Assembly (NCBI GenBank): GCA_019753155.1 | Contig: JAIELG010000017.1 | Location: 49,576-113,575, forward strand | DNA: 64,000 nt | DNA from: Burkholderiales bacterium | GTDB taxonomy: Bacteria; Pseudomonadota; Gammaproteobacteria; Burkholderiales; JABEVD01 | Direction of reading: 5' to 3' | Shown: positions 1 to 64,000 of the stretch, piece by piece | How the letters are laid out: every line of letters starts with the position of its first letter | Position numbering within the stretch: the stretch's first letter is position 1 | Translations under genes and position numbers: made by a program | The notes under the pieces: model-generated | The model's input: only the letters and a program-made list of their open reading frames with translations | Told to the model about the DNA's origin: nothing | Database searches by the model: none

Positions 1-279
1 GGATCCGTGTTTTCGTTCGACTCGAATGAAAACCTGCACATGCGTTATACGGCGAGGACGCGCTCGATTGCATGGAAGCAGGACGGCATCACGCTTGCCG
101 CAGTGGCCGCGATCGAAACAGCGCTTTCATCCCCCTCGCCTTATATTTTCCATGTCAAGCTCGAACCCGGCATGGGCCTCATCTGCAACAACGTGCTGCA
201 CGATCGCGCAGGGTTTTCGGACGAGACCCGCCTCCTCTACCGCGCCCGCTACTACGGCAGGGTTTATTACCGCAGTTAA
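1..279 (+). CDS. C-terminal fragment (5' end lies off-window) of a TauD/TfdA-family Fe(II)/2-oxoglutarate dioxygenase-like protein
   Basis: Frame-1 reading frame is open from base 1 to the stop at 277-279. The tail ...PGMGLICNNVLHDRAGF...RLLYRARY resembles the C-terminal His/Arg region of TauD/TfdA dioxygenases. Recognised by eye only. Confidence 0.45.
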   Translation, partial: GSVFSFDSNENLHMRYTARTRSIAWKQDGITLAAVAAIETALSSPSPYIFHVKLEPGMGLICNNVLHDRAGFSDETRLLYRARYYGRVYYRS

Positions 280-324
280 GACCTGTTATGTATTACACAT
301 TAGGGAACCACTGATTTATTCCCA

Positions 325-942
325 ATGAAGGGAAGGGATCTGAGAGAATAGCCCAACAGGGTATTGGGAATGTAGTAGGCAATGCAGACGAGCTTTTCTG
401 AACTGGAATATGCAGCCAAGAAGAAACAGACCCGACGGGATCGGTTTTTGGCGGAAATTGAAGCGATCACGCCGTGGGATAAGCTGATCGAGAAGATTGT
501 CCCGTTCTATCCAAAGCAGGGAGGGCCTGGACGCCCACCGATTGGACTGAAGCGTATTCTGAGGATGTATGTGGCTCAGCAATGCTTTGGTCTGTCAGAC
601 GAGGGGATAGAAGACGCGATCTACGACAGTCAGGCGATACGGCATTTTGTTGGGATTGATCTGAGCCGCGAAGCCGCCCCCGATGCCACGACGGTGCTCA
701 ACTTCAGGCATTTGCTGGAGAGGCATCAATTGACCGAGGCCATTTTCAACACCATCAATGGGCATCTGGCCGAGAAGGGGCTGTTTCTTCGGGAAGGAAC
801 GATTGTGGATGCCACGCTGATTGCAGCTCCGCCCTCGACCAAGAACGAGGACGGCCAGCGCGATCCGGAGATGCACCAGACCAAGAAAGGCAATCAATGG
901 CATTTCGGCATGAAGGCGCACATCGGCGTCGATGCGCAATGA
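325..942 (+). mobile_element. IS5-family insertion sequence remnant (left end plus 5' half of the transposase gene; right half deleted)
   Basis: A GGAAGGGATCTGAGAG... terminal-repeat-like sequence at ~328-345 is followed by an InsH/IS5-type transposase ORF. That ORF stops abruptly at codon 186 of an expected ~330. Confidence 0.6.
382..942 (+). pseudogene. Truncated IS5-family (InsH-like, DDE) transposase
   Basis: The N-terminus matches IS5 transposases: AKKKQTRRDRFL...PWDKL, PPIGLKRILRMY..Q..FGLSDEG.EDA.YDS..IR.F, GTIVDATLIAAP, WHFGMKAHIGVDA. It ends right after the first catalytic Asp region, and the rest of the DDE domain is missing. Confidence 0.8.
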
Positions 943-1228
943 CGCAGCGACACCGCTATTCTCCACTCGCTGAATCAGGGCGGTTTCCTCCGCCTACTGA
1001 TGCTGAAAATCAACCGTTTGATTCGTCCGCGCGCAACCTATTGACTCATATCTGTTGCAATCATGACCCTTGCGTACTTCGGGCGACTTTGAGAGATCTG
1101 AGCCGGAGAGAAAAATGGTCCGGAGAGAGTGAAATGTGGCCGGGAACGGCCAATGCGGGCGGCTACCGAAGTCCGCAGGCTTCCGTAGGAACCCCCAACA
1201 GCACGCGGGAACTGGCGCGATCGGACAA

Positions 1229-1260
1229 GAAAAAACCCCAACTGAGAACGGTTGAGGGTT
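1229..1260 (-). terminator. Rho-independent terminator downstream of ssrA
   Basis: The minus strand reads AACCCTCAACCGTTCTCAGTTGGGGTTTTTT. This is a 7-8 bp stem with one bulge followed by a T6 run, directly after the tmRNA CCA end. Confidence 0.6.
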
Positions 1261-1267
1261 TTGTTAT

Positions 1268-1624
1268 TGGTGGAGGCGGCGGGAATCGAACCCGCGTCCG
1301 CAAGCCCTCTACAGGCAGTTCTACATACTTAGTCCGGTTGTTTGATTTAACCCTGGCACGCCAGCCGAACAGGCTTGCTTCAGGCGAGTCGCCTATTTTT
1401 TAGCGTCATGCAAAGCGACCCTGCATGTTGCGATTCCATGTAAATGACTCCACTGCCCAGAATCAGGCCCGGCCCATGGACTGCCGGCGTGGAGTTTAGC
1501 CGATTAAGCGGCTAAAGCGAAACGTTCGTCGTTTGCGTTTAAAGTTTTCCAGCTTTTTACAAGGTACTGGTCCTCGGTATGCCCCACTCTGCTTTGCAAC
1601 CCACGTCGAAACCAGGTCGCCCCC
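1268..1624 (-). ncRNA. ssrA: tmRNA (SsrA), 357 nt
   Basis: The minus-strand 5' end is GGGGCGACCTGGTTTCGACGTGGG. The 3' end is GCGGGTTCGATTCCCGCCGCCTCCACCA, a tRNA-Ala-like T-arm/acceptor plus CCA. The internal tag ORF GCAAACGACGAACGTTTCGCTTTAGCCGCTTAA (1504-1536) encodes ANDERFALAA*. Confidence 0.95.
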
Positions 1625-1686
1625 GGCTTTGCGCCACTATAACATAGCGGCGGTCAATCATATAGACAGGGGAAGCTCGGACAAGT

Positions 1687-2337
1687 TCAGGCAATATACT
1701 TCAGAAGCTCCAGAGGATGATCGATCCCGCCATGCGCGCCCCAGCTTTCCACATCCCCGGCGCCGAGGTAGCCGTAACGCGCAACGATGGAAATCATTCC
1801 CGCGGCAAGGCTCGCATCCGTATCGCGCCTGTCGTCCCCAAGATAAATGCAGCTCGATGGCGAAACGGACAATTTTTCCGCAGCATAAAGCAGGGGTTCG
1901 GGATGGGGCTTCTGATGGGCGCAGAGATCCCCGCCCACGACAACCTGCGCGGCCAGCCCCAGCCTTTCCACGAGCGGCAGGGTGAAGCGCATGGGCTTGT
2001 TGGTGACGATTCCCCAGGGAAGACCCATTTTTCCCACCTCGTCCAGGAGTTCCGGCATGCCGTCGAAAAGGCGCGTCCTGTTGCAGATATTCTCCATGTA
2101 CACTTCGAGGAATTCGTCACGAAGCAAGGCGTAGCCTTCGGCCTCCGGCGTGATTCCAAAACCCAGGCCGAGCAGCCCGCGCACCCCGTTGGACGCCTGC
2201 GGCCGGATGATCCCGAGGGCAAGCTCGGGAAGCCCCCTATCCGATCTCAGCGTGTTGAGCGCAAGCCCCAGATCCTTCGCGGTATCGGCAAGCGTGCCGT
2301 CGAGATCGAACAGTATCGCGGTCAAGCCCTGCACCAC
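1687..2337 (-). CDS. gph: Phosphoglycolate phosphatase (HAD superfamily)
   Basis: 216 aa with the HAD motif [12 protein letters not shown], plus GIVTNKP and a C-terminal YLGDD.RD. Position next to ubiG is as in many proteobacteria. Confidence 0.8.
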
Positions 2338-3011
2338 AGGATATAGTTGATGTCGACATCCCGCCCCAGGGCATAGCGTTTCTCGAAAGGATCGTAGCTT
2401 ATCCCGATGAGATCTTCGACTTCGAGACCCGCATTCCTGCAGAAATGGGCAAGCTCCGAAGGCTTGATGAATTTGGAATAATCATGAGTACCCTTGGGCA
2501 GCAGGTTGAAGATGTATTCGGCACCGAGAACCGCAAGGAGATAGGATTTCGGATTGCGGTTGAGGGTGGAGAAAAACACATGACCGCCAGGCTTCACGAG
2601 TTCGGCGCAGGCCGTCACGATGCTCTGCGGATCGGGAACATGTTCGAGCATCTCCATGCAGGTCACGACATCGAAATTGCGGGGCCTGACCTGCGCGAAA
2701 TGCTCAACGGGCATCTTCAGGTATTCGACTTCCAGCGCGCTTTCGAAAAGATGGAGTTTCGCTACGTTGAGCGCCTTTTCGGCGAGATCGATGCCGGTCA
2801 CTTTCGCGCCCTTTGCCGCCATGGATTCCGAAAGTATCCCGCCACCGCAGCCGACATCCAGCACGGACTTCCCGGCAAGTGAGGCGTTCTTGTCGATATA
2901 GTCCAGGCGCAGCGGATTAACCTCGTGGAGCGGTTTGAACGCCCCGTTCCTGTCCCACCAGTGATGCGCATTGTGACTGAATTTTTCGATTTCGATCTGA
3001 TCCACGTTCAT
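2322..3011 (-). CDS. ubiG: Bifunctional 3-demethylubiquinol 3-O-methyltransferase / 2-polyprenyl-6-hydroxyphenol methylase
   Basis: The UbiG N-terminus is [11 protein letters not shown]...HHWWD..G.FKPLH..NP.RL.YI, with SAM motif [13 protein letters not shown]. Start placed at the internal Met (3011) rather than the track start at 3050. Confidence 0.9.
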
Positions 3012-3022
3012 GATGATTTCCC

Positions 3023-4339
3023 TTAAGCTGAAGCGATCCTTTCTTTCCACCGGGCCGCCTTCGTTATCAATGCCGCCTCGTCGAGCGAGACGAAATTCCC
3101 TTCATCCACCCTGATCTCCCCGCCGACCCAGACATGGCTGACATGTTCGCGTCCTGCGCAATAGACGAGATGGGAAAGCGGGTCGTAAACCGGGGAAAGC
3201 TCGCTCCCCGTCATCTCCATCGCCACCATGTCGGCGAATTTACCCGGAACCAGGGAGCCGATATCCTTGTCCATCCCGAGCGCCCGAGCGCCATTCAATG
3301 TCGCCATTTCGATGGCGCGATGAGCGGGCAGGGCTTCCGCCTTTCTGGTTTGCCCCTTGGCGAGGAGCGCTGCCAGACGCATCTCCGCGAACATGTCGGA
3401 GCGGTTGTTGCTCGCAGCTCCATCGGTTCCAAGCCCGACATTGATCCCGGCATCCATCATTTCCGAAACAGGCGCAAAGCCGCTTGCGAGTTTAAGGTTG
3501 GACGTTGGACAATGGGCCACATGGCAGCCTTCCCTTGCCAGAATCCCGATATCCTCGTGACTTGCATGAACCATGTGCACCGCGATCAGGTTCGGCCCCA
3601 GAAGGCCAAGTCTGGAGAGACGGGAAACCGGACTCATATGGTGCTGCTCCAGGCTCGACCTCACCTCATCCTGCGTCTCGTTCAGGTGGATATGGATGGG
3701 CAGGTCGAGTTCCTGCGCATAGGTCAGTATCTTGGAGAAGGATTTGTCGCTCACCGTGTAGGGCGCGTGAGGAGCGAAAAAGAAGGAAAGCGCCGGGTTC
3801 GAACCATATGCGTCCCGCGCGGCAAGCCCCTTGTTGAGATAATCGTCGCAATCGCTCGCATAAGGGGTCACGGAATCGAAAACGACCATGCCTATCGCTG
3901 CGCGCATTCCCGCATCCAGCACAGCCTGAGCCGCCGCGTCCGGAAAGAAATACATGTCGTTGAAAAAGGTCGTGCCGCCCTTGAGCATCTCGGCACAGGC
4001 AAGCTTCGTGCCGTCATAGACGAATTCGCGCCCCAGGTGCAGCTTCTCGGCGGGCCAGATATGTTCGGAGAGCCACCTCATGAGCGGAAGATCGTCGGCC
4101 ATCCCGCGCATCAGCGTCATCGCCGCATGAGTGTGGATATTGACGAGACCGGGTATGAGCATGTGGTTTCTGAGCGAAACCTGGCGCTTCGCAACAAATG
4201 ACCGATGCGCATCGATGCTGGGCAGGATCGCCCTGACCCTGCCGTTGGACACCACAACCGCATGGTTTTCGAGCACGACATCGGGTTCGACGGGGATGAC
4301 CCATCGTGCATCGATCAATAAATCAATCTGTTCAGCCAT
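3023..4339 (-). CDS. TRZ/ATZ-family amidohydrolase, probably 5-methylthioadenosine/S-adenosylhomocysteine deaminase (MtaD-like)
   Basis: Metal-dependent hydrolase motifs are present: [47 protein letters not shown]. Start placed at [14 protein letters not shown] (4339) rather than the longer track ORF. Confidence 0.8.
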
Positions 4340-4524
4340 AGCTAACAAAAAGCCCCACGCTGCGGGAACGGGGGCACAATAGAGTCGTTCCAGAATCATA
4401 ACATAAAAAACTTTCTTGCCACGAACATGCAATTTGGGCAAGCTGATGTTAAAATCGAAGATTGGATCAATCCTGAAACTTAATAAATCAAGGTCTTCTG
4501 CAGCCTAGCGGCGATCGCACATTC

Positions 4525-7053
4525 ATGGAACAATTCGCAAAAGAAACCCTGCCTGTCAGCCTGGAAGAGGAGATGCGCCACTCCTATCTCGATTACGCGA
4601 TGAGCGTGATCGTCGGGAGGGCATTGCCGGATGTAAGGGACGGACTGAAACCCGTCCACAGACGCGTGCTGTACGCCATGCACGAACTCTCGAACGACTG
4701 GAACAAGCCGTACAAGAAATCCGCCCGTATCGTCGGTGACGTGATCGGCAAATACCACCCCCACGGCGATACGGCCGTTTACGACACCATAGTCAGGATG
4801 GCGCAGGACTTCTCCCTGCGTTACATCCTTGTCGACGGCCAGGGCAATTTCGGGTCAGTGGACGGCGACAATGCAGCGGCGATGCGTTATACCGAAATCA
4901 GGATGGCGAGGATCGGGCACGAGCTTCTGGCCGACCTCGAAAAGGAAACCGTCGATTTCGGCCCCAACTACGACGGGTCCGAACAGGAGCCGCTGGTTTT
5001 CCCGGCGAAGATCCCCAACCTCCTGATCAACGGTTCCTCGGGAATCGCCGTCGGGATGGCGACCAACATTCCGCCCCACAACCTCTCCGAAATCGTCGAT
5101 GCCTGCCTCGCACTCCTCGGAAACCCCGAAATCACCATAGATGATCTCATCGAGATCGTTCCCGGCCCCGACTTCCCGACTGCCGGAATCATCTACGGCA
5201 CAGTCGGCGTCAGGGAAGGATACAGGACAGGGCGGGGGCGAGTCGTCATGCGCGCCCGCACCCATTTCGAGGATCTCGAAAACCGGCAGGCGATCATCGT
5301 CGACGAGCTGCCCTATCAGGTCAACAAGAAAAATCTCATCGAAAAAATCGCCGAACTCGTCAGGGAAAAGAAGATCGAGGGCATTTCGGATTTGCGGGAC
5401 GAATCCGACCGCTCCGGAATGCGCGTCGTGATCGAACTCAAGCGCGCTGAAATGCCTGAAGTCGTGCTGAACAATCTCTACAAGCAGACTCAGCTTCAGG
5501 ATACTTTCGGCATGAACTTCGTCGCGCTTGTCGACAACCAGCCGAGGCTCCTCAACCTCAAGCAAATCCTGGAAGCCTTCCTGCGCCACAGGTTCGAGGT
5601 GGTGACGAGACGCCATGTGTTCGAACTCAAAAAGGCGAGGGATCGCGGACATATCCTGGAGGGCCTGGCGGTCGCGCTCTCCAACGTGGACGAAATCATT
5701 GCCCTCATCAAGTCCTCCCCCACCCCGTCCATCGCACGCGAAGCGCTGATGAAAAGATCCTGGCGCTCGAAGCTCGTCGAAGATATGCTCAAGCGCGCGC
5801 TCGACTCGCGCCCCGAGGGCCTTCCCCTGGAATTCGGGCTGACCGGATCGGGCTACTTCCTCTCGGAAGCCCAGTCGCAGGCCATCCTCGAACTGCGACT
5901 GCAGCGCCTGACCGGGCTGGAGCAGGACAAGATCGTTACGGAATACGGCGAAATCATGGACAAAATCGCCGACCTCATCGACATCCTGTCCAAGGCTTCC
6001 CGCGTCAATGAAATCATAGCGACCGAGCTTGGCGAGATCAGGAGCCAGTTCGGCGACAAGCGGCGCAGCGAAATCATCGTGAATGCGGAAAACCTGAGCA
6101 TGGAAGACCTGATCACGCCCGAGGATCTCGTCGTGACGCTCTCCCACAGCGGCTACATCAAGAGCCAGCCGCTCGACGATTACCATGCGCAGAAACGCGG
6201 CGGACGCGGAAAACAGGCTGCATCGACCAAGGAAGACGATTTCATCGACAGGCTGTTCATCGCCAACAGCCACGATTACATTCTTTGTTTCTCGAGCCTG
6301 GGCCGCGTCTACTGGATCAAGGTCTACGAAGTGCCCCAGGGCAGCAGGACGAGCCGTGGCAAGCCTATCGTCAACCTGCTGCCGCTTGCCGAGAACGAGA
6401 AGATCAATGCGATCCTGCCGGTAAAATCCTTCCTTGAGGATCATTACGTGTTCATGGCGACTTCGAACGGCACGGTCAAGAAAACCCCGCTTTCGGAATT
6501 CTCCCGCCCGCGCACGTCCGGGATCATCGCCATCGATCTCGACGAAAACGACTTCCTGATCGGCGTCGTCATCACCTGCGGCCGGCACGACATCATGCTA
6601 TTCTCGGATTCGGGAAAAGCCGTGCGCTTCGATGAAAACGACGTGAGGGCGATGGGCAGGGGCGCGCGCGGCGTGCGTGGCATGAGGCTGCCTGAAAACA
6701 GCCGAGTGATCTCGCTCCTCGCGGCGGAAGACGAAATGCAGTCCGTCCTCACGGCGACCGAAAACGGCTACGGCAAACGCACATCCATCACCGAATACAC
6801 ACGGCATGGGCGCGGCACCCAGGGGATGATCGCCATACAGACTTCCGAACGCAACGGGCGAGTCGTGGCCGCAACCCTCGTCGAGGAATCCGATGAAATC
6901 ATGCTCATCACGACGGGCGGCGTATTGATACGCACGCGTGTCGTCGAAATCAGGGAAATGAGCCGCTCGACCCAGGGTGTCACCCTGATCAATCTCGGGC
7001 CGGACGAAAAGCTGGCGGGTCTTGAAAAGGTTGTCGAAACGGAGGAAGAATAA
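4525..7053 (+). CDS. gyrA: DNA gyrase subunit A
   Basis: 842 aa with the canonical N-terminus ...[33 protein letters not shown] and the active-site AAMRYTE. C-terminal beta-pinwheel repeats are present. Confidence 0.97.
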
Positions 7054-8120
7054 TGAGAGTTTACAATTTCAGCGCAGGCCCGGCGGTATTGCCCGAGGAA
7101 GTTCTTGAAACGGCCAAGGCCGAGATGCTCGACTGGCGCGGCAGCGGCATGTCCGTCATGGAAATGAGCCATCGGGGCAAGGAATTCATGGGAATCGCTC
7201 AGGAAGCCGAAACCGATCTGCGCGAGCTTCTTTCCATTCCAGCCGGTTACAAGGTTCTTTTCCTCCAGGGCGGCGCTTCCGCACAGTTTTCCATGATCCC
7301 GATGAACCTGCTGCGCGGAAAATCCTGCGCGGATTACGTCAACACGGGAGAATGGTCGAAAAAAGCGATCAGCGAAGCCAAGAAATTCTGCACGGTGAAC
7401 ATCGCGGCAAGCGCCGAGGATCGCAAATTCACCTATGCCCCGAAGGAACTGAAGCTCTCTCCGGATGCCGCCTATGTCCATTACACCCCCAACGAGACGA
7501 TAGGCGGGGTCGAGTTCGACTGGATCCCGGAGACGGGGGAAGTTCCCCTGGTTGCCGACATGTCCTCCAATATCCTCTCGCGCAAAATCGACGTTTCGCG
7601 CTTCGGCCTCATCTATGCCGGGGCGCAGAAAAACATCGGTCCTGCGGGACTTGCCATAGTGATCGTGCGTGAAGACCTGATTGGAAATCCGCTCCCCGGC
7701 ATCCCGACAATGCTGGACTACAAGATCCATGCGGACAACGACTCAATGTACAACACGCCGCCGACATATGGGATCTACATCGCGGGGCTGGTGTTCAAAT
7801 GGCTGAAGAAAAACGGCGGGCTGGAAGCCATGGAAGCGCGCAACATCGAAAAAGCGAAGATCCTCTACGATTATCTCGATTCCGGCGATTTCTACCACAA
7901 CCCCGTGGCGCGGGAGGACCGCTCCAGGATGAATATTCCCTTCACCCTGAAGGATGCGGAGCGGGACGGTGCATTTTTGAAGGGCGCGGAAGCGCGCAAC
8001 ATGTTCCAGCTCAAGGGCCACCGCTCTGTTGGCGGGATGCGCGCTTCGCTCTACAACGCCATGCCCATCGAAGGCGTGAAAGCCCTCGTCGAATTCATGC
8101 GGGAATTCGAGCATGCCTGA
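7053..8120 (+). CDS. serC: 3-phosphoserine / phosphohydroxythreonine aminotransferase
   Basis: 355 aa beginning [18 protein letters not shown], with the PLP-Lys region YAGAQKNIGPAGL. TAATG overlap with the gyrA stop. Confidence 0.95.
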   Translation: MRVYNFSAGPAVLPEEVLETAKAEMLDWRGSGMSVMEMSHRGKEFMGIAQEAETDLRELLSIPAGYKVLFLQGGASAQFSMIPMNLLRGKSCADYVNTGEWSKKAISEAKKFCTVNIAASAEDRKFTYAPKELKLSPDAAYVHYTPNETIGGVEFDWIPETGEVPLVADMSSNILSRKIDVSRFGLIYAGAQKNIGPAGLAIVIVREDLIGNPLPGIPTMLDYKIHADNDSMYNTPPTYGIYIAGLVFKWLKKNGGLEAMEARNIEKAKILYDYLDSGDFYHNPVAREDRSRMNIPFTLKDAERDGAFLKGAEARNMFQLKGHRSVGGMRASLYNAMPIEGVKALVEFMREFEHA

Positions 8121-9294
8121 GCCATTCAGGATCCTGACCCTCAATTCGATTTCAGCCTGTGGGCTGGAACGTTTTGCGCCCAGGCGCTACGAGGTCGGGC
8201 CGAAGATCGACAACCCCGATGCGATCCTGCTGCGATCCTTCGACATGCACAACATGGGCATACCGGAATCGGTCCTTGCGATAGCGCGGGCAGGCGCCGG
8301 AACGAACAACATCCCGGTGGCGAAAATGACGTCGCATGGAATCCCGGTATTCAATACGCCTGGGGCAAACGCAAATGCCGTAAAGGAACTGGTGCTCGCC
8401 GCGATGCTGATGGGTGCGCGGAACCTGATCCCTGCGATCAAATTTGCCGAAAGCCTCGAAGGGGTGGACATAGGCAAGCAGGTGGAGGAAGGCAAGAAGG
8501 CTTTCGCCGGCAGCGAACTGCCTGGCCATACCCTCGGCATCATCGGCCTTGGCGCAATCGGCAGGCTGGTCGCCGAAACCGCGCTCAGGCTTGGCATGAA
8601 TGTCATGGGATACGATCCCGAAATCACGGTCGACGCCGCATGGGGCCTGCCATCCCAGGTTGTCAGGGCATACAGCGTGGAAGCGCTCCTGAAAGCGAGT
8701 GATTTCGTCACCCTGCATGTTCCGCTTCTGGATTCGACGCGCAACCTGATCGATGCGAAGCGCCTGTCGGTCATGAAAAAAAGCGCCATCCTGCTCAATT
8801 TCGCGCGCGACGGCATAGTCGACGAAGATGCGGTCATTGCAGCACTGGAAGCCAGAAAAATCAAATCCTACATCTGCGATTTTCCGGGCGAAAAGCTCAA
8901 GGGTCGGCAAGGGGTGGTCGCATTCCCCCATCTCGGCGCATCGACGCGCGAAGCGGAAGACAACTGTGCAGTCATGGCGGCGAGCCAGGTCATGGATTAT
9001 CTCGAACACGGCAACATCCTGAATACCGTGAATTTCCCCAACCTGGAAATGGCGCGGGAATCGAACTACAGGATCGCCATAGTCAACGCCAATGTTCCGA
9101 ACATGCTGGGGCAGATATCCACGGCATTCGCGGGGGCCGGGATCAACATCCACAACATGGCGAACAAATCGCGCGGGGAAATCGCCTATACGCTGGTCGA
9201 TATCGATTCTCCCGCATCCTCCCCCGTCATCGAACAAATCGCCTCGATTCCCGGCGTCGTCAGGGTCAGGGACCTGGCTTTAAGACATGAGTGA
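8113..9294 (+). CDS. serA: D-3-phosphoglycerate dehydrogenase with C-terminal ACT domain
   Basis: NAD-binding motif GIIGLGAIGR and 2-hydroxyacid dehydrogenase signatures (FVTLHVPL, NFARDGIVDE, PHLGAST.EA). An ACT-like tail is present. Sits between serC and pheA. Confidence 0.85.
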   Translation: MPEPFRILTLNSISACGLERFAPRRYEVGPKIDNPDAILLRSFDMHNMGIPESVLAIARAGAGTNNIPVAKMTSHGIPVFNTPGANANAVKELVLAAMLMGARNLIPAIKFAESLEGVDIGKQVEEGKKAFAGSELPGHTLGIIGLGAIGRLVAETALRLGMNVMGYDPEITVDAAWGLPSQVVRAYSVEALLKASDFVTLHVPLLDSTRNLIDAKRLSVMKKSAILLNFARDGIVDEDAVIAALEARKIKSYICDFPGEKLKGRQGVVAFPHLGASTREAEDNCAVMAASQVMDYLEHGNILNTVNFPNLEMARESNYRIAIVNANVPNMLGQISTAFAGAGINIHNMANKSRGEIAYTLVDIDSPASSPVIEQIASIPGVVRVRDLALRHE

Positions 9295-10348
9295 AGACCG
9301 CCTCAAACATCACAGGGAAGCGATCGATGCAATCGATCTCGAAATTCTCGAGTTGATCAGCCGCCGTGCCGAGCATGCGAGAAAAATCGGGCACATCAAG
9401 AACGGCGCGATCTACAGGCCAGAACGCGAAGCTCAGGTGCTGCGCAGGCTGAGGGAAAAAAACAGGGGGCCGCTTTCCGGCGAGGCCGTCGCCGGGTTGT
9501 TCGTCGAAATCATCTCCGCCTGCAGGGCGCTCGAAGAAGGGCTGAAGGTGGCTTATCTCGGCCCGGAAGGCACTTTCTCCCAGCAGGCGGCGATCAAGCA
9601 CTTCGGCCACGAAGCGAAGTCGATTTCATGCCTGTCGATCGACGCTATTTTCAGGGCTGTGGAGTCGGGCAATAGCGATTACGCCGTCGTTCCTGTCGAG
9701 AACACGACAGGCGGGTCGATCCCGATAACGCTCGACCTTCTCCTGAAATCTCCCCTCAAAATCTGCGGCGAAGTGCTGCTGCGCGTACACCAGAATCTTC
9801 TGGGCAGAAGCATGGAGAAAATCGAAAAAATCTATTCCCATGCCCAGTCTCTCGCCCAGTGTCGCGAATGGCTCAACCGGAATCTGCCCGATGCCGCGCG
9901 CATCGAGGTTTCGAGCAATGCCGAAGCTGCGAGGCTCGCCTCCATGGACGATACCGCCTGCGCCATAGCAGGGGAGACTGCCGCGGAAGTCTACAAGCTC
10001 GACATCCTTGCCGGAAACATCGAGGATGAACCCGACAACACGACCCGCTTTCTGGTGCTGGGAAAAGTGGATGCGGCCCCTTCCGGCTGCGACAAGACTT
10101 CCCTCGTTTTTTCCGCGAAGAACAGACCGGGCGCCGTGCATGATCTGCTCGCCCCGTTCGCGGACCACAAGGTCAGCATGACGAAATTCGAATCCCGTCC
10201 TGCCGGAACCGGATTATGGGAATATGCTTTCTTCGTCGACATCGAAGGGCATCAGAAGGACAAAAACGTCGCAAAAGCGCTCGAAGAACTCGCTGCAAGG
10301 ACGGCATTCCTCAAAATATTTGGTTCCTATCCATCGGCAGTCTCATGA
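9287..10348 (+). CDS. pheA: Bifunctional chorismate mutase / prephenate dehydratase (P-protein)
   Basis: N-terminal chorismate mutase motif (REAID.ID.EIL.L...RA) followed by a PDT domain ([14 protein letters not shown]...VPVENTTGG). The ACT region contains NTTRFLVLG and ESRP. Confidence 0.95.
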
Positions 10349-11451
10349 GCATCGATATCTGCGAAATCACGCCCAGCCACATCCGCTCCATTTTCCCCTA
10401 TGCGCCGGGAAAACCGATCCCGGAACTGGAACGGGAACTCGGCATCAGGGACATCGTGAAGCTCGCCTCCAACGAAAATCCGCTTGGAACGAGCCCGAAA
10501 GCATTGATGGCGGCCGAAAAGGCGTTGCTTGATGTGGCACGCTATCCCGACGGCAACGGCTTCGAACTCAAAGCCGCGATCTCGGAGCGCTACGGGATTG
10601 AGCGGGATGCCATCGTGCTCGGCAACGGCTCCAACGACCTGCTCGAACTTGCCGCCCGCGCTTTCCTCGAACCCGGATGCTCGGCGGTTTTTTCACAGCA
10701 TGCTTTCGCCGTGTATTCCCTTGCCGTTCAGGCGGCGGGCGCCAAGGGAATAGAAGCGCCCGCGAAAGACTGGGGGCACGACCTGGATGCGATGTTCGCA
10801 AAGCTGGAAAACGAGACCAGGATGGTGTTCATCGCGAATCCCAACAATCCCACGGGCACCTTGCTGGAAGCGGACACGCTGCTGTCCTTCATGAAGCGGC
10901 TCCCCCCTTCCATCCTGGTCGTGCTCGACGAAGCCTACGACGAATACCTGCCCAGCGGACTCGACTCGAACAGCATGAAGTGGCTCGCCGATTTCCCCAA
11001 CCTGATCGTCACCCGGACATTCTCGAAGGCTTACGGCCTCGCGGGACTCAGGGTCGGATTCGCGCTCGCCCATCCCCTTGTTGCCGACATGATGAACCGG
11101 GTGAGGCAGCCCTTCAACGTCAACAGCATCGCCCAGGCAGCAGCGATCGCAGCGCTCTCCGACACCGCATTCCTTGCAAAAAGCCATGAACTCAACCTTT
11201 CGGGCATGAGCCAGTTGAAGGAAGGTTTCGCAAAAATGGGACTCGAATACATTCCTTCGTATGGAAACTTCCTGAGCTTCCATGTTGGACACGCCCATGC
11301 GATCTATCAGAAGCTCCTCAGGCTGGGCGTGATCGTGCGTCCGATTGCGGGCTACGCCATGCCGGAACACCTCAGGGTCAGCATCGGACTGGAATCCGAA
11401 AACGACAAATTTTTACAGGCCCTGAAAAGGGCGATTGGAGAATCAGCATGA
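10345..11451 (+). CDS. hisC: Histidinol-phosphate / aromatic aminotransferase
   Basis: Motifs [17 protein letters not shown] and [15 protein letters not shown] (PLP Lys). Start placed at ATG 10345, which overlaps the pheA stop as ATGA; the longer track ORF (10216) lies inside pheA. Confidence 0.9.
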
Positions 11452-12464
11452 TCATCATCATGAACCGTGACGTCACGGAACAGCAAATCGAAACCGTCCT
11501 CGCCAAAATCCGCGATCATGGCCTCGACGCCAACATCTCCCGCGGCACCGAGCGCACCGTGATCGGCGCGATCGGGGACGAACGCAAGCTCGCACCGGAA
11601 ATGTTCGATTCCCTCCCCGGGGTCGAGTATTCCATGCACATCGTCAAGCAGTACAAGATCGTCTCGCGTGAATCCCATCCCGCGGACACCGTGATCGACA
11701 TCAGGGGAATACCGCTCGGCGGAAAACAGATCCAGATCATCGCCGGCCCCTGCTCGGTCGAAACCCAGGAACAGATGGATGCCTCCGCGCAATTCGTGAG
11801 CGAGGCCGGATGCAGGCTGATGCGTGGCGGCGCGTTCAAACCCAGGACCAGCCCCTATGCCTTTCAGGGCAAGGGTGTCGAGGGGCTCGACATGTTCGGA
11901 CGGGCAGCCAGGAAATACGATCTTCCCATCGTGACCGAACTCATGGATGTCAGGATGCTCGACACCTTCCTCGAGCGCGGGGTCGATGTCATCCAGATCG
12001 GCACGCGCAACATGCAGAACTTCGATCTTCTGAAGGAAGTCGGCAAAATCGACACACCCGTGATCCTGAAGCGCGGCATGTCCGCCACCGTCTCGGAATG
12101 GCTGATGTCCGCCGAGTACATCGCGGCAGGCGGCAACCACAACATCATTTTCTGCGAACGCGGCATCCGCACTTTCGAGACCGCCTACAGGAACGTTCTC
12201 GATGTCACTGCGATTCCCGTATTGAAGCGCGAAACCCATCTTCCCGTGATCGTCGATCCTTCCCACGCGGGCGGAAAAGCCTGGATGGTTCCCGCGCTCT
12301 CGCGGGCCGCGATTGCGGCAGGCGCCGACGGGCTGCTCGTGGAAATGCATCCCAAGCCATGCGAGGCATGGTGCGATGCGGATCAGGCGCTGAACCCGCA
12401 GGAACTCAAGAACCTGATGGGCGTATTGAGGCAGATCGCGCTGGCCCTCGGCCGGGATCTCTGA
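11448..12464 (+). CDS. aroF: 3-deoxy-7-phosphoheptulonate (DAHP) synthase, type I-beta with N-terminal ferredoxin-like regulatory domain
   Basis: 338 aa. N-terminal ~70-aa ACT/FL-like domain, then the KDO8P/DAHP-synthase core ([50 protein letters not shown]). ATGA overlap with hisC. Confidence 0.9.
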
Positions 12465-12472
12465 GATCCCCG

Positions 12473-12907
12473 ATGGACAGCGACTTCTCCATCGAACTCG
12501 AAGAGATCAGGGACTACGAATTCAGGGTCGATTTCGGCGCAAGCGAGCTTCTCGTCGATGAACCTCCCCCGCTCGGTCAGGGGCACGGCCCGAACGCATC
12601 GCGCCTCCTTGCCGCAGCGGTCGCGAACTGCCTCTCCGCAAGCCTGGTATTCTGCCTGAAGAAGTTCAGGCAGAATGTGAGCGGAGTCAGAACGAAGGCA
12701 AGCGTAACGTTGGCGAGGAACGACAAGGGGCGGCTCAGGATAGGCAAAATCGCCGTCGAAATCAGGCTGGATGCGAAATACGAGCATCTCGACCGGTGTC
12801 TTGCCCAGTTCGAGGACTTTTGCGTAGTCACGGCGAGCGTGCGCGCAGGCATCCCGGTCGAAGTCAGGGTGGTCGACAGCGCAGGCAAGCTTCTGCATGA
12901 AAGCTGA
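12473..12907 (+). CDS. OsmC/Ohr-family peroxiredoxin-like protein
   Basis: 144 aa with pattern G.GPN...LL.AA.A.C......FCL.K and a C-terminal ...C.V..S.. consistent with the OsmC fold. It is the 3' part of track ORF 11810..12907, starting at ATG 12473. Confidence 0.65.
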   Translation: MDSDFSIELEEIRDYEFRVDFGASELLVDEPPPLGQGHGPNASRLLAAAVANCLSASLVFCLKKFRQNVSGVRTKASVTLARNDKGRLRIGKIAVEIRLDAKYEHLDRCLAQFEDFCVVTASVRAGIPVEVRVVDSAGKLLHES

Positions 12908-13757
12908 CATGAAACTTGTTATCTTCGGCGCGGGACTCATAGGCGGCTCTTTCGCCCTTGCATTGAAGGAGGCGAAAGCTGTGCGCAATGTGACAGGATT
13001 CGGGCGCAGCGATGTTACGTTGCAACAGGCAAAAGCGCTGGGCATCATCGACAGTATCGGCGGTGATTTAAGGGAAGTCGCAGACGCCGATCTTGTTCTG
13101 CTCGCCGTGCCAGTCGGGCAAATGGCCGACATCATGACACGCATTGCGCCTCATCTGGGCAAGAACACCCTGATCACCGATGGCGGCAGCACGAAGGCAG
13201 ACGTGGTTCTTCACGCCCGCGAATGTCTTGGCGCGCATCTTTCCGGATTCGTGCCGGCCCACCCCATCGCCGGTGGGGAAAACAGCGGCCCACTTGCGGC
13301 GCGCGTTGATCTCTTTCAGGGGAAAAAAGTGGTGATGACGCCGCTGCCTGAAAATTTGCCCGATGCCATCGCACGAATCAAGGCTGCATGGGAGGCTTGC
13401 GGCGCGACAGTGACCGAAATGACGCCTGACGAACACGATGCGGTGTTCGCCGCCGTAAGCCACCTGCCCCACCTCCTCTCCTTTGCCCTGGTTCACGATC
13501 TCGCCGGACGGAAAAACCGCGACCTGCTGTTGTCTTTCGCAGCAAGCGGCTTCAGGGATTTCACGAGAATCGCGGGAAGCTCGCCTGAAATGTGGACGGA
13601 TATCTGCCTTGCCAACCGAGATGCATTATTGACCGAATTGGGGCACTATATGCAGGAACTCGAAACCCTCCATGAGGCACTGGCTCAGGGCGATGCAAAT
13701 AAGCTGGAAGAAATCTTCAGCCTCGCGCACGCCGTGCGAAGCGTCTGGAAGCCGTAA
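12897..13757 (+). CDS. tyrA: Prephenate dehydrogenase
   Basis: Rossmann motif [16 protein letters not shown], catalytic region GGSTK, and HPIAG. An alternative start at ATG 12909 (MKLVIFGAG) would avoid overlap with the upstream gene. Confidence 0.9.
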
Positions 13758-14085
13758 TAAAGCCTATCTTCAATCACAATGCACTGGCTGCTTTCTGTGT
13801 CGGAAAGCGCTTCGGCGAAAACGGGTTTCCCCCGATCAACATTCCATCGGAAGAGCGCCTCGCCTATCTGAATGCCATAGCCGACATCACGTCGCCTTGC
13901 GGGAATGTCAGTTTGCAGAAACATCCAGCCCGCGTGGTCGACCTGGATGCCGTCGAACGTTTTGCAGTATCATGCATGCGTTGGTGGCAGCCGATTCTCG
14001 ATCTGATCGACCGCACCCTTCGGAAGGACGCCGAATTGAACCCGGATGCCGCGAAACGCCCGACATAATATCGAGCATTATTGAA

Positions 14086-16047
14086 ATGAAAAAAGAATAT
14101 ATCGATCTCCCCCATTCGATGTCCGCACGCGGGACAGTGAATTTGCCGGGCTCCAAGAGCATCTCCAACCGCGTGCTGCTGCTCGCGGCGCTCGCATCAG
14201 GCAAAACCGAAATCCATGACCTGCTGGAATCCGACGATACGTCCCGCATGCTCGAAGCCCTGCAAAAACTCGGGGTCAAAATCGAATTCAAGGGCAAAAA
14301 CGCCTGCATCGTGGAAGGCATGGAAGGAAACTTCCCGGCAAAAGAAGCCAGACTTTTCCTGGGGAACGCCGGAACCGCATTCAGGCCTTTGACGGCTGTT
14401 CTGGCATTGTCTGGCGGGCATTATGAATTGTCAGGCGTGTCCCGCATGCATGAGCGCCCTATAGGGGATCTCGTGGATGCATTGCGGCAGATCGGCGCAA
14501 GGATAGCCTATCTCGGAAACGATGGCTTCCCTCCCCTTGAAATCATGCCTTTTCCGGATAATGAAAACGCAAGCCTTTCGGTGCGGGGATATGTCTCCAG
14601 CCAGTTCCTCACGGGCCTTCTGATGGCCCTTCCCCTCGTCAAGCGGGAAATCCGGCTGGAAGTGGAAGGGGATCTGATTTCGAGGCCTTACATCGAAATC
14701 ACGCTCGCCATGATGAAGCAGTTCGGCGTGACGGTCGAGCGTGAAGGCTGGAACGCATTCATCATTCCTGCGGACAGCCGTTACCGGAGTCCCGGCATCA
14801 TCCATGTCGAGGGGGATGCTTCGTCCGCTTCCTACTTCCTCGCCGCAGGGGCGATAGGGGGCGGCCCCGTGCGAGTGACAGGAGTCGGGAGGAACAGCGT
14901 CCAGGGCGACGCGAAATTCTCCGAAGCGCTGGAGGCAATGGGCGCGAAAATCGTCATGGGGGAAAACTGGATCGAAGCAAGCGCCCCTGTTGGCGGACTG
15001 AAAGCCATAGACCTCGACTGCAACCATATACCGGATGCCGCGATGACCCTCGCCGTCACCGCGCTTTTCGCAAAAGGCAAAACGACATTAAGCAATATCG
15101 CGAGCTGGCGCGTCAAGGAAACCGACCGCATCAGCGCCATGGCCACGGAACTGGGAAAGCTCGGCGCAACGGTCGAGGAAGGCCGGGATTATATTTCGAT
15201 CACCCCGCCCGAAGAAATCCGTTATGCCGAAATCGACACCTATGACGACCACAGGATGGCGATGTGTTTTTCGCTCGCATCCTTCGGCGCCCATGTGCGC
15301 ATCAACGACCCCGGATGCGTGGCAAAAACCTTCCCCGAATATTTCGAGCGCTTCGGGGAGATCGCGGCTCCCGTACCCGTCATTTCCATAGACGGCCCGT
15401 CCGCTTCCGGAAAAGGCACCGTAGCCGCCATAGTCGCAAAAAAGCTGGGATTTCATTACCTCGACAGCGGCGCCCTTTACCGCATCGCCGCCCTTGCCGC
15501 GATCAGGGCCGGAATTTCGCTCGACGACGGAGAACAGGTGACGAGCCTCGTGGAAAAAATGGAAATCCTGTTCAAAAATGGGGAAATCCTGCTCGACGGC
15601 GCCCCGGTCACGGATGCAATCAGGAGCGAAATCTGCTCGAGCGGCGCATCCCGCGTTGCGGCATTGCCGCAGGTGAGAACAGCGCTTCTCGAGCGCCAGA
15701 AGCGCTTCAGGCGCCCGCCCGGCCTCGTCGCGGACGGGCGCGACATGGGCTCGACCGTCTTTCCCGACTCCATTCTCAAGGTATTCCTCACGGCAAGCGC
15801 GGAAGAACGCGCAAAAAGAAGGCATAAACAGTTGATTGAGAAAGGAGCCAGTGTTAATATTGATACCCTTTTGCAGGATATCAGGGAACGCGACGAACGC
15901 GACAGCAGACGTAGCGTGGCCCCGTTGCAGCAAAACGCTGACGCGGAACTGGTCGACACGACCCGGATCGGCATAATGGATGCCGTATCCAGGGTTCTTG
16001 ATCTTTTTTCCGCGAAGAGTTCCGGGAGTGTTTCCCGGTTCGATTAA
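14086..16047 (+). CDS. aroA: Fusion protein: 3-phosphoshikimate 1-carboxyvinyltransferase (EPSP synthase) + cytidylate kinase
   Basis: The N-terminal ~430 aa is AroA ([44 protein letters not shown]). It continues in frame with no stop into a full Cmk ([13 protein letters not shown]...YLDSGALYR...DGRDMGS.VFP). Start at ATG 14086, not the track start 13672. Confidence 0.9.
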
Positions 16048-16088
16048 CCAACCCCCGCCTGTCGGGATATTTTTAGGTATTATTCAAG

Positions 16089-17804
16089 ATGGCCTCTGTC
16101 TCCCCGGTTTCCGAAATCCACGAAAGTTTTGCCTCCCTGTTCGAGGAAAGCCTAGGCCGCATGGAAATGCGCGCGGGCGAAGTGATCACCGCTGAAGTGG
16201 TGCGCGTCGATTACAACGTCGTCGTGGTCAATGCAGGATTGAAATCCGAAAGCTTCATCCCCGTCGAGGAATTTCGCAACGAAAAAGGCGAAATCGAAGT
16301 CAAGCCCGGCGATTTTGTCTCCGTCGCAATCGAGTCCCTCGAAGACGGCTACGGCGAAACCCGTCTTTCCCGCGACAAGGCAAAACGCCTCGCAGCCTGG
16401 CAGGAACTGGAAGAAGCGCTGGAAAAAGGCACGATCGTGCAGGGCCTCGTCACCGGAAAGGTCAAGGGTGGTCTCACGGTCATGATCAACAGCATCCGCG
16501 CCTTCCTGCCCGGATCGCTCGTCGATACGCGCCCGATCAAGGACACCTCTCCCTTCGAAGGCAAGGAACTCGATTTCAAGGTCATCAAGCTCGACCGCAA
16601 GCGCAACAACATCGTGGTTTCGCGCCGCGCTGTCATGGAAGCTTCCCTGGGCGCAGACCGCCAGGCCCTGCTGGAGAGCCTGCAGGAAGGCGCCATGGTC
16701 AAGGGCATCGTCAAGAACATCACCGATTACGGCGCATTCGTCGACCTGGGCGGAATCGACGGCCTGCTGCATATCACCGATCTCGCATGGCGCAGGGTCA
16801 AGCATCCTTCCGAAGTGCTGGCAGTCGGCGATGAAGTCGAAGCCAAGATCCTCAAATTCGACAAGGAAAAGAACCGCGTCTCCCTCGGCCTCAAGCAACT
16901 CGGCGACGATCCTTGGGTCGGCCTTTCCCGCCGCTATCCGACGGGAACCCGTCTTTTCGGCAAGGTCAGCAACCTCACCGACTATGGCGCTTTCGTCGAG
17001 ATCGAGCCCGGCATCGAAGGTCTCGTGCATGTTTCCGAAATGGACTGGACCAACAAAAATGTTCATCCTTCCAAAGTCGTTCAGCTCGGCGACGAAGTAG
17101 AAGTGATGATCCTCGAAATAGACGAAGATCGCCGCAGGATTTCTCTGGGCATGAAGCAGTGCATGCCCAATCCCTGGGACGAATTCGAAATGAACCACCA
17201 GAAGGGTGACCGCGTGCGTGGACAGATCAAGTCGATCACCGATTTCGGCGTGTTCATCGGCCTGCCGGGCGGGATAGACGGCCTCGTCCATCTTTCCGAC
17301 CTTTCCTGGACATTGCCCGGCGAAGAAGCCGTGCGCAATTACAAGAAAGGCGACGAACTCGAAGCCATCGTTCTTTCCATCGACATCGAGAGGGAGCGCA
17401 TTTCCCTCGGCGTCAAGCAGGCGGAAGGGGATCCCTTCAATGCCTTCGTCGCGACCAATGACAAGAACAGCATCGTAACCGGAACGGTCAAGTCCATCGA
17501 TGCCAAGGGCGCTGTCATCGATCTCGGCGACGACATCACCGGCTATCTGCGCGCATCCGAAGTGGCGCGGGACAGGGTGGACGACATCCGCAATCACCTC
17601 AAGGAAGGCGATGCCGTCGAAGCCGTGATACTCAATATCGACCGCAAGAACCGCACCATCAACCTGTCGATCAAGGCCAAGGATCAGATCGAGGAATCCG
17701 CTGCGATGCAGAAGATTTCGACCGACAACGCCGGAAACGCAGGGACGACGAGCCTCGGCGCATTGCTCAAGGCCAAGCTCGAAGTCAAGAAAAACGAACA
17801 ATAA
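16089..17804 (+). CDS. rpsA: 30S ribosomal protein S1
   Basis: 571 aa with six S1 repeats (recurring ...G.V...TDYGAFV.L.GGIDGL.H.S... pattern). Conserved cmk-rpsA-ihfB order. Confidence 0.97.
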
Positions 17805-17813
17805 GGATTTGCC

Positions 17814-18098
17814 ATGACAAAGTCCGATCTGATCATGAGACTTGCAGAGAGACATCCCCAACTCGTCCTGAAGGACGCGGAAATGGCTGTCAAGATGGTT
17901 CTGGACGTAATGACGGCGAGTCTCGCCGAAGGTCAGCGGATAGAAATCAGGGGTTTCGGCAGTTTCAGCCTGAACTACCGGCCTTCGAGGATAGGACGGA
18001 ATCCGAAATCCGGCGAGAAAGTCATGGTGCCGGCAAAATATGTTCCGCATTTCAAGGCTGGAAAAGAACTGAGAGAGCGGGTCGACAGCGACAAATAA
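17814..18098 (+). CDS. ihfB: Integration host factor subunit beta
   Basis: 94 aa beginning MTKSDLI..LA, with IEIRGFGSF....R..R.GRNP.TGE.V....K.VP.FK.GKELR. Confidence 0.95.
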
Positions 18099-18124
18099 AC
18101 TCGCGGCTTTCCTGTTAAAATAAT

Positions 18125-18158
18125 GGCGGCATGTCGAAAGACGATGCCGCCTTTTTTT
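18125..18158 (+). terminator. Rho-independent terminator after ihfB
   Basis: GGCGGCAT-gtcgaaagacg-ATGCCGCC forms a perfect 8-bp GC-rich stem, followed by T7. Confidence 0.8.
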
Positions 18159-18174
18159 AGCTTTCGGGTTAACC

Positions 18175-18417
18175 ATGCGCTATCTGTTCTGGATTTCGAG
18201 GCTGTCGCTGTTTCTGCTGTTTTTCAGTTTCGCTCTGAAAAACACGGAGACGACGGCATTGCACTACTACCTGGGATACCAATGGCATGCGTCGCTCGCA
18301 CTGATACTGCTCGTATTTTTCACCTTCGGTATCGGCGTAGGGCTGATGGCCAGCTTCGCCACGATTTTCAGGCAGAGGCGCGAAATCGCACAGCTCAAAA
18401 AACAGAAGAGCGAATAG
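18175..18417 (+). CDS. lapA: Lipopolysaccharide assembly protein A (YciS-like small inner-membrane protein)
   Basis: 80 aa with two predicted TM helices. It lies immediately upstream of lapB (2-nt gap) and downstream of ihfB, as in E. coli. Confidence 0.75.
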   Translation: MRYLFWISRLSLFLLFFSFALKNTETTALHYYLGYQWHASLALILLVFFTFGIGVGLMASFATIFRQRREIAQLKKQKSE

Positions 18418-18418
18418 C

Positions 18419-19588
18419 ATGGAAATCCAGTCATGGTGGTTGCTGGCCCTTCCCCTCTTTTTCGGGCTGGGCTGGGTGGCGGCAAGAATAGACCTCAAAC
18501 ACCTCCTCTCCGAATCGAGGGCGCTTCCGCAATCCTATTTCAAGGGACTCAATTTCCTGATGAACGAACAGCCCGACAAGGCGATCGAGGCGTTCATCGA
18601 CGTCATCAAGGTCGAACCCCAGACCATAGAACTGCATTTCGCGCTCGGCAGCCTCTTCAGGAGGCGCGGGGAAGTCACCCGCGCGATCAGGATGCATCAG
18701 TCCCTGCTGGAAAGAAACGATCTCGACCAGGACAGGAAACTCCACACCCTGTTCGAAATCGCCCAGGATTATCTCAAGGCGGGGCTTCTGGACCGCGCAG
18801 AGGAATCGTTCGTCCAACTGGATGGCACACCCTATGCCGAACCTTCCCTCAAGTTCCTGCTCGAAATTTACGAACAGGAAAAGGATTGGCTGAAAGCCGT
18901 CGATACGGCAAGGCAACTCGAAAAAGTCTCGGGGCAGTCCTACCAGAAGGAAATCGCCAATTTCTATTGCGAACTCGCGGCGCATGAAATGATGAATTCT
19001 AAAATCCAGGATGCGGGCGCCCATCTCGAAGACGCATTGAGCGTTCACAGGCGCTGCGTCAGATCCAACGTGCTGCTCGGCGACCTGGAAATGAACCGGG
19101 GCAATTTCGAAGCCGCCATCGATGCCTGGAAGCGCATCGAATCGCAAAGCCCCCTTCACCTTGCCCTGGTCTCCGAGAAAATGCTGGATGCCTATGGGAA
19201 ACTCGGAAAATTCGAGGAGGGACTGCACCTGCTGAAGGGCTATCTTGCGAGTTATCCTTCGGTCGAATTGCTCAATGTCGCCTTCGATGCCGAACTGAAA
19301 GCGAACGGAGTCGAGGCCGCCTATCACCTGGTGCGCGACGAACTGAGGAAAAATCCCAGCCTTCCCGGACTCGACAGGCTGCTCGAAGCGCAGCTCATGG
19401 AAGCGCCGCCCGAGCGCAGAAAGGATCTCGAACTCATCAAGAATCTGGTCCACCAGCATGCGAAAAGCCTCGCACAATACCGCTGCGAAACATGCGGGTT
19501 CAATGCGAAACAGTTTTACTGGCGCTGCCCTGCCTGCGGCGGATGGGAAACTTTCCCGCCCAAACAGTCCGAAGAACGCGACAAATGA
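18419..19588 (+). CDS. lapB: Lipopolysaccharide assembly protein B (YciM; TPR + rubredoxin-like zinc finger)
   Basis: 389 aa with an N-terminal TM helix and TPR repeats. The C-terminus YRCETCGF....[13 protein letters not shown] is the LapB metal-binding motif. Confidence 0.9.
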
Positions 19589-20277
19589 ATTCACCCATCA
19601 TCATAGCCCTCGATTTTCCGGAAGCCTCCCATGCGATCCGCTTCGCCGACACCCTCGACCCTGCCCTGTGCAGGCTGAAAGTCGGGAAGGAGCTTTTCAC
19701 CCAGGCCGGCCCCTCTCTCGTCGAAACCTTGATGAAAAAAGGATTCGATATTTTCCTGGATCTGAAATTTCACGACATTCCCAACACCGTGGCGGCCGCA
19801 TGCAAGGCTGCCGCCGGACTCGGGGTATGGATGGTCAATGTCCATGCGCTGGGGGGAAGCCGGATGATGAAAGCTGCGAGGCTCGCGCTCGCGGATGCTC
19901 CATGCAAGCTGATCGCAGTCACGCTTCTCACCAGCATGGGGCGCGAAGACATCGAGGAAATCGGCCTTCAGGGGGAGCCCATCGATATCGTCGGGCGCCT
20001 GGCGGCGCTCGCCAGATCCTGCAATCTCGACGGCGTGGTGTGCTCGGCGATCGAAGCCGCCATGCTCAGAAAGAAATTCGGCGCGGACTTCTGTCTCGTC
20101 ACGCCCGGCATTCGCCCTTCAGGGGCCTCGAGCGACGACCAGAAGCGCATCATGTCGCCAATCGAAGCCATTGAAAGCGGCTCGGATTATCTCGTCATCG
20201 GCAGGCCGGTCAGGGAAGCGCCGGATCCCCTGCGCGCGCTGGAATCCATACTGGAAGAAATAAAATGGAAAAATTGA
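19585..20277 (+). CDS. pyrF: Orotidine 5'-phosphate decarboxylase
   Basis: Motifs [25 protein letters not shown] and VIGRP. Start placed at ATG 19585 (ATGA overlap with the lapB stop) rather than track start 19492. Confidence 0.92.
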
Positions 20278-21212
20278 ACTTCACCCAGGCCAGGCTGCTG
20301 GTTGTCGGGGATGTCATGCTGGATCGCTACTGGTTCGGGGAAGTCGAGCGCATCTCGCCCGAAGCGCCGGTTCCCGTCATCAAGGTCGGGCGTGTCGAAG
20401 ACAGAGCCGGGGGCGCCGCGAACGTCGCACGCAACATCGCGTCCCTCGGCGCAAAAGTATCCCTGCTTTCCGTCATAGGCATGGATGAAGCGGGAAACAG
20501 CCTGGAGAAGCTCGTCAAACATGACGGGGTCGAAGCCATCCTGCACCGGGACGAGAGCATTTCGACCACGATCAAACTGAGGGCGATCGCGAGGCACCAG
20601 CAATTGCTGCGGATCGATTTCGAAACCCAGCCCAGCTTCGAGATACTGGATTCCGTTCTGGCGGATTTCACCAATGAGATCGAAAAAGCGGATGTCGTCA
20701 TACTCTCCGATTACGGCAAAGGCGGGCTTGGGCATATCGAAAAAATGATCCATATTGCAAGAGCCGCGAAGAAACCCGTGCTCGTCGATCCCAAGGGAGA
20801 GGATTATACCCGCTACCGTGGCGCCACCCTGATCACGCCGAATCGCAGCGAATTCAGGCAGGTTGCGGGGTCATGGAAGAGCGAATCCGAATTGACGGAA
20901 AAAGCGCAGCGCCTGCGGGAAGAACTGGACCTGACCGCCCTCCTCGTCACCCGTAGCGAGGAAGGAATGAGCCTTTACAGGGAAGAAGGCGTTTTGCACG
21001 AAGGCGTGAAAGCCATAGAAGTATTCGATGTCAGCGGAGCGGGAGACACCGTGATCGCAACATTCGGAACCATGCTGGCAAGCGGCGCCTCTTTCGTGGA
21101 TGCCATGAGAATGTCCAACCGGGCGGCGGGAATCGTGGTGGGCAAGCTCGGCACAGCCGTCGTGACGCGCGAGGAACTGGAAAACCAGGAGGAGTCATCA
21201 TGTATATCATAG
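20265..21212 (+). CDS. rfaE1: D-glycero-beta-D-manno-heptose-7-phosphate kinase (stand-alone RfaE domain I / HldA type)
   Basis: 315 aa of the PfkB ribokinase family. N-terminus is [25 protein letters not shown] and C-terminus is DVSGAGDTV. There is no adenylyltransferase domain. Confidence 0.88.
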
Positions 21213-22195
21213 TTACCGGAGCGGCCGGGTTCATAGGCTCCAACATCGTCAGGGGACTCAACGAGCGCGGCATCACTGAAATCATCGCGGTCGACAACAT
21301 GAAGCAATCCGGGAAATTCAGGAACCTGGTCGATTGCGAAATCGCGGATTATTTCGACAAGACCGAATTCATGGATATGCTCACCTCGAATACTTTCGGA
21401 AGCCGCGGAGCCGCTGTCCTGCATCAGGGCGCATGCTCCGACACGATGGAGCCGGACGGGCGCTACATGATGGAAAACAACTACCGCTATTCCATGACGC
21501 TGCTGGACTACTGCCAGCGCCAAGGCATCCCGTTCATTTACGCTTCATCCGCATCCGTCTATGGCAGCGGAGAAGTCTTCCTGGAATCGAGGAAATTCGA
21601 AGCGCCGCTCAATGTCTACGGCTACTCGAAATTCCTGTTCGACCAGGCCGTGCGCAAAAAGATGACGAAAAGAAGCGCCCAGATCGCCGGCTTCCGCTAT
21701 TTCAACGTCTACGGCGCAGGAGAATCCCACAAGGGCAGGATGGCTTCAGTCGCCTATCATTTCTACAACCAGTTCAGGTCCACGGGAAGCGTCAAGCTTT
21801 TCGAAGGCTGCTCGGGCTATGGAAACGGCGAGCAGCGCCGGGATTTCATTTCCGTGGAAGACGTGGTGAAAGTCAACCTGCATTTCCTCGATCATCCCGA
21901 AATATCGGGCATTTTCAACGTGGGGACGGGCGCATCCGAACCCTTCAACAACGTTGCGGTTGCCACCATCAATGCCTGCCTCCACTACGAAGGCAGGGAG
22001 CCTTTGAACCTCACGGAAATGAAGGAGCGGGGAATGATCCAGTACATCCCTTTCCCGGAAGATCTGAAGAAACAGTACCAGAGCTTCACCGAAGCGGATA
22101 TAGGCGAGCTGAGGCGCTCGGGCTATGTCGAGTCCTTCCTGAACGTCGATGAAGGCGTCTCGCGCTACGTCGGCCAGTTGCTGTCTGGCACTTGA
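21200..22195 (+). CDS. hldD: ADP-L-glycero-D-manno-heptose 6-epimerase (RfaD)
   Basis: 331 aa beginning [17 protein letters not shown], with [14 protein letters not shown] and RYFNVYG. It appears full length, ending ...[14 protein letters not shown]. Confidence 0.95.
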
Positions 22196-22444
22196 TGCAC
22201 CACAAGGAACAGGCATGGACAACAGGTTCTGATCTTCGGTTCGCGCGCCAAGGGCACATTCAAGAATGGTTCGGACATCGATCTTGCCGTATTTGCCCCG
22301 ACCTTGAGCGAACAGAATTTCATCCGGCTGTGGAACGAACTGGATGCGTTGCCGCGGGTATTGCTGACACTGCTTAACGACTCAATGTCCAAATGCGACC
22401 ATCTCGCGCATCTACTGTTCGGGAAACGCCCGGCGTTACCCTGA
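22196..22444 (+). pseudogene. N-terminally truncated minimal nucleotidyltransferase (MNT / Pol-beta-type NTase) remnant
   Basis: A frame-2 open frame starts directly after the hldD stop and has no start codon: ...QQVLIFGSRAKGTFKNGSDIDLAVFAP...RLWNELDALP. The GS-x9-12-D.D NTase motif is intact, but the ~20 N-terminal residues are missing and the C-terminus is divergent. Confidence 0.6.
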
Positions 22445-22478
22445 ACCCTCAATCCCATGCGACCCAAGGAGCAAAAAA

Positions 22479-22835
22479 ATGGAATACATCTTGATTTATC
22501 GCCAACCGGCTGAAATCTACGAAATGAACAAGGATCCGATCAAAGGGCCGCCAAATCTGGCTGCGTGGCAACAATACATGGACGCCATGGGCGACGCCGG
22601 CATCCTCAGGGGCGGAAATCGGCTTGAGGCCTTATCCGGCACTTCGGTCAAAGTCGTGAACGGCAAACGCCAGGTTCAGGACGGGCCATTTGCAGACAGC
22701 AAAGACCTGCTCGGCGGATATGTGATCATTGACGCACCGACACTGGATGAAGCGCTACGTTGGGCAGAGTTCAGCCCGAGCTCCAAAACCGGATTTACCG
22801 ATGTCTACCCGGTAATGGCCATGCCGAAGAAGTGA
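22479..22835 (+). CDS. YCII-related (DGPF-type) domain protein
   Basis: 118 aa with the hallmark DGPFADSKDLLGGYVIIDAPTLDEALRWA. A strong SD (AAGGAG) lies 8 nt upstream. Confidence 0.8.
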   Translation: MEYILIYRQPAEIYEMNKDPIKGPPNLAAWQQYMDAMGDAGILRGGNRLEALSGTSVKVVNGKRQVQDGPFADSKDLLGGYVIIDAPTLDEALRWAEFSPSSKTGFTDVYPVMAMPKK

Positions 22836-24085
22836 CTCCATCCGATCACGTCCATGCCGCCGCCGAAATGGCGGCGCGCCAAAGCTATGGCAAACTCCTG
22901 GCATGGCTGTCGTGGCAATGGCGGAACGTCGGCGCGGCAGAAGATGCGCTGTCGGAAGCTTTTGCGTCAGCACTTAAACATTGGCCACGAGACGGGGTTC
23001 CCGTGTCTCCCGAAGCATGGTTATTGACGGCTGCCAGGCGAAACCTGTTAATGGCTGCACGACGTCAACGCTTGGAAGACGACCCGCGCGTCTTGATGCT
23101 CCTGCCCGATTTGACGGCAGAGCCCGTCGATATGCAGACCATTCCAGACGAACGTCTGCGTTTGTTGTTTGTTTGCGCACACCCTGCGATTGACTCATCT
23201 GTGCATACTGCGCTCATGCTGCAACTTGTGCTGGGTATCGATGCGGCGCGCATTGCAAATGCATTTTTGTTAAGCCCGGCTGCGTTGAGCAAACGATTGA
23301 CGCGCGCAAAGGCAAAAATCCGCGATGCGGGCATTCCGTTCAGCGAACCCGAACCAGGCGAATTGGGAACAAGGATCGGAGCCGTACTCGAAGCCCTATA
23401 TGGCGCATACACCGTCAACGATTCCACAATCCTCGATGTCGAAGCGGATGATCTGGCGGACGAGGCGCTGTTTCTCGCACAGCTGATGAGCGAACAGATT
23501 GAGGGTGACGCGGAAGTATACGGACTTTACGCATTGCTGTTGTATTGCGAATCGAGAAGACGCGCCCGATTCGATGAGGCCGGAACCTTCGTCCCGCTGG
23601 ACGAACAGGCGCACAGCCTCTGGCGCAATGACTTCATCCATAAAGCCGAATTCAATCTGTCCAGGGCAGCAAAATTAAAGCAGGTAGGGCCGTATCAAAT
23701 CGAAGCAGCGATACAGGCAGCGCATATGCAAGGCGTTCTGGATCAGAATACGCCATGGCGGGAAATTGCCATGCTCTACGAACAGTTGCTTTTTTTGGGG
23801 CCCACCGTTGGCGCAAAAATCGGACATGCCATCGCAGTGGCCCGAGCGACCGAAAACCCCGCCCAAGGTATGGAACTCCTGGATGCGATCCAAACCTCCG
23901 GCGTGGCAGGCCATCAACCATGGTGGGCCGCGCGCGCCAGCCTGCTTGCGATGATGGGCCGCAAAAAGGAAGCCGAAACAGCGTACACGAGGGCGATTGC
24001 ACTCACCAGAAACGAGGCTGTTCAAACGTGGCTCAAACGAAAGCGTGAGAAACTTTCGCTGTCAAGTTCAAACAATCAAAATTGA
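22832..24085 (+). CDS. ECF-like RNA polymerase sigma factor with long C-terminal (TPR-like) extension (COG4941-type)
   Basis: Region-2-like AEDALSEAFASALKHWPRDGVP.SPEAWLLTAARRN..D..RR and region-4-like LSPAALSKRLTRAKAKIR, followed by a ~200-aa helical extension. Start proposed at GTG 22832, overlapping the YCII stop (GTGA). The track ATG at 22760 lies inside the YCII gene. Confidence 0.75.
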   Translation: MTPSDHVHAAAEMAARQSYGKLLAWLSWQWRNVGAAEDALSEAFASALKHWPRDGVPVSPEAWLLTAARRNLLMAARRQRLEDDPRVLMLLPDLTAEPVDMQTIPDERLRLLFVCAHPAIDSSVHTALMLQLVLGIDAARIANAFLLSPAALSKRLTRAKAKIRDAGIPFSEPEPGELGTRIGAVLEALYGAYTVNDSTILDVEADDLADEALFLAQLMSEQIEGDAEVYGLYALLLYCESRRRARFDEAGTFVPLDEQAHSLWRNDFIHKAEFNLSRAAKLKQVGPYQIEAAIQAAHMQGVLDQNTPWREIAMLYEQLLFLGPTVGAKIGHAIAVARATENPAQGMELLDAIQTSGVAGHQPWWAARASLLAMMGRKKEAETAYTRAIALTRNEAVQTWLKRKREKLSLSSSNNQN

Positions 24086-24193
24086 ATATGTTGAGGCTGC
24101 CCCCTGGCCTGGCCGCCAGTTGAATTCACGCCGGACGGTTCGCCCGGCCTCCGGTAGCGAAGGCGCGCCTTCGGGGTCTAGAAAAGTAGCATG

Positions 24194-24361
24194 TCATTTC
24201 GCTTTTCTCACGATCCTGCCCACCGTAGTGAAGTGGATGCCGAAATGGTCGGCGATTCCTTGATAAGAATACCCGCCCGTTGCATGGGCGGCAACAATCG
24301 CAGCGTTCCGGTCCGGCATGCGGCGCGAGATTTCCTGCAGCGGAGGAAGCGGCGGACGGGA
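24194..24361 (-). pseudogene. C-terminal remnant of a transposase-family protein (Y1/IS200-like type carrying a DnaA-C-like helix-turn-helix)
   Basis: Only the last ~55 codons of track ORF 24194..24586 look protein-like: RPPLPPLQEISRRMPDRNAAIVAAHATGGYSYQGIADHFGIHFTTVGRIVRKAK*. This pattern matches, from memory, the C-termini of COG1943-type transposases. The upstream part is missing and overlaps the hldD fragment. Confidence 0.4.
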
Positions 24362-24466
24362 TGGAGCGTGACATGATACAGCCAAGCATAGCAGGGAACA
24401 TGCTACTTTTATAGATCTGACCCAGAAGGTGCGTATGTGCCATATGTGACCCCGTATGTGTGCACA

Positions 24467-24544
24467 GGTGGCTACCAAACCCCCTTTCTGAACGTCGAGG
24501 AAGGCGTCTCGCGCTATGTCGACCAGTTGCTGAAGAGAAGTTGA
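24467..24544 (+). pseudogene. Orphan 3'-terminal fragment of a second hldD allele
   Basis: It encodes GGYQTPFLNVEEGVSRYVDQLLKRS*, against [25 protein letters not shown] in the intact gene. Positions 24485-24532 match 22136-22183 at 44/48 nt. No upstream hldD sequence is present. Confidence 0.8.
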
Positions 24545-24812
24545 CGATACTTTGGGAAAGCGATTCCTGCTGCAGCATGCAGACATGAGTATGCGGAGAT
24601 TGGCCTATTCATTTGCCATTTCAGAGCGCTCGCCAATGATCGCTATTGGCCATTAACCGGGAAACCGGAAGGGACAACGGACGCTACCCTTTGATTCATG
24701 TGCAGACTTGCTCAGGCTTCGCGGACGGATACTCCGCGTTTGGAGATGCGGCGCCTGATGCCTGCTGATGCCACACGGACGCCATCGGGGCCGACTTTTC
24801 TTTGGTATCGTC

Positions 24813-24844
24813 AACCGTAACTGTCAGATTTGACAGTTACGGTT
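24813..24844. repeat. Perfect 14-bp inverted repeat (candidate operator) upstream of the LamG-protein operon
   Basis: AACCGTAACTGTCA-gatt-TGACAGTTACGGTT, located 92 nt upstream of ATG 24936. The right arm contains a consensus -35 hexamer, TTGACA (24830-24835). Confidence 0.7.
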
Positions 24845-24935
24845 TTCCAAAAAGCATCTTAAGATGAAATGACTCTTCGACGGGCGCATGCGCCTTTTGA
24901 GGAAAATCCATCACCATTTCCAAAGGAAAAGTTCA

Positions 24936-27900
24936 ATGATGCTCGGCGATCCCCGCACCGACGGCAGCTATGTATCCATGGCCGTGGACTCCCTGTCCTG
25001 GGCGAAGACCAGCGCCGCCGCCGGCAGCTTGTTTACCGCGACGACGCAGGTTTCGGTCGATGCCTGGATAAGATTCAATGGGCTTCCTGCCAATACGGCG
25101 GCAATTGCCCAGGCGGGAGTATTCGCTTTCGGCAGCCAGGGAACCTCGGTCTATTTCCAATTCAACGGATTGCCGATCGTCCTGTCCGATCCGACTCAGG
25201 CGCAACTCCTGGACGACCACTGGCACTATATATGCGCCACCTTCGACGGCAGCATGGTGCGGCTCTATATCGACGGCCAGTTCAATACCGGCCAAAGCTG
25301 CATGGGGCAGGTGCCTATAAGCACCAATCCCGTGTTGATCGGCCAAGGGGTCCAGGGGCTGGTGCGTCGTGTTCGCATCTATAAAACGAACCTGAGCGCT
25401 GCCGCCGTGCTGAACAACATGTATGGAACACCCGCTAGCGGGACTTTGGCTGCGGATTTCGACTTCAGCGTCAATCCGCCGGTGGACCGGGGTCCGTCGG
25501 CCTATCCCGTCAGCCTGCAGAACAATGCGATCATGCTCAAGGTTTCGCCCGCCGTGTCCATGGGAACGACTGGATTTGTGCGGCCCATGGGAGACAAGGG
25601 CATCAATCCGGGCGGCGCGCAGGTCGACCCCTATACGGTGCAGGCCTGGGTCTACGTCACATCCGCCGTCAATCCGGTTCAAGCCATTTTCGTCAACAGC
25701 GATCTCATGATGGACACCGGAATGGCGCTGTATTTGCAGTACGATGCGACGGCCTCCGCGTTTCGTCTGGTTTCGCAGCGTGGCTCCAGCGGCCAAACGC
25801 TGACTTCGATGGGAACGATCCCGGCGGGGGTCTGGGCCAATGTTGCTACCGCTTTCGACGGAACAACGCTTTCTCTCTACCTCAATGGCGTCCTGGACAG
25901 CACCAAGGCCTGCCCCCCCATACCGCTTTACAGTCAGGTCGGCGATCTGTTGATCGGGGCAGCCATCGCCCAGGGCATTCCATCCGGAGCCACGACCCTG
26001 CAGGGATTCATCCGTGAAGTGGATGTCTGGTCGAGAGCCTTGAGCGCCACCGAAATCGCAAGCTTCATGGCCAACCCCCCGGACGTTCAGTCGCCGGGGC
26101 TGCAAGGCGCCTACGTCTTCACCAACTCGCCGGCGCGCAATCAGGCCAACGGCCACCCGATCGGCCTGGCGGAAGGGGCGGTGCTGTCGGGCCAGCTCGG
26201 CGCGGCGCCGCCAACCTCAACCGAGATGGTCAGGGCGGAAGCCCCTCTGCCAGAAATGGGACTTGATCCGGAAAAAATGGCATCCATCCGTGCCGGGATC
26301 GACTTCTCCGCCCTGCACAAGGAAAACGAGCGAGCCTTCGACGAAGCCATGGCTGACGACATGGCCGCCTTCGGCGATCCGAAGGACAAGGTCCGAATCA
26401 AGGAAGCCTGGGCCGAGGCGAGGCGGAAACTGGTGGAAAATCCGACCGCCCTCCCGTTTCTGACGACGCATCACATCATTGACGGCGAACGCTTGCTCAT
26501 CGTCCACCGGCCAGGCGGCTCCTACGTCGCCTATCGGGCACCCGCCAATGCCATCGATGACTGCACGATGTGGAAGGTGCGCCTAGTATTCACCTTGGTT
26601 GCCGGAGCGATCGACGCCTTCACTGGCGTTGGCAGCACTTTGGGCGACAAAGCAATCGTTTTTATCGGACGGGTGCTGACGATCCCGGCTATCGCCGCAC
26701 AAATGGCCAATGGCATAAAGATGACTGGTGCCGCGGTCTTCACGTTCTTGAGCCTGCTGTATACCCAAGGATTGCTCAGACCGCTCATCCTGTTGTTGAT
26801 TGATGTCGGCTTCTGGACGCTCATCCGAGTCGTTGCCAATCTGTTGCTGATTGCGGCCGGCATCGGGACGGTTCGTATCGTGGCATCGCTGGCCGCGACT
26901 GCAGTCACTTTCATCACCGTCTATTTGAGCAAGCCGGCAAGCTGCGATCCGCTTCCCACGGTGACGCTGGCGAGCCTCGCTTTCGACTACGATCCGACGG
27001 GAGCTTCCGTCGAAGCCTTGACGATCCGGCGCAATTTCGGGACCGACGTGAATGTTCCGGAATGGATCCCCGGCAAAACGGTTGCGGCAGATTCGCCCTG
27101 CGCCTATGCCTATTCCACGGTGTCCGGAGCCACGCCTAAGATTCAGGTAGTTGTCAACATTCCGGCGCCGACGACTCATGCAGTCAAGATTCAAGCCACG
27201 GGAGGCGGCATATTGGGGTCAATCGACCCGATCACAGTCAATTTCGGCGGTGTAATCAGCGCCACCATCACACTGCCTCTTTCGCATCATACGCTGGCGA
27301 GCGGGGGCGTGCAAAGGCAGGACGTGACTTGGACCTGGCAGTATCAGGTGGATGGAGGATCCTGGATCACCATGGCCACCAGCAATCACCGTGTCTATAT
27401 CATCCTCGCGACCCCGACACAGCCCTGGCAACAGGGGGCCAATCGTGGCAACCAGCAGCTGCCCTGGACGGATGTTCTGGACTATGCCTGCGTATGGACG
27501 GCTGGAGCCAAAACAAGCGACCAGGTCATGAATCTCGTCACTACCCAGGTGAATTCCAATATCAAACTTGTCTACGACACCACAAGCGGCGCTTCCTTTT
27601 ACACGGCGGAAAGCGGTAATCTTTCGCGCTTCCTTTGCGGTCTTTTCGTTGACTATCTGAAAACCGGAAAAGGAAACGGCAAGATCGTCAACTGCACCGA
27701 TTGCGCCACGATCGTCACCAGCTTCGCCAATATACTGGGCTGCAATGCCTCCGAATCGATAATGACCGACAGCCCAAATGTGCATGGGTTCTTGTGCAAC
27801 CAAATCCTGGCCATAGGCACGACCACTTGGTCTATACCATTCCCGACTTCTCCCAATCCTGGAGTTTTTAGTTACCATGAAGTGGCTTGGACTGGCGCGG

Positions 27901-28178
27901 GTTCTTCACTGTCAGACCCGCTTTATGATGCCTGTCTTCAATACGACACCGGCCCAAATCCTTGGGGAACAGGACCGCATACTGCAGGACTGCCTTTGAA
28001 GGTCCCCTTTACCACGAATCTGGCTCCGATCCCGTCACCCTATGTTCCCATACCCACGCCCTATACCGGCACAAGCTATAGGGAACGCCTAGCGGCCAAT
28101 ACTGCTGCCGGAATACCGAGATGCATCCCTTTTGGCCAGTGGCCCAACACCAATTCTGGCCGCAGGCCTGTCCTTTAG
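24936..28178 (+). CDS. Large multidomain protein of unknown function: 2x LamG-like (concanavalin-A-like lectin) domains, central 4-5 TM-helix block, C-terminal beta-sandwich plus transglutaminase-like Cys/His/Asp domain
   Basis: 1080 aa from ATG 24936 (SD AAGGAAAAG; the track start 24888 adds 16 aa). The two LamG signatures are VSVDAWIRF...HWHYICATFDGSMVRLYIDG...VRRVRIYKTNLSAAAV and YTVQAWVYV...VWANVATAFDGTTLSLYLNG...FIREVDVWSRALSATEI. The hydrophobic block lies at 26568-26930. The C-terminal motifs are NCTDCATIVTSFANILG...FSYHEVAW...LYDAC. No N-terminal signal peptide is evident. Confidence 0.85.
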   Translation: MMLGDPRTDGSYVSMAVDSLSWAKTSAAAGSLFTATTQVSVDAWIRFNGLPANTAAIAQAGVFAFGSQGTSVYFQFNGLPIVLSDPTQAQLLDDHWHYICATFDGSMVRLYIDGQFNTGQSCMGQVPISTNPVLIGQGVQGLVRRVRIYKTNLSAAAVLNNMYGTPASGTLAADFDFSVNPPVDRGPSAYPVSLQNNAIMLKVSPAVSMGTTGFVRPMGDKGINPGGAQVDPYTVQAWVYVTSAVNPVQAIFVNSDLMMDTGMALYLQYDATASAFRLVSQRGSSGQTLTSMGTIPAGVWANVATAFDGTTLSLYLNGVLDSTKACPPIPLYSQVGDLLIGAAIAQGIPSGATTLQGFIREVDVWSRALSATEIASFMANPPDVQSPGLQGAYVFTNSPARNQANGHPIGLAEGAVLSGQLGAAPPTSTEMVRAEAPLPEMGLDPEKMASIRAGIDFSALHKENERAFDEAMADDMAAFGDPKDKVRIKEAWAEARRKLVENPTALPFLTTHHIIDGERLLIVHRPGGSYVAYRAPANAIDDCTMWKVRLVFTLVAGAIDAFTGVGSTLGDKAIVFIGRVLTIPAIAAQMANGIKMTGAAVFTFLSLLYTQGLLRPLILLLIDVGFWTLIRVVANLLLIAAGIGTVRIVASLAATAVTFITVYLSKPASCDPLPTVTLASLAFDYDPTGASVEALTIRRNFGTDVNVPEWIPGKTVAADSPCAYAYSTVSGATPKIQVVVNIPAPTTHAVKIQATGGGILGSIDPITVNFGGVISATITLPLSHHTLASGGVQRQDVTWTWQYQVDGGSWITMATSNHRVYIILATPTQPWQQGANRGNQQLPWTDVLDYACVWTAGAKTSDQVMNLVTTQVNSNIKLVYDTTSGASFYTAESGNLSRFLCGLFVDYLKTGKGNGKIVNCTDCATIVTSFANILGCNASESIMTDSPNVHGFLCNQILAIGTTTWSIPFPTSPNPGVFSYHEVAWTGAGSSLSDPLYDACLQYDTGPNPWGTGPHTAGLPLKVPFTTNLAPIPSPYVPIPTPYTGTSYRERLAANTAAGIPRCIPFGQWPNTNSGRRPVL

Positions 28179-28190
28179 GAGGAACCCCAA

Positions 28191-28712
28191 ATGGATCGAC
28201 AAGCCTGGCTTGATGGCGTGAAACAACGCTTCGGGTTTGATACTTGGCCCCGACGCACGGGAGCAATGGCCCTGAGCCGGACACAGGGCTTTGTTTTAAA
28301 TTCGGGAACCTGGGCTGATACTTGGGTTCTTGAGCAACGCCTTCCCCACGGCGACTCCGGTTATGCCGATTATTTTCATCATACCGAGAATTCCAACCAA
28401 CGTATCATGGTTCGCATATCCGAATATTCAAGCCACGAAGCGGCATTGGAAGCTATGCTGTCCATCCTGTCCCAATCCATGACCGTAACTTTGCCCAGGC
28501 TCGACGAAAGGGGAGTGATGGTCGGCGATGTGGGATTTTGCGGTTATGGTGAAGACATCCATAGCCTGGTTTTCGTCCGCCACAATATCCTGATCGACAT
28601 CCGCAGCATCGGCGACCAAGCGGTTGCCGTCGTGGATCCGGCAAAGCAGGTGGATGCGCAAATTCAAACCGCCGTATCGCAGGAAGACCTGTCCAAGGAG
28701 AAGAAACAATGA
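28191..28712 (+). CDS. Hypothetical protein (173 aa), second gene of the LamG operon
   Basis: A strong SD (TAGGAGGA) lies 9 nt upstream, and the gene starts 13 nt after the upstream stop. I recognise no family. No signal peptide or TM segment is evident. Confidence 0.7.
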   Translation: MDRQAWLDGVKQRFGFDTWPRRTGAMALSRTQGFVLNSGTWADTWVLEQRLPHGDSGYADYFHHTENSNQRIMVRISEYSSHEAALEAMLSILSQSMTVTLPRLDERGVMVGDVGFCGYGEDIHSLVFVRHNILIDIRSIGDQAVAVVDPAKQVDAQIQTAVSQEDLSKEKKQ

Positions 28713-29758
28713 ATGCCATGAAGCCGTTCGCCGCCAATGCCGCCCAGTACAATGATTTGTTCGTTCGAGACAATTTTTCCGATACGGGCACTTATCCTTC
28801 CACCGGCAATCCCTGCCAATCGCCCGACATCATCCCGTACCAAAGCGGAACCTTGTCCTGGGCGACCGCCAATTCGACCTACAACGGCCCTGACCAAGGA
28901 TTGGCGATCATCAACGGCGGGGTCAACAACATCTACGTCCGCGCCAAGAACCTGAATACGGTCGCAGGGGCGGGGGCGGCCAACCTTTATTACGCCAACG
29001 CCTCCCTGTTCCTGCTCCCGAATACCTGGACTCAAATCTATAGCGCCGGTGGCGCAGGCTCTTTGCAGTTCGTCGACGGAACCGGCAATACCGCCATCGC
29101 CGCCGGCGGCATTGCGATCAGCAATCCGTCTTTTCTGCTGACCGGATTGCCGGCAGGCCCTCACTATTGCCTGATCGCAGTGGTTCAGACCGCCGCGCAT
29201 CCCGTCACCGTGCCGACAAGTTTTCCGACCAATGCCGCCTTCGTTCAGTGGGTGCAGAACAACCCCGCGGTGGGCTGGCGCAACATCTTCTATCAGCCCA
29301 ACACTTCCGTCCAACTGGTGCGAACCTTCAATTTCGCCAGTGTCAACCCGACCAGCGCCTATTTCCATTTCCGGATCCTGGGGCGTGGTTTTGTCACCGG
29401 GACAGGCATCAACGCCCAATGCACGGATCAGTCCTGCCCGATCAACCAGAACATGACGCTGCCTGCGCCCGATATAAACGGCAATCAGATCACCGGTTTC
29501 GATGTGAGCGTTCCGGGAAACTTCAGCGGCAACCTGGTCATCACCGCCACTTCGCCTGGCGGTCCTTTTCCTGTCGGCGCGACCCTGACGGTCACTTATT
29601 ATCAATATCCAAGCGCTGAAGACGAACTCGACCTGGCCGTGGCCGGAATCTTCACTGTGGCGAAAGAGGCCGATCCTGCCCGTTATGCGGCGATGTTGAT
29701 TCAAATCGGCGAATGCACGATCGGCATCACGAACAATCCGGCGCAAGCGGATCTTTGA
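28709..29758 (+). CDS. Hypothetical protein (349 aa), third gene of the LamG operon; Gly/Asn/Thr-rich, probably all-beta
   Basis: ATGA overlap with the upstream stop, and SD AAGGAGAAG. The motif string FVRDNFSDTGTYPSTGN..QSPDIIP ... NNIYVRAKNL ... GPHYCLIAVV ... NNPAVGWRNI resembles, from memory, a beta-sandwich module seen in some secreted peptidase-associated proteins. This is not verified. Confidence 0.7.
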   Translation: MNAMKPFAANAAQYNDLFVRDNFSDTGTYPSTGNPCQSPDIIPYQSGTLSWATANSTYNGPDQGLAIINGGVNNIYVRAKNLNTVAGAGAANLYYANASLFLLPNTWTQIYSAGGAGSLQFVDGTGNTAIAAGGIAISNPSFLLTGLPAGPHYCLIAVVQTAAHPVTVPTSFPTNAAFVQWVQNNPAVGWRNIFYQPNTSVQLVRTFNFASVNPTSAYFHFRILGRGFVTGTGINAQCTDQSCPINQNMTLPAPDINGNQITGFDVSVPGNFSGNLVITATSPGGPFPVGATLTVTYYQYPSAEDELDLAVAGIFTVAKEADPARYAAMLIQIGECTIGITNNPAQADL

Positions 29759-29777
29759 TGCCGCGCCATGATGCGGT

Positions 29778-30902
29778 TTATTCGATGACGACCGGCGCGA
29801 AGCCGCCGCCTGTCGTTCTGAAATTGGTGGTCTGACCCTGATAGAGCCTCGCCGCAAGAAGCTGGATTCGTCCCTTGTAGGCAAAATTGCGGTAATCGTA
29901 CTTCATGCCCTCGATTTCAGGAGGCGGCACGAACTCCTGGGCGACATAAGGGCCTTTCAGGATTTCCTCCCATACCCTTTTCGTCAGCTTTTCCCCCCGG
30001 TAAACCGCTTTCGAAGCGTACCCCGACCCCGGCTTGAAAAAAAGCCTGCGCCGCTCCCGCCACAATTCGTCCGGATCCTCGTTTTCCACGATGCGGGTTT
30101 TCGCGATCCCGCCCAGCAGCAATTCGACGCTTGCATCGGAAAGTCCGAAACCGACCAGGCTCGCCGGATCGGTCAATACCGAAAGGTTGCGCTTGTCCGC
30201 AAAGAGCGCATGCGCCCTGGGGTGCGGCGTCAACACCACCGCGCCCGCAAGATAAGCTGCTTTCAATGCCGGATGCGCTTCGAGAGAAAAGTCGGTCAGC
30301 CTGTTGTAGACGAGATCGACCCGGATATCGTCGTGATAAAGGACGCCATCCCTGAATTCGAGATCTTTCGCTTCGGCAATCACGGCGGAAATCGCGTGCT
30401 TTACGAACAGGTTCCTGAAGAGGACGAATTCGGGATAAAGGAATTGGAAAAAACAATCGTCGTCGACGATCGCAACATGGCTCAGTTTCCTTCCGCCCCT
30501 GACCAGGGACCATTCCTCCATGAACATGTCGAAAAAGGCTTCCTCCGCATTGCCCGACTCCCCCCATGCCCTCGCAAGCAACGCATTGAGGTAAGCGCCC
30601 CCTGCATTGGTATTGATTTCGATCAGCCTGGGGCCGCTCTCGCCGATATGAAAATCATATCCGAAGAAAACGCCGCGCGTTCCGGGATCGAATGCGGCGA
30701 TGGAAGGCGCCCATTGCAGCACCATTTCCCTGTATCCGGGAATGGCCGCAACGGACTCGATGGCCGCAATGATTGCGGCCATCTTATCGGCATGAGTCCT
30801 GGATACCGGAACCTTGAGAGGCGAAAAAAGGTTCCCCGGTATGGAATCCGCTTCGAACTCGCCGCGGATTTTCCCGAAATCCGGAGTCAATTCGACAGCC
30901 AC
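29778..30902 (-). CDS. ATP-grasp-like protein (glutathionylspermidine-synthase / circularly permuted ATP-grasp type)
   Basis: Motifs FFGYDFHIGESGPRLIEINTNAGG, FFKPGSGYASKAVYRG and YVAQEFV resemble GSP-synthase-like ATP-grasp enzymes. The start is uncertain: GTG 30902 or TTG 30890 near the upstream stop. The track ATG at 30986 lies 100 nt inside the upstream gene. Confidence 0.55.
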   Translation of the reverse strand: MAVELTPDFGKIRGEFEADSIPGNLFSPLKVPVSRTHADKMAAIIAAIESVAAIPGYREMVLQWAPSIAAFDPGTRGVFFGYDFHIGESGPRLIEINTNAGGAYLNALLARAWGESGNAEEAFFDMFMEEWSLVRGGRKLSHVAIVDDDCFFQFLYPEFVLFRNLFVKHAISAVIAEAKDLEFRDGVLYHDDIRVDLVYNRLTDFSLEAHPALKAAYLAGAVVLTPHPRAHALFADKRNLSVLTDPASLVGFGLSDASVELLLGGIAKTRIVENEDPDELWRERRRLFFKPGSGYASKAVYRGEKLTKRVWEEILKGPYVAQEFVPPPEIEGMKYDYRNFAYKGRIQLLAARLYQGQTTNFRTTGGGFAPVVIE

Positions 30903-31231
30903 TCCTCCGCCTGATGCGGGTCGTGGTAAACCCTGATTTCGGCATCGGTGAACATGTTGGAGAGCCACGCCAGGGAACCCACCCACTCGCTATCGGTCAA
31001 AACAGCGATCTTCCCGAAGGCATAAGGGTGCGCCTTGCCATACTTGATTTCCTCCCAAACCATGTCGATGGTGTATTTCACCATTTTCGTGAGATCGAGG
31101 AGGAGATTGACCCGCCCCTTGAATTCGAGCCTGTAATTGACCTGGTCTTCGAATTCCTTGAAGTCCGACAGCGTGAATTCACCGAATACGGATGCGCACA
31201 GGCGGCTTTCGTCATGTTCTATCGTAATCAT
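30887..31231 (-). CDS. STAS/SpoIIAA-like small protein (DUF3478-type)
   Basis: 114 aa in which G.F...DF..FE......EF.G.VNLL.DL.....YT...W.E......H...F.KIAV..D..W matches the SpoIIAA-like family pattern. ATGA overlap with the rlmB stop. Confidence 0.6.
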
Positions 31232-31974
31232 CCCTTTTCCTTGCTTAAACGCCTCTGACGGCAGGTTTCAAACATCAATATGCCGCTGGTCACCGAAAGG
31301 TTGAGGCTCTCCACCATCCCGCACATGGGAATCCTGACCAGCCTGTCGCAGCTTTCCCGGGTCAGGCGCCTCATTCCCGACCCTTCCGCGCCCAGCACCC
31401 AGGCGATCGGCCCCGCAAGTTCCGTCTCGTAAAGGTCCGACGCCCCTTCCTCGTCGGTGCCGATGACGGTTATTCCTGCTTCCTTCAATTCGCGCAATGT
31501 CCTCGCCAGATTCGTCACGGTGACATAAGGCACGGTCTCCGCCGCGCCGCTCGCTACTTTGGCTACAGTTGCATTCAGGCCCACGGCGCGATCCTTGGGC
31601 GCGATAACGGCATGCACGCCGAACGCATCCGCCACCCTCATGCATGCGCCGAGATTGTGCGGATCCTGTATGCCGTCGAGTACGAGCAGCAATGCATCCT
31701 CGGTCAGGGTATCGAGCACGTCGTCCAGCGCGATGTATTTTTTCGAAGCATCGACCCTCGCCACGACCCCCTGATTCCTGCCATTGCCGGCCATGCCATC
31801 CATCCTGGCGGAATCGAGATAACTCACCTTGATTTTATGCGTTTCCAGAAGCAATGCAAGCTGCTTCGCGCGCGGATCGCGTCTTCCCGCATCGAGATAA
31901 ACTTCGATCACGCTTTGCGGATTCTGCCTGATTCTGCCCGATACTGCGTGAAAACCGAATATGAAAGCAGACAT
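31228..31974 (-). CDS. rlmB: 23S rRNA (guanosine2251-2'-O)-methyltransferase
   Basis: 248 aa of the SpoU/TrmH family: [45 protein letters not shown]. Start at ATG 31974 (TAATG overlap with the rnr stop); the track ORF is over-extended to 32355. Confidence 0.92.
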
Positions 31975-34175
31975 TACTTTTTCTTGCCGGCTTTCTTCTT
32001 CGCGGGAACGGCAGATTCTTCGCTGTCGATGACGAAATCGATCTTGCTCGTTTCGAGGTCGACCCGCACCACCTTGATCTTCATCCTGTCTCCGAGACGG
32101 AAGCGCTTCGCAGTGCGTTCCCCCACGATCTGATGCAGCGCCTGATCGAAGTGGAAATAATCGCTCCCGAGTTCGGAAATATGCACCAGACCTTCGACAT
32201 ACACGTCGTCCAGAGCGACGAACAGCCCGAATCCCGTCACGCCGCTGATCGTCCCCTCGAAACTCAATCCGATCTTGTCCATCATCCAGTAGCATTTGAG
32301 CCAGCTTTCCACGTCGCGCGTGGCTTCGTCGGCACGCCGCTCGGTCGCGGAACAATGCGCGCCGAGTTCGCTCCAGTTCCCCGGATTATAGCTTACGCCT
32401 TCCAGAACCGCCCTGATCGCGCGGTGGATGAGAAGATCCGGGTAACGCCTTATCGGCGAAGTGAAATGCGTATAGGACTCGTAGGCAAGTCCGAAATGCC
32501 CCACATTCTCCGGGCTGTAAACAGCCTGCTGCAGGGAGCGCAGCATGACGGTCTGGAGGAGCTGCGCATCGGGCCTGCCCTTGATCCTGGCGAGGAGCGC
32601 GGCATAATCCTTGGCATGGGGATCGTCCCCGCCCTTGAGGTCAAGTCCGAATTCCTTGAGGAAATTGCGCAGATTCGTGAGCTTTTCCGGGGTCGGGCCT
32701 TGGTGGATGCGGTAGAGCGCCGCCTGCTTGTGTTTTTTCAGGAATTCGGACGTGCAGACGTTCGCTGCAAGCATGCATTCCTCGATCAGGCGGTGCGCGT
32801 CGTTGCGCACTATTGGGACGATCTTCTCGATTTTCCCCTGATCGTTGAAAATCATCTGTGTTTCCGTCGTCTCGAAATCGATGGCTCCGCGCTTGATGCG
32901 CGCTTTTACCAGAACGCCGTAAAGGGCGTAAAGAAGCTGGATCTGGGGCAGGAGTGCGGCATGCTCCCCCGCAACAGAAGGATCTTCCAGCATCGCCGCC
33001 ACCTTCGTGTAGGTGAACCTCGCGTGGGAATGCATGACCGCCGGATAGAAACGGTAGGCTTCGAATTCGCCGTGCGCATCGAGCTCCATTTCGCACACCA
33101 TGCAAAGCCTGTCCACCCCCGGATTGAGCGAACAAAGCTCGTTGGAGAGCGCTTCCGGCAGCATGGGAATGACGCGGCGCGGGAAATACACCGAGTTGCC
33201 GCGCTTCAACGCCTCCATGTCGAGCGCATCTTTCGGCCTCACATAATGGCTGACATCCGCAATCGCAACATACAGCTTGAATCCCTTGCCCTTTTTCTCG
33301 CAATAAACCGCATCGTCGAAATCCCTTGCCGTCTCGCCGTCTATCGTCACGAGCGGCAGATGGCGGATATCCTCCCTGCCCTCGCATTCTTCCTTTTTGA
33401 CCTTCTTGGGAAATTTTCCGGCAGCCTTCTCTACATCACTCGGGAATACGTTCGGCAGATCGTGTTTCCTGAGCGCAATCTCGATTTCCATGCCGGGATC
33501 GGCATAGTTCCCCAGTATTTCGACGACGCGCCCTATGGGCTGCATGCGCTTGGAAGGCTGCTCGATGATTTCGATCATCACCACCTGCCCCGGCTGCGCC
33601 CCCATGTGCTCCCCGGCGGGCACCAGGATGTCCTGATTGATGCGCCTGTTTTCAGCCACCACGAAGAGGACGGAATGCTCGACATAGAGGCGGCCAACCA
33701 GCCTGGTATTGACCCGCTCCAGCACTTCGACGATGCTGCCCTCGCGCCGCCCGCGCCTGTCGAGTCCGATCTCCCTGACCATGACGCGATCGCCGTGGAA
33801 CACCTTATGCATTTCTCCAGGGCCCAGGAAAAGATCGCCGCTGCCGTCTTCAGGCACGAGGAAGCCGAATCCGTCAGGATGCCCCTGAACCGTTCCCTTG
33901 ATCAAATCCAGCTTTTCGACGACGCAAATCGCTTCCTTCCTGTTGCGCATGATCTGGCCGTCGCGCTCCATGGCGCGCAACCTGTGACCGAAGGAATCCA
34001 TTTCATGCGCTTCGATTTCCATGGCTTCGGAGAGTTTTTCGATGGAAACCGGCACGCCGAAACCGGCAAGCGTATCGAGGATGAATTCCCTGCTCGGCAG
34101 GGGGTTCGGATATTTCTGCTTTTCCCGCTCCAGGTGCGGGTCGCTCATTCTGGTTTTGGTCGTTTTCTTATTCAT
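31974..34175 (-). CDS. rnr: Ribonuclease R
   Basis: 733 aa with an RNB domain ([19 protein letters not shown]...[16 protein letters not shown]) and a C-terminal S1 domain plus Lys-rich tail. Confidence 0.96.
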
Positions 34176-34232
34176 TTGACAAAAAGTATAATTCCTATAA
34201 AATTCGATGCTTGCATCCTAAGACGGATAAAT

Positions 34233-34317
34233 GCCCAGATGGCGGAATTGGTAGACGCGCACGGTTCAGGTCCGTGTGCCGCAAGGTGTGGAGGTTCGAG
34301 TCCTCTTCTGGGCACCA
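34233..34317 (+). tRNA. tRNA-Leu (anticodon CAG)
   Basis: GCCCAGATGGCGGAATTGGTAGACGCGCACGGTTCAGGTCCGTGTGCCGCAAGGTGTGGAGGTTCGAGTCCTCTTCTGGGCACCA. It has a class II long variable arm, anticodon loop TTCAGGT, T-loop GGTTCGAGTCC and an encoded CCA. Confidence 0.95.
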
Positions 34318-34334
34318 CCGATATAACTGAAAAT

Positions 34335-34368
34335 CGCACTGCGCCCTGATCCGGCCGGTGCGTTTTTT
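34335..34368 (+). terminator. Putative rho-independent terminator after tRNA-Leu
   Basis: CGCACTG...CGGTGCG forms an imperfect ~7-bp stem followed by T6. Confidence 0.45.
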
Positions 34369-34454
34369 ATTTCCATGCCCGGCCAGACAGTATTCTATCA
34401 TCCCAGGCCGATGCCGTCATCGAATCCATTGCACGGAAGAATCGATAAATAACG

Positions 34455-36908
34455 ATGTCGAAACAGAAAATAATCGAAGAAATGGGACTGGATGCCGAAT
34501 CGGTGAAACAATCCGTCACCAATCGCCTGGTTTATTCAGTCGGCAAGGACGAGATCACCGCCACCACGCGCGATTGGTTTTTCGCCACCGCCCACATGGC
34601 GCGCGATCGCCTGACCGGAAGGTGGATGGAGACCATGCGCAATTACTACGATGGCGATGTGAAGCGCATCTACTACCTGTCCATGGAATTCCTGATGGGG
34701 CGCGCGCTGATGAACAGCCTGCTCAACCTGGGATTCGACGGGCAATGCAGGCAAACTTTCGACGAACTCGGCATCGATTTGCAGCAGGTCCGCGAAATGG
34801 AACATGATGCTGCGCTGGGCAACGGCGGTCTCGGGCGCCTCGCAGCATGCTTCCTCGACTCGATGGCCACGCTCGATTTGCCCGGCACGGGCTATGGCAT
34901 CCGTTACGAATATGGCATGTTTTCGCAGCGCATCGAAAACGGATATCAGGTGGAGCACCCCGACAACTGGCTCCGCTACGGCAACCCCTGGGAATTCCCG
35001 AGGCCCGAAGTGCTTTACCCGGTCAAATTTCACGGCCGCGCGGTTCAATACGAGGACGAGCACGGCACACTGCACAACCACTGGATAGATACCGACAATG
35101 TCATGGCCATGGCATACGATATGCCTGTCCCGGGTTATGCCACGAATACCGCCAACAACATGCGCCTGTGGGCCGCCAAGGCAACGCGCGACTTCGAGCT
35201 GCGCTATTTCAACGAAGGCAATTACATCAAGGCGGTGGAAGACAAGAACGAGTCCGAAAACCTCTCCAAAGTCCTCTACCCGGACGACACCACGGAAATG
35301 GGACGCGAATTGCGCCTGAAGCAGCAGTATTTCTTCGTCTGCGCTTCGCTCCAAGACATTCTGCACCGCTACGCCAAGCACCATGACAACTTCGACATGC
35401 TGCCGGACAAGGTGGCCATCCAGTTGAACGACACCCATCCTTCTATCGCCGTCGCGGAATTGATGCGCATACTGGTCGATCAGCATCGTCTGGACTGGGA
35501 CAAGGCGTGGGATATCACCGTGCGCACGTTTTCCTACACCAACCACACGCTGATGCCGGAAGCCCTGGAAACATGGCCCGTCCAGCTTTTCGAAAGCGTA
35601 CTGCCGCGGCATCTGCAGATCATCTACGAAATCAATCACCGCTTTCTCAAGGAAGTCATGCACCGATATCCGGGCGATACGGGGATAATGCAGCGCATGT
35701 CGATCATCGACGAAATGAACGGGAAGCGCGTGCGAATGGCCCACCTGGCGATCATTGGCAGCCACAAGGTCAACGGCGTGGCCGAACTCCATACCGAACT
35801 GATGAAGCGCACGATATTCTCGGACTTTCACCGTTTTTATCCCGGCAAAATCATCAACATCACGAACGGCATCACGCCAAGACGCTGGCTGAATCAAACC
35901 AATCCGCACCTGTCCGCCCTGATCTCCTCCCGTATCGGCAGCACCTGGATCAAGGATCTTTCCCAGTTGAAGCGCCTGATTCCGCTTGCGGAGGACGAAA
36001 AATTCCGCAGCGAATTCGCCGAAATCAAACACAACAATAAAAAACGCCTGGCCGAACTCCTCAAGCTCAGGATGAATATCGAAGTCAATCCCGATGCGAT
36101 GTTCGACGTGCAGATCAAGCGCATCCATGAATACAAACGGCAATTGCTCAACCTGCTGCATGTCGTCACCCTGTACAACCGCATACGCAACAACGAAAAG
36201 CCGGTGCCGCGCGTGGTCATTTTCAGCGGCAAGGCCGCTCCAGGCTATGCCAGGGCAAAACTGATCATCAAGCTGATCAACGACGTTGCCGACATCATCA
36301 ACAACGATCCGCGCATGGCCGAGTGCCTGAAGGTGGTTTTCATCCCGAATTACGATGTAACGACCGCGGAAGACATCATTCCCGCAGCGGATTTGTCGGA
36401 ACAGATTTCGACTGCCGGAACCGAGGCTTCGGGTACGGGAAACATGAAGCTCGCGCTAAACGGGGCGCTCACCATTGGAACGCTGGATGGCGCGAATATC
36501 GAAATTCGCAATGAAGTCGGGGAAGACAATATCTTCATTTTCGGCCTGACCTCTGAAGACGTCGCGCAGTTGCACAGGCAGGGCTACTCGCCATGGAATC
36601 ATTACCGTGAAAACGCCGAACTGCGCGAAGCGCTGGACATGATTTCATCGGGGTATTTCTCGCCCGACGAACCGGCGCGGTACAGGTCCATCGTGGACAG
36701 CCTGCTGAAGGAAGGTGACCGCTTTTCTCTGCTCGCCGACTATGCCGCCTATGTTGCGTGCCAGCAGGGGGTCGACGCGGCCTACCGCGACAAGGCGCAG
36801 TGGGTGAAAAAGGCAATATTGAATGTCGCCAACATGGGCAAGTTTTCCAGCGACCGCACCATCAGCCAGTATGCCGAACAGATCTGGCATGCCAAGGCTG
36901 CGAAATGA
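34455..36908 (+). CDS. glgP: Glycogen/maltodextrin phosphorylase (GT35)
   Basis: 817 aa with motifs YLSMEFL.GR.L.N, LGNGGLGRLAACFLDS and the PLP-Lys region EASGTGNMKLALNGALTIGTLDGANIE. Confidence 0.96.
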   Translation: MSKQKIIEEMGLDAESVKQSVTNRLVYSVGKDEITATTRDWFFATAHMARDRLTGRWMETMRNYYDGDVKRIYYLSMEFLMGRALMNSLLNLGFDGQCRQTFDELGIDLQQVREMEHDAALGNGGLGRLAACFLDSMATLDLPGTGYGIRYEYGMFSQRIENGYQVEHPDNWLRYGNPWEFPRPEVLYPVKFHGRAVQYEDEHGTLHNHWIDTDNVMAMAYDMPVPGYATNTANNMRLWAAKATRDFELRYFNEGNYIKAVEDKNESENLSKVLYPDDTTEMGRELRLKQQYFFVCASLQDILHRYAKHHDNFDMLPDKVAIQLNDTHPSIAVAELMRILVDQHRLDWDKAWDITVRTFSYTNHTLMPEALETWPVQLFESVLPRHLQIIYEINHRFLKEVMHRYPGDTGIMQRMSIIDEMNGKRVRMAHLAIIGSHKVNGVAELHTELMKRTIFSDFHRFYPGKIINITNGITPRRWLNQTNPHLSALISSRIGSTWIKDLSQLKRLIPLAEDEKFRSEFAEIKHNNKKRLAELLKLRMNIEVNPDAMFDVQIKRIHEYKRQLLNLLHVVTLYNRIRNNEKPVPRVVIFSGKAAPGYARAKLIIKLINDVADIINNDPRMAECLKVVFIPNYDVTTAEDIIPAADLSEQISTAGTEASGTGNMKLALNGALTIGTLDGANIEIRNEVGEDNIFIFGLTSEDVAQLHRQGYSPWNHYRENAELREALDMISSGYFSPDEPARYRSIVDSLLKEGDRFSLLADYAAYVACQQGVDAAYRDKAQWVKKAILNVANMGKFSSDRTISQYAEQIWHAKAAK

Positions 36909-36947
36909 TCCCTGATACTCCTGCGATATTCTGGAGCAGCGGGCCGA

Positions 36948-38246
<1,299 letters not shown>

Positions 38247-38262
38247 TCAATCCATTCCAGAG

Positions 38263-39414
38263 TTAGTCTGATTCCACAATGCGCCACTGCCCGTCGCAAA
38301 GCGCGAGCATCCTGCTGCAACAGAGTTCGCCGCGGCTCGCCTCGTGTCCCGGCAAGTCGACGACCACCCTTTCCCCCGCCCCGCGAAGCTCGGCAATCTT
38401 CGCCTGCAAAACCGGATCATTCGAATACGGCGCAAGTATGCCGTCTTCCTGAACCGCCTGGGGCAATATCGATGCAAGCTCCCTCAGGTCCATGCTGAAG
38501 CCCGTGGCGGGGCGCGCCCTGCCGAAAGCGCGTCCGACTTCGTCGTAACGGCCGCCGAGCGCAACCGCATTGGGACAATTTTCAGCGTAAACGGCAAAAA
38601 CCATGCCGCTGTGATAATGATACCCGCGCAGTTCCGCAAGATCGAAGGAAAGGTCCGGCACGCAGAGTTCGTCGGCGACGGCTTCGAGCTCGGACAGGGC
38701 CTGGGCAACGCCCGGAAAAGCGGAAAGCGCGGACCGCGCGCGCGGCAGCACATCCATCCCGCCATACAGTTCCGGCAGGAGGCAAAGCGCCTCCCTGACC
38801 CTGGAGTCCAACTGCGACGACAGTCCGGCGATTCCCGGCACGTCTTTCGCCTGCAACACCTGGAACAATTCGGATTCGAGCGCATCATCCATCCCGGACA
38901 TCCTGACGATGTTCCTGAACACTCCGACATGTCCAAGATCGAGATGGATTTTTTTCGCCCCGATCCTGTCGAGCGCGTCCAGCATGAGCTTCTGGATTTC
39001 GATATCGCTCTCTATTCCGGCGTGCCCGTAAATGTCGGCCCCGACCTGGAGCGGCTCACGGGTTCGCGTAAGTCCGAGCGGCAGGGTATGCAGCACGCTT
39101 CCGGCGTAACACAGCCTCGCAATGCCCCGCCTGTTCAGAAGCTGCGCATCGATGCGCGCGACCTGAGGCGTGATGTCCGCCCTCAAACCCAGCAACCTTC
39201 CGCTCATCTGGTCGACGAGCTTGAATGTCCTGAGATCCATGTCCTGCCCCGTGCCGCTCCGCAGCGATTCGATATGTTCGATGAGCGGCGGAATGACGAG
39301 ATCGTAACCGTAAGTTCTGAAAAGATCGAGCACCGCCCTGCGCAGGGTTTCAATGCGCGTCGCATCGGGCGGCAGGATGTCTTCGATATATTCGGGGAGT
39401 ATCCAGTTCAGCAT
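38263..39414 (-). CDS. hisZ: ATP phosphoribosyltransferase regulatory subunit
   Basis: 383 aa, HisRS-like but lacking an anticodon-binding domain. Contains W.LPEYIEDILP and LR.D.TPQ.AR. Located adjacent to purA. Confidence 0.88.
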   Translation of the reverse strand: MLNWILPEYIEDILPPDATRIETLRRAVLDLFRTYGYDLVIPPLIEHIESLRSGTGQDMDLRTFKLVDQMSGRLLGLRADITPQVARIDAQLLNRRGIARLCYAGSVLHTLPLGLTRTREPLQVGADIYGHAGIESDIEIQKLMLDALDRIGAKKIHLDLGHVGVFRNIVRMSGMDDALESELFQVLQAKDVPGIAGLSSQLDSRVREALCLLPELYGGMDVLPRARSALSAFPGVAQALSELEAVADELCVPDLSFDLAELRGYHYHSGMVFAVYAENCPNAVALGGRYDEVGRAFGRARPATGFSMDLRELASILPQAVQEDGILAPYSNDPVLQAKIAELRGAGERVVVDLPGHEASRGELCCSRMLALCDGQWRIVESD

Positions 39415-39418
39415 CGCA

Positions 39419-39616
39419 TCATTCTGAAGCTTGGTTGAAAAGAAACAGCAGGATCAGGCCTGAGGCCATCGCGGTCAGCCCGATGAAACGGACCTGTCCG
39501 TCCGACAGCTGGGAGAGCTTCATGAAGCTCTCCCTCCAGAGTCCGGGCAGCACGAAGGGAAGCACGCCTTCCATGACGAACATCAGGGCAAAAGCCAGCA
39601 TGAGGTTCCTGAACAC
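39419..39616 (-). CDS. DUF2065 (YjeT-like) small membrane protein
   Basis: 65 aa with two TM helices. Contains LALMFVMEG..PF..P..W and sits directly downstream of hflC, as yjeT does in E. coli. Confidence 0.7.
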   Translation of the reverse strand: MFRNLMLAFALMFVMEGVLPFVLPGLWRESFMKLSQLSDGQVRFIGLTAMASGLILLFLFNQASE

Positions 39617-39636
39617 CTGACTTTACCCCGGAATCC

Positions 39637-40512
39637 TCATTTCGCCTTATCCCCTGACTTCTTGAAATACTTGAAGAATTCGGAATCGGGCTCGATAACC
39701 AGCGTACTGTTTTTCCCGTTGAAGCTCTTGCGATAAGCTTCCAGACTTCTATAGAAGGCGTAGAACTCGGGATTTCTGGAAAATGCCTTGGCATAGATCG
39801 AGGTCGCCGCCGCATCGCCCTGGCCCTTGATCTTCTGGGCATCCCGGTAGGCATCCGCGATGATGACTTCGCGCTGCCTGTCCGCATCCGCCCTGATCCG
39901 CTCGGATTCAGCAGCGCCGGTCGAGCGCAGTTCGTTGGCCACGCGCTTCCTCTCCGCTTCCATCCTCCTGTATACCGAATCGCTGACCTGCTGGGGAAGG
40001 TCGACCCGCTTCAGGCGCACGTCGACCACCTGAACGCCGATCTTGCGCGAATCCTGATCGGTCTTCTCGCGCATCAAATCCATGATCATGTCGCGCTGCC
40101 CGGAAATGACATCATGCACGGTCCTGTTGCCGAACTCGTCGCGCAACCCGGAATTGATCGTCTGGGAAAGCCTCAACTCCGCCCTCGCCTCGTCCCCGCC
40201 CGTGCTGATGTAATACTGCTTCGGATCGACGATGCGCCATTTGACGAAGGAATCGACGAGCACGTTCTTTTTCTCGGAAGTAATATAACGCTCAGGCTCG
40301 GGAGATTCGAAGGTCAATACCCTGGTGTCGAAATAACGCACATTCTGGATGAGCGGGATTTTCAGGTACAGGCCAGGCGCGGTCTTGACCGAAACGATTT
40401 CCCCGAGTTGCAGCACGAGCGCGCTCTGCCTCTGGTCGACCGTAAACAGGCTGGCGCTCAGCAATACGAAGACGGCCAGGAGCGCGACAATGTATCCTGT
40501 CGGATTCTTCAT
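39637..40512 (-). CDS. hflC: FtsH protease modulator HflC (SPFH/band-7)
   Basis: 291 aa with an N-terminal TM helix and an SPFH domain. Overlaps the hflK stop (ATGA). Confidence 0.93.
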   Translation of the reverse strand: MKNPTGYIVALLAVFVLLSASLFTVDQRQSALVLQLGEIVSVKTAPGLYLKIPLIQNVRYFDTRVLTFESPEPERYITSEKKNVLVDSFVKWRIVDPKQYYISTGGDEARAELRLSQTINSGLRDEFGNRTVHDVISGQRDMIMDLMREKTDQDSRKIGVQVVDVRLKRVDLPQQVSDSVYRRMEAERKRVANELRSTGAAESERIRADADRQREVIIADAYRDAQKIKGQGDAAATSIYAKAFSRNPEFYAFYRSLEAYRKSFNGKNSTLVIEPDSEFFKYFKKSGDKAK

Positions 40513-41672
40513 GGCCTGTCCTCCCTGTCGCGGTTACGGAAAGCGTCCCTGGAGCGGTCCTCGCCACCCGATGCAGGCGCTTTCGCGGCGGCATCGTCCT
40601 GGGACTGTGCAGCGGCAGGCTCAACTGCCTGTATGAGCTTGTCGAGCGGAAGATACAGCAGGTTCCCGCCCTTCTTCTGGTCCACCAGGATCTTGTTCGT
40701 ATTGCTGAGCACCTGCTGCATGGTGTCGATATACATCCTGTCCCGCGTGACGCGGGGCGCCTTGTCGTATTCCGTCAGGATCTGCTGGAAGCGGCTCGCA
40801 TCGCCTTCGGCATTGGCCATCACGCGCTGCTTGTAGCCCTGCGCTTCCTGTGTCAGCCTCGCGGCATCCCCGCTCGCTCTGGGCACGACATCATTGGCAT
40901 AAGCCTGGCCTTCGTTTTTCAGGCGCTCCCTGTCCTGATTCGCCTTGACCGCGTCGTCAAAGGCTGCCTGCACCTGCTCGGGCGGCTGCGCATTTTGCAT
41001 CGTGACCTTGCTGACGGTGATCCCGGTCTTGTAGCGGTCGAGTATCTTCTGCATCAATGCAGCGGCCTGATCGGCGACCTGCTCGCGCCCCTCGTACAGG
41101 ACGAAATTCATTCTGCTTTTCCCCACTACCTGGCGTATGGCCGTTTCCGCAACCTGCCTCACCGCATCTTCCGGTGCGCGATTCTGGAAGAGGTATTCTT
41201 CCGGGTCCTTGATGATGTACTGCACGGCGAACTGGATGTCGATGATATTTTCGTCATCGGTCAGCATCAGCGATTCCTGCGGAATCTTGCTCTTCACGTT
41301 GTTCCTGTAGCCGATCTCGACCGTTCTGACCGTCGATACATCGACTATTTCCGGGCTTTCAATTGGATAGGGCAAATGCCAGCGCGGGCCCGGCTGGGTT
41401 GTTTCGACGTATTTCCCGAAACGGAGCACGACGCCGCGCTGGCTGGCATCCACGATATAAAATCCGCTCGCAAGCCAGACCAGAACAGCTATGGCCACGA
41501 AAACCCAGAGGCTGCCTGCGCTCATCTTCGGCCCCGACGGCGGCGCGCCGCCCCCCCCGTTTCTGCGCACGAAAAGCGATTCGAGCTTCCGGTTGAAATT
41601 CCGCCATAGCTCATCGAGATCGGGAGGGCCCGACTTCCCGCCGCCTCCCCATTGTGGATCGTTTAATCCCAT
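40509..41672 (-). CDS. hflK: FtsH protease modulator HflK (SPFH/band-7)
   Basis: 387 aa with N-terminus PPDLDELWR.F..K, a TM helix and an SPFH domain (GVVLRFGKY). Confidence 0.93.
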   Translation of the reverse strand: MGLNDPQWGGGGKSGPPDLDELWRNFNRKLESLFVRRNGGGGAPPSGPKMSAGSLWVFVAIAVLVWLASGFYIVDASQRGVVLRFGKYVETTQPGPRWHLPYPIESPEIVDVSTVRTVEIGYRNNVKSKIPQESLMLTDDENIIDIQFAVQYIIKDPEEYLFQNRAPEDAVRQVAETAIRQVVGKSRMNFVLYEGREQVADQAAALMQKILDRYKTGITVSKVTMQNAQPPEQVQAAFDDAVKANQDRERLKNEGQAYANDVVPRASGDAARLTQEAQGYKQRVMANAEGDASRFQQILTEYDKAPRVTRDRMYIDTMQQVLSNTNKILVDQKKGGNLLYLPLDKLIQAVEPAAAQSQDDAAAKAPASGGEDRSRDAFRNRDREDRP

Positions 41673-41687
41673 TTTTTTCCAGACCTG

Positions 41688-42824
41688 TCAAAATGATGCT
41701 GCAACAAGCATTTCAGCCTGTTGCGGCGAAACCGGGCCATCGCCCAGAAATTCACCCAGAAGCTCCCTCACGAGCCCCATGCCTTCCCCGGTTCTGGCGC
41801 TCAAGCCAATCCTTGCGATTTTACCATACTCGTCGCGATCCATCCCGGCCGACTGGCCATTGATGTCGATTTTATTGAATATCAGAACCTGGGGAACGGA
41901 TTCGGCGCCGATTTCGGCAAGCACCCGGTTGACTTCGAGTATCTGCTCATCCCGGACGGGATTGCTCGAATCGACCACATGCAGGAGCAGGTCGGCATGT
42001 ATGGTTTCCTCCAGCGTGGCGCAGAAGGAGGCCACCAGGGTGTGCGGCAACTGACGGATGAACCCGACTGTATCCGAAAGCACGGCCTGCCCGTATCCGG
42101 GAACGAACATGCGGCGCGACGTGGTATCCAGTGTGGCGAAAAGCTGGTCCGCAGCGTAACTGTCGGCGCGGGTCAGTGCGTTGAACAGGGTGGATTTCCC
42201 CGCGTTGGTATAACCGACTATGGATATGGACGGGACATGCCCCCTCGCCCTCGATCGCCTTTGCACTTCGCGTTGCCGCTTGAGCTTCTTCAGCCGTTCC
42301 TTGAGCAACTTGACCCTTTTCCCGATCAACCTCCGGTCGGTTTCGAGCTGAGTCTCTCCCGGCCCCCTCAAACCTATGCCGCCCTTCTGGCGTTCGAGGT
42401 GAGTCCAGCCGCGTATCAGGCGAGTGGAAAGATGCTCGAGCTGGGCGAGTTCGACCTGAAGCTTCCCTTCGAAGCTCTTCGCCCGCTGGGAAAAGATGTC
42501 GAGAATCAGGCTGGTGCGATCGATCACCCTGCATTTGAGGCGGTTCTCGAGGTTGCGCTGCTGCGCGGCGGACAATTCATGATTGAATATCACGAGGCTC
42601 GCGCCCGTCCCATCGAGCATGGCGGTCACTTCATCGAGCTTGCCGCTGCCGGCATAGGTTGCCGAATCGGGGGATGCGCGCCTGCCGGTCACGGTTGCGA
42701 ACACAGCCACCCCAGCGCTGGAGGCAAGTTCCTTCAACTCCTCCAGAGACTCGGTAAAGCCCGGCTTGCCGAAATCCAGGGCAACGAGTACCGCCGCATC
42801 CCCGGAATCAGGTCTTTCTATCAT
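41688..42824 (-). CDS. hflX: GTPase HflX
   Basis: 378 aa with G1 motif [14 protein letters not shown]3 motif DTVGFI..LP..L...F..TLEE, and NKID. Confidence 0.94.
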
Positions 42825-43060
42825 CCAGCGGCGGAAGAGTCGAACGGAACCGTGACCGGACGGGACGGCACAACTGTCGATATCGCGTGTTTGTAAACCA
42901 TTTGCGTGACCGTGTTCTTGAGCAGGATCACGTACTGATCGAACGACTCGATCAATCCCTGAAGCTTGATTCCATTGACAAGATATATCGACACAGACAC
43001 ATGTTCCTTACGCAGGATATTCAGGAATGGGTCTTGTAACAATTGCCCTTTTGCGCTCAT
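42821..43060 (-). CDS. hfq: RNA chaperone Hfq
   Basis: [18 protein letters not shown]...[24 protein letters not shown]...[13 protein letters not shown]. Start placed at the internal Met (43060) rather than track start 43093. Confidence 0.95.
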
Positions 43061-43182
43061 AAACTTCTCCGACTTTATTATTGGCCGATTCACATTCTAG
43101 ACTAGTGTATCGGATTGTGCTAAAAAATTTTGAAAATATAACGAATTACGAAGGTTCGACCCCGCCGGCAGAGTTTGGTTCC

Positions 43183-44580
43183 TCAACCGTATTTTTTTCT
43201 GCCGAGAATCCGCTTGCGATGGGCCGAGCGCTTCTCGCTTTCGGTCATCGGGGCGGGTTTCTTGTCCGCAAAGGGATTCTTTCCCTGCTTGAATTGCACC
43301 TTCAACGGCGCGCCCTTCAATTCGAAAGCATCCCTGAACGTCTTTTCCAGGTAACGCTTGTAGCTCTCGGGAATATGCTCGAGGGACGTGCCGTGGATGA
43401 CGATCAGGGGCGGATTCATTCCGCCCTGGTGCGCATAGCGCAGCTTGGGCCTGAACGTCCCGACACGGGGAGGCGCCTGTTTCTCCACAGCGGCGATCAG
43501 AAGGCGGGTCAGCTTGGGCGTGGACAGCTTCGCCATCGCGGAGGCATAGGCATCGTCCACCGACTTCATGAGAGCATCGAGTCCCGCCCCGAACAGGGCG
43601 GAAATGTAATGAATGGCGGCAAAACCCGTAAAATTCAGTTTCCTCGACAGGGTTCGTTTCACGAGTTCGCGCTGCATGGGTTCGAGTCCGTCCCATTTGT
43701 TGACGGCGATGACCAGCGAGCGTCCGGCTTCCAGAATGAAGCCCGCGATATGCGCATCCTGATCCGAAATCTCGGCGCTCGCATCGAGCACGAGAACGAC
43801 CACGTTGGCATCCTCCACCGCCTGAAGGGTCTTGATGACGGAAAACTTCTCCACCGCCTCGAACACCTTGCCGCGCCGCCTGATCCCGGCCGTATCGATG
43901 AGGGTGTAATGCCTGCCGCCGCGATCGAACTCGACATGGATGCTGTCTCTTGTCGTGCCGGGCTGATCGAAGGCAATGACGCGCTCCTCCCCCAACAGGG
44001 CATTGACGAGTGTGGATTTCCCGGCATTGGGCTTTCCGACAATGGCGATCCTCGGACCTTCCTCCAGGGAGAAATCGGAGGCTTCCTCCGGAAATGCGGC
44101 AAGGGCAAGGTCGACGAGATCGCGCACATTGTCCCCGTGCGCCGAAGAAATGGGCAGAGGCTCCCCCAGGCCGAGTTCGTGAAACTCGGCGGATATGACA
44201 TGACGCATCATGCCTTCGGTCTTGTTCACGGTGAGAAAAACAGGCCTGCCGGTCTTGCGCAACTGATCGCCGATCACCCTGTCCTGCGAAGTCAATCCAT
44301 CTCGGCCGTCGACCATGAACAGGATCACATCGGCTTCGTCGATCGCCTGGAGCGTCTGCCTCGCCATTTCATGCATGATGCCGTCTTTGGCGACGGGTTC
44401 GAAACCGCCCGTATCGACGACCAGAAAAGGCTTCACGCCTACCCTGCCATGTCCGTAATGCCTGTCCCGCGTGAGCCCCGGAAAATCGGCCACGATCGCA
44501 TCGCGACTTTTGGTCAGCCTGTTGAAAAGAGTCGATTTCCCGACATTGGGCCTGCCAACTATGACCAGAGTGGGTTTCAT
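43183..44580 (-). CDS. der: Ribosome-biogenesis GTPase Der (EngA)
   Basis: 465 aa with two tandem GTPase domains ([14 protein letters not shown] and [14 protein letters not shown]) plus a KH-like C-terminus. Confidence 0.96.
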
Positions 44581-44583
44581 GGA

Positions 44584-45720
44584 TCAGGGCACCGCCAGCG
44601 CGTAAAGTTTGCCTTTTCCGGTCTGCACCAGGAAAACATCGCTGTCGAGGTGGATGGGCTGCGAACGTATGGCGCTGCCGTCCGTCTTGATTCGCGCGAC
44701 GAGTTCGCCGTCGCTGCGCCGCATGAAATGCACATAGCCCTGTATATCGCCGACAACCACATAATTGTCCTGAACGTAGGGTGCGGTGATCCGCCGCCCT
44801 TCCAGTGCCGTCTGCTTCCAGACCGAAGCCCCGGCAGTGCTGTCGAGACTGAGGACGGCGCCCTGCTCGTCGCTCATGAAGATATTGCGCCTGTCGACGA
44901 TCATCCCCGTATCGCTGGAAATATCCCGAGACCAGATCAGATCACCCTTCGCAATATCGAAACAGGAAAGCCTGCCCTGAAAAGCGACGGCGCAAACCTG
45001 GAGTTCGTCTATGACGGGCAGGCTCGCAACATCGGCTATCCTTTCGAGTTCCGTCGTGCCGTGGGGTTGAGCCACGGCTGCCTCCCAGCCGAGCGCCCCG
45101 GTTTTCAGGTCGAGCGCGACCAGCTTGCCCCCGGCAAACCCCGCAAAAACCGTTCCCTGGGAAATCCTGACTCCGGCGTAATTGCGTATGGAAAGCGCGG
45201 GCACGGTGTACTGGTAAACCCATTTCTGCCTGCCGTCGCTCCCATCGAGTCCGAAGATTCTGCCGTCCCCGGTGCGGACAACGACGATGCCGTCTTCCGC
45301 CTGGGGGGGGCTGAGGAGTTCTCCCGCGATCTGGAACTTCCACTTCGGCTTGCCGGATTCGTCGAAAGCCATCACTTCGCCGTTATCCGCGCCCACGATG
45401 ACGAGGCCGTCACCCACGCCCACGCCGGCGGAAATCTTGTGCAAGGTATCCACCTTCCATAAGCGCCTGCCCTTCAGGCTCTCGAGTCTGGAAATTTCCC
45501 CGTCCTGCGAGGCAACGAAAATGGCGCCATGATCCACAGCCGGAACCAGCACCGCGTCCCCCATGGAGCCGGCATCCTCTTCCCAGAGCACGAGCGGATT
45601 GAACGCCTCGTTGATTTGCGGCAGCCTGGAAACGGACGAGTTCATCCCGAACAGATTGCCGACCGTCGAGCAGCCTGACAGCGCCGCAAGGCTGATGAGG
45701 AGCAGGAATACCCTTGTCAT
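44584..45720 (-). CDS. bamB: Outer-membrane protein assembly factor BamB
   Basis: 378 aa with a lipoprotein signal/lipobox (LAALSGCS) and PQQ-like beta-propeller repeats. Sits in the yfgM-bamB-der order. Confidence 0.9.
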   Translation of the reverse strand: MTRVFLLLISLAALSGCSTVGNLFGMNSSVSRLPQINEAFNPLVLWEEDAGSMGDAVLVPAVDHGAIFVASQDGEISRLESLKGRRLWKVDTLHKISAGVGVGDGLVIVGADNGEVMAFDESGKPKWKFQIAGELLSPPQAEDGIVVVRTGDGRIFGLDGSDGRQKWVYQYTVPALSIRNYAGVRISQGTVFAGFAGGKLVALDLKTGALGWEAAVAQPHGTTELERIADVASLPVIDELQVCAVAFQGRLSCFDIAKGDLIWSRDISSDTGMIVDRRNIFMSDEQGAVLSLDSTAGASVWKQTALEGRRITAPYVQDNYVVVGDIQGYVHFMRRSDGELVARIKTDGSAIRSQPIHLDSDVFLVQTGKGKLYALAVP

Positions 45721-46349
45721 TTCCCGCCTCCCGTCGAATCGAGCTTGACCTGGATCAGGTCGTGATAGGCGCCGGACTTTTCGGTCTTGTTGAGCGCAAG
45801 CAGATAAGCGCTCCTTGCCTGGTCGAGCTTGCCTTCCTCGAGAAAGATATCCCCCTTGAGATCGGAGTACAGCCCGTCGAAAGCGTCATCATGCTGAACG
45901 CCCAGCTCTGCAATCGCATCGGCATATTTTTTCTCGTCGAACAGAACCCTGGCAAGCCTCAGCCGCGCAACATCCCTGAGTTCGGGCTCCTGGCTGTGGT
46001 CCAGCGCCCATTGCAACTGGAGTTTCGCATCGTTCGTCTCTCCCGCGTCGAAGTCGGATTGCGCGACGATCATGGCGGCTCTGGCCGCATAGGCCGTTTT
46101 CGGAAAGGATTCCATGATAGTGGAGGCAGCGAGCCTGATTTTCCTGAGATCCTTTTCGTCCTGCATTTTCGAGAGGGCATCGAACAGCGCGGACGCCTTC
46201 TCATTGCGCGCATGCTCGTAATGGCGGTAGCCGAAATAGGAAGCGGATGCGACCGAAGCGATCACGATGGCCGCAAGCAGCCATTTTCCATGGCGCTTCA
46301 ACCAGGCTTTTATTTCATCCAACTGCTGCTGTTCGTCCGGATCGTACAT
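45717..46349 (-). CDS. YfgM-like membrane-anchored TPR protein (ancillary SecYEG subunit family)
   Basis: 210 aa with N-terminus EQQQLDEIKAWLKRHG, a TM helix and a TPR-like C-terminus. Sits between hisS and bamB. Confidence 0.8.
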   Translation of the reverse strand: MYDPDEQQQLDEIKAWLKRHGKWLLAAIVIASVASASYFGYRHYEHARNEKASALFDALSKMQDEKDLRKIRLAASTIMESFPKTAYAARAAMIVAQSDFDAGETNDAKLQLQWALDHSQEPELRDVARLRLARVLFDEKKYADAIAELGVQHDDAFDGLYSDLKGDIFLEEGKLDQARSAYLLALNKTEKSGAYHDLIQVKLDSTGGGK

Positions 46350-46358
46350 GATTCTTCC

Positions 46359-47627
46359 TTAAATTGATTGTGAGCGCAGCCAGGAGACGGCTTCGGCAAG
46401 CCCCATCCTGAACTGGCCCATTTCTGCCCGCAGGGGCTTCAGGCTGATCTCGCACGCCCCTGCCTCGTCATCGCCGATGATCGCGGCAAAACCGGATCCG
46501 CTTGCATCGGCCTTTTTCATTTGCGACTTGAAACTTCCCCCGCCGCAATGGAGGATGACCGAAAAATGGTGGTCGCGCAAAAATTCCGCTGCGATCACGG
46601 CGAATTTCGACGCTTTTTCCCCCTGATGCACCACATAGACATCCTGGGCTCTCGGTGAAACGCCGCCATTGTCTTCCTGGATCAGACTGAGGATGCGCTC
46701 GATGCCCATCGCAAAACCGCAGGCCGGCGTCGGCTTGCCGCCGATTTGACTGACCAGGCCGTCGTAGCGCCCGCCCGCGCAAACCGTCCCCTGCGCACCC
46801 AGTCGATCCGTCACCCATTCGAACACAGTGCGGTTGTAATAATCGAGCCCCCTGACCAGCCTGGAATTGATCGTATAGCCTACCCCGAGTTCGTTCAGAA
46901 TAATCTGCAATTTCTCGAAATGCAGGAGCGAATCCTCGTCCAGTTCGTCCAGCAGCTTCGGCGCGCTTTCGACGATCTCGCGCATTGCCGGATTCTTGCT
47001 GTCCAGTATCCGCAACGGATTGCTGTGCAGGCGCCTTTTCGCATCGTCGTCGAGGCTATCCTGATGCTGCTCGAAATGCCGGATCAGTTTCCCGCGGTGC
47101 CTTGCACGCGATGCCGTATCCCCGAGCGAATTGATTTCGAGCCGCACGTCGTTGATCCCAAGCTTGCGCCAGAGCCGCGAAGCCATCACGATCTGTTCGC
47201 CGTCCATATCCGGCCCCTCGAAACCCAACGCTTCCACGCCGACCTGATGAAACTGGCGATAGCGCCCTTTTTGCGGCCGCTCATGGCGGAACATCGGCCC
47301 GCTGTAGGCCAGGCGCAACGGACCGGGATAAAGCAGGTTGTGCTGCAGCACGGCGCGCACGCAGGAAGCCGTGCCTTCCGGCCTCAGGGTGAGGTTCTCG
47401 CCGTTGAGATGGTCTTCGAAGGTATACATTTCCTTCTCGACGATGTCGGTAACCTCTCCTATGGAGCGCCTGAAAAGCGCGGTCTGCTCCAGGATGGGAA
47501 GACGGATTGTCCGGTAACCGTAAGCTTCCAGCCAGTTTTTGACCGTTTCCTCGAAAAAGTCCCACCAATGCGCATCCTCAGGCAGAATATCGTTCATCCC
47601 CCTGATCGCCTGAATCTTATCGCTCAT
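46359..47627 (-). CDS. hisS: Histidine--tRNA ligase
   Basis: 422 aa with motifs [24 protein letters not shown] and GGGRYDGL. Confidence 0.96.
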
Positions 47628-48841
47628 TCTGCCCCATACCGCGTACTGACATAATCGTCTATGATTTTTTGAAATTCAAGAGCAATATGCTCGCCCTTCA
47701 GCGTCACCGTCCTGATGCCGTCCACATAGACGGGCGCGACGGGATGCTCCCCAGAACCCGGCAGGCTGATCCCGATATTGGCGAGCTTGCTCTCTCCCGG
47801 GCCGTTGACCACGCACCCCATCACGGCCACCTTCAATTCCTCCACGCCCCTGTAACGGGTGCGCCAAAGCGGCATCTGGCGCCTCAGGTAAGATTGCGTG
47901 TCGCGGGCGAGTTCCTGGAAAAATGTGCTGGTTGTCCTGCCGCACCCCGGACAGGCCGTCACCATGGGCGCGAAAGCACGCAGGCCCATCGTCTGCAGGA
48001 TTTCCTGGGCGACGATCACTTCGAGCGTCCGCTCCCCTCCCGGTTCCGGGGTCAGCGAAATGCGGATCGTGTCCCCTATCCCGGATTGCAGCAGGACGGC
48101 CAGCGCGGCGGTCGATGCCACGATGCCTTTGGACCCCATTCCCGCCTCGGTGAGCCCAAGATGCAGCGGATAATCGCAACGCGCAGCCATGTCCTTATAC
48201 ACCCCGATGAGATCCTGCACGCCGCTCACCTTGCAGGACAGGATGATTTTATCGGGAGAGAGGCCCAGCTCGACTGCCCGCCGGGCGCTCGAAACTGCGG
48301 ATGAAATCAGCGCTTCGCGCTGCACCGCATCCGGTTCGAGCGGCACATCGAGCTTTCCATTCTCGTCCATCATCCTGGCAAGCAGATCGGGGTCGAGGCT
48401 GCCCCAGTTGACGCCGATCCGTACCGGCTTGTCATGGCGGCAGGCCATCTCTACCATGGTGGCGAACTGCTCGTCCCGTTTTTTTCCCGCCCCGACATTG
48501 CCCGGATTGATGCGATACTTGTCGAGCGCCTGTGCGCAATCCGGATATTGCGAGAGCAGTTTGTGGCCGTTGAAATGAAAATCGCCCACGAGCGGAACGG
48601 CGCATCCCATCCTATCGAGCGCATCCCTTATTCTCGGCACCTGAGCTGCGGCTTCTGCCGTATTGACCGTGATCCTGACGAGTTCGGACCCGGCTGCCGC
48701 GAGTTCCGCAACCTGCTGCGCGGTGGCGACCGCATCAGCCGTATCGGTATTGGTCATCGACTGAACAACGACCGGCGCATCGCCTCCGACGGCAATATTG
48801 CCGACCCACACCTTCCTAGTTTTTCTGCGCACAATAGTCAT
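47624..48841 (-). CDS. ispG: 4-hydroxy-3-methylbut-2-en-1-yl diphosphate synthase (flavodoxin)
   Basis: 405 aa with motifs VQSMTNT.T.D, LGLTEAG and the Fe-S cysteines ACPGCGRT...GCVVNGPGE. Confidence 0.96.
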
Positions 48842-48844
48842 GAT

Positions 48845-49636
48845 CTATCCAAGCGTCAAATGCGCCACATCGATTCTGATATAGGGAGCAAGATCGACTG
48901 GCTTGCCTTCATAGTACAGCCTGACCGCGCGCGCATTGCCGATCACGAGAGAAAAGGGCGCAGCCCCGGACACATGCGTCTCGGAGCCTGCCTGACTCAG
49001 CCTGGAAAAAATGATCCTGCCGCTCGCATCCCTGATTTCGACCCAGGAAGCCCCATCGAATGCAAGATGGACAACTCCGGTTGCAGCCGGAGCGGAAACT
49101 GCGACCGGGAGCGGCATTTCAATTGGAGCGGAAGCGGAAAGAGGCAGTGCAGCGGAAACCGGAACTTGCGCTCTTACCGGCGACGCTTGCGGCACCGGCG
49201 GCACTGCGGACTTTTCGGGCGTTGCGGCGGGCTCGGCAGCTTTCGGCTTTATCTGCGCAGGCTCATGGTTTTCGCGGTACATCTCGTAAACCAGGATGGG
49301 GAAAACCAGAAGCACGATCCATATCGCATAATGAACCCAGCTTTTTTTCCGCCCGGAAGGAAAGGGAATCTCCTCGTTTTTCTGCGGCGCGGTGGATTCC
49401 TCTGGCAGCATCAGGGCATCGAAAAGGGGATTGGGGTCGATTTGCAGGAGTCTGGCGTAATTCCCTATGAAGCCGCGCACGAAAACCTTGCCTGGAAGCG
49501 CGCCGTAATCGTCCCCCTCGAGCGCTTCGACCTGACGGGTGGACAACCTCATCTGGCTCGCAACTTCTTCGATGCTCAGTCCACGCCTTTCGCGTTCCTG
49601 TCGCAGAATCAAACCCGGGCGACTTTCGTCCATCAT
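48845..49636 (-). CDS. rodZ: Cytoskeleton protein RodZ (XRE-type HTH, TM, Pro/Ala-rich linker, C-terminal DUF4115)
   Basis: N-terminal HTH LRQERERRGLSIEEVA..MRLS.RQVEALE, a TM helix, and a C-terminal beta domain (SW.EI.DA.G). Confidence 0.85.
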   Translation of the reverse strand: MMDESRPGLILRQERERRGLSIEEVASQMRLSTRQVEALEGDDYGALPGKVFVRGFIGNYARLLQIDPNPLFDALMLPEESTAPQKNEEIPFPSGRKKSWVHYAIWIVLLVFPILVYEMYRENHEPAQIKPKAAEPAATPEKSAVPPVPQASPVRAQVPVSAALPLSASAPIEMPLPVAVSAPAATGVVHLAFDGASWVEIRDASGRIIFSRLSQAGSETHVSGAAPFSLVIGNARAVRLYYEGKPVDLAPYIRIDVAHLTLG

Positions 49637-50379
49637 TCGAATTTTCCGTTCAGAAGATCATGCGCTTCCGCCGATTCGGGAAAGCGGCTCTTCAATTGCG
49701 CGCCGTAATCGGCTTCCACGCCCGATCCACCCAGCCTGCGCTCGATGCGTATGCCCAGCCACAGGCTTTGCGGCGAAGGCTCGGCCATTTGCATATGGCT
49801 GGAGAGATACGAGCGGGCAAGCCCATAATTCCCCGCCCTGAAATTGATCCGGGCGAGACCCAGGTTCGCCTGGGCAAGCCTGGGCTGGATTTGCAGCGCC
49901 TGCTGATAATAGCGCTCCGCACGCCTGTCCTCCCCAATACGCTCGGAACAGATTCCGGCATTGAGATAGGCCATTTCAGGCGTCGTATAAAGCGGATTGG
50001 CAAGCGCGGCGAGGAAATGCTCGATGGATTTTTTTTCGCGCTGCGTCTGGCATAAAAACCAGCCGTAGTTGTTGTTGATATCCGAATCTTTCGGATTGAT
50101 GCTGAGGGCATGCTCGAAATTCTGCTCTGCGGCATCGTTGTCCCGCAAGGTCATGTAAACAAGCCCGAGCACATTGTATGCAGGCGCATAGGAAGGATCG
50201 GACTTGACGGCTTCCTTGAGTTCGGCAAGCGCAACCGCATACTGGCCCCGGCCGTAGTAGCCGGCCCCGAGCTCGGCATGCACGGCTGCGCTGCTCCGCT
50301 TTCCCTGCTCGGTATCGAGTTGCTCGGGCTGGGAAGCGCATCCCGCCAGTAAAATCGCGAGAAAAAGGATGCCTCTCAC
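49633..50379 (-). CDS. pilW: Type IV pilus biogenesis/stability TPR lipoprotein PilW (PilF)
   Basis: Lipobox LLAGCAS and TPR repeats. Conserved position between rlmN and rodZ. Start proposed at GTG 50379 (GTGA overlap with the rlmN stop); track start is 50436. Confidence 0.8.
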
Positions 50380-51446
50380 GCGCAAACTCCGTTGCGTCTG
50401 GTCTTGTCCAGAACCTGCCCGGCAAGCTGTCCGCAAGCCGCATCGATGTCGTCCCCGCGCGTTCTCCTCGTCGTCACGACAATGCCTGCTTCGACCAGAA
50501 TCGTCTTGAACGCTGCGATCGAAGCTTCACTCGATCGGCGATATCCCGAACCCGGAAAAGGATTGAACGGTATCAGATTGAATTTCGATGGTACATCCCT
50601 GACCAGCCTCACCAGTTCGCGCGCATGGGAGAGGGTATCGTTCACCCCGTCCAGCATCACGTATTCAAAAGTGACAAAATCCCTGGGGGCATGTTCGATA
50701 TAGCGCCGACATGCCGCCATCAATTCAGCCAGGGGATATTTTTTGTTGATCGGCACCAGAACATCGCGCAATCCATCGTTCGGCGCATGCAGGGAAACAG
50801 CAAGCGCGACGGGGCAACGCTCTCCCAGCCTGTCAATGGCCGGAATCACGCCGGACGTGCTGACCGTCACGCGGCGGCGCGACAGGCCATATGCCGAATC
50901 ATCGAGCATCAGGTTGAGCGCAGTCACCACATTCTCGAAATTGAGCAGGGGCTCGCCCATCCCCATCATCACGACATTGCTGATGATGCGCTCGCCTCCA
51001 GGCTCCCGCCCCAGCGCCCGGTTCGCCCACCAGAGCTGGCCGATGATTTCGGCGACGGAAAGATTCCGGTTGAATCCCTGCCGCCCCGTCGAGCAGAAAC
51101 TGCATTCGAGCGCGCAGCCCACCTGGCTCGATATGCAAAGCGTGCCCCGGTTCGCTTCGGGAATAAAAACCGTCTCGATCGCATTGCCCTCACCCACGGC
51201 CAGCAGCCATTTGCGCGTGCCATCCAGCGCATCGAGCTCGCGAACGAGACGAGGCGTTTGTATCACTGCCCTATCCTTGAGTTTCTCCCTGAGACTTTTC
51301 GCAATATCGCTCATGTTGGAGAAATCATCCTCTCCGAAGTGGTGCATCCACCTCATCAACTGCCTGGCGCGAAAAGGCTTTTCGCCGATTTCCAAAAAAA
51401 AACCGGCGAGTTTTTCAGGGTCGAGATCGAGCAGGTTTACCGTCAT
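50376..51446 (-). CDS. rlmN: 23S rRNA/tRNA adenine-C2 methyltransferase (radical SAM)
   Basis: 356 aa with the radical-SAM motif [11 protein letters not shown], plus MGMGEPL and a C-terminal [11 protein letters not shown]. Confidence 0.96.
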
Positions 51447-51871
51447 TAACGGGAATAAACGGCAAGCGCGGGAAAGAAATAGGCGATCTCGTTTGCAGCC
51501 GTTTCCGGCGCATCGGAACCATGCACGGCATTGGCGTCGATGCTTTCGGCGAAATCGGCGCGAATCGTGCCTTTTTCCGCTTTTTTCGGATCGGTCGCCC
51601 CCATCAGGTTGCGGTTTTTCAGGATCGCGTCATCGCCTTCGAGGGCCATGATCATCACGGGCCCGGAAATCATGAATTTCACCAGATCGTTGAAAAAAGG
51701 GCGCTCGCGATGCACGGCATAAAAACCTTCCGCTTCGCTCTGGGAAAGAAGCTGCATGCGGGCAGCGACGACCTTGAGTCCGTTGTCTTCGAAACGGGAA
51801 ATGATTTTTCCGATCACGTTTTTCGCCACGGCATCGGGTTTGATGATGGAAAGGGTACGTTCAGCAGCCAT
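51446..51871 (-). CDS. ndk: Nucleoside-diphosphate kinase
   Basis: [15 protein letters not shown]...GPV....LEG..A....[16 protein letters not shown]......NAVHGSD. Start placed at the internal Met 51871. Confidence 0.96.
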
Positions 51872-51913
51872 GCAGTTCTCCAATAAAGGTAATCAGGATA
51901 GTCTTATATTTTA

Positions 51914-53257
51914 TCAGGCTTTGCCGTCGATGTCGCAGATTTCCCAGCGCGGAACGAGTCCCTTATCCGCCCGATATTCCGGGTCGAGTCCGATTCCGCT
52001 CACCCAGATCAGATGTTCGCCGCAATAGAGAAGCGGCAGACTGTCGCGCTGCCAAGGCGGAATACCGTTTTCCTGAAAGAGATTCTTGAGGCGTCTGACC
52101 GGCCGGTCTGAATAGGGGCGGAAACGCTCCCCCCCTTCCCGCACCCTGATTGTCACAGGCTCCGTGAGCTTTTGCGCATTGATGCCGCCTGTCCCGGTTT
52201 CGAACACAAGATCGCCTCCGAGTTCCGCGATATGCATGCGAGGTTCCCCATGCCATTCCCTGAAAAAACCGGCAGCGATGGGCAAGGGTTTGACGATATG
52301 GACAAAGCCCCGGAAGCATCTGAAATCGAACCCCTCGTGCCTGATCGATATGTGCGCATCCTGCCTTGCGCTCGAAAACTGCTTCAGCATCTCGCCCAGG
52401 CGCTCGGCGCCCGGCATCCTGATGTTGTTCACGCAAAGATAATGGCGCAGCAGGTTCTTTGCCCGCGCTTCGCTCAAGCCCTGCAAGCGGGCCACACTCA
52501 GCCGCCCCCCGATGACCGCGCCGCTTGCGTCGATTGCAGCAAGCTCGTCGAGCAGGCCCGCCGCTTCCGAAAAATGACCGGCGGCGCGGGAAATCGTCTC
52601 CCGGCAGGAGGGAAATCTTTGTTCAATCACGGGAATGAGATTATGGCGCACGAAATTCCTGTCGAAGCGAATATCCGCGTTGCTCTCGTCGCGAACCCAT
52701 TCCAGGTTTTTTTCCTGCGCAAAGGCTTCGAGCGTCCTGCGCGCAACACCGAGCAACGGCCTCAGGATGAATTTATCCCGAAACGGCGTCGCTTCCCCCA
52801 TCGCGGCAAGACCTTTGGGGCCAGCCCCCCTGAAAAGCTGCAACAGGACGGTTTCAGCCTGATCGTCCCGATGCTGCGCAAGAGCGATGCAATGCGCCTT
52901 CATGTTCCCGAAAGCCGCGTAACGCGCAATGCGCGCAGCCGCCTCGATGCCGGACGAAAGATGAGGGGAAATGTCGACATTTTCGACACTCAATGGAACT
53001 TCGAGCTTTTTGCATAGATCTTCGCAGAATTTCACCCATAATGACGCATTCGGGCTGATGCTGTGATTGACATGCAGGCAGGAAAGGATGAATCCCTGCC
53101 TCGAAGAAAGTTCCCGCAACAGATGCAAAAGCACGACCGAATCGAGTCCGCCGCTCAATCCCAGCACGACATGATCGCCGGGGGAAACATGTTTCCCGGC
53201 GACCTGCGCCACGATTGATTCCAGGTCAGGGGACCGCGACTTCCTTGAATTTCCCAT
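51914..53257 (-). CDS. tilS: tRNA(Ile)-lysidine synthetase
   Basis: 447 aa with PP-loop [16 protein letters not shown], then LHVNH and [15 protein letters not shown]. The start may be slightly downstream, because the track start overlaps accA by 32 nt. Confidence 0.9.
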
Positions 53258-54194
53258 AATTCATCAACCGCTCGTAGCGGGCCTTGAGCATGGCATCGAG
53301 GGATTTCGACTGCACCTGACTCAGGGATTCCTGCAAGGCGGTCTTGACGGTCAGCATCATCGCTTCGCAATCGCGATGGGCGCCGCCCAGAGGCTCGGGA
53401 ACGACCCTGTCGATGAGCCCGAGCGTTTTCAGACGAGTCGCGGTAATACCCAAAGTCTCGGCGGCATCGGGAGCCTTGTCGGCGCTTTTCCAGAGTATCG
53501 ACGCACAGCCTTCCGGGGAAATCACGGAATAGGTCGAATACTGCAACATCAGGAGCGCATCCCCGACGGCAATCGCAAGCGCCCCTCCGGAGCCGCCTTC
53601 CCCGATAACCGTAGCGATCACGGGCACTTTCAATTCCGCCATCACATACAGATTATGGCCTATCGCCTCGGACTGGCCGCGCTCTTCGGCGCCGATGCCG
53701 GGATAAGCGCCAGGCGTATCGATAAAAGTGAACAGGGGAAGGCCGAACTTTTCGGCAAGGCGCATCAGCCTCAACGCTTTCCTGTAGCCTTCCGGCCGAG
53801 GCATGCCGAAATTGCGCAGAATCTTTTCCTTGGTGTCCCGCCCCTTCTGATGGCCGATAACCATGACGGGCTGACCGTTGAATCTCGCAAGCCCCCCCAC
53901 GATCGCGCGATCGTCGGCAAAAGCGCGATCGCCGTGTAATTCCTCGAAATCGGTGAAGAGATGCTGGATATAGTCGAGCGTATAGGGGCGCTGCGGATGT
54001 CTTGCGACCTGGGAAATCTGCCATGCATTCAGCCTGGAATAGATTTCACGGGTCAAGCCCTGGTTTTTTTTCTGCAGGCGGCTGATTTCTTCGGAAATAT
54101 CGACGGCAGAATCATCCTGGACGTAACGCAACTCCTCGATCTTGGTTTCAAGTTCTGCGATGGGCTGCTCGAAGTCGAGGAAGGTTATTTTCAT
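53226..54194 (-). CDS. accA: Acetyl-CoA carboxylase carboxyltransferase subunit alpha
   Basis: 322 aa beginning LDFE.PI.ELE.KI, with [23 protein letters not shown] and [10 protein letters not shown]. Confidence 0.96.
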
Positions 54195-54246
54195 AAGCGC
54201 GATTTGAGTAAAATGGCGTAATCATACCCGATTTTCGCCGTTATTT

Positions 54247-54930
54247 TTACGCTTTCCACAAACAGGCACCCCGACTCGCCTTGTCGATTTCCTCCAGCTG
54301 CGCAAGATGCGCGGCCAATTCATCGGGGTCGGCTCGACGCACTTTAAGGCTGCGCTCGAAGGATGCGATCTCTCCCGAAGAAAAACCGGCCCCCTCGAGT
54401 TCGATGATCAGGCTTTCCTGCCCGCGCGTCATGGCAAGATAGACTTCCGCGAGCAATTCCGCATCCAGCAGCGCGCCGTGCAGGGTCCGTTTGGAGTTGT
54501 TGACCGCATAACGCTCGCAAAGCGCGTCGAGATTGTTGCGCTTGCCCGGATGCAGCGTCTTGGCCATCGGCAGGGTATCGATGAAGGAGCAATGCTGCTC
54601 TATCGCGGGCATGTCGAGCAGCCCGAGTTCAGCGTTGAGGAAAGACAGGTCGAACGGGGCATTGTGGATGATGAGTTCCGAGCCGGCCACAAAATCCAGA
54701 AATTCGGAAGCGATATCCCTGAACTTCGATTTGTCTCCGAGGAAATCCGCGCTCAATCCGTGGATTTCCTGCGCCTTGGCATCGATCTCCCGTTCGGGGT
54801 TCAGATAGCGGTGAAAACGTTTGCCCGTCAGCCTGCGGTTTTGCATTTCCACGGCGGCGATCTCGACTATCCTGTGACCAAGTTTCGGGTCAAGTCCCGT
54901 CGTTTCCGTATCGAGCACGACCTGTCTCAT
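54247..54930 (-). CDS. dnaQ: DNA polymerase III subunit epsilon (3'-5' exonuclease)
   Basis: [13 protein letters not shown] (ExoI), HNA.FD..FL (ExoII) and H.AL.DA..LA.VY (ExoIII). Start at ATG 54930, overlapping the rnhA stop. Confidence 0.93.
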
Positions 54931-55373
54931 GATCCGAGCGCCTTCTGCACGCCCCTGTTGGCAAGCTTGTCGGCCATCTCGTTGCCCTCGTGACCACTGT
55001 GTCCTTTCACCCATAGCCACTCGATTTCATGCCGCGCAGCAAGGCTGTCAAGTTCGCGCCACAAATCCTCATTCTTCACGGGCTGCCTGCTCGACGTTTT
55101 CCAGCCGCGCCGCTTCCAGTCGTGTATCCAGGTGCTGATCCCCTGCTGGACATATTTCGAATCGGTATAAATCCGGACCCTGACATGGCGCTTCAGCGCT
55201 TCGAGCGCCCTGATCACCGCCATCAATTCCATGCGGTTATTCGTCGTATCGCGCTCACCGCCGAACAATTCGCGCTGATGCGCGCCATGGCGCAGCAGCG
55301 CCCCCCATCCTCCGATGCCGGGATTCCCCTTGCATGCCCCATCCGTAAAAATCTCGACCATATCCTGTTCCAT
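54927..55373 (-). CDS. rnhA: Ribonuclease HI
   Basis: 148 aa with motifs [32 protein letters not shown] and KGH.GH..NE.AD.LA. Start at ATG 55373 (TGATG overlap with the upstream stop); the track ORF is over-extended. Confidence 0.93.
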
Positions 55374-56104
55374 CACTTCGCCTTCCTGCATGGCGGCTTG
55401 TTGAATTTTTTGACTGCCGGAGCCAGGGGATTTTTTGCCGCAAGGCCATTCCAACTGGGACGTATGAGCCTGACGCCTCTCACCCGCTTGATCGCAATCA
55501 AAAAATACACGCCGCCCGATATGGGCCACCAGCGATCTCCCGCCTGCTCCATGAAGCCGAATCTGTGCAGCCATTTTTCCTGATCGAAAGGAGGAATATA
55601 GGCACTCAACTTTCCCGAGGAAACCTCGAATCCCAGAAGGGCAAACCAGTCCTTGAGGCGAGGCAATGAAATGAAATTGCCGCACCAGGGCGCCGATCCA
55701 GCGGATCCCGATGCAATACCCCGCATACCCCAAAGGCTGAACGGGTTGAATCCGCTCAGGATAATTCTTCCTTCAGGCCGCATCACGCGCTCCACTTCCC
55801 GCAAAATCTGGTGAGGATTGCGGCTGAATTCGAGCACATGCGGCAAAACGACGAGATCGATGCTTGCGGAATCGAAAGGCAGATTGAAAAAATCCACCAT
55901 GACGTCCGCATCGGAACCGGATGCCCGCACCTTGAGTTGCATCCGGCTCGTCCTCAAAAAATCCCGGCACGGCAAACCGAGCTGGATCGCATGGTAACCG
56001 AACACATCCCCAACGCTCTGGTCGAAGAAGGCGAATTCCCTCTCCAGCAAATATTGCCCGAGGGGCGTTTCAAGCCATTCTTCAAAACCGGTCACAGGTT
56101 CCAT
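55373..56104 (-). CDS. Class I SAM-dependent methyltransferase (YafS-like)
   Basis: 243 aa from [20 protein letters not shown]. Contains D.V.LPH.LEF...P...LRE..RV..PEG...I.GFNP. Sits in the gloB / yafS / rnhA neighbourhood, as in enterobacteria. Confidence 0.75.
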
Positions 56105-56137
56105 ACTATAATTTCGATTTGGCCCGTAATTCGCAAC

Positions 56138-56902
56138 ATGCTCTTCATAGAACCGATTCCCGCTTTCAGAGACAATTATATCTGGGTAGCCAGAAATAAT
56201 CAGTACGCAGCCGCGATCGATCCGGGCGATGCATCTGCCGTGCTGGATTATCTCGATGGCGAGAAACTCGAACTCATCGCGATATTCAACACCCACCATC
56301 ATTCGGACCACGTGGATGGAAACCTCGAATTGCAGACGCGCTTTTCCTGTCCGATCTACGGCCCTGAAAACGAAAGCATTCCCGGCAAAACCCATTCCCT
56401 CGCCGAAGGCAGCAGGGTCGATCTGCCCGAACTCGGCTTGAAACTCGACGTATTCGACATTCCCGGACACACTTCAGGGCATATCGCCTACCATGGGAAT
56501 GACATGCTTTTCTGCGGGGACACGCTTTTCGGATGCGGGTGCGGCAGGGTGTTCGAGGGCACTATGGCAGAGATGTTCGCGTCTCTGGAGCGGCTCTCCG
56601 GCCTGCCGGAGGCCACCCTCGTCTATTGCGCGCACGAATACACGCTATGCAACATCCGCTTCGCATTGGACGTCGAGCCCGACAACCCGGAACTGGCAGC
56701 AAGACAAGCCGGCGCGACCCGGCTCAGGAACAAGGATATGCCCACGCTTCCCTCCACGATAGGACTCGAAAGAAAAACCAATCCTTTCCTGCGCTGCGCA
56801 ATTCCGGCGGTTGCCGCCATGGCCGCAAAGCATGCCATGGCAAAACTCGACAGCCCGCTCGATGTTTTCACTGCGCTGCGAATATGGAGAAATACATTTT
56901 AA
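56138..56902 (+). CDS. gloB: Hydroxyacylglutathione hydrolase (glyoxalase II)
   Basis: 254 aa beginning IPAF.DNYIW, with the metallo-beta-lactamase motif THHHSDHV and C-terminal CAHEYT..N..FA. Start at ATG 56138. Confidence 0.92.
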   Translation: MLFIEPIPAFRDNYIWVARNNQYAAAIDPGDASAVLDYLDGEKLELIAIFNTHHHSDHVDGNLELQTRFSCPIYGPENESIPGKTHSLAEGSRVDLPELGLKLDVFDIPGHTSGHIAYHGNDMLFCGDTLFGCGCGRVFEGTMAEMFASLERLSGLPEATLVYCAHEYTLCNIRFALDVEPDNPELAARQAGATRLRNKDMPTLPSTIGLERKTNPFLRCAIPAVAAMAAKHAMAKLDSPLDVFTALRIWRNTF

Positions 56903-56903
56903 T

Positions 56904-58319
56904 TCAGTAAGCCTGCTTGCCGACGAATCCCTTGAACACGGTCAGGAAAATGATCTTGACATCCATCCACAGCGACCAGTTCTGGATATAGTGGAGATCG
57001 CATTCGATCCTGGCCGTCATCTTCTCGAGCGTATCGGTTTCCCCGCGCCACCCGTTGATCTGGGCCCAGCCCGTGATGCCGGGTTTCACCTTGTGTCTCA
57101 GCATGTAGCCATGTATCAGCCTGCGATACTGCTCGTTATGGGAAATCGCATGAGGTCTCGGCCCCACGATGGACATATGCCCCTGCAGCACATTGATGAA
57201 CTGCGGCAATTCATCGAGAGAAGTGCGCCTCAGAAATGCGCCGAAAGGGGTGATCCGCGGGTCGTTTTTCCTCGCCTGAGGCACATGCCCCCCATCTTCG
57301 CAAACCTTCATGCTCCTGAACTTCCAGACTTCGACCACTTTCCCGTTCAGGCCGTAGCGGCGCTGCTTGAAAATGACAGGCCCAGGGGAACTCAATTTGA
57401 CCCCCACTGCAATGATCAGCATGGGAATTGCGATCAGAATCATGATCAGCGTCCCGAAAACAATGTCCTCCAGCCTTTTCGACCAGCCGTCCACCCCGAA
57501 GAACGGACTTTCGAAGATGCTCACCATCGGGACACCACCCACGTTGAACCAGCGCGCATGCATCAAATCGAAGATGAAAAAATCCGGAACCACGTATACC
57601 GAGGCAGTGGTATCGGCCAATGCATTCACGATTTCGACGATTCTGCTCTCAGCCTTCATGGGCAGGGCGATATACACGTAATCGATCCGACCGGACTTGG
57701 CTTCCAACACAAGTTCCCTCAGGTTCCCGCTGATTTCCAGATTTTTCCCGCCGACCAGGGGCAACCTCAGTTCGCTCCTGTCGTCGTAAATGCCGACGAA
57801 CTTGAGCCCCATCCAGTCGGATTCGAAAATCCCCTTCACGATCTTGAGGGCGCTCTCTCCGGCGCCTGCAATAGCCACAGTTCTTGTGTTCATCCCGTGT
57901 TTGCGCAGGGCGCGCATGACAAGCTGCATGAAAACCCTCTGCAGGATCATCAGGAAAGGCACGAGGACGAACCAGGACAACATGACTCTGCGCGAAAAGG
58001 AGGCCGAGGTCTTGGTCAGGAAGGCGATGCCGACGAGAAGAATGACGATCGAGAACCAGACCAGAAGCACCTTCAGGCTCATCCTCTTGATGGAAACGAG
58101 GCGCCATGAAATATATATGGCCTGCGTTTCAGCAAGAAACAAAAAGAAAGCCGTCGCCAGCAGGGCTGCATTGGTGTATCCGCTTCCGGCCCGGACACCG
58201 AACAATTCGATCAGGCATCCGAGACCGAACCATATCAGCAAGGCATCGAGTATACGGCTCAGCAGCGCAAGTTCGGAGCTGTACGGGCGGATCATCCCGC
58301 CGAATTGATGGTTAGGCAT
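56904..58319 (-). CDS. Undecaprenyl-phosphate hexose-1-phosphate transferase (WcaJ/EpsB-type initiating sugar transferase)
   Basis: 471 aa with N-terminal TM helices and a central Rossmann-like domain. The C-terminal bacterial sugar transferase domain carries PGPVIFKQ.R.G..G..F...KFRSM, DPRIT..G..LR..SLDELPQ..NVL.G.MS.VGPRP. Confidence 0.88.
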   Translation of the reverse strand: MPNHQFGGMIRPYSSELALLSRILDALLIWFGLGCLIELFGVRAGSGYTNAALLATAFFLFLAETQAIYISWRLVSIKRMSLKVLLVWFSIVILLVGIAFLTKTSASFSRRVMLSWFVLVPFLMILQRVFMQLVMRALRKHGMNTRTVAIAGAGESALKIVKGIFESDWMGLKFVGIYDDRSELRLPLVGGKNLEISGNLRELVLEAKSGRIDYVYIALPMKAESRIVEIVNALADTTASVYVVPDFFIFDLMHARWFNVGGVPMVSIFESPFFGVDGWSKRLEDIVFGTLIMILIAIPMLIIAVGVKLSSPGPVIFKQRRYGLNGKVVEVWKFRSMKVCEDGGHVPQARKNDPRITPFGAFLRRTSLDELPQFINVLQGHMSIVGPRPHAISHNEQYRRLIHGYMLRHKVKPGITGWAQINGWRGETDTLEKMTARIECDLHYIQNWSLWMDVKIIFLTVFKGFVGKQAY

Positions 58320-58336
58320 GACGAAATGTCACCGGG

Positions 58337-59776
58337 TCAGTTGCGCCCGTATTTATCCTCGAACCGCACGATATCGTCTTCACCCAGATATTCACCACTT
58401 TGCACCTCGATCATCACCAATTCCAGCACCCCCGGATTGACCAGCCTGTGCGGCGTTCCTGCGGGAATGAACGTGGACTCGTTGGTTCGCACCAGGCGCT
58501 CTTCTTCTCCGTTGACGATTTTCGCGGTCCCCGACACCACCACCCAATGTTCACATCTGTGGTGATGCATCTGAAGCGACAGGGCAGCCCCCGGCTTGAC
58601 CACAATCCGCTTGATCTTGAACCGCTCCCCTTCTTCCAGCACAGTATAGGTTCCCCAGGGCCGGTGAACCGTGCGATGCAGCTTGTAGGCATCGTGCTCG
58701 GCCAATTTCAGCTGCTGCACGACCCGCTTCACGTCCTGCGAGCGGCTCTTGTCTGCAACAAGCAGCGCATCCGGGGTATCGATGATAAGAAGGTTGTCCA
58801 CCCCGACCGTTGCGACCAGGCGGTCTTCAGCCTGAATATAGCAATTCCCGGAATCGACCATGACGGCAGTGCCCACGATGCGGTTCCCCGCTTCGTCCTC
58901 CGGGACGAGTTCGCTCACCGCGCTCCATGATCCGATGTCGTTCCAGTCGAATCCCCCGGCGACGACAGCAACTTTTTGCGCCTTTTCCATGACCGCGTAA
59001 TCGATGGAAATATCCGGGATCATGGAAAAAGTAGCCTCGTCAAGCGTGAGGGGCAGGTCGTTCCGCCGCGTGCTCTCCCAGCATGCGAGGGAGGCTTCGA
59101 GAACTTCCGGAGCATGCTCCCGCATCGCCTGCAAGAGCGCCCCGGCCTTGAAACAGAACATGCCCGAGTTCCAGAAGAAATTCCCCATTTCCAGATATTG
59201 TTCCGCCAGAACGAGGGATGGCTTTTCGACGAAACGCGACACATCGCCCACATTTTCCCGAAACTCGCTGCCGCATTCGATATAGCCGTAACCCGTTTCA
59301 GGGTAGGTGGGGCGTATGCCGAACGTGACGAGATAGTCTTCCTGTGCGAATTCGCGGGCCAGGGCCACCGCATCGGCAAAGGCCGGCTGGTTTTCGATCA
59401 GGTGATCGGCAGGTAAAACCAGCATCACCGTATCATCCCCTCTGGATTCGCACAGGCAAAGCGCCGCCATTGCCAGGGCAGGTGCTGTATTTCTGCCGCA
59501 TGGCTCGAGAACGTAGTCGAATTCCAGCGCTTTCCCGGTTCCTATCGCAGCATATTCATCGCGGGTGGTAAAAAAATATTCCCGGTTGGTCACCGTCATC
59601 ACCCCATCGACATCCGGCAGCATGGCTGCCCTCATCAGGGTTTTTTTCAGAAGGCTGTCTCCATCCGGCAGCTTCATGAAAGGTTTGGGAAACGCCTCGC
59701 GCGAAACAGGCCAAAGCCTGGTTCCTGCGCCGCCCGAGAGAATGACGGGTACAACTGTTTTCTTCACCATGACCAT
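58337..59776 (-). CDS. Mannose-1-phosphate guanylyltransferase / mannose-6-phosphate isomerase (ManC/XanB type)
   Basis: 479 aa beginning PVILSGG.GTRLWP.SR...PK.F, with a C-terminal cupin carrying RPWG.Y, K.I.V.PG..LSLQ.HHHR.EHW.VV.GTA. Confidence 0.93.
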   Translation of the reverse strand: MVMVKKTVVPVILSGGAGTRLWPVSREAFPKPFMKLPDGDSLLKKTLMRAAMLPDVDGVMTVTNREYFFTTRDEYAAIGTGKALEFDYVLEPCGRNTAPALAMAALCLCESRGDDTVMLVLPADHLIENQPAFADAVALAREFAQEDYLVTFGIRPTYPETGYGYIECGSEFRENVGDVSRFVEKPSLVLAEQYLEMGNFFWNSGMFCFKAGALLQAMREHAPEVLEASLACWESTRRNDLPLTLDEATFSMIPDISIDYAVMEKAQKVAVVAGGFDWNDIGSWSAVSELVPEDEAGNRIVGTAVMVDSGNCYIQAEDRLVATVGVDNLLIIDTPDALLVADKSRSQDVKRVVQQLKLAEHDAYKLHRTVHRPWGTYTVLEEGERFKIKRIVVKPGAALSLQMHHHRCEHWVVVSGTAKIVNGEEERLVRTNESTFIPAGTPHRLVNPGVLELVMIEVQSGEYLGEDDIVRFEDKYGRN

Positions 59777-59841
59777 CCCATTGAATACGGTAGCGATATA
59801 TTATGTCTATAATCGTTGCAGTTCAAGCGCGAACTTAAGGT

Positions 59842-61173
59842 TCACCTGCCCACGCCGTAATAGTCGAACCCCAGTTTTTTCACCTTTTCGGGTTCGTAGA
59901 CATTGCGTCCGTCGAAGATCACCTTCTGCCTCATCACCTGCTCCATGAACGAGAAATCAGGGGTTCTGAATGCCTTCCATTCCGTCACGAGAACCAGGGC
60001 ATCCGCATCGACGAGCGCATCGTACTGATGATTGACGAGTTTCAGGCGACCGCTTTCGAACCATTCTCCGGGCAATTCGCGCTTTGCCACGTCCATCGCG
60101 ACCGGATCGTAAGCCTTGACCTTTGCACCTTTATCGATCAGGTATTCGAGCAGGACGATGCTGGAGGCTTCGCGCATGTCGTCGGTCCTGGGCTTGAATG
60201 CAAGCCCCCATAACGCAAAGGTTCTGTCGTAGAGATCGGCGCCGAAATGCGCTGCGATTTTCCCGGAAAGGTATCGCTTCTGCTGCGCATTCCGCTCCTC
60301 GACGGCATTCAGAACGAGCGGATCCAGCCCGCAATCCTTTGCCATCTGCATGATCGCCTTGACATCCTTGGGGAAACAGGAGCCGCCATAGCCGCAGCCG
60401 GGATAAATGAAGGAATAGCCGATGCGCGCATCCGACCCGATTCCCAGCCTCACCTTCTCGACATCGACGCCCATTTTGTCGCAGAGGTTAGCGATCTCGT
60501 TCATGAACGAGATCTTGGTGGCGAGCATCGCATTCGCCGCGTACTTCGTCATTTCCGCTTCCTTGATGCCCATCAGGCAGAGACGCTCGTGGTTCCTGGT
60601 GAACGGGAAATAAAGCTCGCGCATCACGTCCAGCGATCGATCGCTGTCGCAACCGACGACGATGCGATCAGGCCGCGTGAAATCCTCGACAGCGGCCCCC
60701 TCCTTCAGGAATTCGGGATTGCTCACCACGTCGAAAGACACGGACAGGCCACGTTTTTCCAACTCGGAACGGACGGCCCCCCTCACTCTTTCCGCAGTGC
60801 CTACGGGGACTGTCGACTTGTCGACGATGACGCAATAATCATTCAGGTTCTGCCCGATTTCGCGCGCAACCGCGAGGACATGCTTGAGGTCGGCAGAGCC
60901 GTCCTCGTCGGGAGGGGTCCCCACCGCGATGAAAGCCGCCACGGCGCCTTCGAGGGACGCCGGAAGGGAGGTCGTGAATTTCAGCCTGCCCTCGCGGTAA
61001 TTGTTGACCACGATATCCTCGAGTCCAGGCTCGTAAATGGGCAGAATTCCTTTTTTCAGGTTCTCGATCTTGGCTTCGTCTATGTCCACGCAGGTCACGC
61101 TGTTGCCCATCTCTGCAAAGCACGCGCCCGTCACCAGACCGACGTACCCCGTCCCCACAACCGATAGCTTCAT
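59842..61173 (-). CDS. ugd: UDP-glucose 6-dehydrogenase
   Basis: 443 aa beginning MKLSVVGTGYVGLVTGACFAE.GN.V.C.D.D, with the catalytic region GYGGSCFPKD and LAFKP.TDD.RE. Confidence 0.92.
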   Translation of the reverse strand: MKLSVVGTGYVGLVTGACFAEMGNSVTCVDIDEAKIENLKKGILPIYEPGLEDIVVNNYREGRLKFTTSLPASLEGAVAAFIAVGTPPDEDGSADLKHVLAVAREIGQNLNDYCVIVDKSTVPVGTAERVRGAVRSELEKRGLSVSFDVVSNPEFLKEGAAVEDFTRPDRIVVGCDSDRSLDVMRELYFPFTRNHERLCLMGIKEAEMTKYAANAMLATKISFMNEIANLCDKMGVDVEKVRLGIGSDARIGYSFIYPGCGYGGSCFPKDVKAIMQMAKDCGLDPLVLNAVEERNAQQKRYLSGKIAAHFGADLYDRTFALWGLAFKPRTDDMREASSIVLLEYLIDKGAKVKAYDPVAMDVAKRELPGEWFESGRLKLVNHQYDALVDADALVLVTEWKAFRTPDFSFMEQVMRQKVIFDGRNVYEPEKVKKLGFDYYGVGR

Positions 61174-61551
61174 TCAGAGTTCCCTCAATAAAAAATACTT
61201 GTGACCGGATTGTATTTCAGCAACAAAGTTTCCCGAAAAAACCAAATTTCAGATAAACCTTGTAAGGATTCAGCAGCGCCAATCCGGCGAAGAATCGAAC
61301 CACTGCAGCGCCTTCGATTACGGAGAAGGTCGAATCAATTCCGATAGGACATCGTATCCAGAAGAATCAATTCGCCTCAACCCAATGGAAAAGCGGGGAG
61401 CGTCCGGACGAAGGAACGTCTTGGCTCAGGCAGTTCCACGCCACCCACTGAAGCAAAGCGTTGGAATCCCAGGCCCGCCTTCAGCGAATCATCAATACGT
61501 TATGGCCAAACCGACCACAGCCCCTTTCGCATTGATCACGATGCATTCATT

Positions 61552-62781
61552 TTATGCTCGCCCTGCACTGCAATCAAGCTTCATGACCGCTTCCAACCTC
61601 GACAACACGGCATCGCAAGCCAGGTTTTTCCGCGCATGGAGCCTACCCGATTCTCCCATCGCCTTTCGCAATTCCGCCTTTCCGGAAAGATCGAGTATCG
61701 CATGCGCGAGGCCGGACGCATCGCCCGGCTCGACTATCCTGCCGCACCCGGACACGACTTCAGCAACCTCCGTATTCTGCCTCGCCGTCGCTATGACGGG
61801 CTTCCCGCTCGCAAGCATCCCGGTGAGTTTCGAAGGCATCACGAGATCGGCCACATCGCCCCGCTGCGGCAAAAGATGGATATCGGCCATGTTCAAGAGA
61901 TCATTCAGCTTATCTACAGGCTGGAGGGGAAGCCAGGAAACATTGGGCAAATCCTTTGCCAGGGCAAACAGCCTCTCCCTCTCGCCGCCGTTTCCGCAAA
62001 TCACGAAACGGATGGCCGTCTCGTGAACCAGGAGCCTTGCAGCCTCGATGAGTATATCCAGCCCCTGCTTCTCCCCCATGTTCCCGGAATAAAGGCAGAC
62101 GATCTCTTCTTTCCCTACACCGAGCGCATCCCTCATATGACTCGATTCGACAGGAAAAATCGACTCGACATCCACCCAGTTAGGGAACAGGATGCGCTTT
62201 TCCGAACCAACGCCCTTTTCCCCCAGCCTTTCCATCATTTTCTTCGATATCGTCGAAACATAATCGAATCGCCTCATGACAAACGCATCCAATGCCAGGA
62301 CCATATTGCCCAACGCGCCGCGGGACAATATGCCCATGTCGAAAGCCGCATCCACTTCGAAATCCTGAACATGAAGCCATGCTTTCGCGCCCGACAAGCG
62401 GGACACGAGCCAGGCGCCCGGCGTACAAAAAAAGGAAGGCTCGACCACGAAAACCACATTTGGCTTCCAGAATAGCTGCAGGAACATCACCGGAAAACTG
62501 GAGAGCGCAAAACTTGCAAGATGCAATATCCGTTTCAATCCGGAAGGCTTTTGCGGCACCCACAAGGGGCAGCGGAAAATCCTGACGCCGTTTATCGCTT
62601 CACCCCGATATTTCCAATCCGAATACCCCCCCCCCACCCTCCATCTCGGATAATAGGGGGGGGCAGTGACCACACGCACCTCATGACCGCGAGATGCCAG
62701 CCATTCGGACATTTCTCCGGTATATTTGCCTATTCCCGTCAGTTCCGGGAAATAGTTGATGCTGTAGATGAGGATACGCAC
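61552..62781 (-). CDS. GT4-family glycosyltransferase (WcaI-like)
   Basis: 409 aa with the WcaI-type N-terminus MRILIYSINYFPELTGIGKYTGEM..WLA.RGHEV.VVTAPPYYP.W and a C-terminal GT-B fold (E(x)7E-like region). It contains the homopolymer tracts listed separately. Confidence 0.85.
   Translation of the reverse strand: MRILIYSINYFPELTGIGKYTGEMSEWLASRGHEVRVVTAPPYYPRWRVGGGYSDWKYRGEAINGVRIFRCPLWVPQKPSGLKRILHLASFALSSFPVMFLQLFWKPNVVFVVEPSFFCTPGAWLVSRLSGAKAWLHVQDFEVDAAFDMGILSRGALGNMVLALDAFVMRRFDYVSTISKKMMERLGEKGVGSEKRILFPNWVDVESIFPVESSHMRDALGVGKEEIVCLYSGNMGEKQGLDILIEAARLLVHETAIRFVICGNGGERERLFALAKDLPNVSWLPLQPVDKLNDLLNMADIHLLPQRGDVADLVMPSKLTGMLASGKPVIATARQNTEVAEVVSGCGRIVEPGDASGLAHAILDLSGKAELRKAMGESGRLHARKNLACDAVLSRLEAVMKLDCSAGRA
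62626..62635. repeat. Homopolymeric tract: C10 on the + strand (G10 on the coding strand) inside the GT4 gene
   Basis: Read directly from gaataCCCCCCCCCCaccct. It spans codons Val49-Gly52 (GTG GGG GGG GGG). Confidence 0.95.
62656..62663. repeat. Homopolymeric tract: G8 on the + strand (C8 on the coding strand) inside the GT4 gene
   Basis: Read directly from aataGGGGGGGGcag. It spans codons Ala40-Pro42 (GCC CCC CCC). Confidence 0.95.
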
Positions 62782-63199
62782 GCTATCGAATGGAAATTAA
62801 TGAACTTTGCAGTCTGATATGATACATGAAAATTACATTTCACATATGGCTTCTCAATAGTAATTTCGATTCAAGCCGAGACGACGGGACAATCCGACGA
62901 ACCATAGGCCGCGCCCTGAGGCTCCGACAGCCCTCGAATTCCCGGCGCATCTCGGGAGAATTTAAAGTCACGCGCATCAGAAATCGCCGAGGATTTCTTC
63001 AGATGGAACACCCTTCACCTTGCCGGCACTATAGGCGATCAGGCTACGCTCTGCCTCCAATCTCCTGAACACCGTATAATTCAATCGCAGGAGAAACAGG
63101 GAGCGACCCTGCCGGAAAGTGTCAGGATTTTATACACCATCATTCCTGAATTTCCGAAATAAATTATTAACATGTTGAAAAACAATTGGAATACAACAA

Positions 63200-63215
63200 T
63201 GGCACGGTTGTTGCT
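63200..63215 (+). promoter_or_regulatory. Sigma-54 (RpoN) -24/-12 promoter
   Basis: TGGCAC-GGTTG-TTGCT matches the TGGCAC-N5-TTGCW consensus exactly. It lies 44 nt upstream of the PEP-CTERM gene start. Confidence 0.7.
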
Positions 63216-63258
63216 TATATACACCCGAGATCTACATTCATCTTTAGGAACAGAAACC

Positions 63259-63957
63259 ATGAATATGACAATGAAAAAAATATTCACAGGGCTTGCCGCA
63301 GGCGCGCTGCTGGTGTCGTTTGCAGCAACCGCTCATGCCAACCTGGTCACCAACGGCAATTTCGCCACCGGCACTTCGGCGGGATGGACGTTGATAGGCC
63401 CTGCAGTGGCCGTTGTTCCGTATGCAACATGGGGATTACCCGGCACATACGCCGGATCGGCATATGGCGCCGTTTACGGCTTCAGCAACCAGCCTGCTGG
63501 CAGCACCCTTAGACAAGCCATTGCCACGACTGCGGGCACATCTTACACGCTGAGTTTCGATTATGGCTCGGCATCCGTATATACGAATTTCGTACAGTCG
63601 CTCCTTACTACAGTGACCGACACCACCACTTCCGCGAATATCCTTTCGCAGACCGTGTCGACTGCGGGGTCGGGAACCACGCTTAACACGACCTACACCC
63701 TCTTCCCAAGCTATACGTTTACGGCAACGGGTTCTTCGACGACTTTGAGCTTTACTGACGTGAGCGCGGCAACTATTTCCGTGGATGCTTTCCTGACAAA
63801 CGTTTCCGTTATCGCCAGCCCATTATCCAATGGTGGCAATGGCGTTCCGGAGCCGGAAACGCTTTCACTCCTCGGAATAGGCATCATGGGAATAGGAGCG
63901 AACATGCGCCGCAGAAATCGCAACACGAAAAGCATGGGAAAAGTGTCCGAAATTTAA
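63259..63957 (+). CDS. Secreted PEP-CTERM-anchored protein
   Basis: A signal peptide (MNMTMKKIFTGLAAGALLVSFAATAHA) is followed by a Thr/Ser/Gly-rich beta-type domain starting NLVTNGNFATGTSAGW. The C-terminus is VPEPETLSLLGIGIMGIGANMRRRNR (PEP motif + TM + Arg cluster). Start at ATG 63259 rather than track start 63172. Confidence 0.85.
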   Translation: MNMTMKKIFTGLAAGALLVSFAATAHANLVTNGNFATGTSAGWTLIGPAVAVVPYATWGLPGTYAGSAYGAVYGFSNQPAGSTLRQAIATTAGTSYTLSFDYGSASVYTNFVQSLLTTVTDTTTSANILSQTVSTAGSGTTLNTTYTLFPSYTFTATGSSTTLSFTDVSAATISVDAFLTNVSVIASPLSNGGNGVPEPETLSLLGIGIMGIGANMRRRNRNTKSMGKVSEI

Positions 63958-64000
63958 ACACAAGAGGCCCGAGTTTTTTCGAGCAAACAGGCAGCATTTT

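Follow-up and report, generated by a model that had tools for sequence, protein, structure and literature searches.

The window examined here, the whole 64-kb stretch of DNA, carries an intact hldD gene for ADP-glyceromanno-heptose 6-epimerase (331 aa; 21200–22195, plus strand), which matched Pfam Epimerase and, over its full length, TIGR02197 with 415 bits against a cut-off of 274.6. A PfkB-type hldE kinase gene overlaps hldD upstream, and the lapB-pyrF-hldE synteny with hldD is kept in all relatives. A convergent gene of 402 aa (29778–30986, minus strand) forms the conserved right flank; it adjoins hldD in L001–L004, where nothing lies between the two genes and their stops are 4–8 nt apart or overlapping. 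Other more distant relatives hold other cargo at the same point; the gap between hldD and the 402-aa gene is a hot spot with different cargo per lineage, and the C-terminal tails of both flanking genes vary in nearly every lineage. Measured against the more distant relatives, the accessory stretch of the window is 7.6 kb long (22184–29777), instead of the 2.3-kb islet of the initial annotation, and a second copy of the hldD end lies in mid-stretch.

Module A, on the left of this stretch, consists of the decayed remains of a HEPN-MNT toxin-antitoxin pair and, after it, a YCII-sigma pair. Comparison with L097 and L098, two loci of a sister strain, showed that 22196–22221 (plus strand) is the hldD-HEPN spacer with the first two codons (ATGGAC, 22215–22220) of a deleted HEPN gene of the HI0074 family; in L097/L098 the sequence runs on as ATGGACATCGAACGC... 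into the HEPN gene (TIGR01987). The deletion joint is at about 22220/22221, with similarity to L097 ending at 22221 and similarity to the MNT gene of L093, from the same strain, beginning there. The remnant of an MNT-type nucleotidyltransferase (22221–22445, plus strand), recognized by its translation and by alignment to L093, lacks its 5' part and has lost a further 105 nt internally at 22362/22364; intact MNT in L093 has 108 aa (Pfam NTP_transf_2/Polbeta; MntA-like). The "NTase remnant" of the initial annotation is thus what a simple deletion left of the MNT gene in a HEPN-MNT pair. The genes for a YCII-domain protein (22479–22835, plus strand; Pfam PF03795) and for an ECF-type sigma factor with DUF6596 (22832–24085, plus strand; Pfam Sigma70_r2 and DUF6596) are intact, and their products share 96.6 and 97.6% amino acid identity with those of L093. 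YCII homologues of about 89–92% aa identity occur in other contexts (L092, L094–96). The accessory nature of the segment is borne out, as the loci of relatives other than the sister strain, more than 90 in number, all lack YCII/sigma at this point, and only the hldD core matched when the islet DNA was compared with 80 relatives' loci. That no integrase survives also holds: the ORFs of 22184–29777 encode no recombinase by Pfam, NCBIfam or PADLOC, and the sole DNA-binding remnant in the ORFs scanned is a helix-turn-helix (HTH) of about 60 codons.

This HTH remnant (24194–24376, minus strand), with weak matches to Pfam HTH_23, HTH_SB and HTH_28 that are all below cut-off, lies inside a MITE-like element of about 268 nt (24166–24433). 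The inverted ends of the element (about 24166–24194 and 24398–24433) match at 17 of 18 positions, extendable to about 29–36 nt, and it is multi-copy, with a depth of 186 against 51 in run X1 and loose ends into other flanks. Inverted ends, small size, lack of a transposase and copies with differing flanks are the class features for which it was tested, and it shows them all; no target duplication was made out around it. The "transposase-HTH remnant" of the initial annotation is thus a multi-copy MITE. In the closest outgroup, L082, hldD is followed immediately by a stack of TIR-like repeats of about 30 nt that are related to the MITE end of the window. Between the MITE and the second hldD end lies a 33-nt filler (24434–24466) with three GTATGTG-like repeats, and similarity of this filler to hldD or to any of the relatives' loci was not found. 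The left joint reads, from 24165, as MITE, filler and the second hldD end from 24467, with no similarity across it.

The right part, module B (24936–29758, plus strand; Pfam Laminin_G_3), consists of a gene for a LamG-domain membrane protein (24936–28178) and two partner genes (28191–28712 and 28709–29758), the same genes as in L099. Upstream of the LamG gene, an inverted-repeat search found a perfect 14+14 palindrome (24813–24844), the center of which, CTGTCAGATnTGACAG, is conserved in L099. The distribution of module B is patchy across phyla. Neither module B nor the convergent gene had a match in PADLOC and NCBIfam, and no close module B was found in JGI metagenomes, where the best match reached 74% aa identity.

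A repeat search of the window gave a 50-nt core repeat, 22134–22183 against 24483–24532, identical at 46 of 50 positions, which contains and confirms the repeat initially described (22136–22183 against 24485–24532, 44/48). As had been noted, two of the four mismatches are synonymous (TTC/TTT and TAC/TAT), one exchanges D for E (GAT/GAG) and one G for D (GGC/GAC); copy 2 stays in frame as an hldD C-terminus, reading ...GGYQTPFLNVEEGVSRYVDQLLKRS*, and similarity between the copies ends at ...CAGTTGCTG, the final four codons being different. Copy 1 (22134–22183, plus strand) lies inside functional hldD, and the orthologous alignment with L082 is continuous up to 22183. Copy 2, hldD' (24467–24544, plus strand; core 24483–24532, KRS* tail 24533–24544), is an orphaned 3' fragment of 25 codons and a stop, and not a gene. 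It is not part of a longer tandem hldD pseudogene, because translated and DNA comparison revealed no hldD-likeness upstream of about 24467, where the likeness starts. A tblastn search of the window with the hldD C-terminus returned copy 2 at E=6e-7 and no other match below E=0.2, hence no third hldD end; a displaced end of the convergent gene elsewhere in the window was also searched for and not found. Comparable repeats (35–200 nt, at least 85% identical, 0.3–12 kb apart) are rare, with about nine independent cases in 1.44 Mb of related loci and the window together, and no second hldD end was found in the relatives' loci.

The two copies differ at 13 of 65 positions, and these differences are uneven, with 4/50 in the core against 9/15 just upstream (p=7e-5); the longest exact run within the core is 17 nt, and the arms differ. 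The same pattern of core and arm was seen between either copy and the L082 orthologue. Because the core of either copy is about 90% identical to L082, against 81% for hldD gene-wide, the contrast between core and flank is one that two orthologous hldD ends also present. Over 24482–24544, hldD' is 90.5% identical to the hldD end of L082, and its tail AAGAGAAGTTGA matches AAGAGATGTTGA of this outgroup at 11 of 12 nt (KRS* against KRC*). The last three codons and stop of the working hldD, SGT* (22184–22195, plus strand), are unrelated to the outgroup tails (KRC*, KTC*, RNC*, RSC*) and recur in the sister strain as the same protein with one synonymous difference. In these alignments it is copy 2 that has kept the ancestral-type tail and stop, the SGT* of the working gene being lineage-specific.

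The sister strain (L097, L098 and L093) is 98.85% identical to the window over 4,432 nt. Its order is hldD (...SGT*), 19 nt, whole HEPN and MNT genes, YCII-sigma, 103 nt and the convergent gene, and the same arrangement was seen independently in groundwater run X4 as a contig joint 24165→29794. The MITE, the second hldD end and the LamG genes are all absent from it, and the point at which it departs from the window is exactly the left end of the MITE. The junction of hldD with the islet is the same in both strains, and the islet of the sister strain is the more intact. As module A of the sister strain adjoins the convergent gene without LamG genes, the window holds two cargo modules. The window lacks the 103 nt that follow sigma in the sister strain; one form therefore cannot have arisen from the other by simple deletion or insertion, and the difference is a replacement. 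Derivation of the 103 nt from module B of the window was considered and rejected, as no similarity was found. A step in divergence lies within the convergent gene, where differences from the sister strain number 12/88 in 29783–29870, 0/78 in the following stretch and 23/1396 beyond (p=2e-7), i.e., 13.6% in the last ~90 nt of the gene against 1.65% further in. By this step in divergence, these last ~90 nt (29783–29870) are apparently of diverged, donor-type origin. Diverged pieces of the flanking genes thus stand at both edges of the 5.6-kb stretch that the sister strain lacks (hldD' on the left, the convergent-gene end on the right), and the divergence of the two edges does not differ (p=0.38).

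Module B alone occurs in L099, in the order hldD, 82 nt, LamG, g2, g3 and convergent gene, at an identity to the window of 76.8% (nt) for module B, 76.2% for hldD and 75.3% for the convergent gene, the module being as similar as its flanks. A relative in which hldD is followed by the DNA to the right of copy 2 thus exists as regards the LamG module, at 76% identity and lacking the 270 nt that follow copy 2 in the window. A near-identical empty site, with hldD directly before the LamG module, was not found, and no B-only strain of the species of the window was found in the collections searched. Other sequencing runs contained the same strain only as pieces at low depth, or else orthologues that are unrelated; a 22098→24482 joint in run X9 was rejected as an empty site because it belongs to the hldD of another organism. 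The donor lineage suggested for copy 2 was not recovered: no hldD ending ...GGYQTPFLNVEEGVSRYVDQLLKRS* was present among the 120 best hldD homologues, nor was the allele found in JGI metagenomes by a degenerate DNA pattern.

Considering the three arrangements observed, A alone (sister strain), B alone (the more distant L099) and A, hldD' and B (the window), we regard it as fairly probable that the locus is a seam of A and B haplotypes made by one-sided homologous plus illegitimate recombination. The orphaned 25 codons and stop would come from an hldD allele that once stood directly before module B, as in L099, and would have been stranded when A-type and B-type versions of the locus were joined. 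From sequence comparison we infer that one side of the exchange was ordinary homologous recombination in a flanking gene, and the divergence step inside the convergent gene lies in homologous DNA; the other side would be an illegitimate join at 24165–24467, where homology is lacking, filler and a truncated gene fragment are present, and the MITE and 33 nt of filler now lie. B together with the hldD stub may have come into an A genome, or A may have come into a B genome, where it displaced the hldD end already there. Neither an integrase nor an att site has a part in this reading. Homology-facilitated illegitimate recombination is a documented route (PMC3240628), and comparative genomics of Rhs and T6SS loci has led to the proposal of a 3'-end displacement in which 3' fragments are left behind as orphans (PMC5361080). 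Copy 2 is thus most likely a stranded piece of another hldD allele between independently acquired modules rather than the footprint of a mobile element, and the second hldD end is most likely something that gene exchange at such a hot spot ordinarily leaves behind.

Several observations run counter to this seam of two haplotypes. Among them are the failure to find a B-only strain of this species or the donor allele in the collections searched, and the dependence of the adjacency across the MITE on the window's own assembly. Divergence from the sister strain rises in the last 200 nt before 24165 (15/202), and module A has a dS of 0.080 against about 0.045 for core genes; because of these two values, the composite may have been acquired in one piece, through two homologous crossovers with a strain already bearing A, hldD' and B, and would then have originated elsewhere. 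The position of the MITE, right at the break, has no explanation unless the element took part in the event. Moreover, in L083–85 a 52-nt duplication (51/52) of the end of the convergent gene brackets an insert, for which L087 is the single-copy empty site, and this duplication, which is cleaner and affects the opposite flanking gene, hints that the mechanism may act repeatedly.

The explanation that survives next best, although we think it unlikely, is that module A is left over from an integrative element in the hldD 3' end, inserted by an integrase or by a Campbell-type single crossover within the 50-nt core. The element would have supplied the new hldD end and left the original one, copy 2, before a pre-existing LamG module, and a later loss in the sister strain would have removed the whole stretch from the MITE up to the convergent gene. 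An ancestral-type tail in copy 2 with a new tail in copy 1, similarity confined to the core as in attL/attR pairs, hldD directly before the LamG module in L099, a toxin-antitoxin pair as typical mobile-element cargo and the parallel 52-nt duplication around the L083 insert with its empty site in L087 are all in keeping with this, and single crossovers with circular DNA can duplicate part of a homologous locus (PMC3240628). However, 22184–29777 holds no integrase or recombinase, and the core/flank contrast is also expected of two orthologous hldD ends, as seen with L082. The initial annotation, which took the hldD ends for attL and attR of an element spanning 22196–24466, conflicts with the sister strain, where a more intact islet with the same hldD junction abuts the convergent gene and only one hldD end is present. 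Origin of the sister arrangement by deletion would leave both its 103 nt and the 13.6% divergence of the convergent-gene end to be explained, and the deletion endpoint would have to fall exactly at the outer end of a MITE that the sister strain lacks. Nor is the "surrogate end" an element-borne hldD copy: it is only 12 nt long, followed by 19 nt and the HEPN start codon.

Less probable still is a clade-specific, trans-acting system that inserts cargo lacking an integrase into the final ~50 nt of the coding sequence in either convergent gene and duplicates that stretch, the hldD pair of the window and the 52-nt pair of L083–85 being products of one undescribed system. Equally improbable, in our judgment, is that such docking is driven in trans, perhaps by a transposase or recombinase of the MITE family, at a site specialized for docking and not merely a passive hot spot. 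Two independent gene-end duplications of about 50 nt at the same intergenic point (46/50 in the window and 51/52 in L083–85) would fit this proposal, as would the new tail that the working gene takes from the insert, and the old stop that the displaced copy keeps, in both cases; the TIR-like repeats piled up after hldD in L082 are related to the MITE end. Against it, the insert ends yielded no common motif, the two cores have only short GC-rich words in common, and there is no duplication at the cargo point in the sister strain, L099, L087 or L001–5; one-sided illegitimate joins a few dozen nt inside a flanking gene explain both cases too.

A misassembly, in which hldD-A and hldD'-B were joined through the repeated MITE with more sequence or another locus between them, is very improbable. 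The MITE is multi-copy, in the best-holding run the Logan contigs break inside it on both sides (ends at 24215 and 24298), and no single independent contig spans its whole 268 nt (24166–24433), so that adjacency across it is that of the window's own assembly. However, the two contigs are equal in depth (51.8 and 50.3) and the MITE is shorter than a normal read-pair span. The junctions sigma/MITE, MITE/hldD' and hldD'/downstream occur with zero differences in Logan contigs of other runs and studies, including overlapping pieces at 23943–24184, 24225–24459 and 24356–24531. Since hldD and the convergent gene are syntenic neighbors in all close relatives and neither a second hldD nor a second copy of the convergent-gene end was found in the window, the right contig must follow the left, and even with collapsed extra sequence hldD' would still precede module B. 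A long target duplication that doubled the hldD end in place, in tandem, on insertion, followed by neutral decay of copy 2, would account for same-orientation direct repeats around inserted DNA but is scarcely credible, as uniform decay is rejected by the uneven divergence (p=7e-5), the ancestral-type tail is in copy 2 and not in copy 1, and copy 2 is absent from the sister strain.

The known processes closest to the seam of A and B haplotypes are 3'-end displacement and homology-facilitated illegitimate recombination. Displacement arrays of Rhs and T6SS effector-immunity genes are treated in passages of PMC5361080 that cite Jackson et al. (2009; PMC2935791). There, too, DNA anchors in a conserved gene or flank, new cargo comes to lie downstream and the old 3' end is pushed on as an orphan, and successive events stack modules. 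In contrast, the gene in the window is a housekeeping LPS-heptose epimerase and not a polymorphic toxin, and there is a single layer of 25 orphaned codons without a selective logic such as retained immunity genes. For homology-facilitated illegitimate recombination, the relevant passages of PMC3240628 cite de Vries and Wackernagel (2002; PMC122324) and Prudhomme et al. (2002; PMC122325). The combination of a homologous end (the divergence step in the convergent gene) with a non-homologous join is shared; the window case is known from its sequence only, and a MITE occupies its illegitimate joint. CIMEs and decayed islands in gene 3' ends are att-flanked integrative elements whose recombination module has been lost. 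They resemble the window in having gene-3'-end direct repeats around accessory DNA, toxin-antitoxin cargo and no integrase, but here the closest strain has the same islet without a second repeat, the arms are like those of two orthologous alleles and the surrogate end is 12 nt. In the minimal mobile elements of Neisseria, cargo is swapped between conserved flanking genes by homologous recombination, and the classical ones are replaced cleanly. A fixed site, alternative cargo per strain, the lack of mobility genes and raised divergence at the flank ends are common to both, whereas the window has two cargos in tandem with a flanking-gene stub between them.

These results show how unrelated accessory modules come into tandem between conserved genes without a mobility gene, and how the C-terminal tail of a housekeeping gene is rewritten at each cargo event. 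They also caution that a duplicated gene end is not always an att site; the decisive evidence here was the 99%-identical strain and not the repeat. Furthermore, they date the gain or loss of the LamG cassette as a recent event, at the level of strains, in a betaproteobacterium of drinking water or groundwater.

As the initial annotation had claimed, the 3' end of hldD occurs twice in the window. The repeat search of the window matched 22134-22183, inside the working gene, to 24483-24532 at 46/50 nt, with the four mismatches as first described (two synonymous, one D/E and one G/D), and the second copy, hldD' (24467-24544), reads in frame as GGYQTPFLNVEEGVSRYVDQLLKRS followed by a stop codon. 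When the hldD C-terminus was searched against the window, this copy was the sole other match (E=6e-7). Its likeness to hldD stops at about 24467 with none further upstream, so it is a 25-codon stub and not a long pseudogene. Comparable repeats are rare: the window and 1.44 Mb of related loci together yielded about nine that are independent.

Aligned to L082, the closest outgroup locus, the window matches through hldD as far as 22183, and 24482-24544 aligns separately to the extreme end of the L082 hldD (90.5%, including the stop codon). The tail of the second copy, AAGAGAAGTTGA (KRS, stop), matches that of L082, AAGAGATGTTGA (KRC, stop), at 11/12 positions, whereas the tail of the first copy, TCTGGCACTTGA (SGT, stop), is unrelated to it, which indicates that the ancestral-type end was kept by the second copy. 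Between the copies, differences are fewer in the core than in the arm (4/50 vs 9/15, p=7e-5); since the 48-nt core of either copy is about 90% identical to L082 while the whole gene is 81% identical, this contrast is also expected of two orthologous alleles. Third codon positions in 22136-22183 (FLNV(D/E)EGVSRYV.QLL) are unusually conserved against L082.

According to Pfam and NCBIfam annotation, the hldE kinase gene (20265-21212) and hldD (21200-22195; TIGR02197, 415 bits) are followed by module A, which consists of a nucleotidyltransferase remnant (22221-22445), a YCII gene (22479-22835) and an ECF-type sigma gene with DUF6596 (22832-24085). An inverted-repeat element (MITE) with a minus-strand HTH remnant (about 24166-24433), 33 nt of filler (24434-24466) and hldD' come next, and then module B, a LamG-domain membrane protein gene with two partner genes (24936-29758), and a convergent 402-aa gene on the minus strand (29778-30986). 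The YCII-sigma pair (22379-24086) is a two-gene unit of its own, its similarity breaking off sharply at 22379 and at 24086, and it was found elsewhere at about 90% nucleotide identity: in L092 (beside folD and pgi), L094-96 and sequencing runs X8-X10.

The five genomes nearest to the window in the species-representative collection (hldD 74-77% aa) have 4-8 nt between the hldD stop and that of the convergent gene, or the two overlap; in L001-L004 the overlap reaches 13 nt. Compared with those five, the extra DNA of the window is 22184-29777 (7.6 kb), with the second copy mid-stretch. Nearer relatives, taken from the protein collection, carry other cargo at this hot spot: L082 (85% aa) has a Hint-domain gene, L090 (83%) has katG, L087-89 (81%) have a cold-shock gene, and L083-85 (81%) have a cold-shock gene together with a dCache-GAF-HD gene. 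In neither set of relatives was a second hldD end found. In L082 (10992-11380), a ~30-nt unit, GGAAAATGCATCTTTTCTAGACTTGACCCC, occurs as four direct copies beginning with the hldD stop codon; the next gene carries a Hint/intein-like segment, and the unit is similar to the right MITE end of the window (24394-24423).

A sister strain carries module A but lacks the MITE, hldD' and module B, which counts against the proposal that the two hldD ends mark an integrated element. L093, a 2.5-kb contig 97-98% identical to 22221-24165, carries the closest sigma homologue (98% aa); it reads HEPN C-terminus, intact 108-aa MNT, YCII, sigma, 103 nt and then the convergent-gene end (92.8% identical to 29783-29948). 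The hldD protein P0001, one residue different from that of the window, was found on L098 (an NCBI MAG) and on L097, which comes from the L093 sample; both are 98.85% identical to 17790-22221, and in both the hldD end ...QLLSGT and its stop are followed by 19 nt and then ATGGACATCGAACGC..., where an HI0074-family HEPN gene begins. Window 22196-22221 therefore comprises the native spacer and HEPN codons 1 and 2, and two deletions, one reaching from HEPN codon 3 into MNT and one internal of 105 nt, produced the nucleotidyltransferase remnant. Independent evidence came from groundwater run X4, where one contig tracks the window up to 22221 and then departs, and another joins 24165 to 29794.

The left MITE end is the point of sister divergence (24165/24166). 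MITE depth in run X1 was 3-4x that of its surroundings, further copies run into other flanks, and Logan contigs break within the element, with no independent contig among them across its full length. A perfect 14-nt palindrome, GAAGGCGCGCCTTC (24159-24172), is made up of the last 7 nt common to the sister and the first 7 nt of the MITE.

Divergence from the sister was even along the upstream core (51/4432, 1.15%) and higher in module A (59/1804, 3.3%; dS 0.080 vs about 0.045 in core genes), with 15 differences in the last 200 nt before 24165. In the convergent gene there were 12/88 differences in 29783-29870, 0/78 in the next 78 nt and 23/1396 (1.65%) deeper in; the excess in 29783-29870 over the deeper part was significant (p=2e-7). 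Each edge of the stretch missing from the sister thus holds a flanking-gene piece roughly 10-20% diverged from the resident allele, and the two edges did not differ from one another (p=0.38). Sequence comparison found the sister's 103 nt nowhere in the window, so the strain difference is a replacement and not a plain insertion or deletion.

Module B is a fixed three-gene unit, also present in L099 and L100. In L099, a relative with hldD at 77% aa, the order is hldD, 82 nt, LamG (80% aa), g2, g3 (89% aa) and the convergent gene, with nucleotide identities to the window of 76.8% for LamG, 76.2% for hldD and 75.3% for the convergent gene. A palindrome centred on CTGTCAGATnTGACAG lies 5' of LamG in both (window 24813-24844; L099:525-545), kept though the genomes are 76% identical, and is probably an operator that belongs to the cassette. 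LamG homologues are scattered over phyla (Sphingomonas 73%, Brevundimonas 67%, Methanosarcina 62%, Archangium 56%, Streptomyces 43%), and PADLOC and NCBIfam gave no matches for the 24936-29758 proteins.

These data fit a seam between A-type and B-type versions of one hot spot, which would require one homologous crossover, in the convergent gene if B entered or in hldD if A entered, and one illegitimate joint at 24165-24467. The same logic underlies homology-facilitated illegitimate recombination (PMC3240628) and 3'-end displacement as put forward for Rhs and T6SS loci (PMC5361080). Were A the newcomer in a B genome, the second copy would be the resident's displaced end, as the initial annotation supposed, minus the integrase; were B the newcomer in an A genome, it would be a stub carried along as a passenger. 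Module A's higher dS slightly favours the former, and the coincidence of the convergent-gene crossover step with the edge of the stretch that the sister lacks slightly favours the latter. Neither a B-only strain of this species nor a donor allele of the second copy was found among the 120 best hldD homologues and JGI metagenomes.

The interpretation given in the initial annotation is supported in part. That the islet is an integrative element in the hldD 3' end, leaving an att-like scar, is unlikely. The ancestral-type end of the second copy agrees with it, but Pfam and NCBIfam scans found no recombinase in 22184-29777, and it needs a secondary loss of 5.6 kb from the sister, with its endpoint precisely at a MITE absent from that strain, and must also account for the 103 nt of new sequence and the diverged convergent-gene end. 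A recurrent mechanism behind both the hldD pair and a pair in L083-85 is more doubtful still, resting as it does on that parallel. In L083-85 the 3' end of the convergent gene is present as direct repeats of 52 nt (51/52) on both sides of a 2.24-kb insert with a single dCache-GAF-HD gene (L083:11515-13860; single-copy, empty site at L087:10430-10482), the working gene having a new tail from the insert (…FAPVFVQEGNR, stop) and the displaced copy the old stop (…FAPVF, stop). This case may be a further one-sided join or may hint at such a mechanism.

The second hldD end is most likely an unremarkable scar of recombination at a hot spot for cargo. Because the two flanking stops lie so close together or overlap in L001-L004, any insertion there rewrites both C-terminal tails, and the tails of both flanking proteins are hypervariable across the clade, differing in almost every lineage.

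Follow-up and report, generated by a model that had tools for sequence, protein, structure and literature searches.

A predicted transglutaminase-like module with a conserved Cys-His-Asp set in a prokaryotic protein family encoded beside a partner gene

The C-terminal part of a LamG protein (gene 1, residues ~690-1096) encoded in the window, the whole stretch of 64,000 nt that was analyzed, is very probably a two-domain module of the transglutaminase superfamily with a Cys-His-Asp site, tethered to the membrane and working with the products of genes 2 and 3. We observed a fold match to transglutaminases, the placement of three residues (Cys936, His997, and Asp1014) at the expected secondary-structure positions, and near-absolute conservation of all three. 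The module belongs to a large prokaryotic family with an invariant Cys-His-Asp set that current domain databases do not recognize. Although the transglutaminase fold is already known in enzymes, Pfam, NCBIfam, and profile searches all miss this family, which comprises at least 1341 clusters at 50% identity. Its recognition provides a catalytic hypothesis (thioester chemistry at Cys936/His997/Asp1014) for thousands of proteins, ties them to an obligate partner domain (gene 2), and joins three gene contexts that had lacked an explanation: a LamG membrane module, genes just upstream of contractile-tail hub and baseplate genes, and operons that combine TPR-CHAT with an ECF sigma/anti-sigma pair. 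In addition, the two-domain likeness to animal transglutaminases bears on the origin of the animal enzymes.

Residues were counted from the longest ORF, which starts at 24888. An identical database protein (P0002, 1080 aa) has the ATG at 24936 as its start; with that start, all residue numbers drop by 16. The features are as follows.

24888-28178, forward strand: gene 1, longest ORF, 1096 aa (1080 aa from ATG 24936)
24975-25427, forward strand: LamG/concanavalin-like domain 1, ~residues 30-180
25626-26060, forward strand: LamG/concanavalin-like domain 2, residues 247-391
26571-26927, forward strand: conserved hydrophobic block, residues 562-680, four to five predicted helices
26955-27404, forward strand: beta-sandwich, N-terminal part of the transglutaminase-like module, residues 690-839
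27405-28175, forward strand: predicted alpha/beta transglutaminase-like catalytic core, residues 840-1096
27426-27428, forward strand: Trp847 codon, conserved in 259 of 259 family proteins
27693-27695, forward strand: Cys936 codon (TGC), predicted nucleophile, opening the catalytic helix in the motif N-C-x-D-C-A
27702-27704, forward strand: Cys939 codon (TGC), second conserved Cys, one helical turn below Cys936 and not strictly required
27876-27878, forward strand: His997 codon (CAT), predicted general base, opening the strand HEVAWT
27927-27929, forward strand: Asp1014 codon (GAT), predicted to complete the triad; the strand after the His strand ends just before it
28191-28712, forward strand: gene 2, 173 aa, alpha/beta protein, after a 12-nt gap from gene 1
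28709-29758, forward strand: gene 3, 349 aa, sharing 4 nt at its start with gene 2

Order of parts and predicted fold of the gene 1 protein

The gene 1 protein is composed of two LamG domains, a linker, the hydrophobic block, the beta-sandwich, and the transglutaminase-like core, and it ends ~80 residues past the predicted catalytic Asp. LamG domain 1 was matched in Pfam by Laminin_G_3 in two stretches (E = 1.7e-40) and by Laminin_G_2 over residues 90-152, and its PDB profile also matched the LamG modules of pappalysin and pentraxin. LamG domain 2 contained the best Laminin_G_3 stretch (residues 247-391), and 4qvs_A and pappalysin-2 matched it as well. These LamG domains were the sole finds of Pfam, NCBIfam, PADLOC, and PHROGs in the gene 1 protein and its neighbors. 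No signal peptide was found ahead of LamG domain 1, and most members of the transglutaminase-like family have none. This contrasts with the N-terminal modules, which (LamG here, PG_binding_1 or OmpA in relatives) are of types usually seen in the cell envelope.

The hydrophobic block was delimited by a Kyte-Doolittle scan and by a family-averaged hydropathy and charge profile of 85 LamG-type homologues. It carries buried, conserved charges (D576, D639, R647, and K/R651) and is presumed to be the membrane anchor of the protein. Its conservation over residues 562-680 backs the original prediction of a membrane-tethered protein.

The last 407 residues (690-1096; 26955-28175) were modeled with AlphaFold2 (pLDDT 95.6, pTM 0.94), and secondary structure was assigned with DSSP on the model. 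Fragment residues 1-150 (26955-27404) were all-beta; the "Ig/beta-sandwich" module that had been proposed upstream of the core (26960-27330) is real and slightly longer than first described. In fragment numbering, helix 247-259 begins at Cys936, strand 308-313 begins at His997, and strand 322-324 directly precedes Asp1014. A Cys at a helix N-terminus, followed by a His strand and by an Asp at the adjacent strand, is the order that characterizes the superfamily.

A Foldseek search of the PDB returned 67 matches at E ≤ 1e-3, and 50 of the 50 matches listed were animal transglutaminases, TG3, factor XIIIa, TG2, sea bream transglutaminase, and protein 4.2 among them (probability 1.00, E from 1.5e-10 to 5.8e-05 for the matches listed). 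The alignments to TG3, factor XIIIa, and TG2 extended over ~400-440 columns and covered both the beta-sandwich and the core; the TM-scores were low (~0.36) and the rmsd was ~10 Å, so the global superposition is poor. A search of viral folds (BFVD) gave partial matches only, with ~100-110 aligned columns that, in our reading of the model, may correspond to the beta-sandwich. The AlphaFold2 model and all PDB matches listed thus argue for the transglutaminase/papain-like fold that had been suggested for the C-terminal domain, and they support placing the modeled module in the transglutaminase/papain-like superfamily (Pfam clan Peptidase_CA).

Candidate catalytic residues and sequence comparisons

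The codons of Cys936, Cys939, His997, and Asp1014 were all in frame in ORF 24888-28178 at the positions first reported for them, and the spacings were likewise correct (61 residues from Cys936 to His997, 58 from Cys939 to His997, and 17 from His997 to Asp1014). Conservation was assessed with hmmalign in 259 family proteins of 30-100% identity. The Cys, His, and Asp of the original prediction proved near-invariant in these homologues: Cys936 was kept in 258 of 258 covered sequences, His997 in 256 of 256, and Asp1014 in 254 of 255 (Thr in the lone exception), with every gap in the triad columns arising from a truncated sequence. Cys939 was less strictly kept (251 of 258; otherwise Thr, Ser, or Asn), which makes Cys936 the candidate nucleophile. 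A second conserved Asp, D1020, was Asn, Lys, or Ser in several of the diverse members; since D1020 varies and Asp1014 does not, the third place in the triad is better assigned to Asp1014. The position three residues before the His (Phe994 here) was aromatic in 252 of 256 covered sequences and Leu otherwise.

Trp847 may correspond to the tryptophan that animal transglutaminases require in their core (Trp241 in TG2). The pattern G.C..FA......R..G, invoked earlier for the nucleophile helix, was reproduced in part: VNCTDCATIVTSFANILG agrees with it at the Cys, Ala, and Gly positions. The upstream segment LPWTDVLDYACVW had been suggested in the original prediction to be loosely like the stretch preceding the catalytic Cys of animal-type transglutaminases.

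The sequence or profile similarity to transglutaminase families (PF01841, PF00868) that the original prediction had led us to look for was not borne out: Pfam, NCBIfam, PDB hmmsearch, and hhalign detected no link between the domain and transglutaminases. PF01841 (Transglut_core) gave no match at E ≤ 10 to the gene 1 protein or to 59 diverse family members, and PF00868 showed no profile similarity to the gene 1 protein. PDB sequence searches returned nothing for the C-terminal domain, whether they used the single sequence, a whole-family profile (A1), or a domain-only profile (A2). With hhalign, the family was compared with human TG2 (query identical to 6kzb_A), with 15 TG2 orthologues, and with 27 bacterial PF01841 cores plus TG2 cores; every probability was <1% (0.3% for the alignment of PF01841 and TG2 cores). 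The top local alignments, which were not significant, matched Cys936 and His997 to their catalytic counterparts (Cys and His, respectively), and the motif register C-x-x-(F/C)-A...G, which forms the top (insignificant) local alignment, agreed with TG2 and PF01841. An extended hhalign alignment paired D1020 with the transglutaminase Asp; this assignment was rejected on the conservation data given above. Three ordinary PF01841 genes, unlike gene 1, occur elsewhere in the genome, which indicates that the gene 1 domain is a separate family. Neither NlpC/P60 nor CHAP was matched in Pfam or present among the 50 Foldseek matches listed, and none of the three gene products matched the anti-phage defense models of PADLOC.

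The three-gene module and its family

The transglutaminase-like domain has a dedicated partner in the gene 2 product. Gene 2 adjoins a gene 1 homologue in five other loci, and in 64 sampled relatives a homologue of its product immediately follows the transglutaminase-like domain within one fused protein. The AlphaFold2 model of the gene 2 product was alpha/beta (pLDDT 94), and a fold search against the PDB yielded nothing significant (best matches: kinase N-lobes, BT_1490, and the PknH sensor domain, E ≥ 0.02). The product is probably a regulatory or substrate-presenting subunit. Gene 3 is the third member of the module in its LamG-type version. It has a conserved N-terminal motif, Y-x(5)-R-x(4)-D-x-G-x(2)-PS-x-G-x(4)-SPDII, and no match in Pfam, NCBIfam, or the PDB, even with a six-sequence profile. 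It accompanies gene 1, in permuted gene order, in Brevundimonas, Streptomyces, Methanosarcina, an Acidobacteria MAG, and Archangium; the three-gene module was found in five distant taxa, and in Archangium genes 2 and 3 are fused into a 515-aa protein. The ~310-345-aa (anti-sigma-like) genes of the TPR-CHAT operons were considered as equivalents of gene 3 and rejected as not homologous, and the sigma factor gene upstream of gene 1 (22760-24085) was rejected as a module member because it is not conserved with the module.

The transglutaminase-like domain family was counted as 1341 clusters at 50% identity, and its members currently carry no annotation beyond "LamG domain-containing" or "hypothetical"; our literature searches found no description of it. 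The domain occurred in 2 of 401 genomes of the phylum, and the module was absent from the eight other genomes searched in the taxonomic family (all of the same genus). The three genes probably constitute a rare accessory module that moves horizontally. In the relatives P0092 and P0094, PG_binding_1 or OmpA domains replace the LamG and hydrophobic-block parts, and their genes lie in contractile-tail loci, just upstream of hub, spike, PAAR, gp25, and Baseplate_J genes; the PHROG endolysin matches of P0094 were confined to its peptidoglycan-binding region. No sheath gene or contractile system was found in the genome of this DNA. Relatives fused to a gene-2-like domain are encoded in conserved operons that also include genes for a TPR-CHAT caspase-like protease and for an ECF sigma/anti-sigma pair.

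Proposed mechanism, alternatives, and comparison with known systems

In the proposed mechanism, the His997-Asp1014 pair would activate the Cys936 thiol at the helix N-terminus, and the thiolate would attack a substrate amide carbonyl to form a thioester acyl-enzyme; attack by an amine on this intermediate could then yield a cross-link, and attack by water could yield deamidation or cleavage. The hydrophobic block of four to five helices, preceded by the two LamG lectin-like domains, would tether the catalytic module to the membrane. The module and the 173-aa gene 2 product would act as a unit, joined in the LamG-type version by the 349-aa gene 3 product. The prospects are about even that the reaction would be that of a glutamine-directed protein transamidase or deamidase, toward which we lean because the closest folds are true transglutaminases, Trp847 is invariant, and the position of Phe994 is aromatic. 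The reaction could instead be that of a thiol peptidase or amidase, which we regard as conceivable but somewhat doubtful.

Other readings of the same data were weighed. The Cys...His...Asp pattern could be due to chance in a domain unrelated to the transglutaminase/papain fold, as the failure of all sequence-profile searches would allow; this is scarcely credible and already contradicted, given the high-confidence model, the presence of only transglutaminases among the fold matches listed (E down to 1e-10), and the invariance of residues that sit at canonical secondary-structure positions. The module might also be an inert binding scaffold with a transglutaminase fold, like Rad4/XPC or erythrocyte protein 4.2, the latter being among the Foldseek matches listed. 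Inactive members of the superfamily are known, and they have lost the triad, whereas here virtually none of the 259 sampled sequences, some with identity as low as 30%, has lost the Cys, His, or Asp, and the N-C-x-D-C-A and H-E-V-A-W motifs around these residues are retained as well; a scaffold is therefore very improbable.

As a cell-wall thiol amidase or endopeptidase (NlpC/P60-, CHAP-, or Tae-like), the protein would hydrolyze stem-peptide bonds of peptidoglycan, with its N-terminal modules targeting envelope polymers. Wall-degrading enzymes are common in contractile-tail loci near hub and baseplate genes, where P0092 and P0094, with their PG_binding_1 or OmpA domains, are encoded, and LamG domains often bind carbohydrate. 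We nevertheless judge this unlikely: all 50 fold matches listed were transglutaminases, with no NlpC/P60, CHAP, or amidase among them, the catalytic part had no Pfam or PHROG lysin match, the genome lacks a sheath gene, and most family members lack a signal peptide. A thiol protease of transglutaminase fold (LapG/BTLCP- or vasohibin-like) that cleaves a specific protein, such as the gene 3 product or a signaling partner, is a fair rival that we consider possible without favoring it. Many prokaryotic transglutaminase-fold proteins, characterized or predicted, are peptidases (PMC10318531; PMC7159879; PMC8195603), and the TPR-CHAT and ECF sigma/anti-sigma operons around the relatives fused to the gene 2 domain suggest regulated proteolysis. 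However, the nearest folds among the matches listed were cross-linking enzymes, including their N-terminal beta-sandwich, the invariant Trp and the aromatic residue before the His resemble transglutaminase features, and no line of evidence identified a cleavage substrate.

Among known systems, TgpA of Pseudomonas aeruginosa is an inner-membrane Transglut_core protein (PDB 6G49; cited in PMC10318531). Bacterial PF01841 proteins such as TgpA are, as predicted for the gene 1 protein, membrane-attached with a transglutaminase-fold Cys-His-Asp domain; they have a similar His-to-Asp spacing (16-17 residues) and share the helix motif C-x-x-(F/Y/C)-(A/S)...G. They are flanked by DUF3488 and DUF4129, whereas the gene 1 protein is flanked by LamG, and the gene 1 family, unlike them, has its own beta-sandwich. 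BTLCP/LapG, vasohibins, and PNGase have the superfamily, the thioester chemistry, and a possible hydrolytic outcome in common with it, but none was among the 50 fold matches listed, and their domain architectures and partners are different. EAT14 is an eCIS-associated toxin with DUF4157 and a transglutaminase-like domain (PMC11297309); as for P0092 and P0094, a transglutaminase-like Cys-His-Asp domain is tied to contractile injection systems. However, EAT14 is a downstream cargo toxin, whereas the P0092 and P0094 genes lie inside the tail cluster and immediately precede its hub and baseplate genes, and EAT14 is associated with contractile systems, which the genome of gene 1 lacks. In addition, EAT14 resembles microbial transglutaminase 5m6q, whereas the gene 1 domain resembles animal-type enzymes.

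Tentatively, this large unnamed prokaryotic family, which would keep the whole N-terminal half of animal transglutaminases and always act with the gene 2 partner, could be the closest prokaryotic relative or source lineage of the animal enzymes, or a new regulated protein-modifying class at membranes, contractile-tail baseplates, and TPR-CHAT/ECF-sigma operons. The gene 1 family is prokaryotic and has LamG, a hydrophobic block, and the gene 2 partner domain, whereas the animal enzymes have no gene 2 partner. The two C-terminal beta-barrels of animal transglutaminases are missing from the gene 1 protein, and at their position relatives carry the fused gene 2 domain, which is alpha/beta and not a beta-barrel. 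Animal-type transglutaminases show no detectable sequence or profile similarity to gene 1, and the TM-scores to them were as low as noted above. The spacing from Cys to His is 61 residues in the gene 1 protein and 58 in TG2, and that from His to Asp is 17 residues compared with 23 in animal-type transglutaminases. At the level of the fold only, animal-type transglutaminases (Pfam Transglut_N, Transglut_core, and Transglut_C) and the gene 1 protein have the same domain order, with an alpha/beta core behind an N-terminal beta-sandwich, and the same C-H-D order, with the Cys at a helix N-terminus, the His at the start of a strand, and the Asp ending the next strand.

The catalytic domain and its predicted fold

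The C-terminal part of gene 1 is supported as a predicted Cys-His-Asp enzyme domain of the transglutaminase superfamily. The three-gene module has the following features, with residues numbered on the longest ORF of gene 1 and catalytic codons taken from the sequence read-out.

24888-28178 (+), gene 1, ORF of 1096 aa
26571-26927, hydrophobic block, with charges kept inside the helices
26955-28175, C-terminal 407 residues, the query for relatives
27693-27695 (+), Cys936 codon (TGC)
27702-27704 (+), Cys939 codon (TGC)
27876-27878 (+), His997 codon (CAT)
27927-27929 (+), Asp1014 codon (GAT)
28191-28712, gene 2, 173 aa, after a gap of 12 nt behind gene 1
28709-29758, gene 3, 349 aa, its first 4 nt shared with gene 2

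The database protein identical to gene 1 is 1080 aa long, starting at the ATG at 24936. The original prediction had placed a transglutaminase/papain-like domain at 27330-27990; its Cys, His and Asp codons all matched the read-out, and its spacings were the same here (Cys936-His997, 61 residues; Cys939-His997, 58; His997-Asp1014, 17).

The AF2 model of the domain (input alignment of 72 sequences; mean pLDDT 95.6, pTM 0.94) was all-beta over residues 1-150 of the 407-residue fragment and alpha/beta thereafter. Cys936 is the very first residue of a helix (fragment residues 247-259), His997 is the first of a strand (308-313), and Asp1014 comes immediately after another strand (322-324). A Foldseek search of the PDB gave 67 matches (E ≤ 1e-3), and the best 50 of these were all animal-type transglutaminases (probability 1.00). 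Among the matches listed were TG3 (8rmx_A, the best, E = 1.5e-10), factor XIIIa, TG2, protein 4.2 and sea bream TGase. The alignments spanned 400-440 columns and thus covered both the beta-sandwich and the core. Global superposition was poor, as TM-scores were low (~0.36) and rmsd was ~10 A. The BFVD fold search returned partial matches only (about 100 aligned columns).

A word-indexed search with the query recovered 129 full-length relatives, and an exhaustive one gave 1341 representatives (50% identity). Named hosts are, among others, Sphingomonas, Brevundimonas, Pararhodospirillum, Archangium, Streptomyces, Acidobacteria and Methanosarcina. Conservation was counted by hmmalign in 259 sampled family members, the denominators being the sequences that cover each position. 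Cys936 was kept in 258/258, His997 in 256/256, Asp1014 in 254/255 and Trp847 in 259/259; Asp938, Ala940, Asn948, Gly951 and an aromatic residue at 994 were also conserved. Because position 939 tolerates Thr, Ser or Asn instead of Cys, Cys936 is the nucleophile candidate. Asp1020 was rejected as the triad residue, being exchanged for Asn, Lys or Ser among diverse members, and Asp1014 is therefore the predicted triad Asp. Fold matches, residue placement in the model and conservation together support the transglutaminase-fold reading first made from the sequence.

Remainder of gene 1 and the two partner genes

The sole Pfam matches in gene 1 were two Laminin_G_3 (LamG/concanavalin-like) domains at residues ~30-395; beyond residue 400 there was none, and NCBIfam and PDB sequence searches added nothing. 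Between residues 562 and 680 lies a hydrophobic block that is conserved and has 4-5 predicted helices. Charged residues within it (D576, D639, R647 and K/R651) were kept across 85 homologues, which suggests, from the sequence pattern, that the block may be a functional intramembrane site, not a passive anchor. No signal peptide was found in the products of gene 1 or gene 3.

Genes 2 and 3 are again neighbours of the gene 1 counterpart in Brevundimonas, Streptomyces, Methanosarcina and an Acidobacteria MAG, with permuted order in two of the four. In Archangium violaceum, their homologues are one fused 515-aa protein (L005:6435-7982); flanking this locus are IS66, WHH-toxin and SUKH-immunity genes. 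Among ~260 family proteins sampled, 64 have a domain directly behind the transglutaminase-like one that the gene 2 ortholog profile matched; two of the 64 are LamG-type. These fusions connect gene 2 with the catalytic module by a Rosetta-stone link. The AF2 model of the gene 2 product was alpha/beta (pLDDT 94), and a PDB fold search with it gave no significant match. The gene 3 product had no match in any database searched; two of its cysteines are invariant, and its N-terminal part has a motif that is strictly conserved, Y-x(5)-R-x(4)-D-x-G-x(2)-PS-x-G-x(4)-SPDII.

Distribution and genomic contexts

The genome of the window (2.66 Mb) has one copy of the transglutaminase-like domain and no sheath gene. 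The domain was found in none of eight other genomes searched in the taxonomic family of the host (all of the same genus) and in 2/401 sampled genomes of the phylum, and the Methanosarcina and Archangium loci are flanked by transposase or integrase genes. Thus, the three genes are a rare, mobile accessory module. PADLOC gave no match for it. Upstream lies a sigma-factor-like gene (22760-24085; Sigma70_r2, DUF6596 and TPR), not kept with the module in other genomes, and a 402-aa ORF without Pfam, NCBIfam or PADLOC match (29778-30986, minus strand) runs toward the module's end from the other side.

Elsewhere, the domain also stands alone (~400 aa, first beta-strand beginning at residue 2-5) or is N-terminal within proteins of 550-830 aa. 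In two database relatives (P0092 and P0094), PG_binding_1 or OmpA replaces the LamG and hydrophobic-block parts, and hydrophobic segments are absent. Their genes lie in contractile-tail loci, just upstream of hub, spike, PAAR, gp25 and Baseplate_J genes. Such relatives, with OmpA and/or PG_binding_1 N-terminal parts and no hydrophobic segments, occur inside contractile-tail clusters at L007:6001-9342 and L009:9001-11271, immediately ahead of this same set of genes (gp25-like in this case). At L007, sheath and tube genes lie upstream of the relative, and its place therefore resembles a tape-measure or tail-lysin slot.

In four independent contigs (L008:9001-16677, L041:8001-15756, L042:8001-16487 and L043:77-7504), a protein of 670-820 aa that joins a transglutaminase-like to a gene-2-like domain is followed by a caspase-like TPR-CHAT protein (~1120-1190 aa). 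This conserved operon continues with a protein of ~212 aa whose C-terminus is ECF-sigma-like and an anti-sigma-like membrane protein of ~310-345 aa.

Reaction and relation to known transglutaminases

Profile similarity to PF01841 or PDB transglutaminases, which the original prediction named as a check, was not detected. The domain-only profile had no PDB hmmsearch match at E ≤ 10, and transglutaminase Pfam models matched 0/59 family members. Hhalign gave probabilities <1% for the family against human TG2 (a query identical to 6kzb_A), TG2 orthologues, and bacterial PF01841 cores plus TG2. At that probability (<1%), the top local alignment was the catalytic helix (CtDCAtIVsTFANiLG with C..hyA......Ra.G), and the extended one (also <1%) matched His to His. 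Apart from gene 1, the genome of the window has three ordinary PF01841 (Transglut_core) genes (G000:C1:165599-165916, G000:C6:26771-27103 and G000:C1:26900-27244), which sets the gene 1 product apart from that family. One of the three has a reading frame of ~684 aa, a length resembling most other PF01841 matches.

A thioester mechanism would be expected from the predicted fold. We lean toward transamidation or deamidation as the reaction, with roughly an even chance of being correct; we hold a peptidase or amidase activity less probable. From eCIS and from conflict systems, transglutaminase-like toxins and peptidases have been described (PMC11297309, PMC8195603, PMC7159879).

A classification of the superfamily has been published (PMC10318531), and our literature searches found no description of the family of gene 1. 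In our reading, the gene 1 module represents a new family of this superfamily, neither PF01841 nor full animal-type, because it did not come out as a member of PF01841 and is without the C-terminal barrels of the full animal-type architecture. The closest counterpart to its two-domain layout is the N-terminal half of animal transglutaminases.
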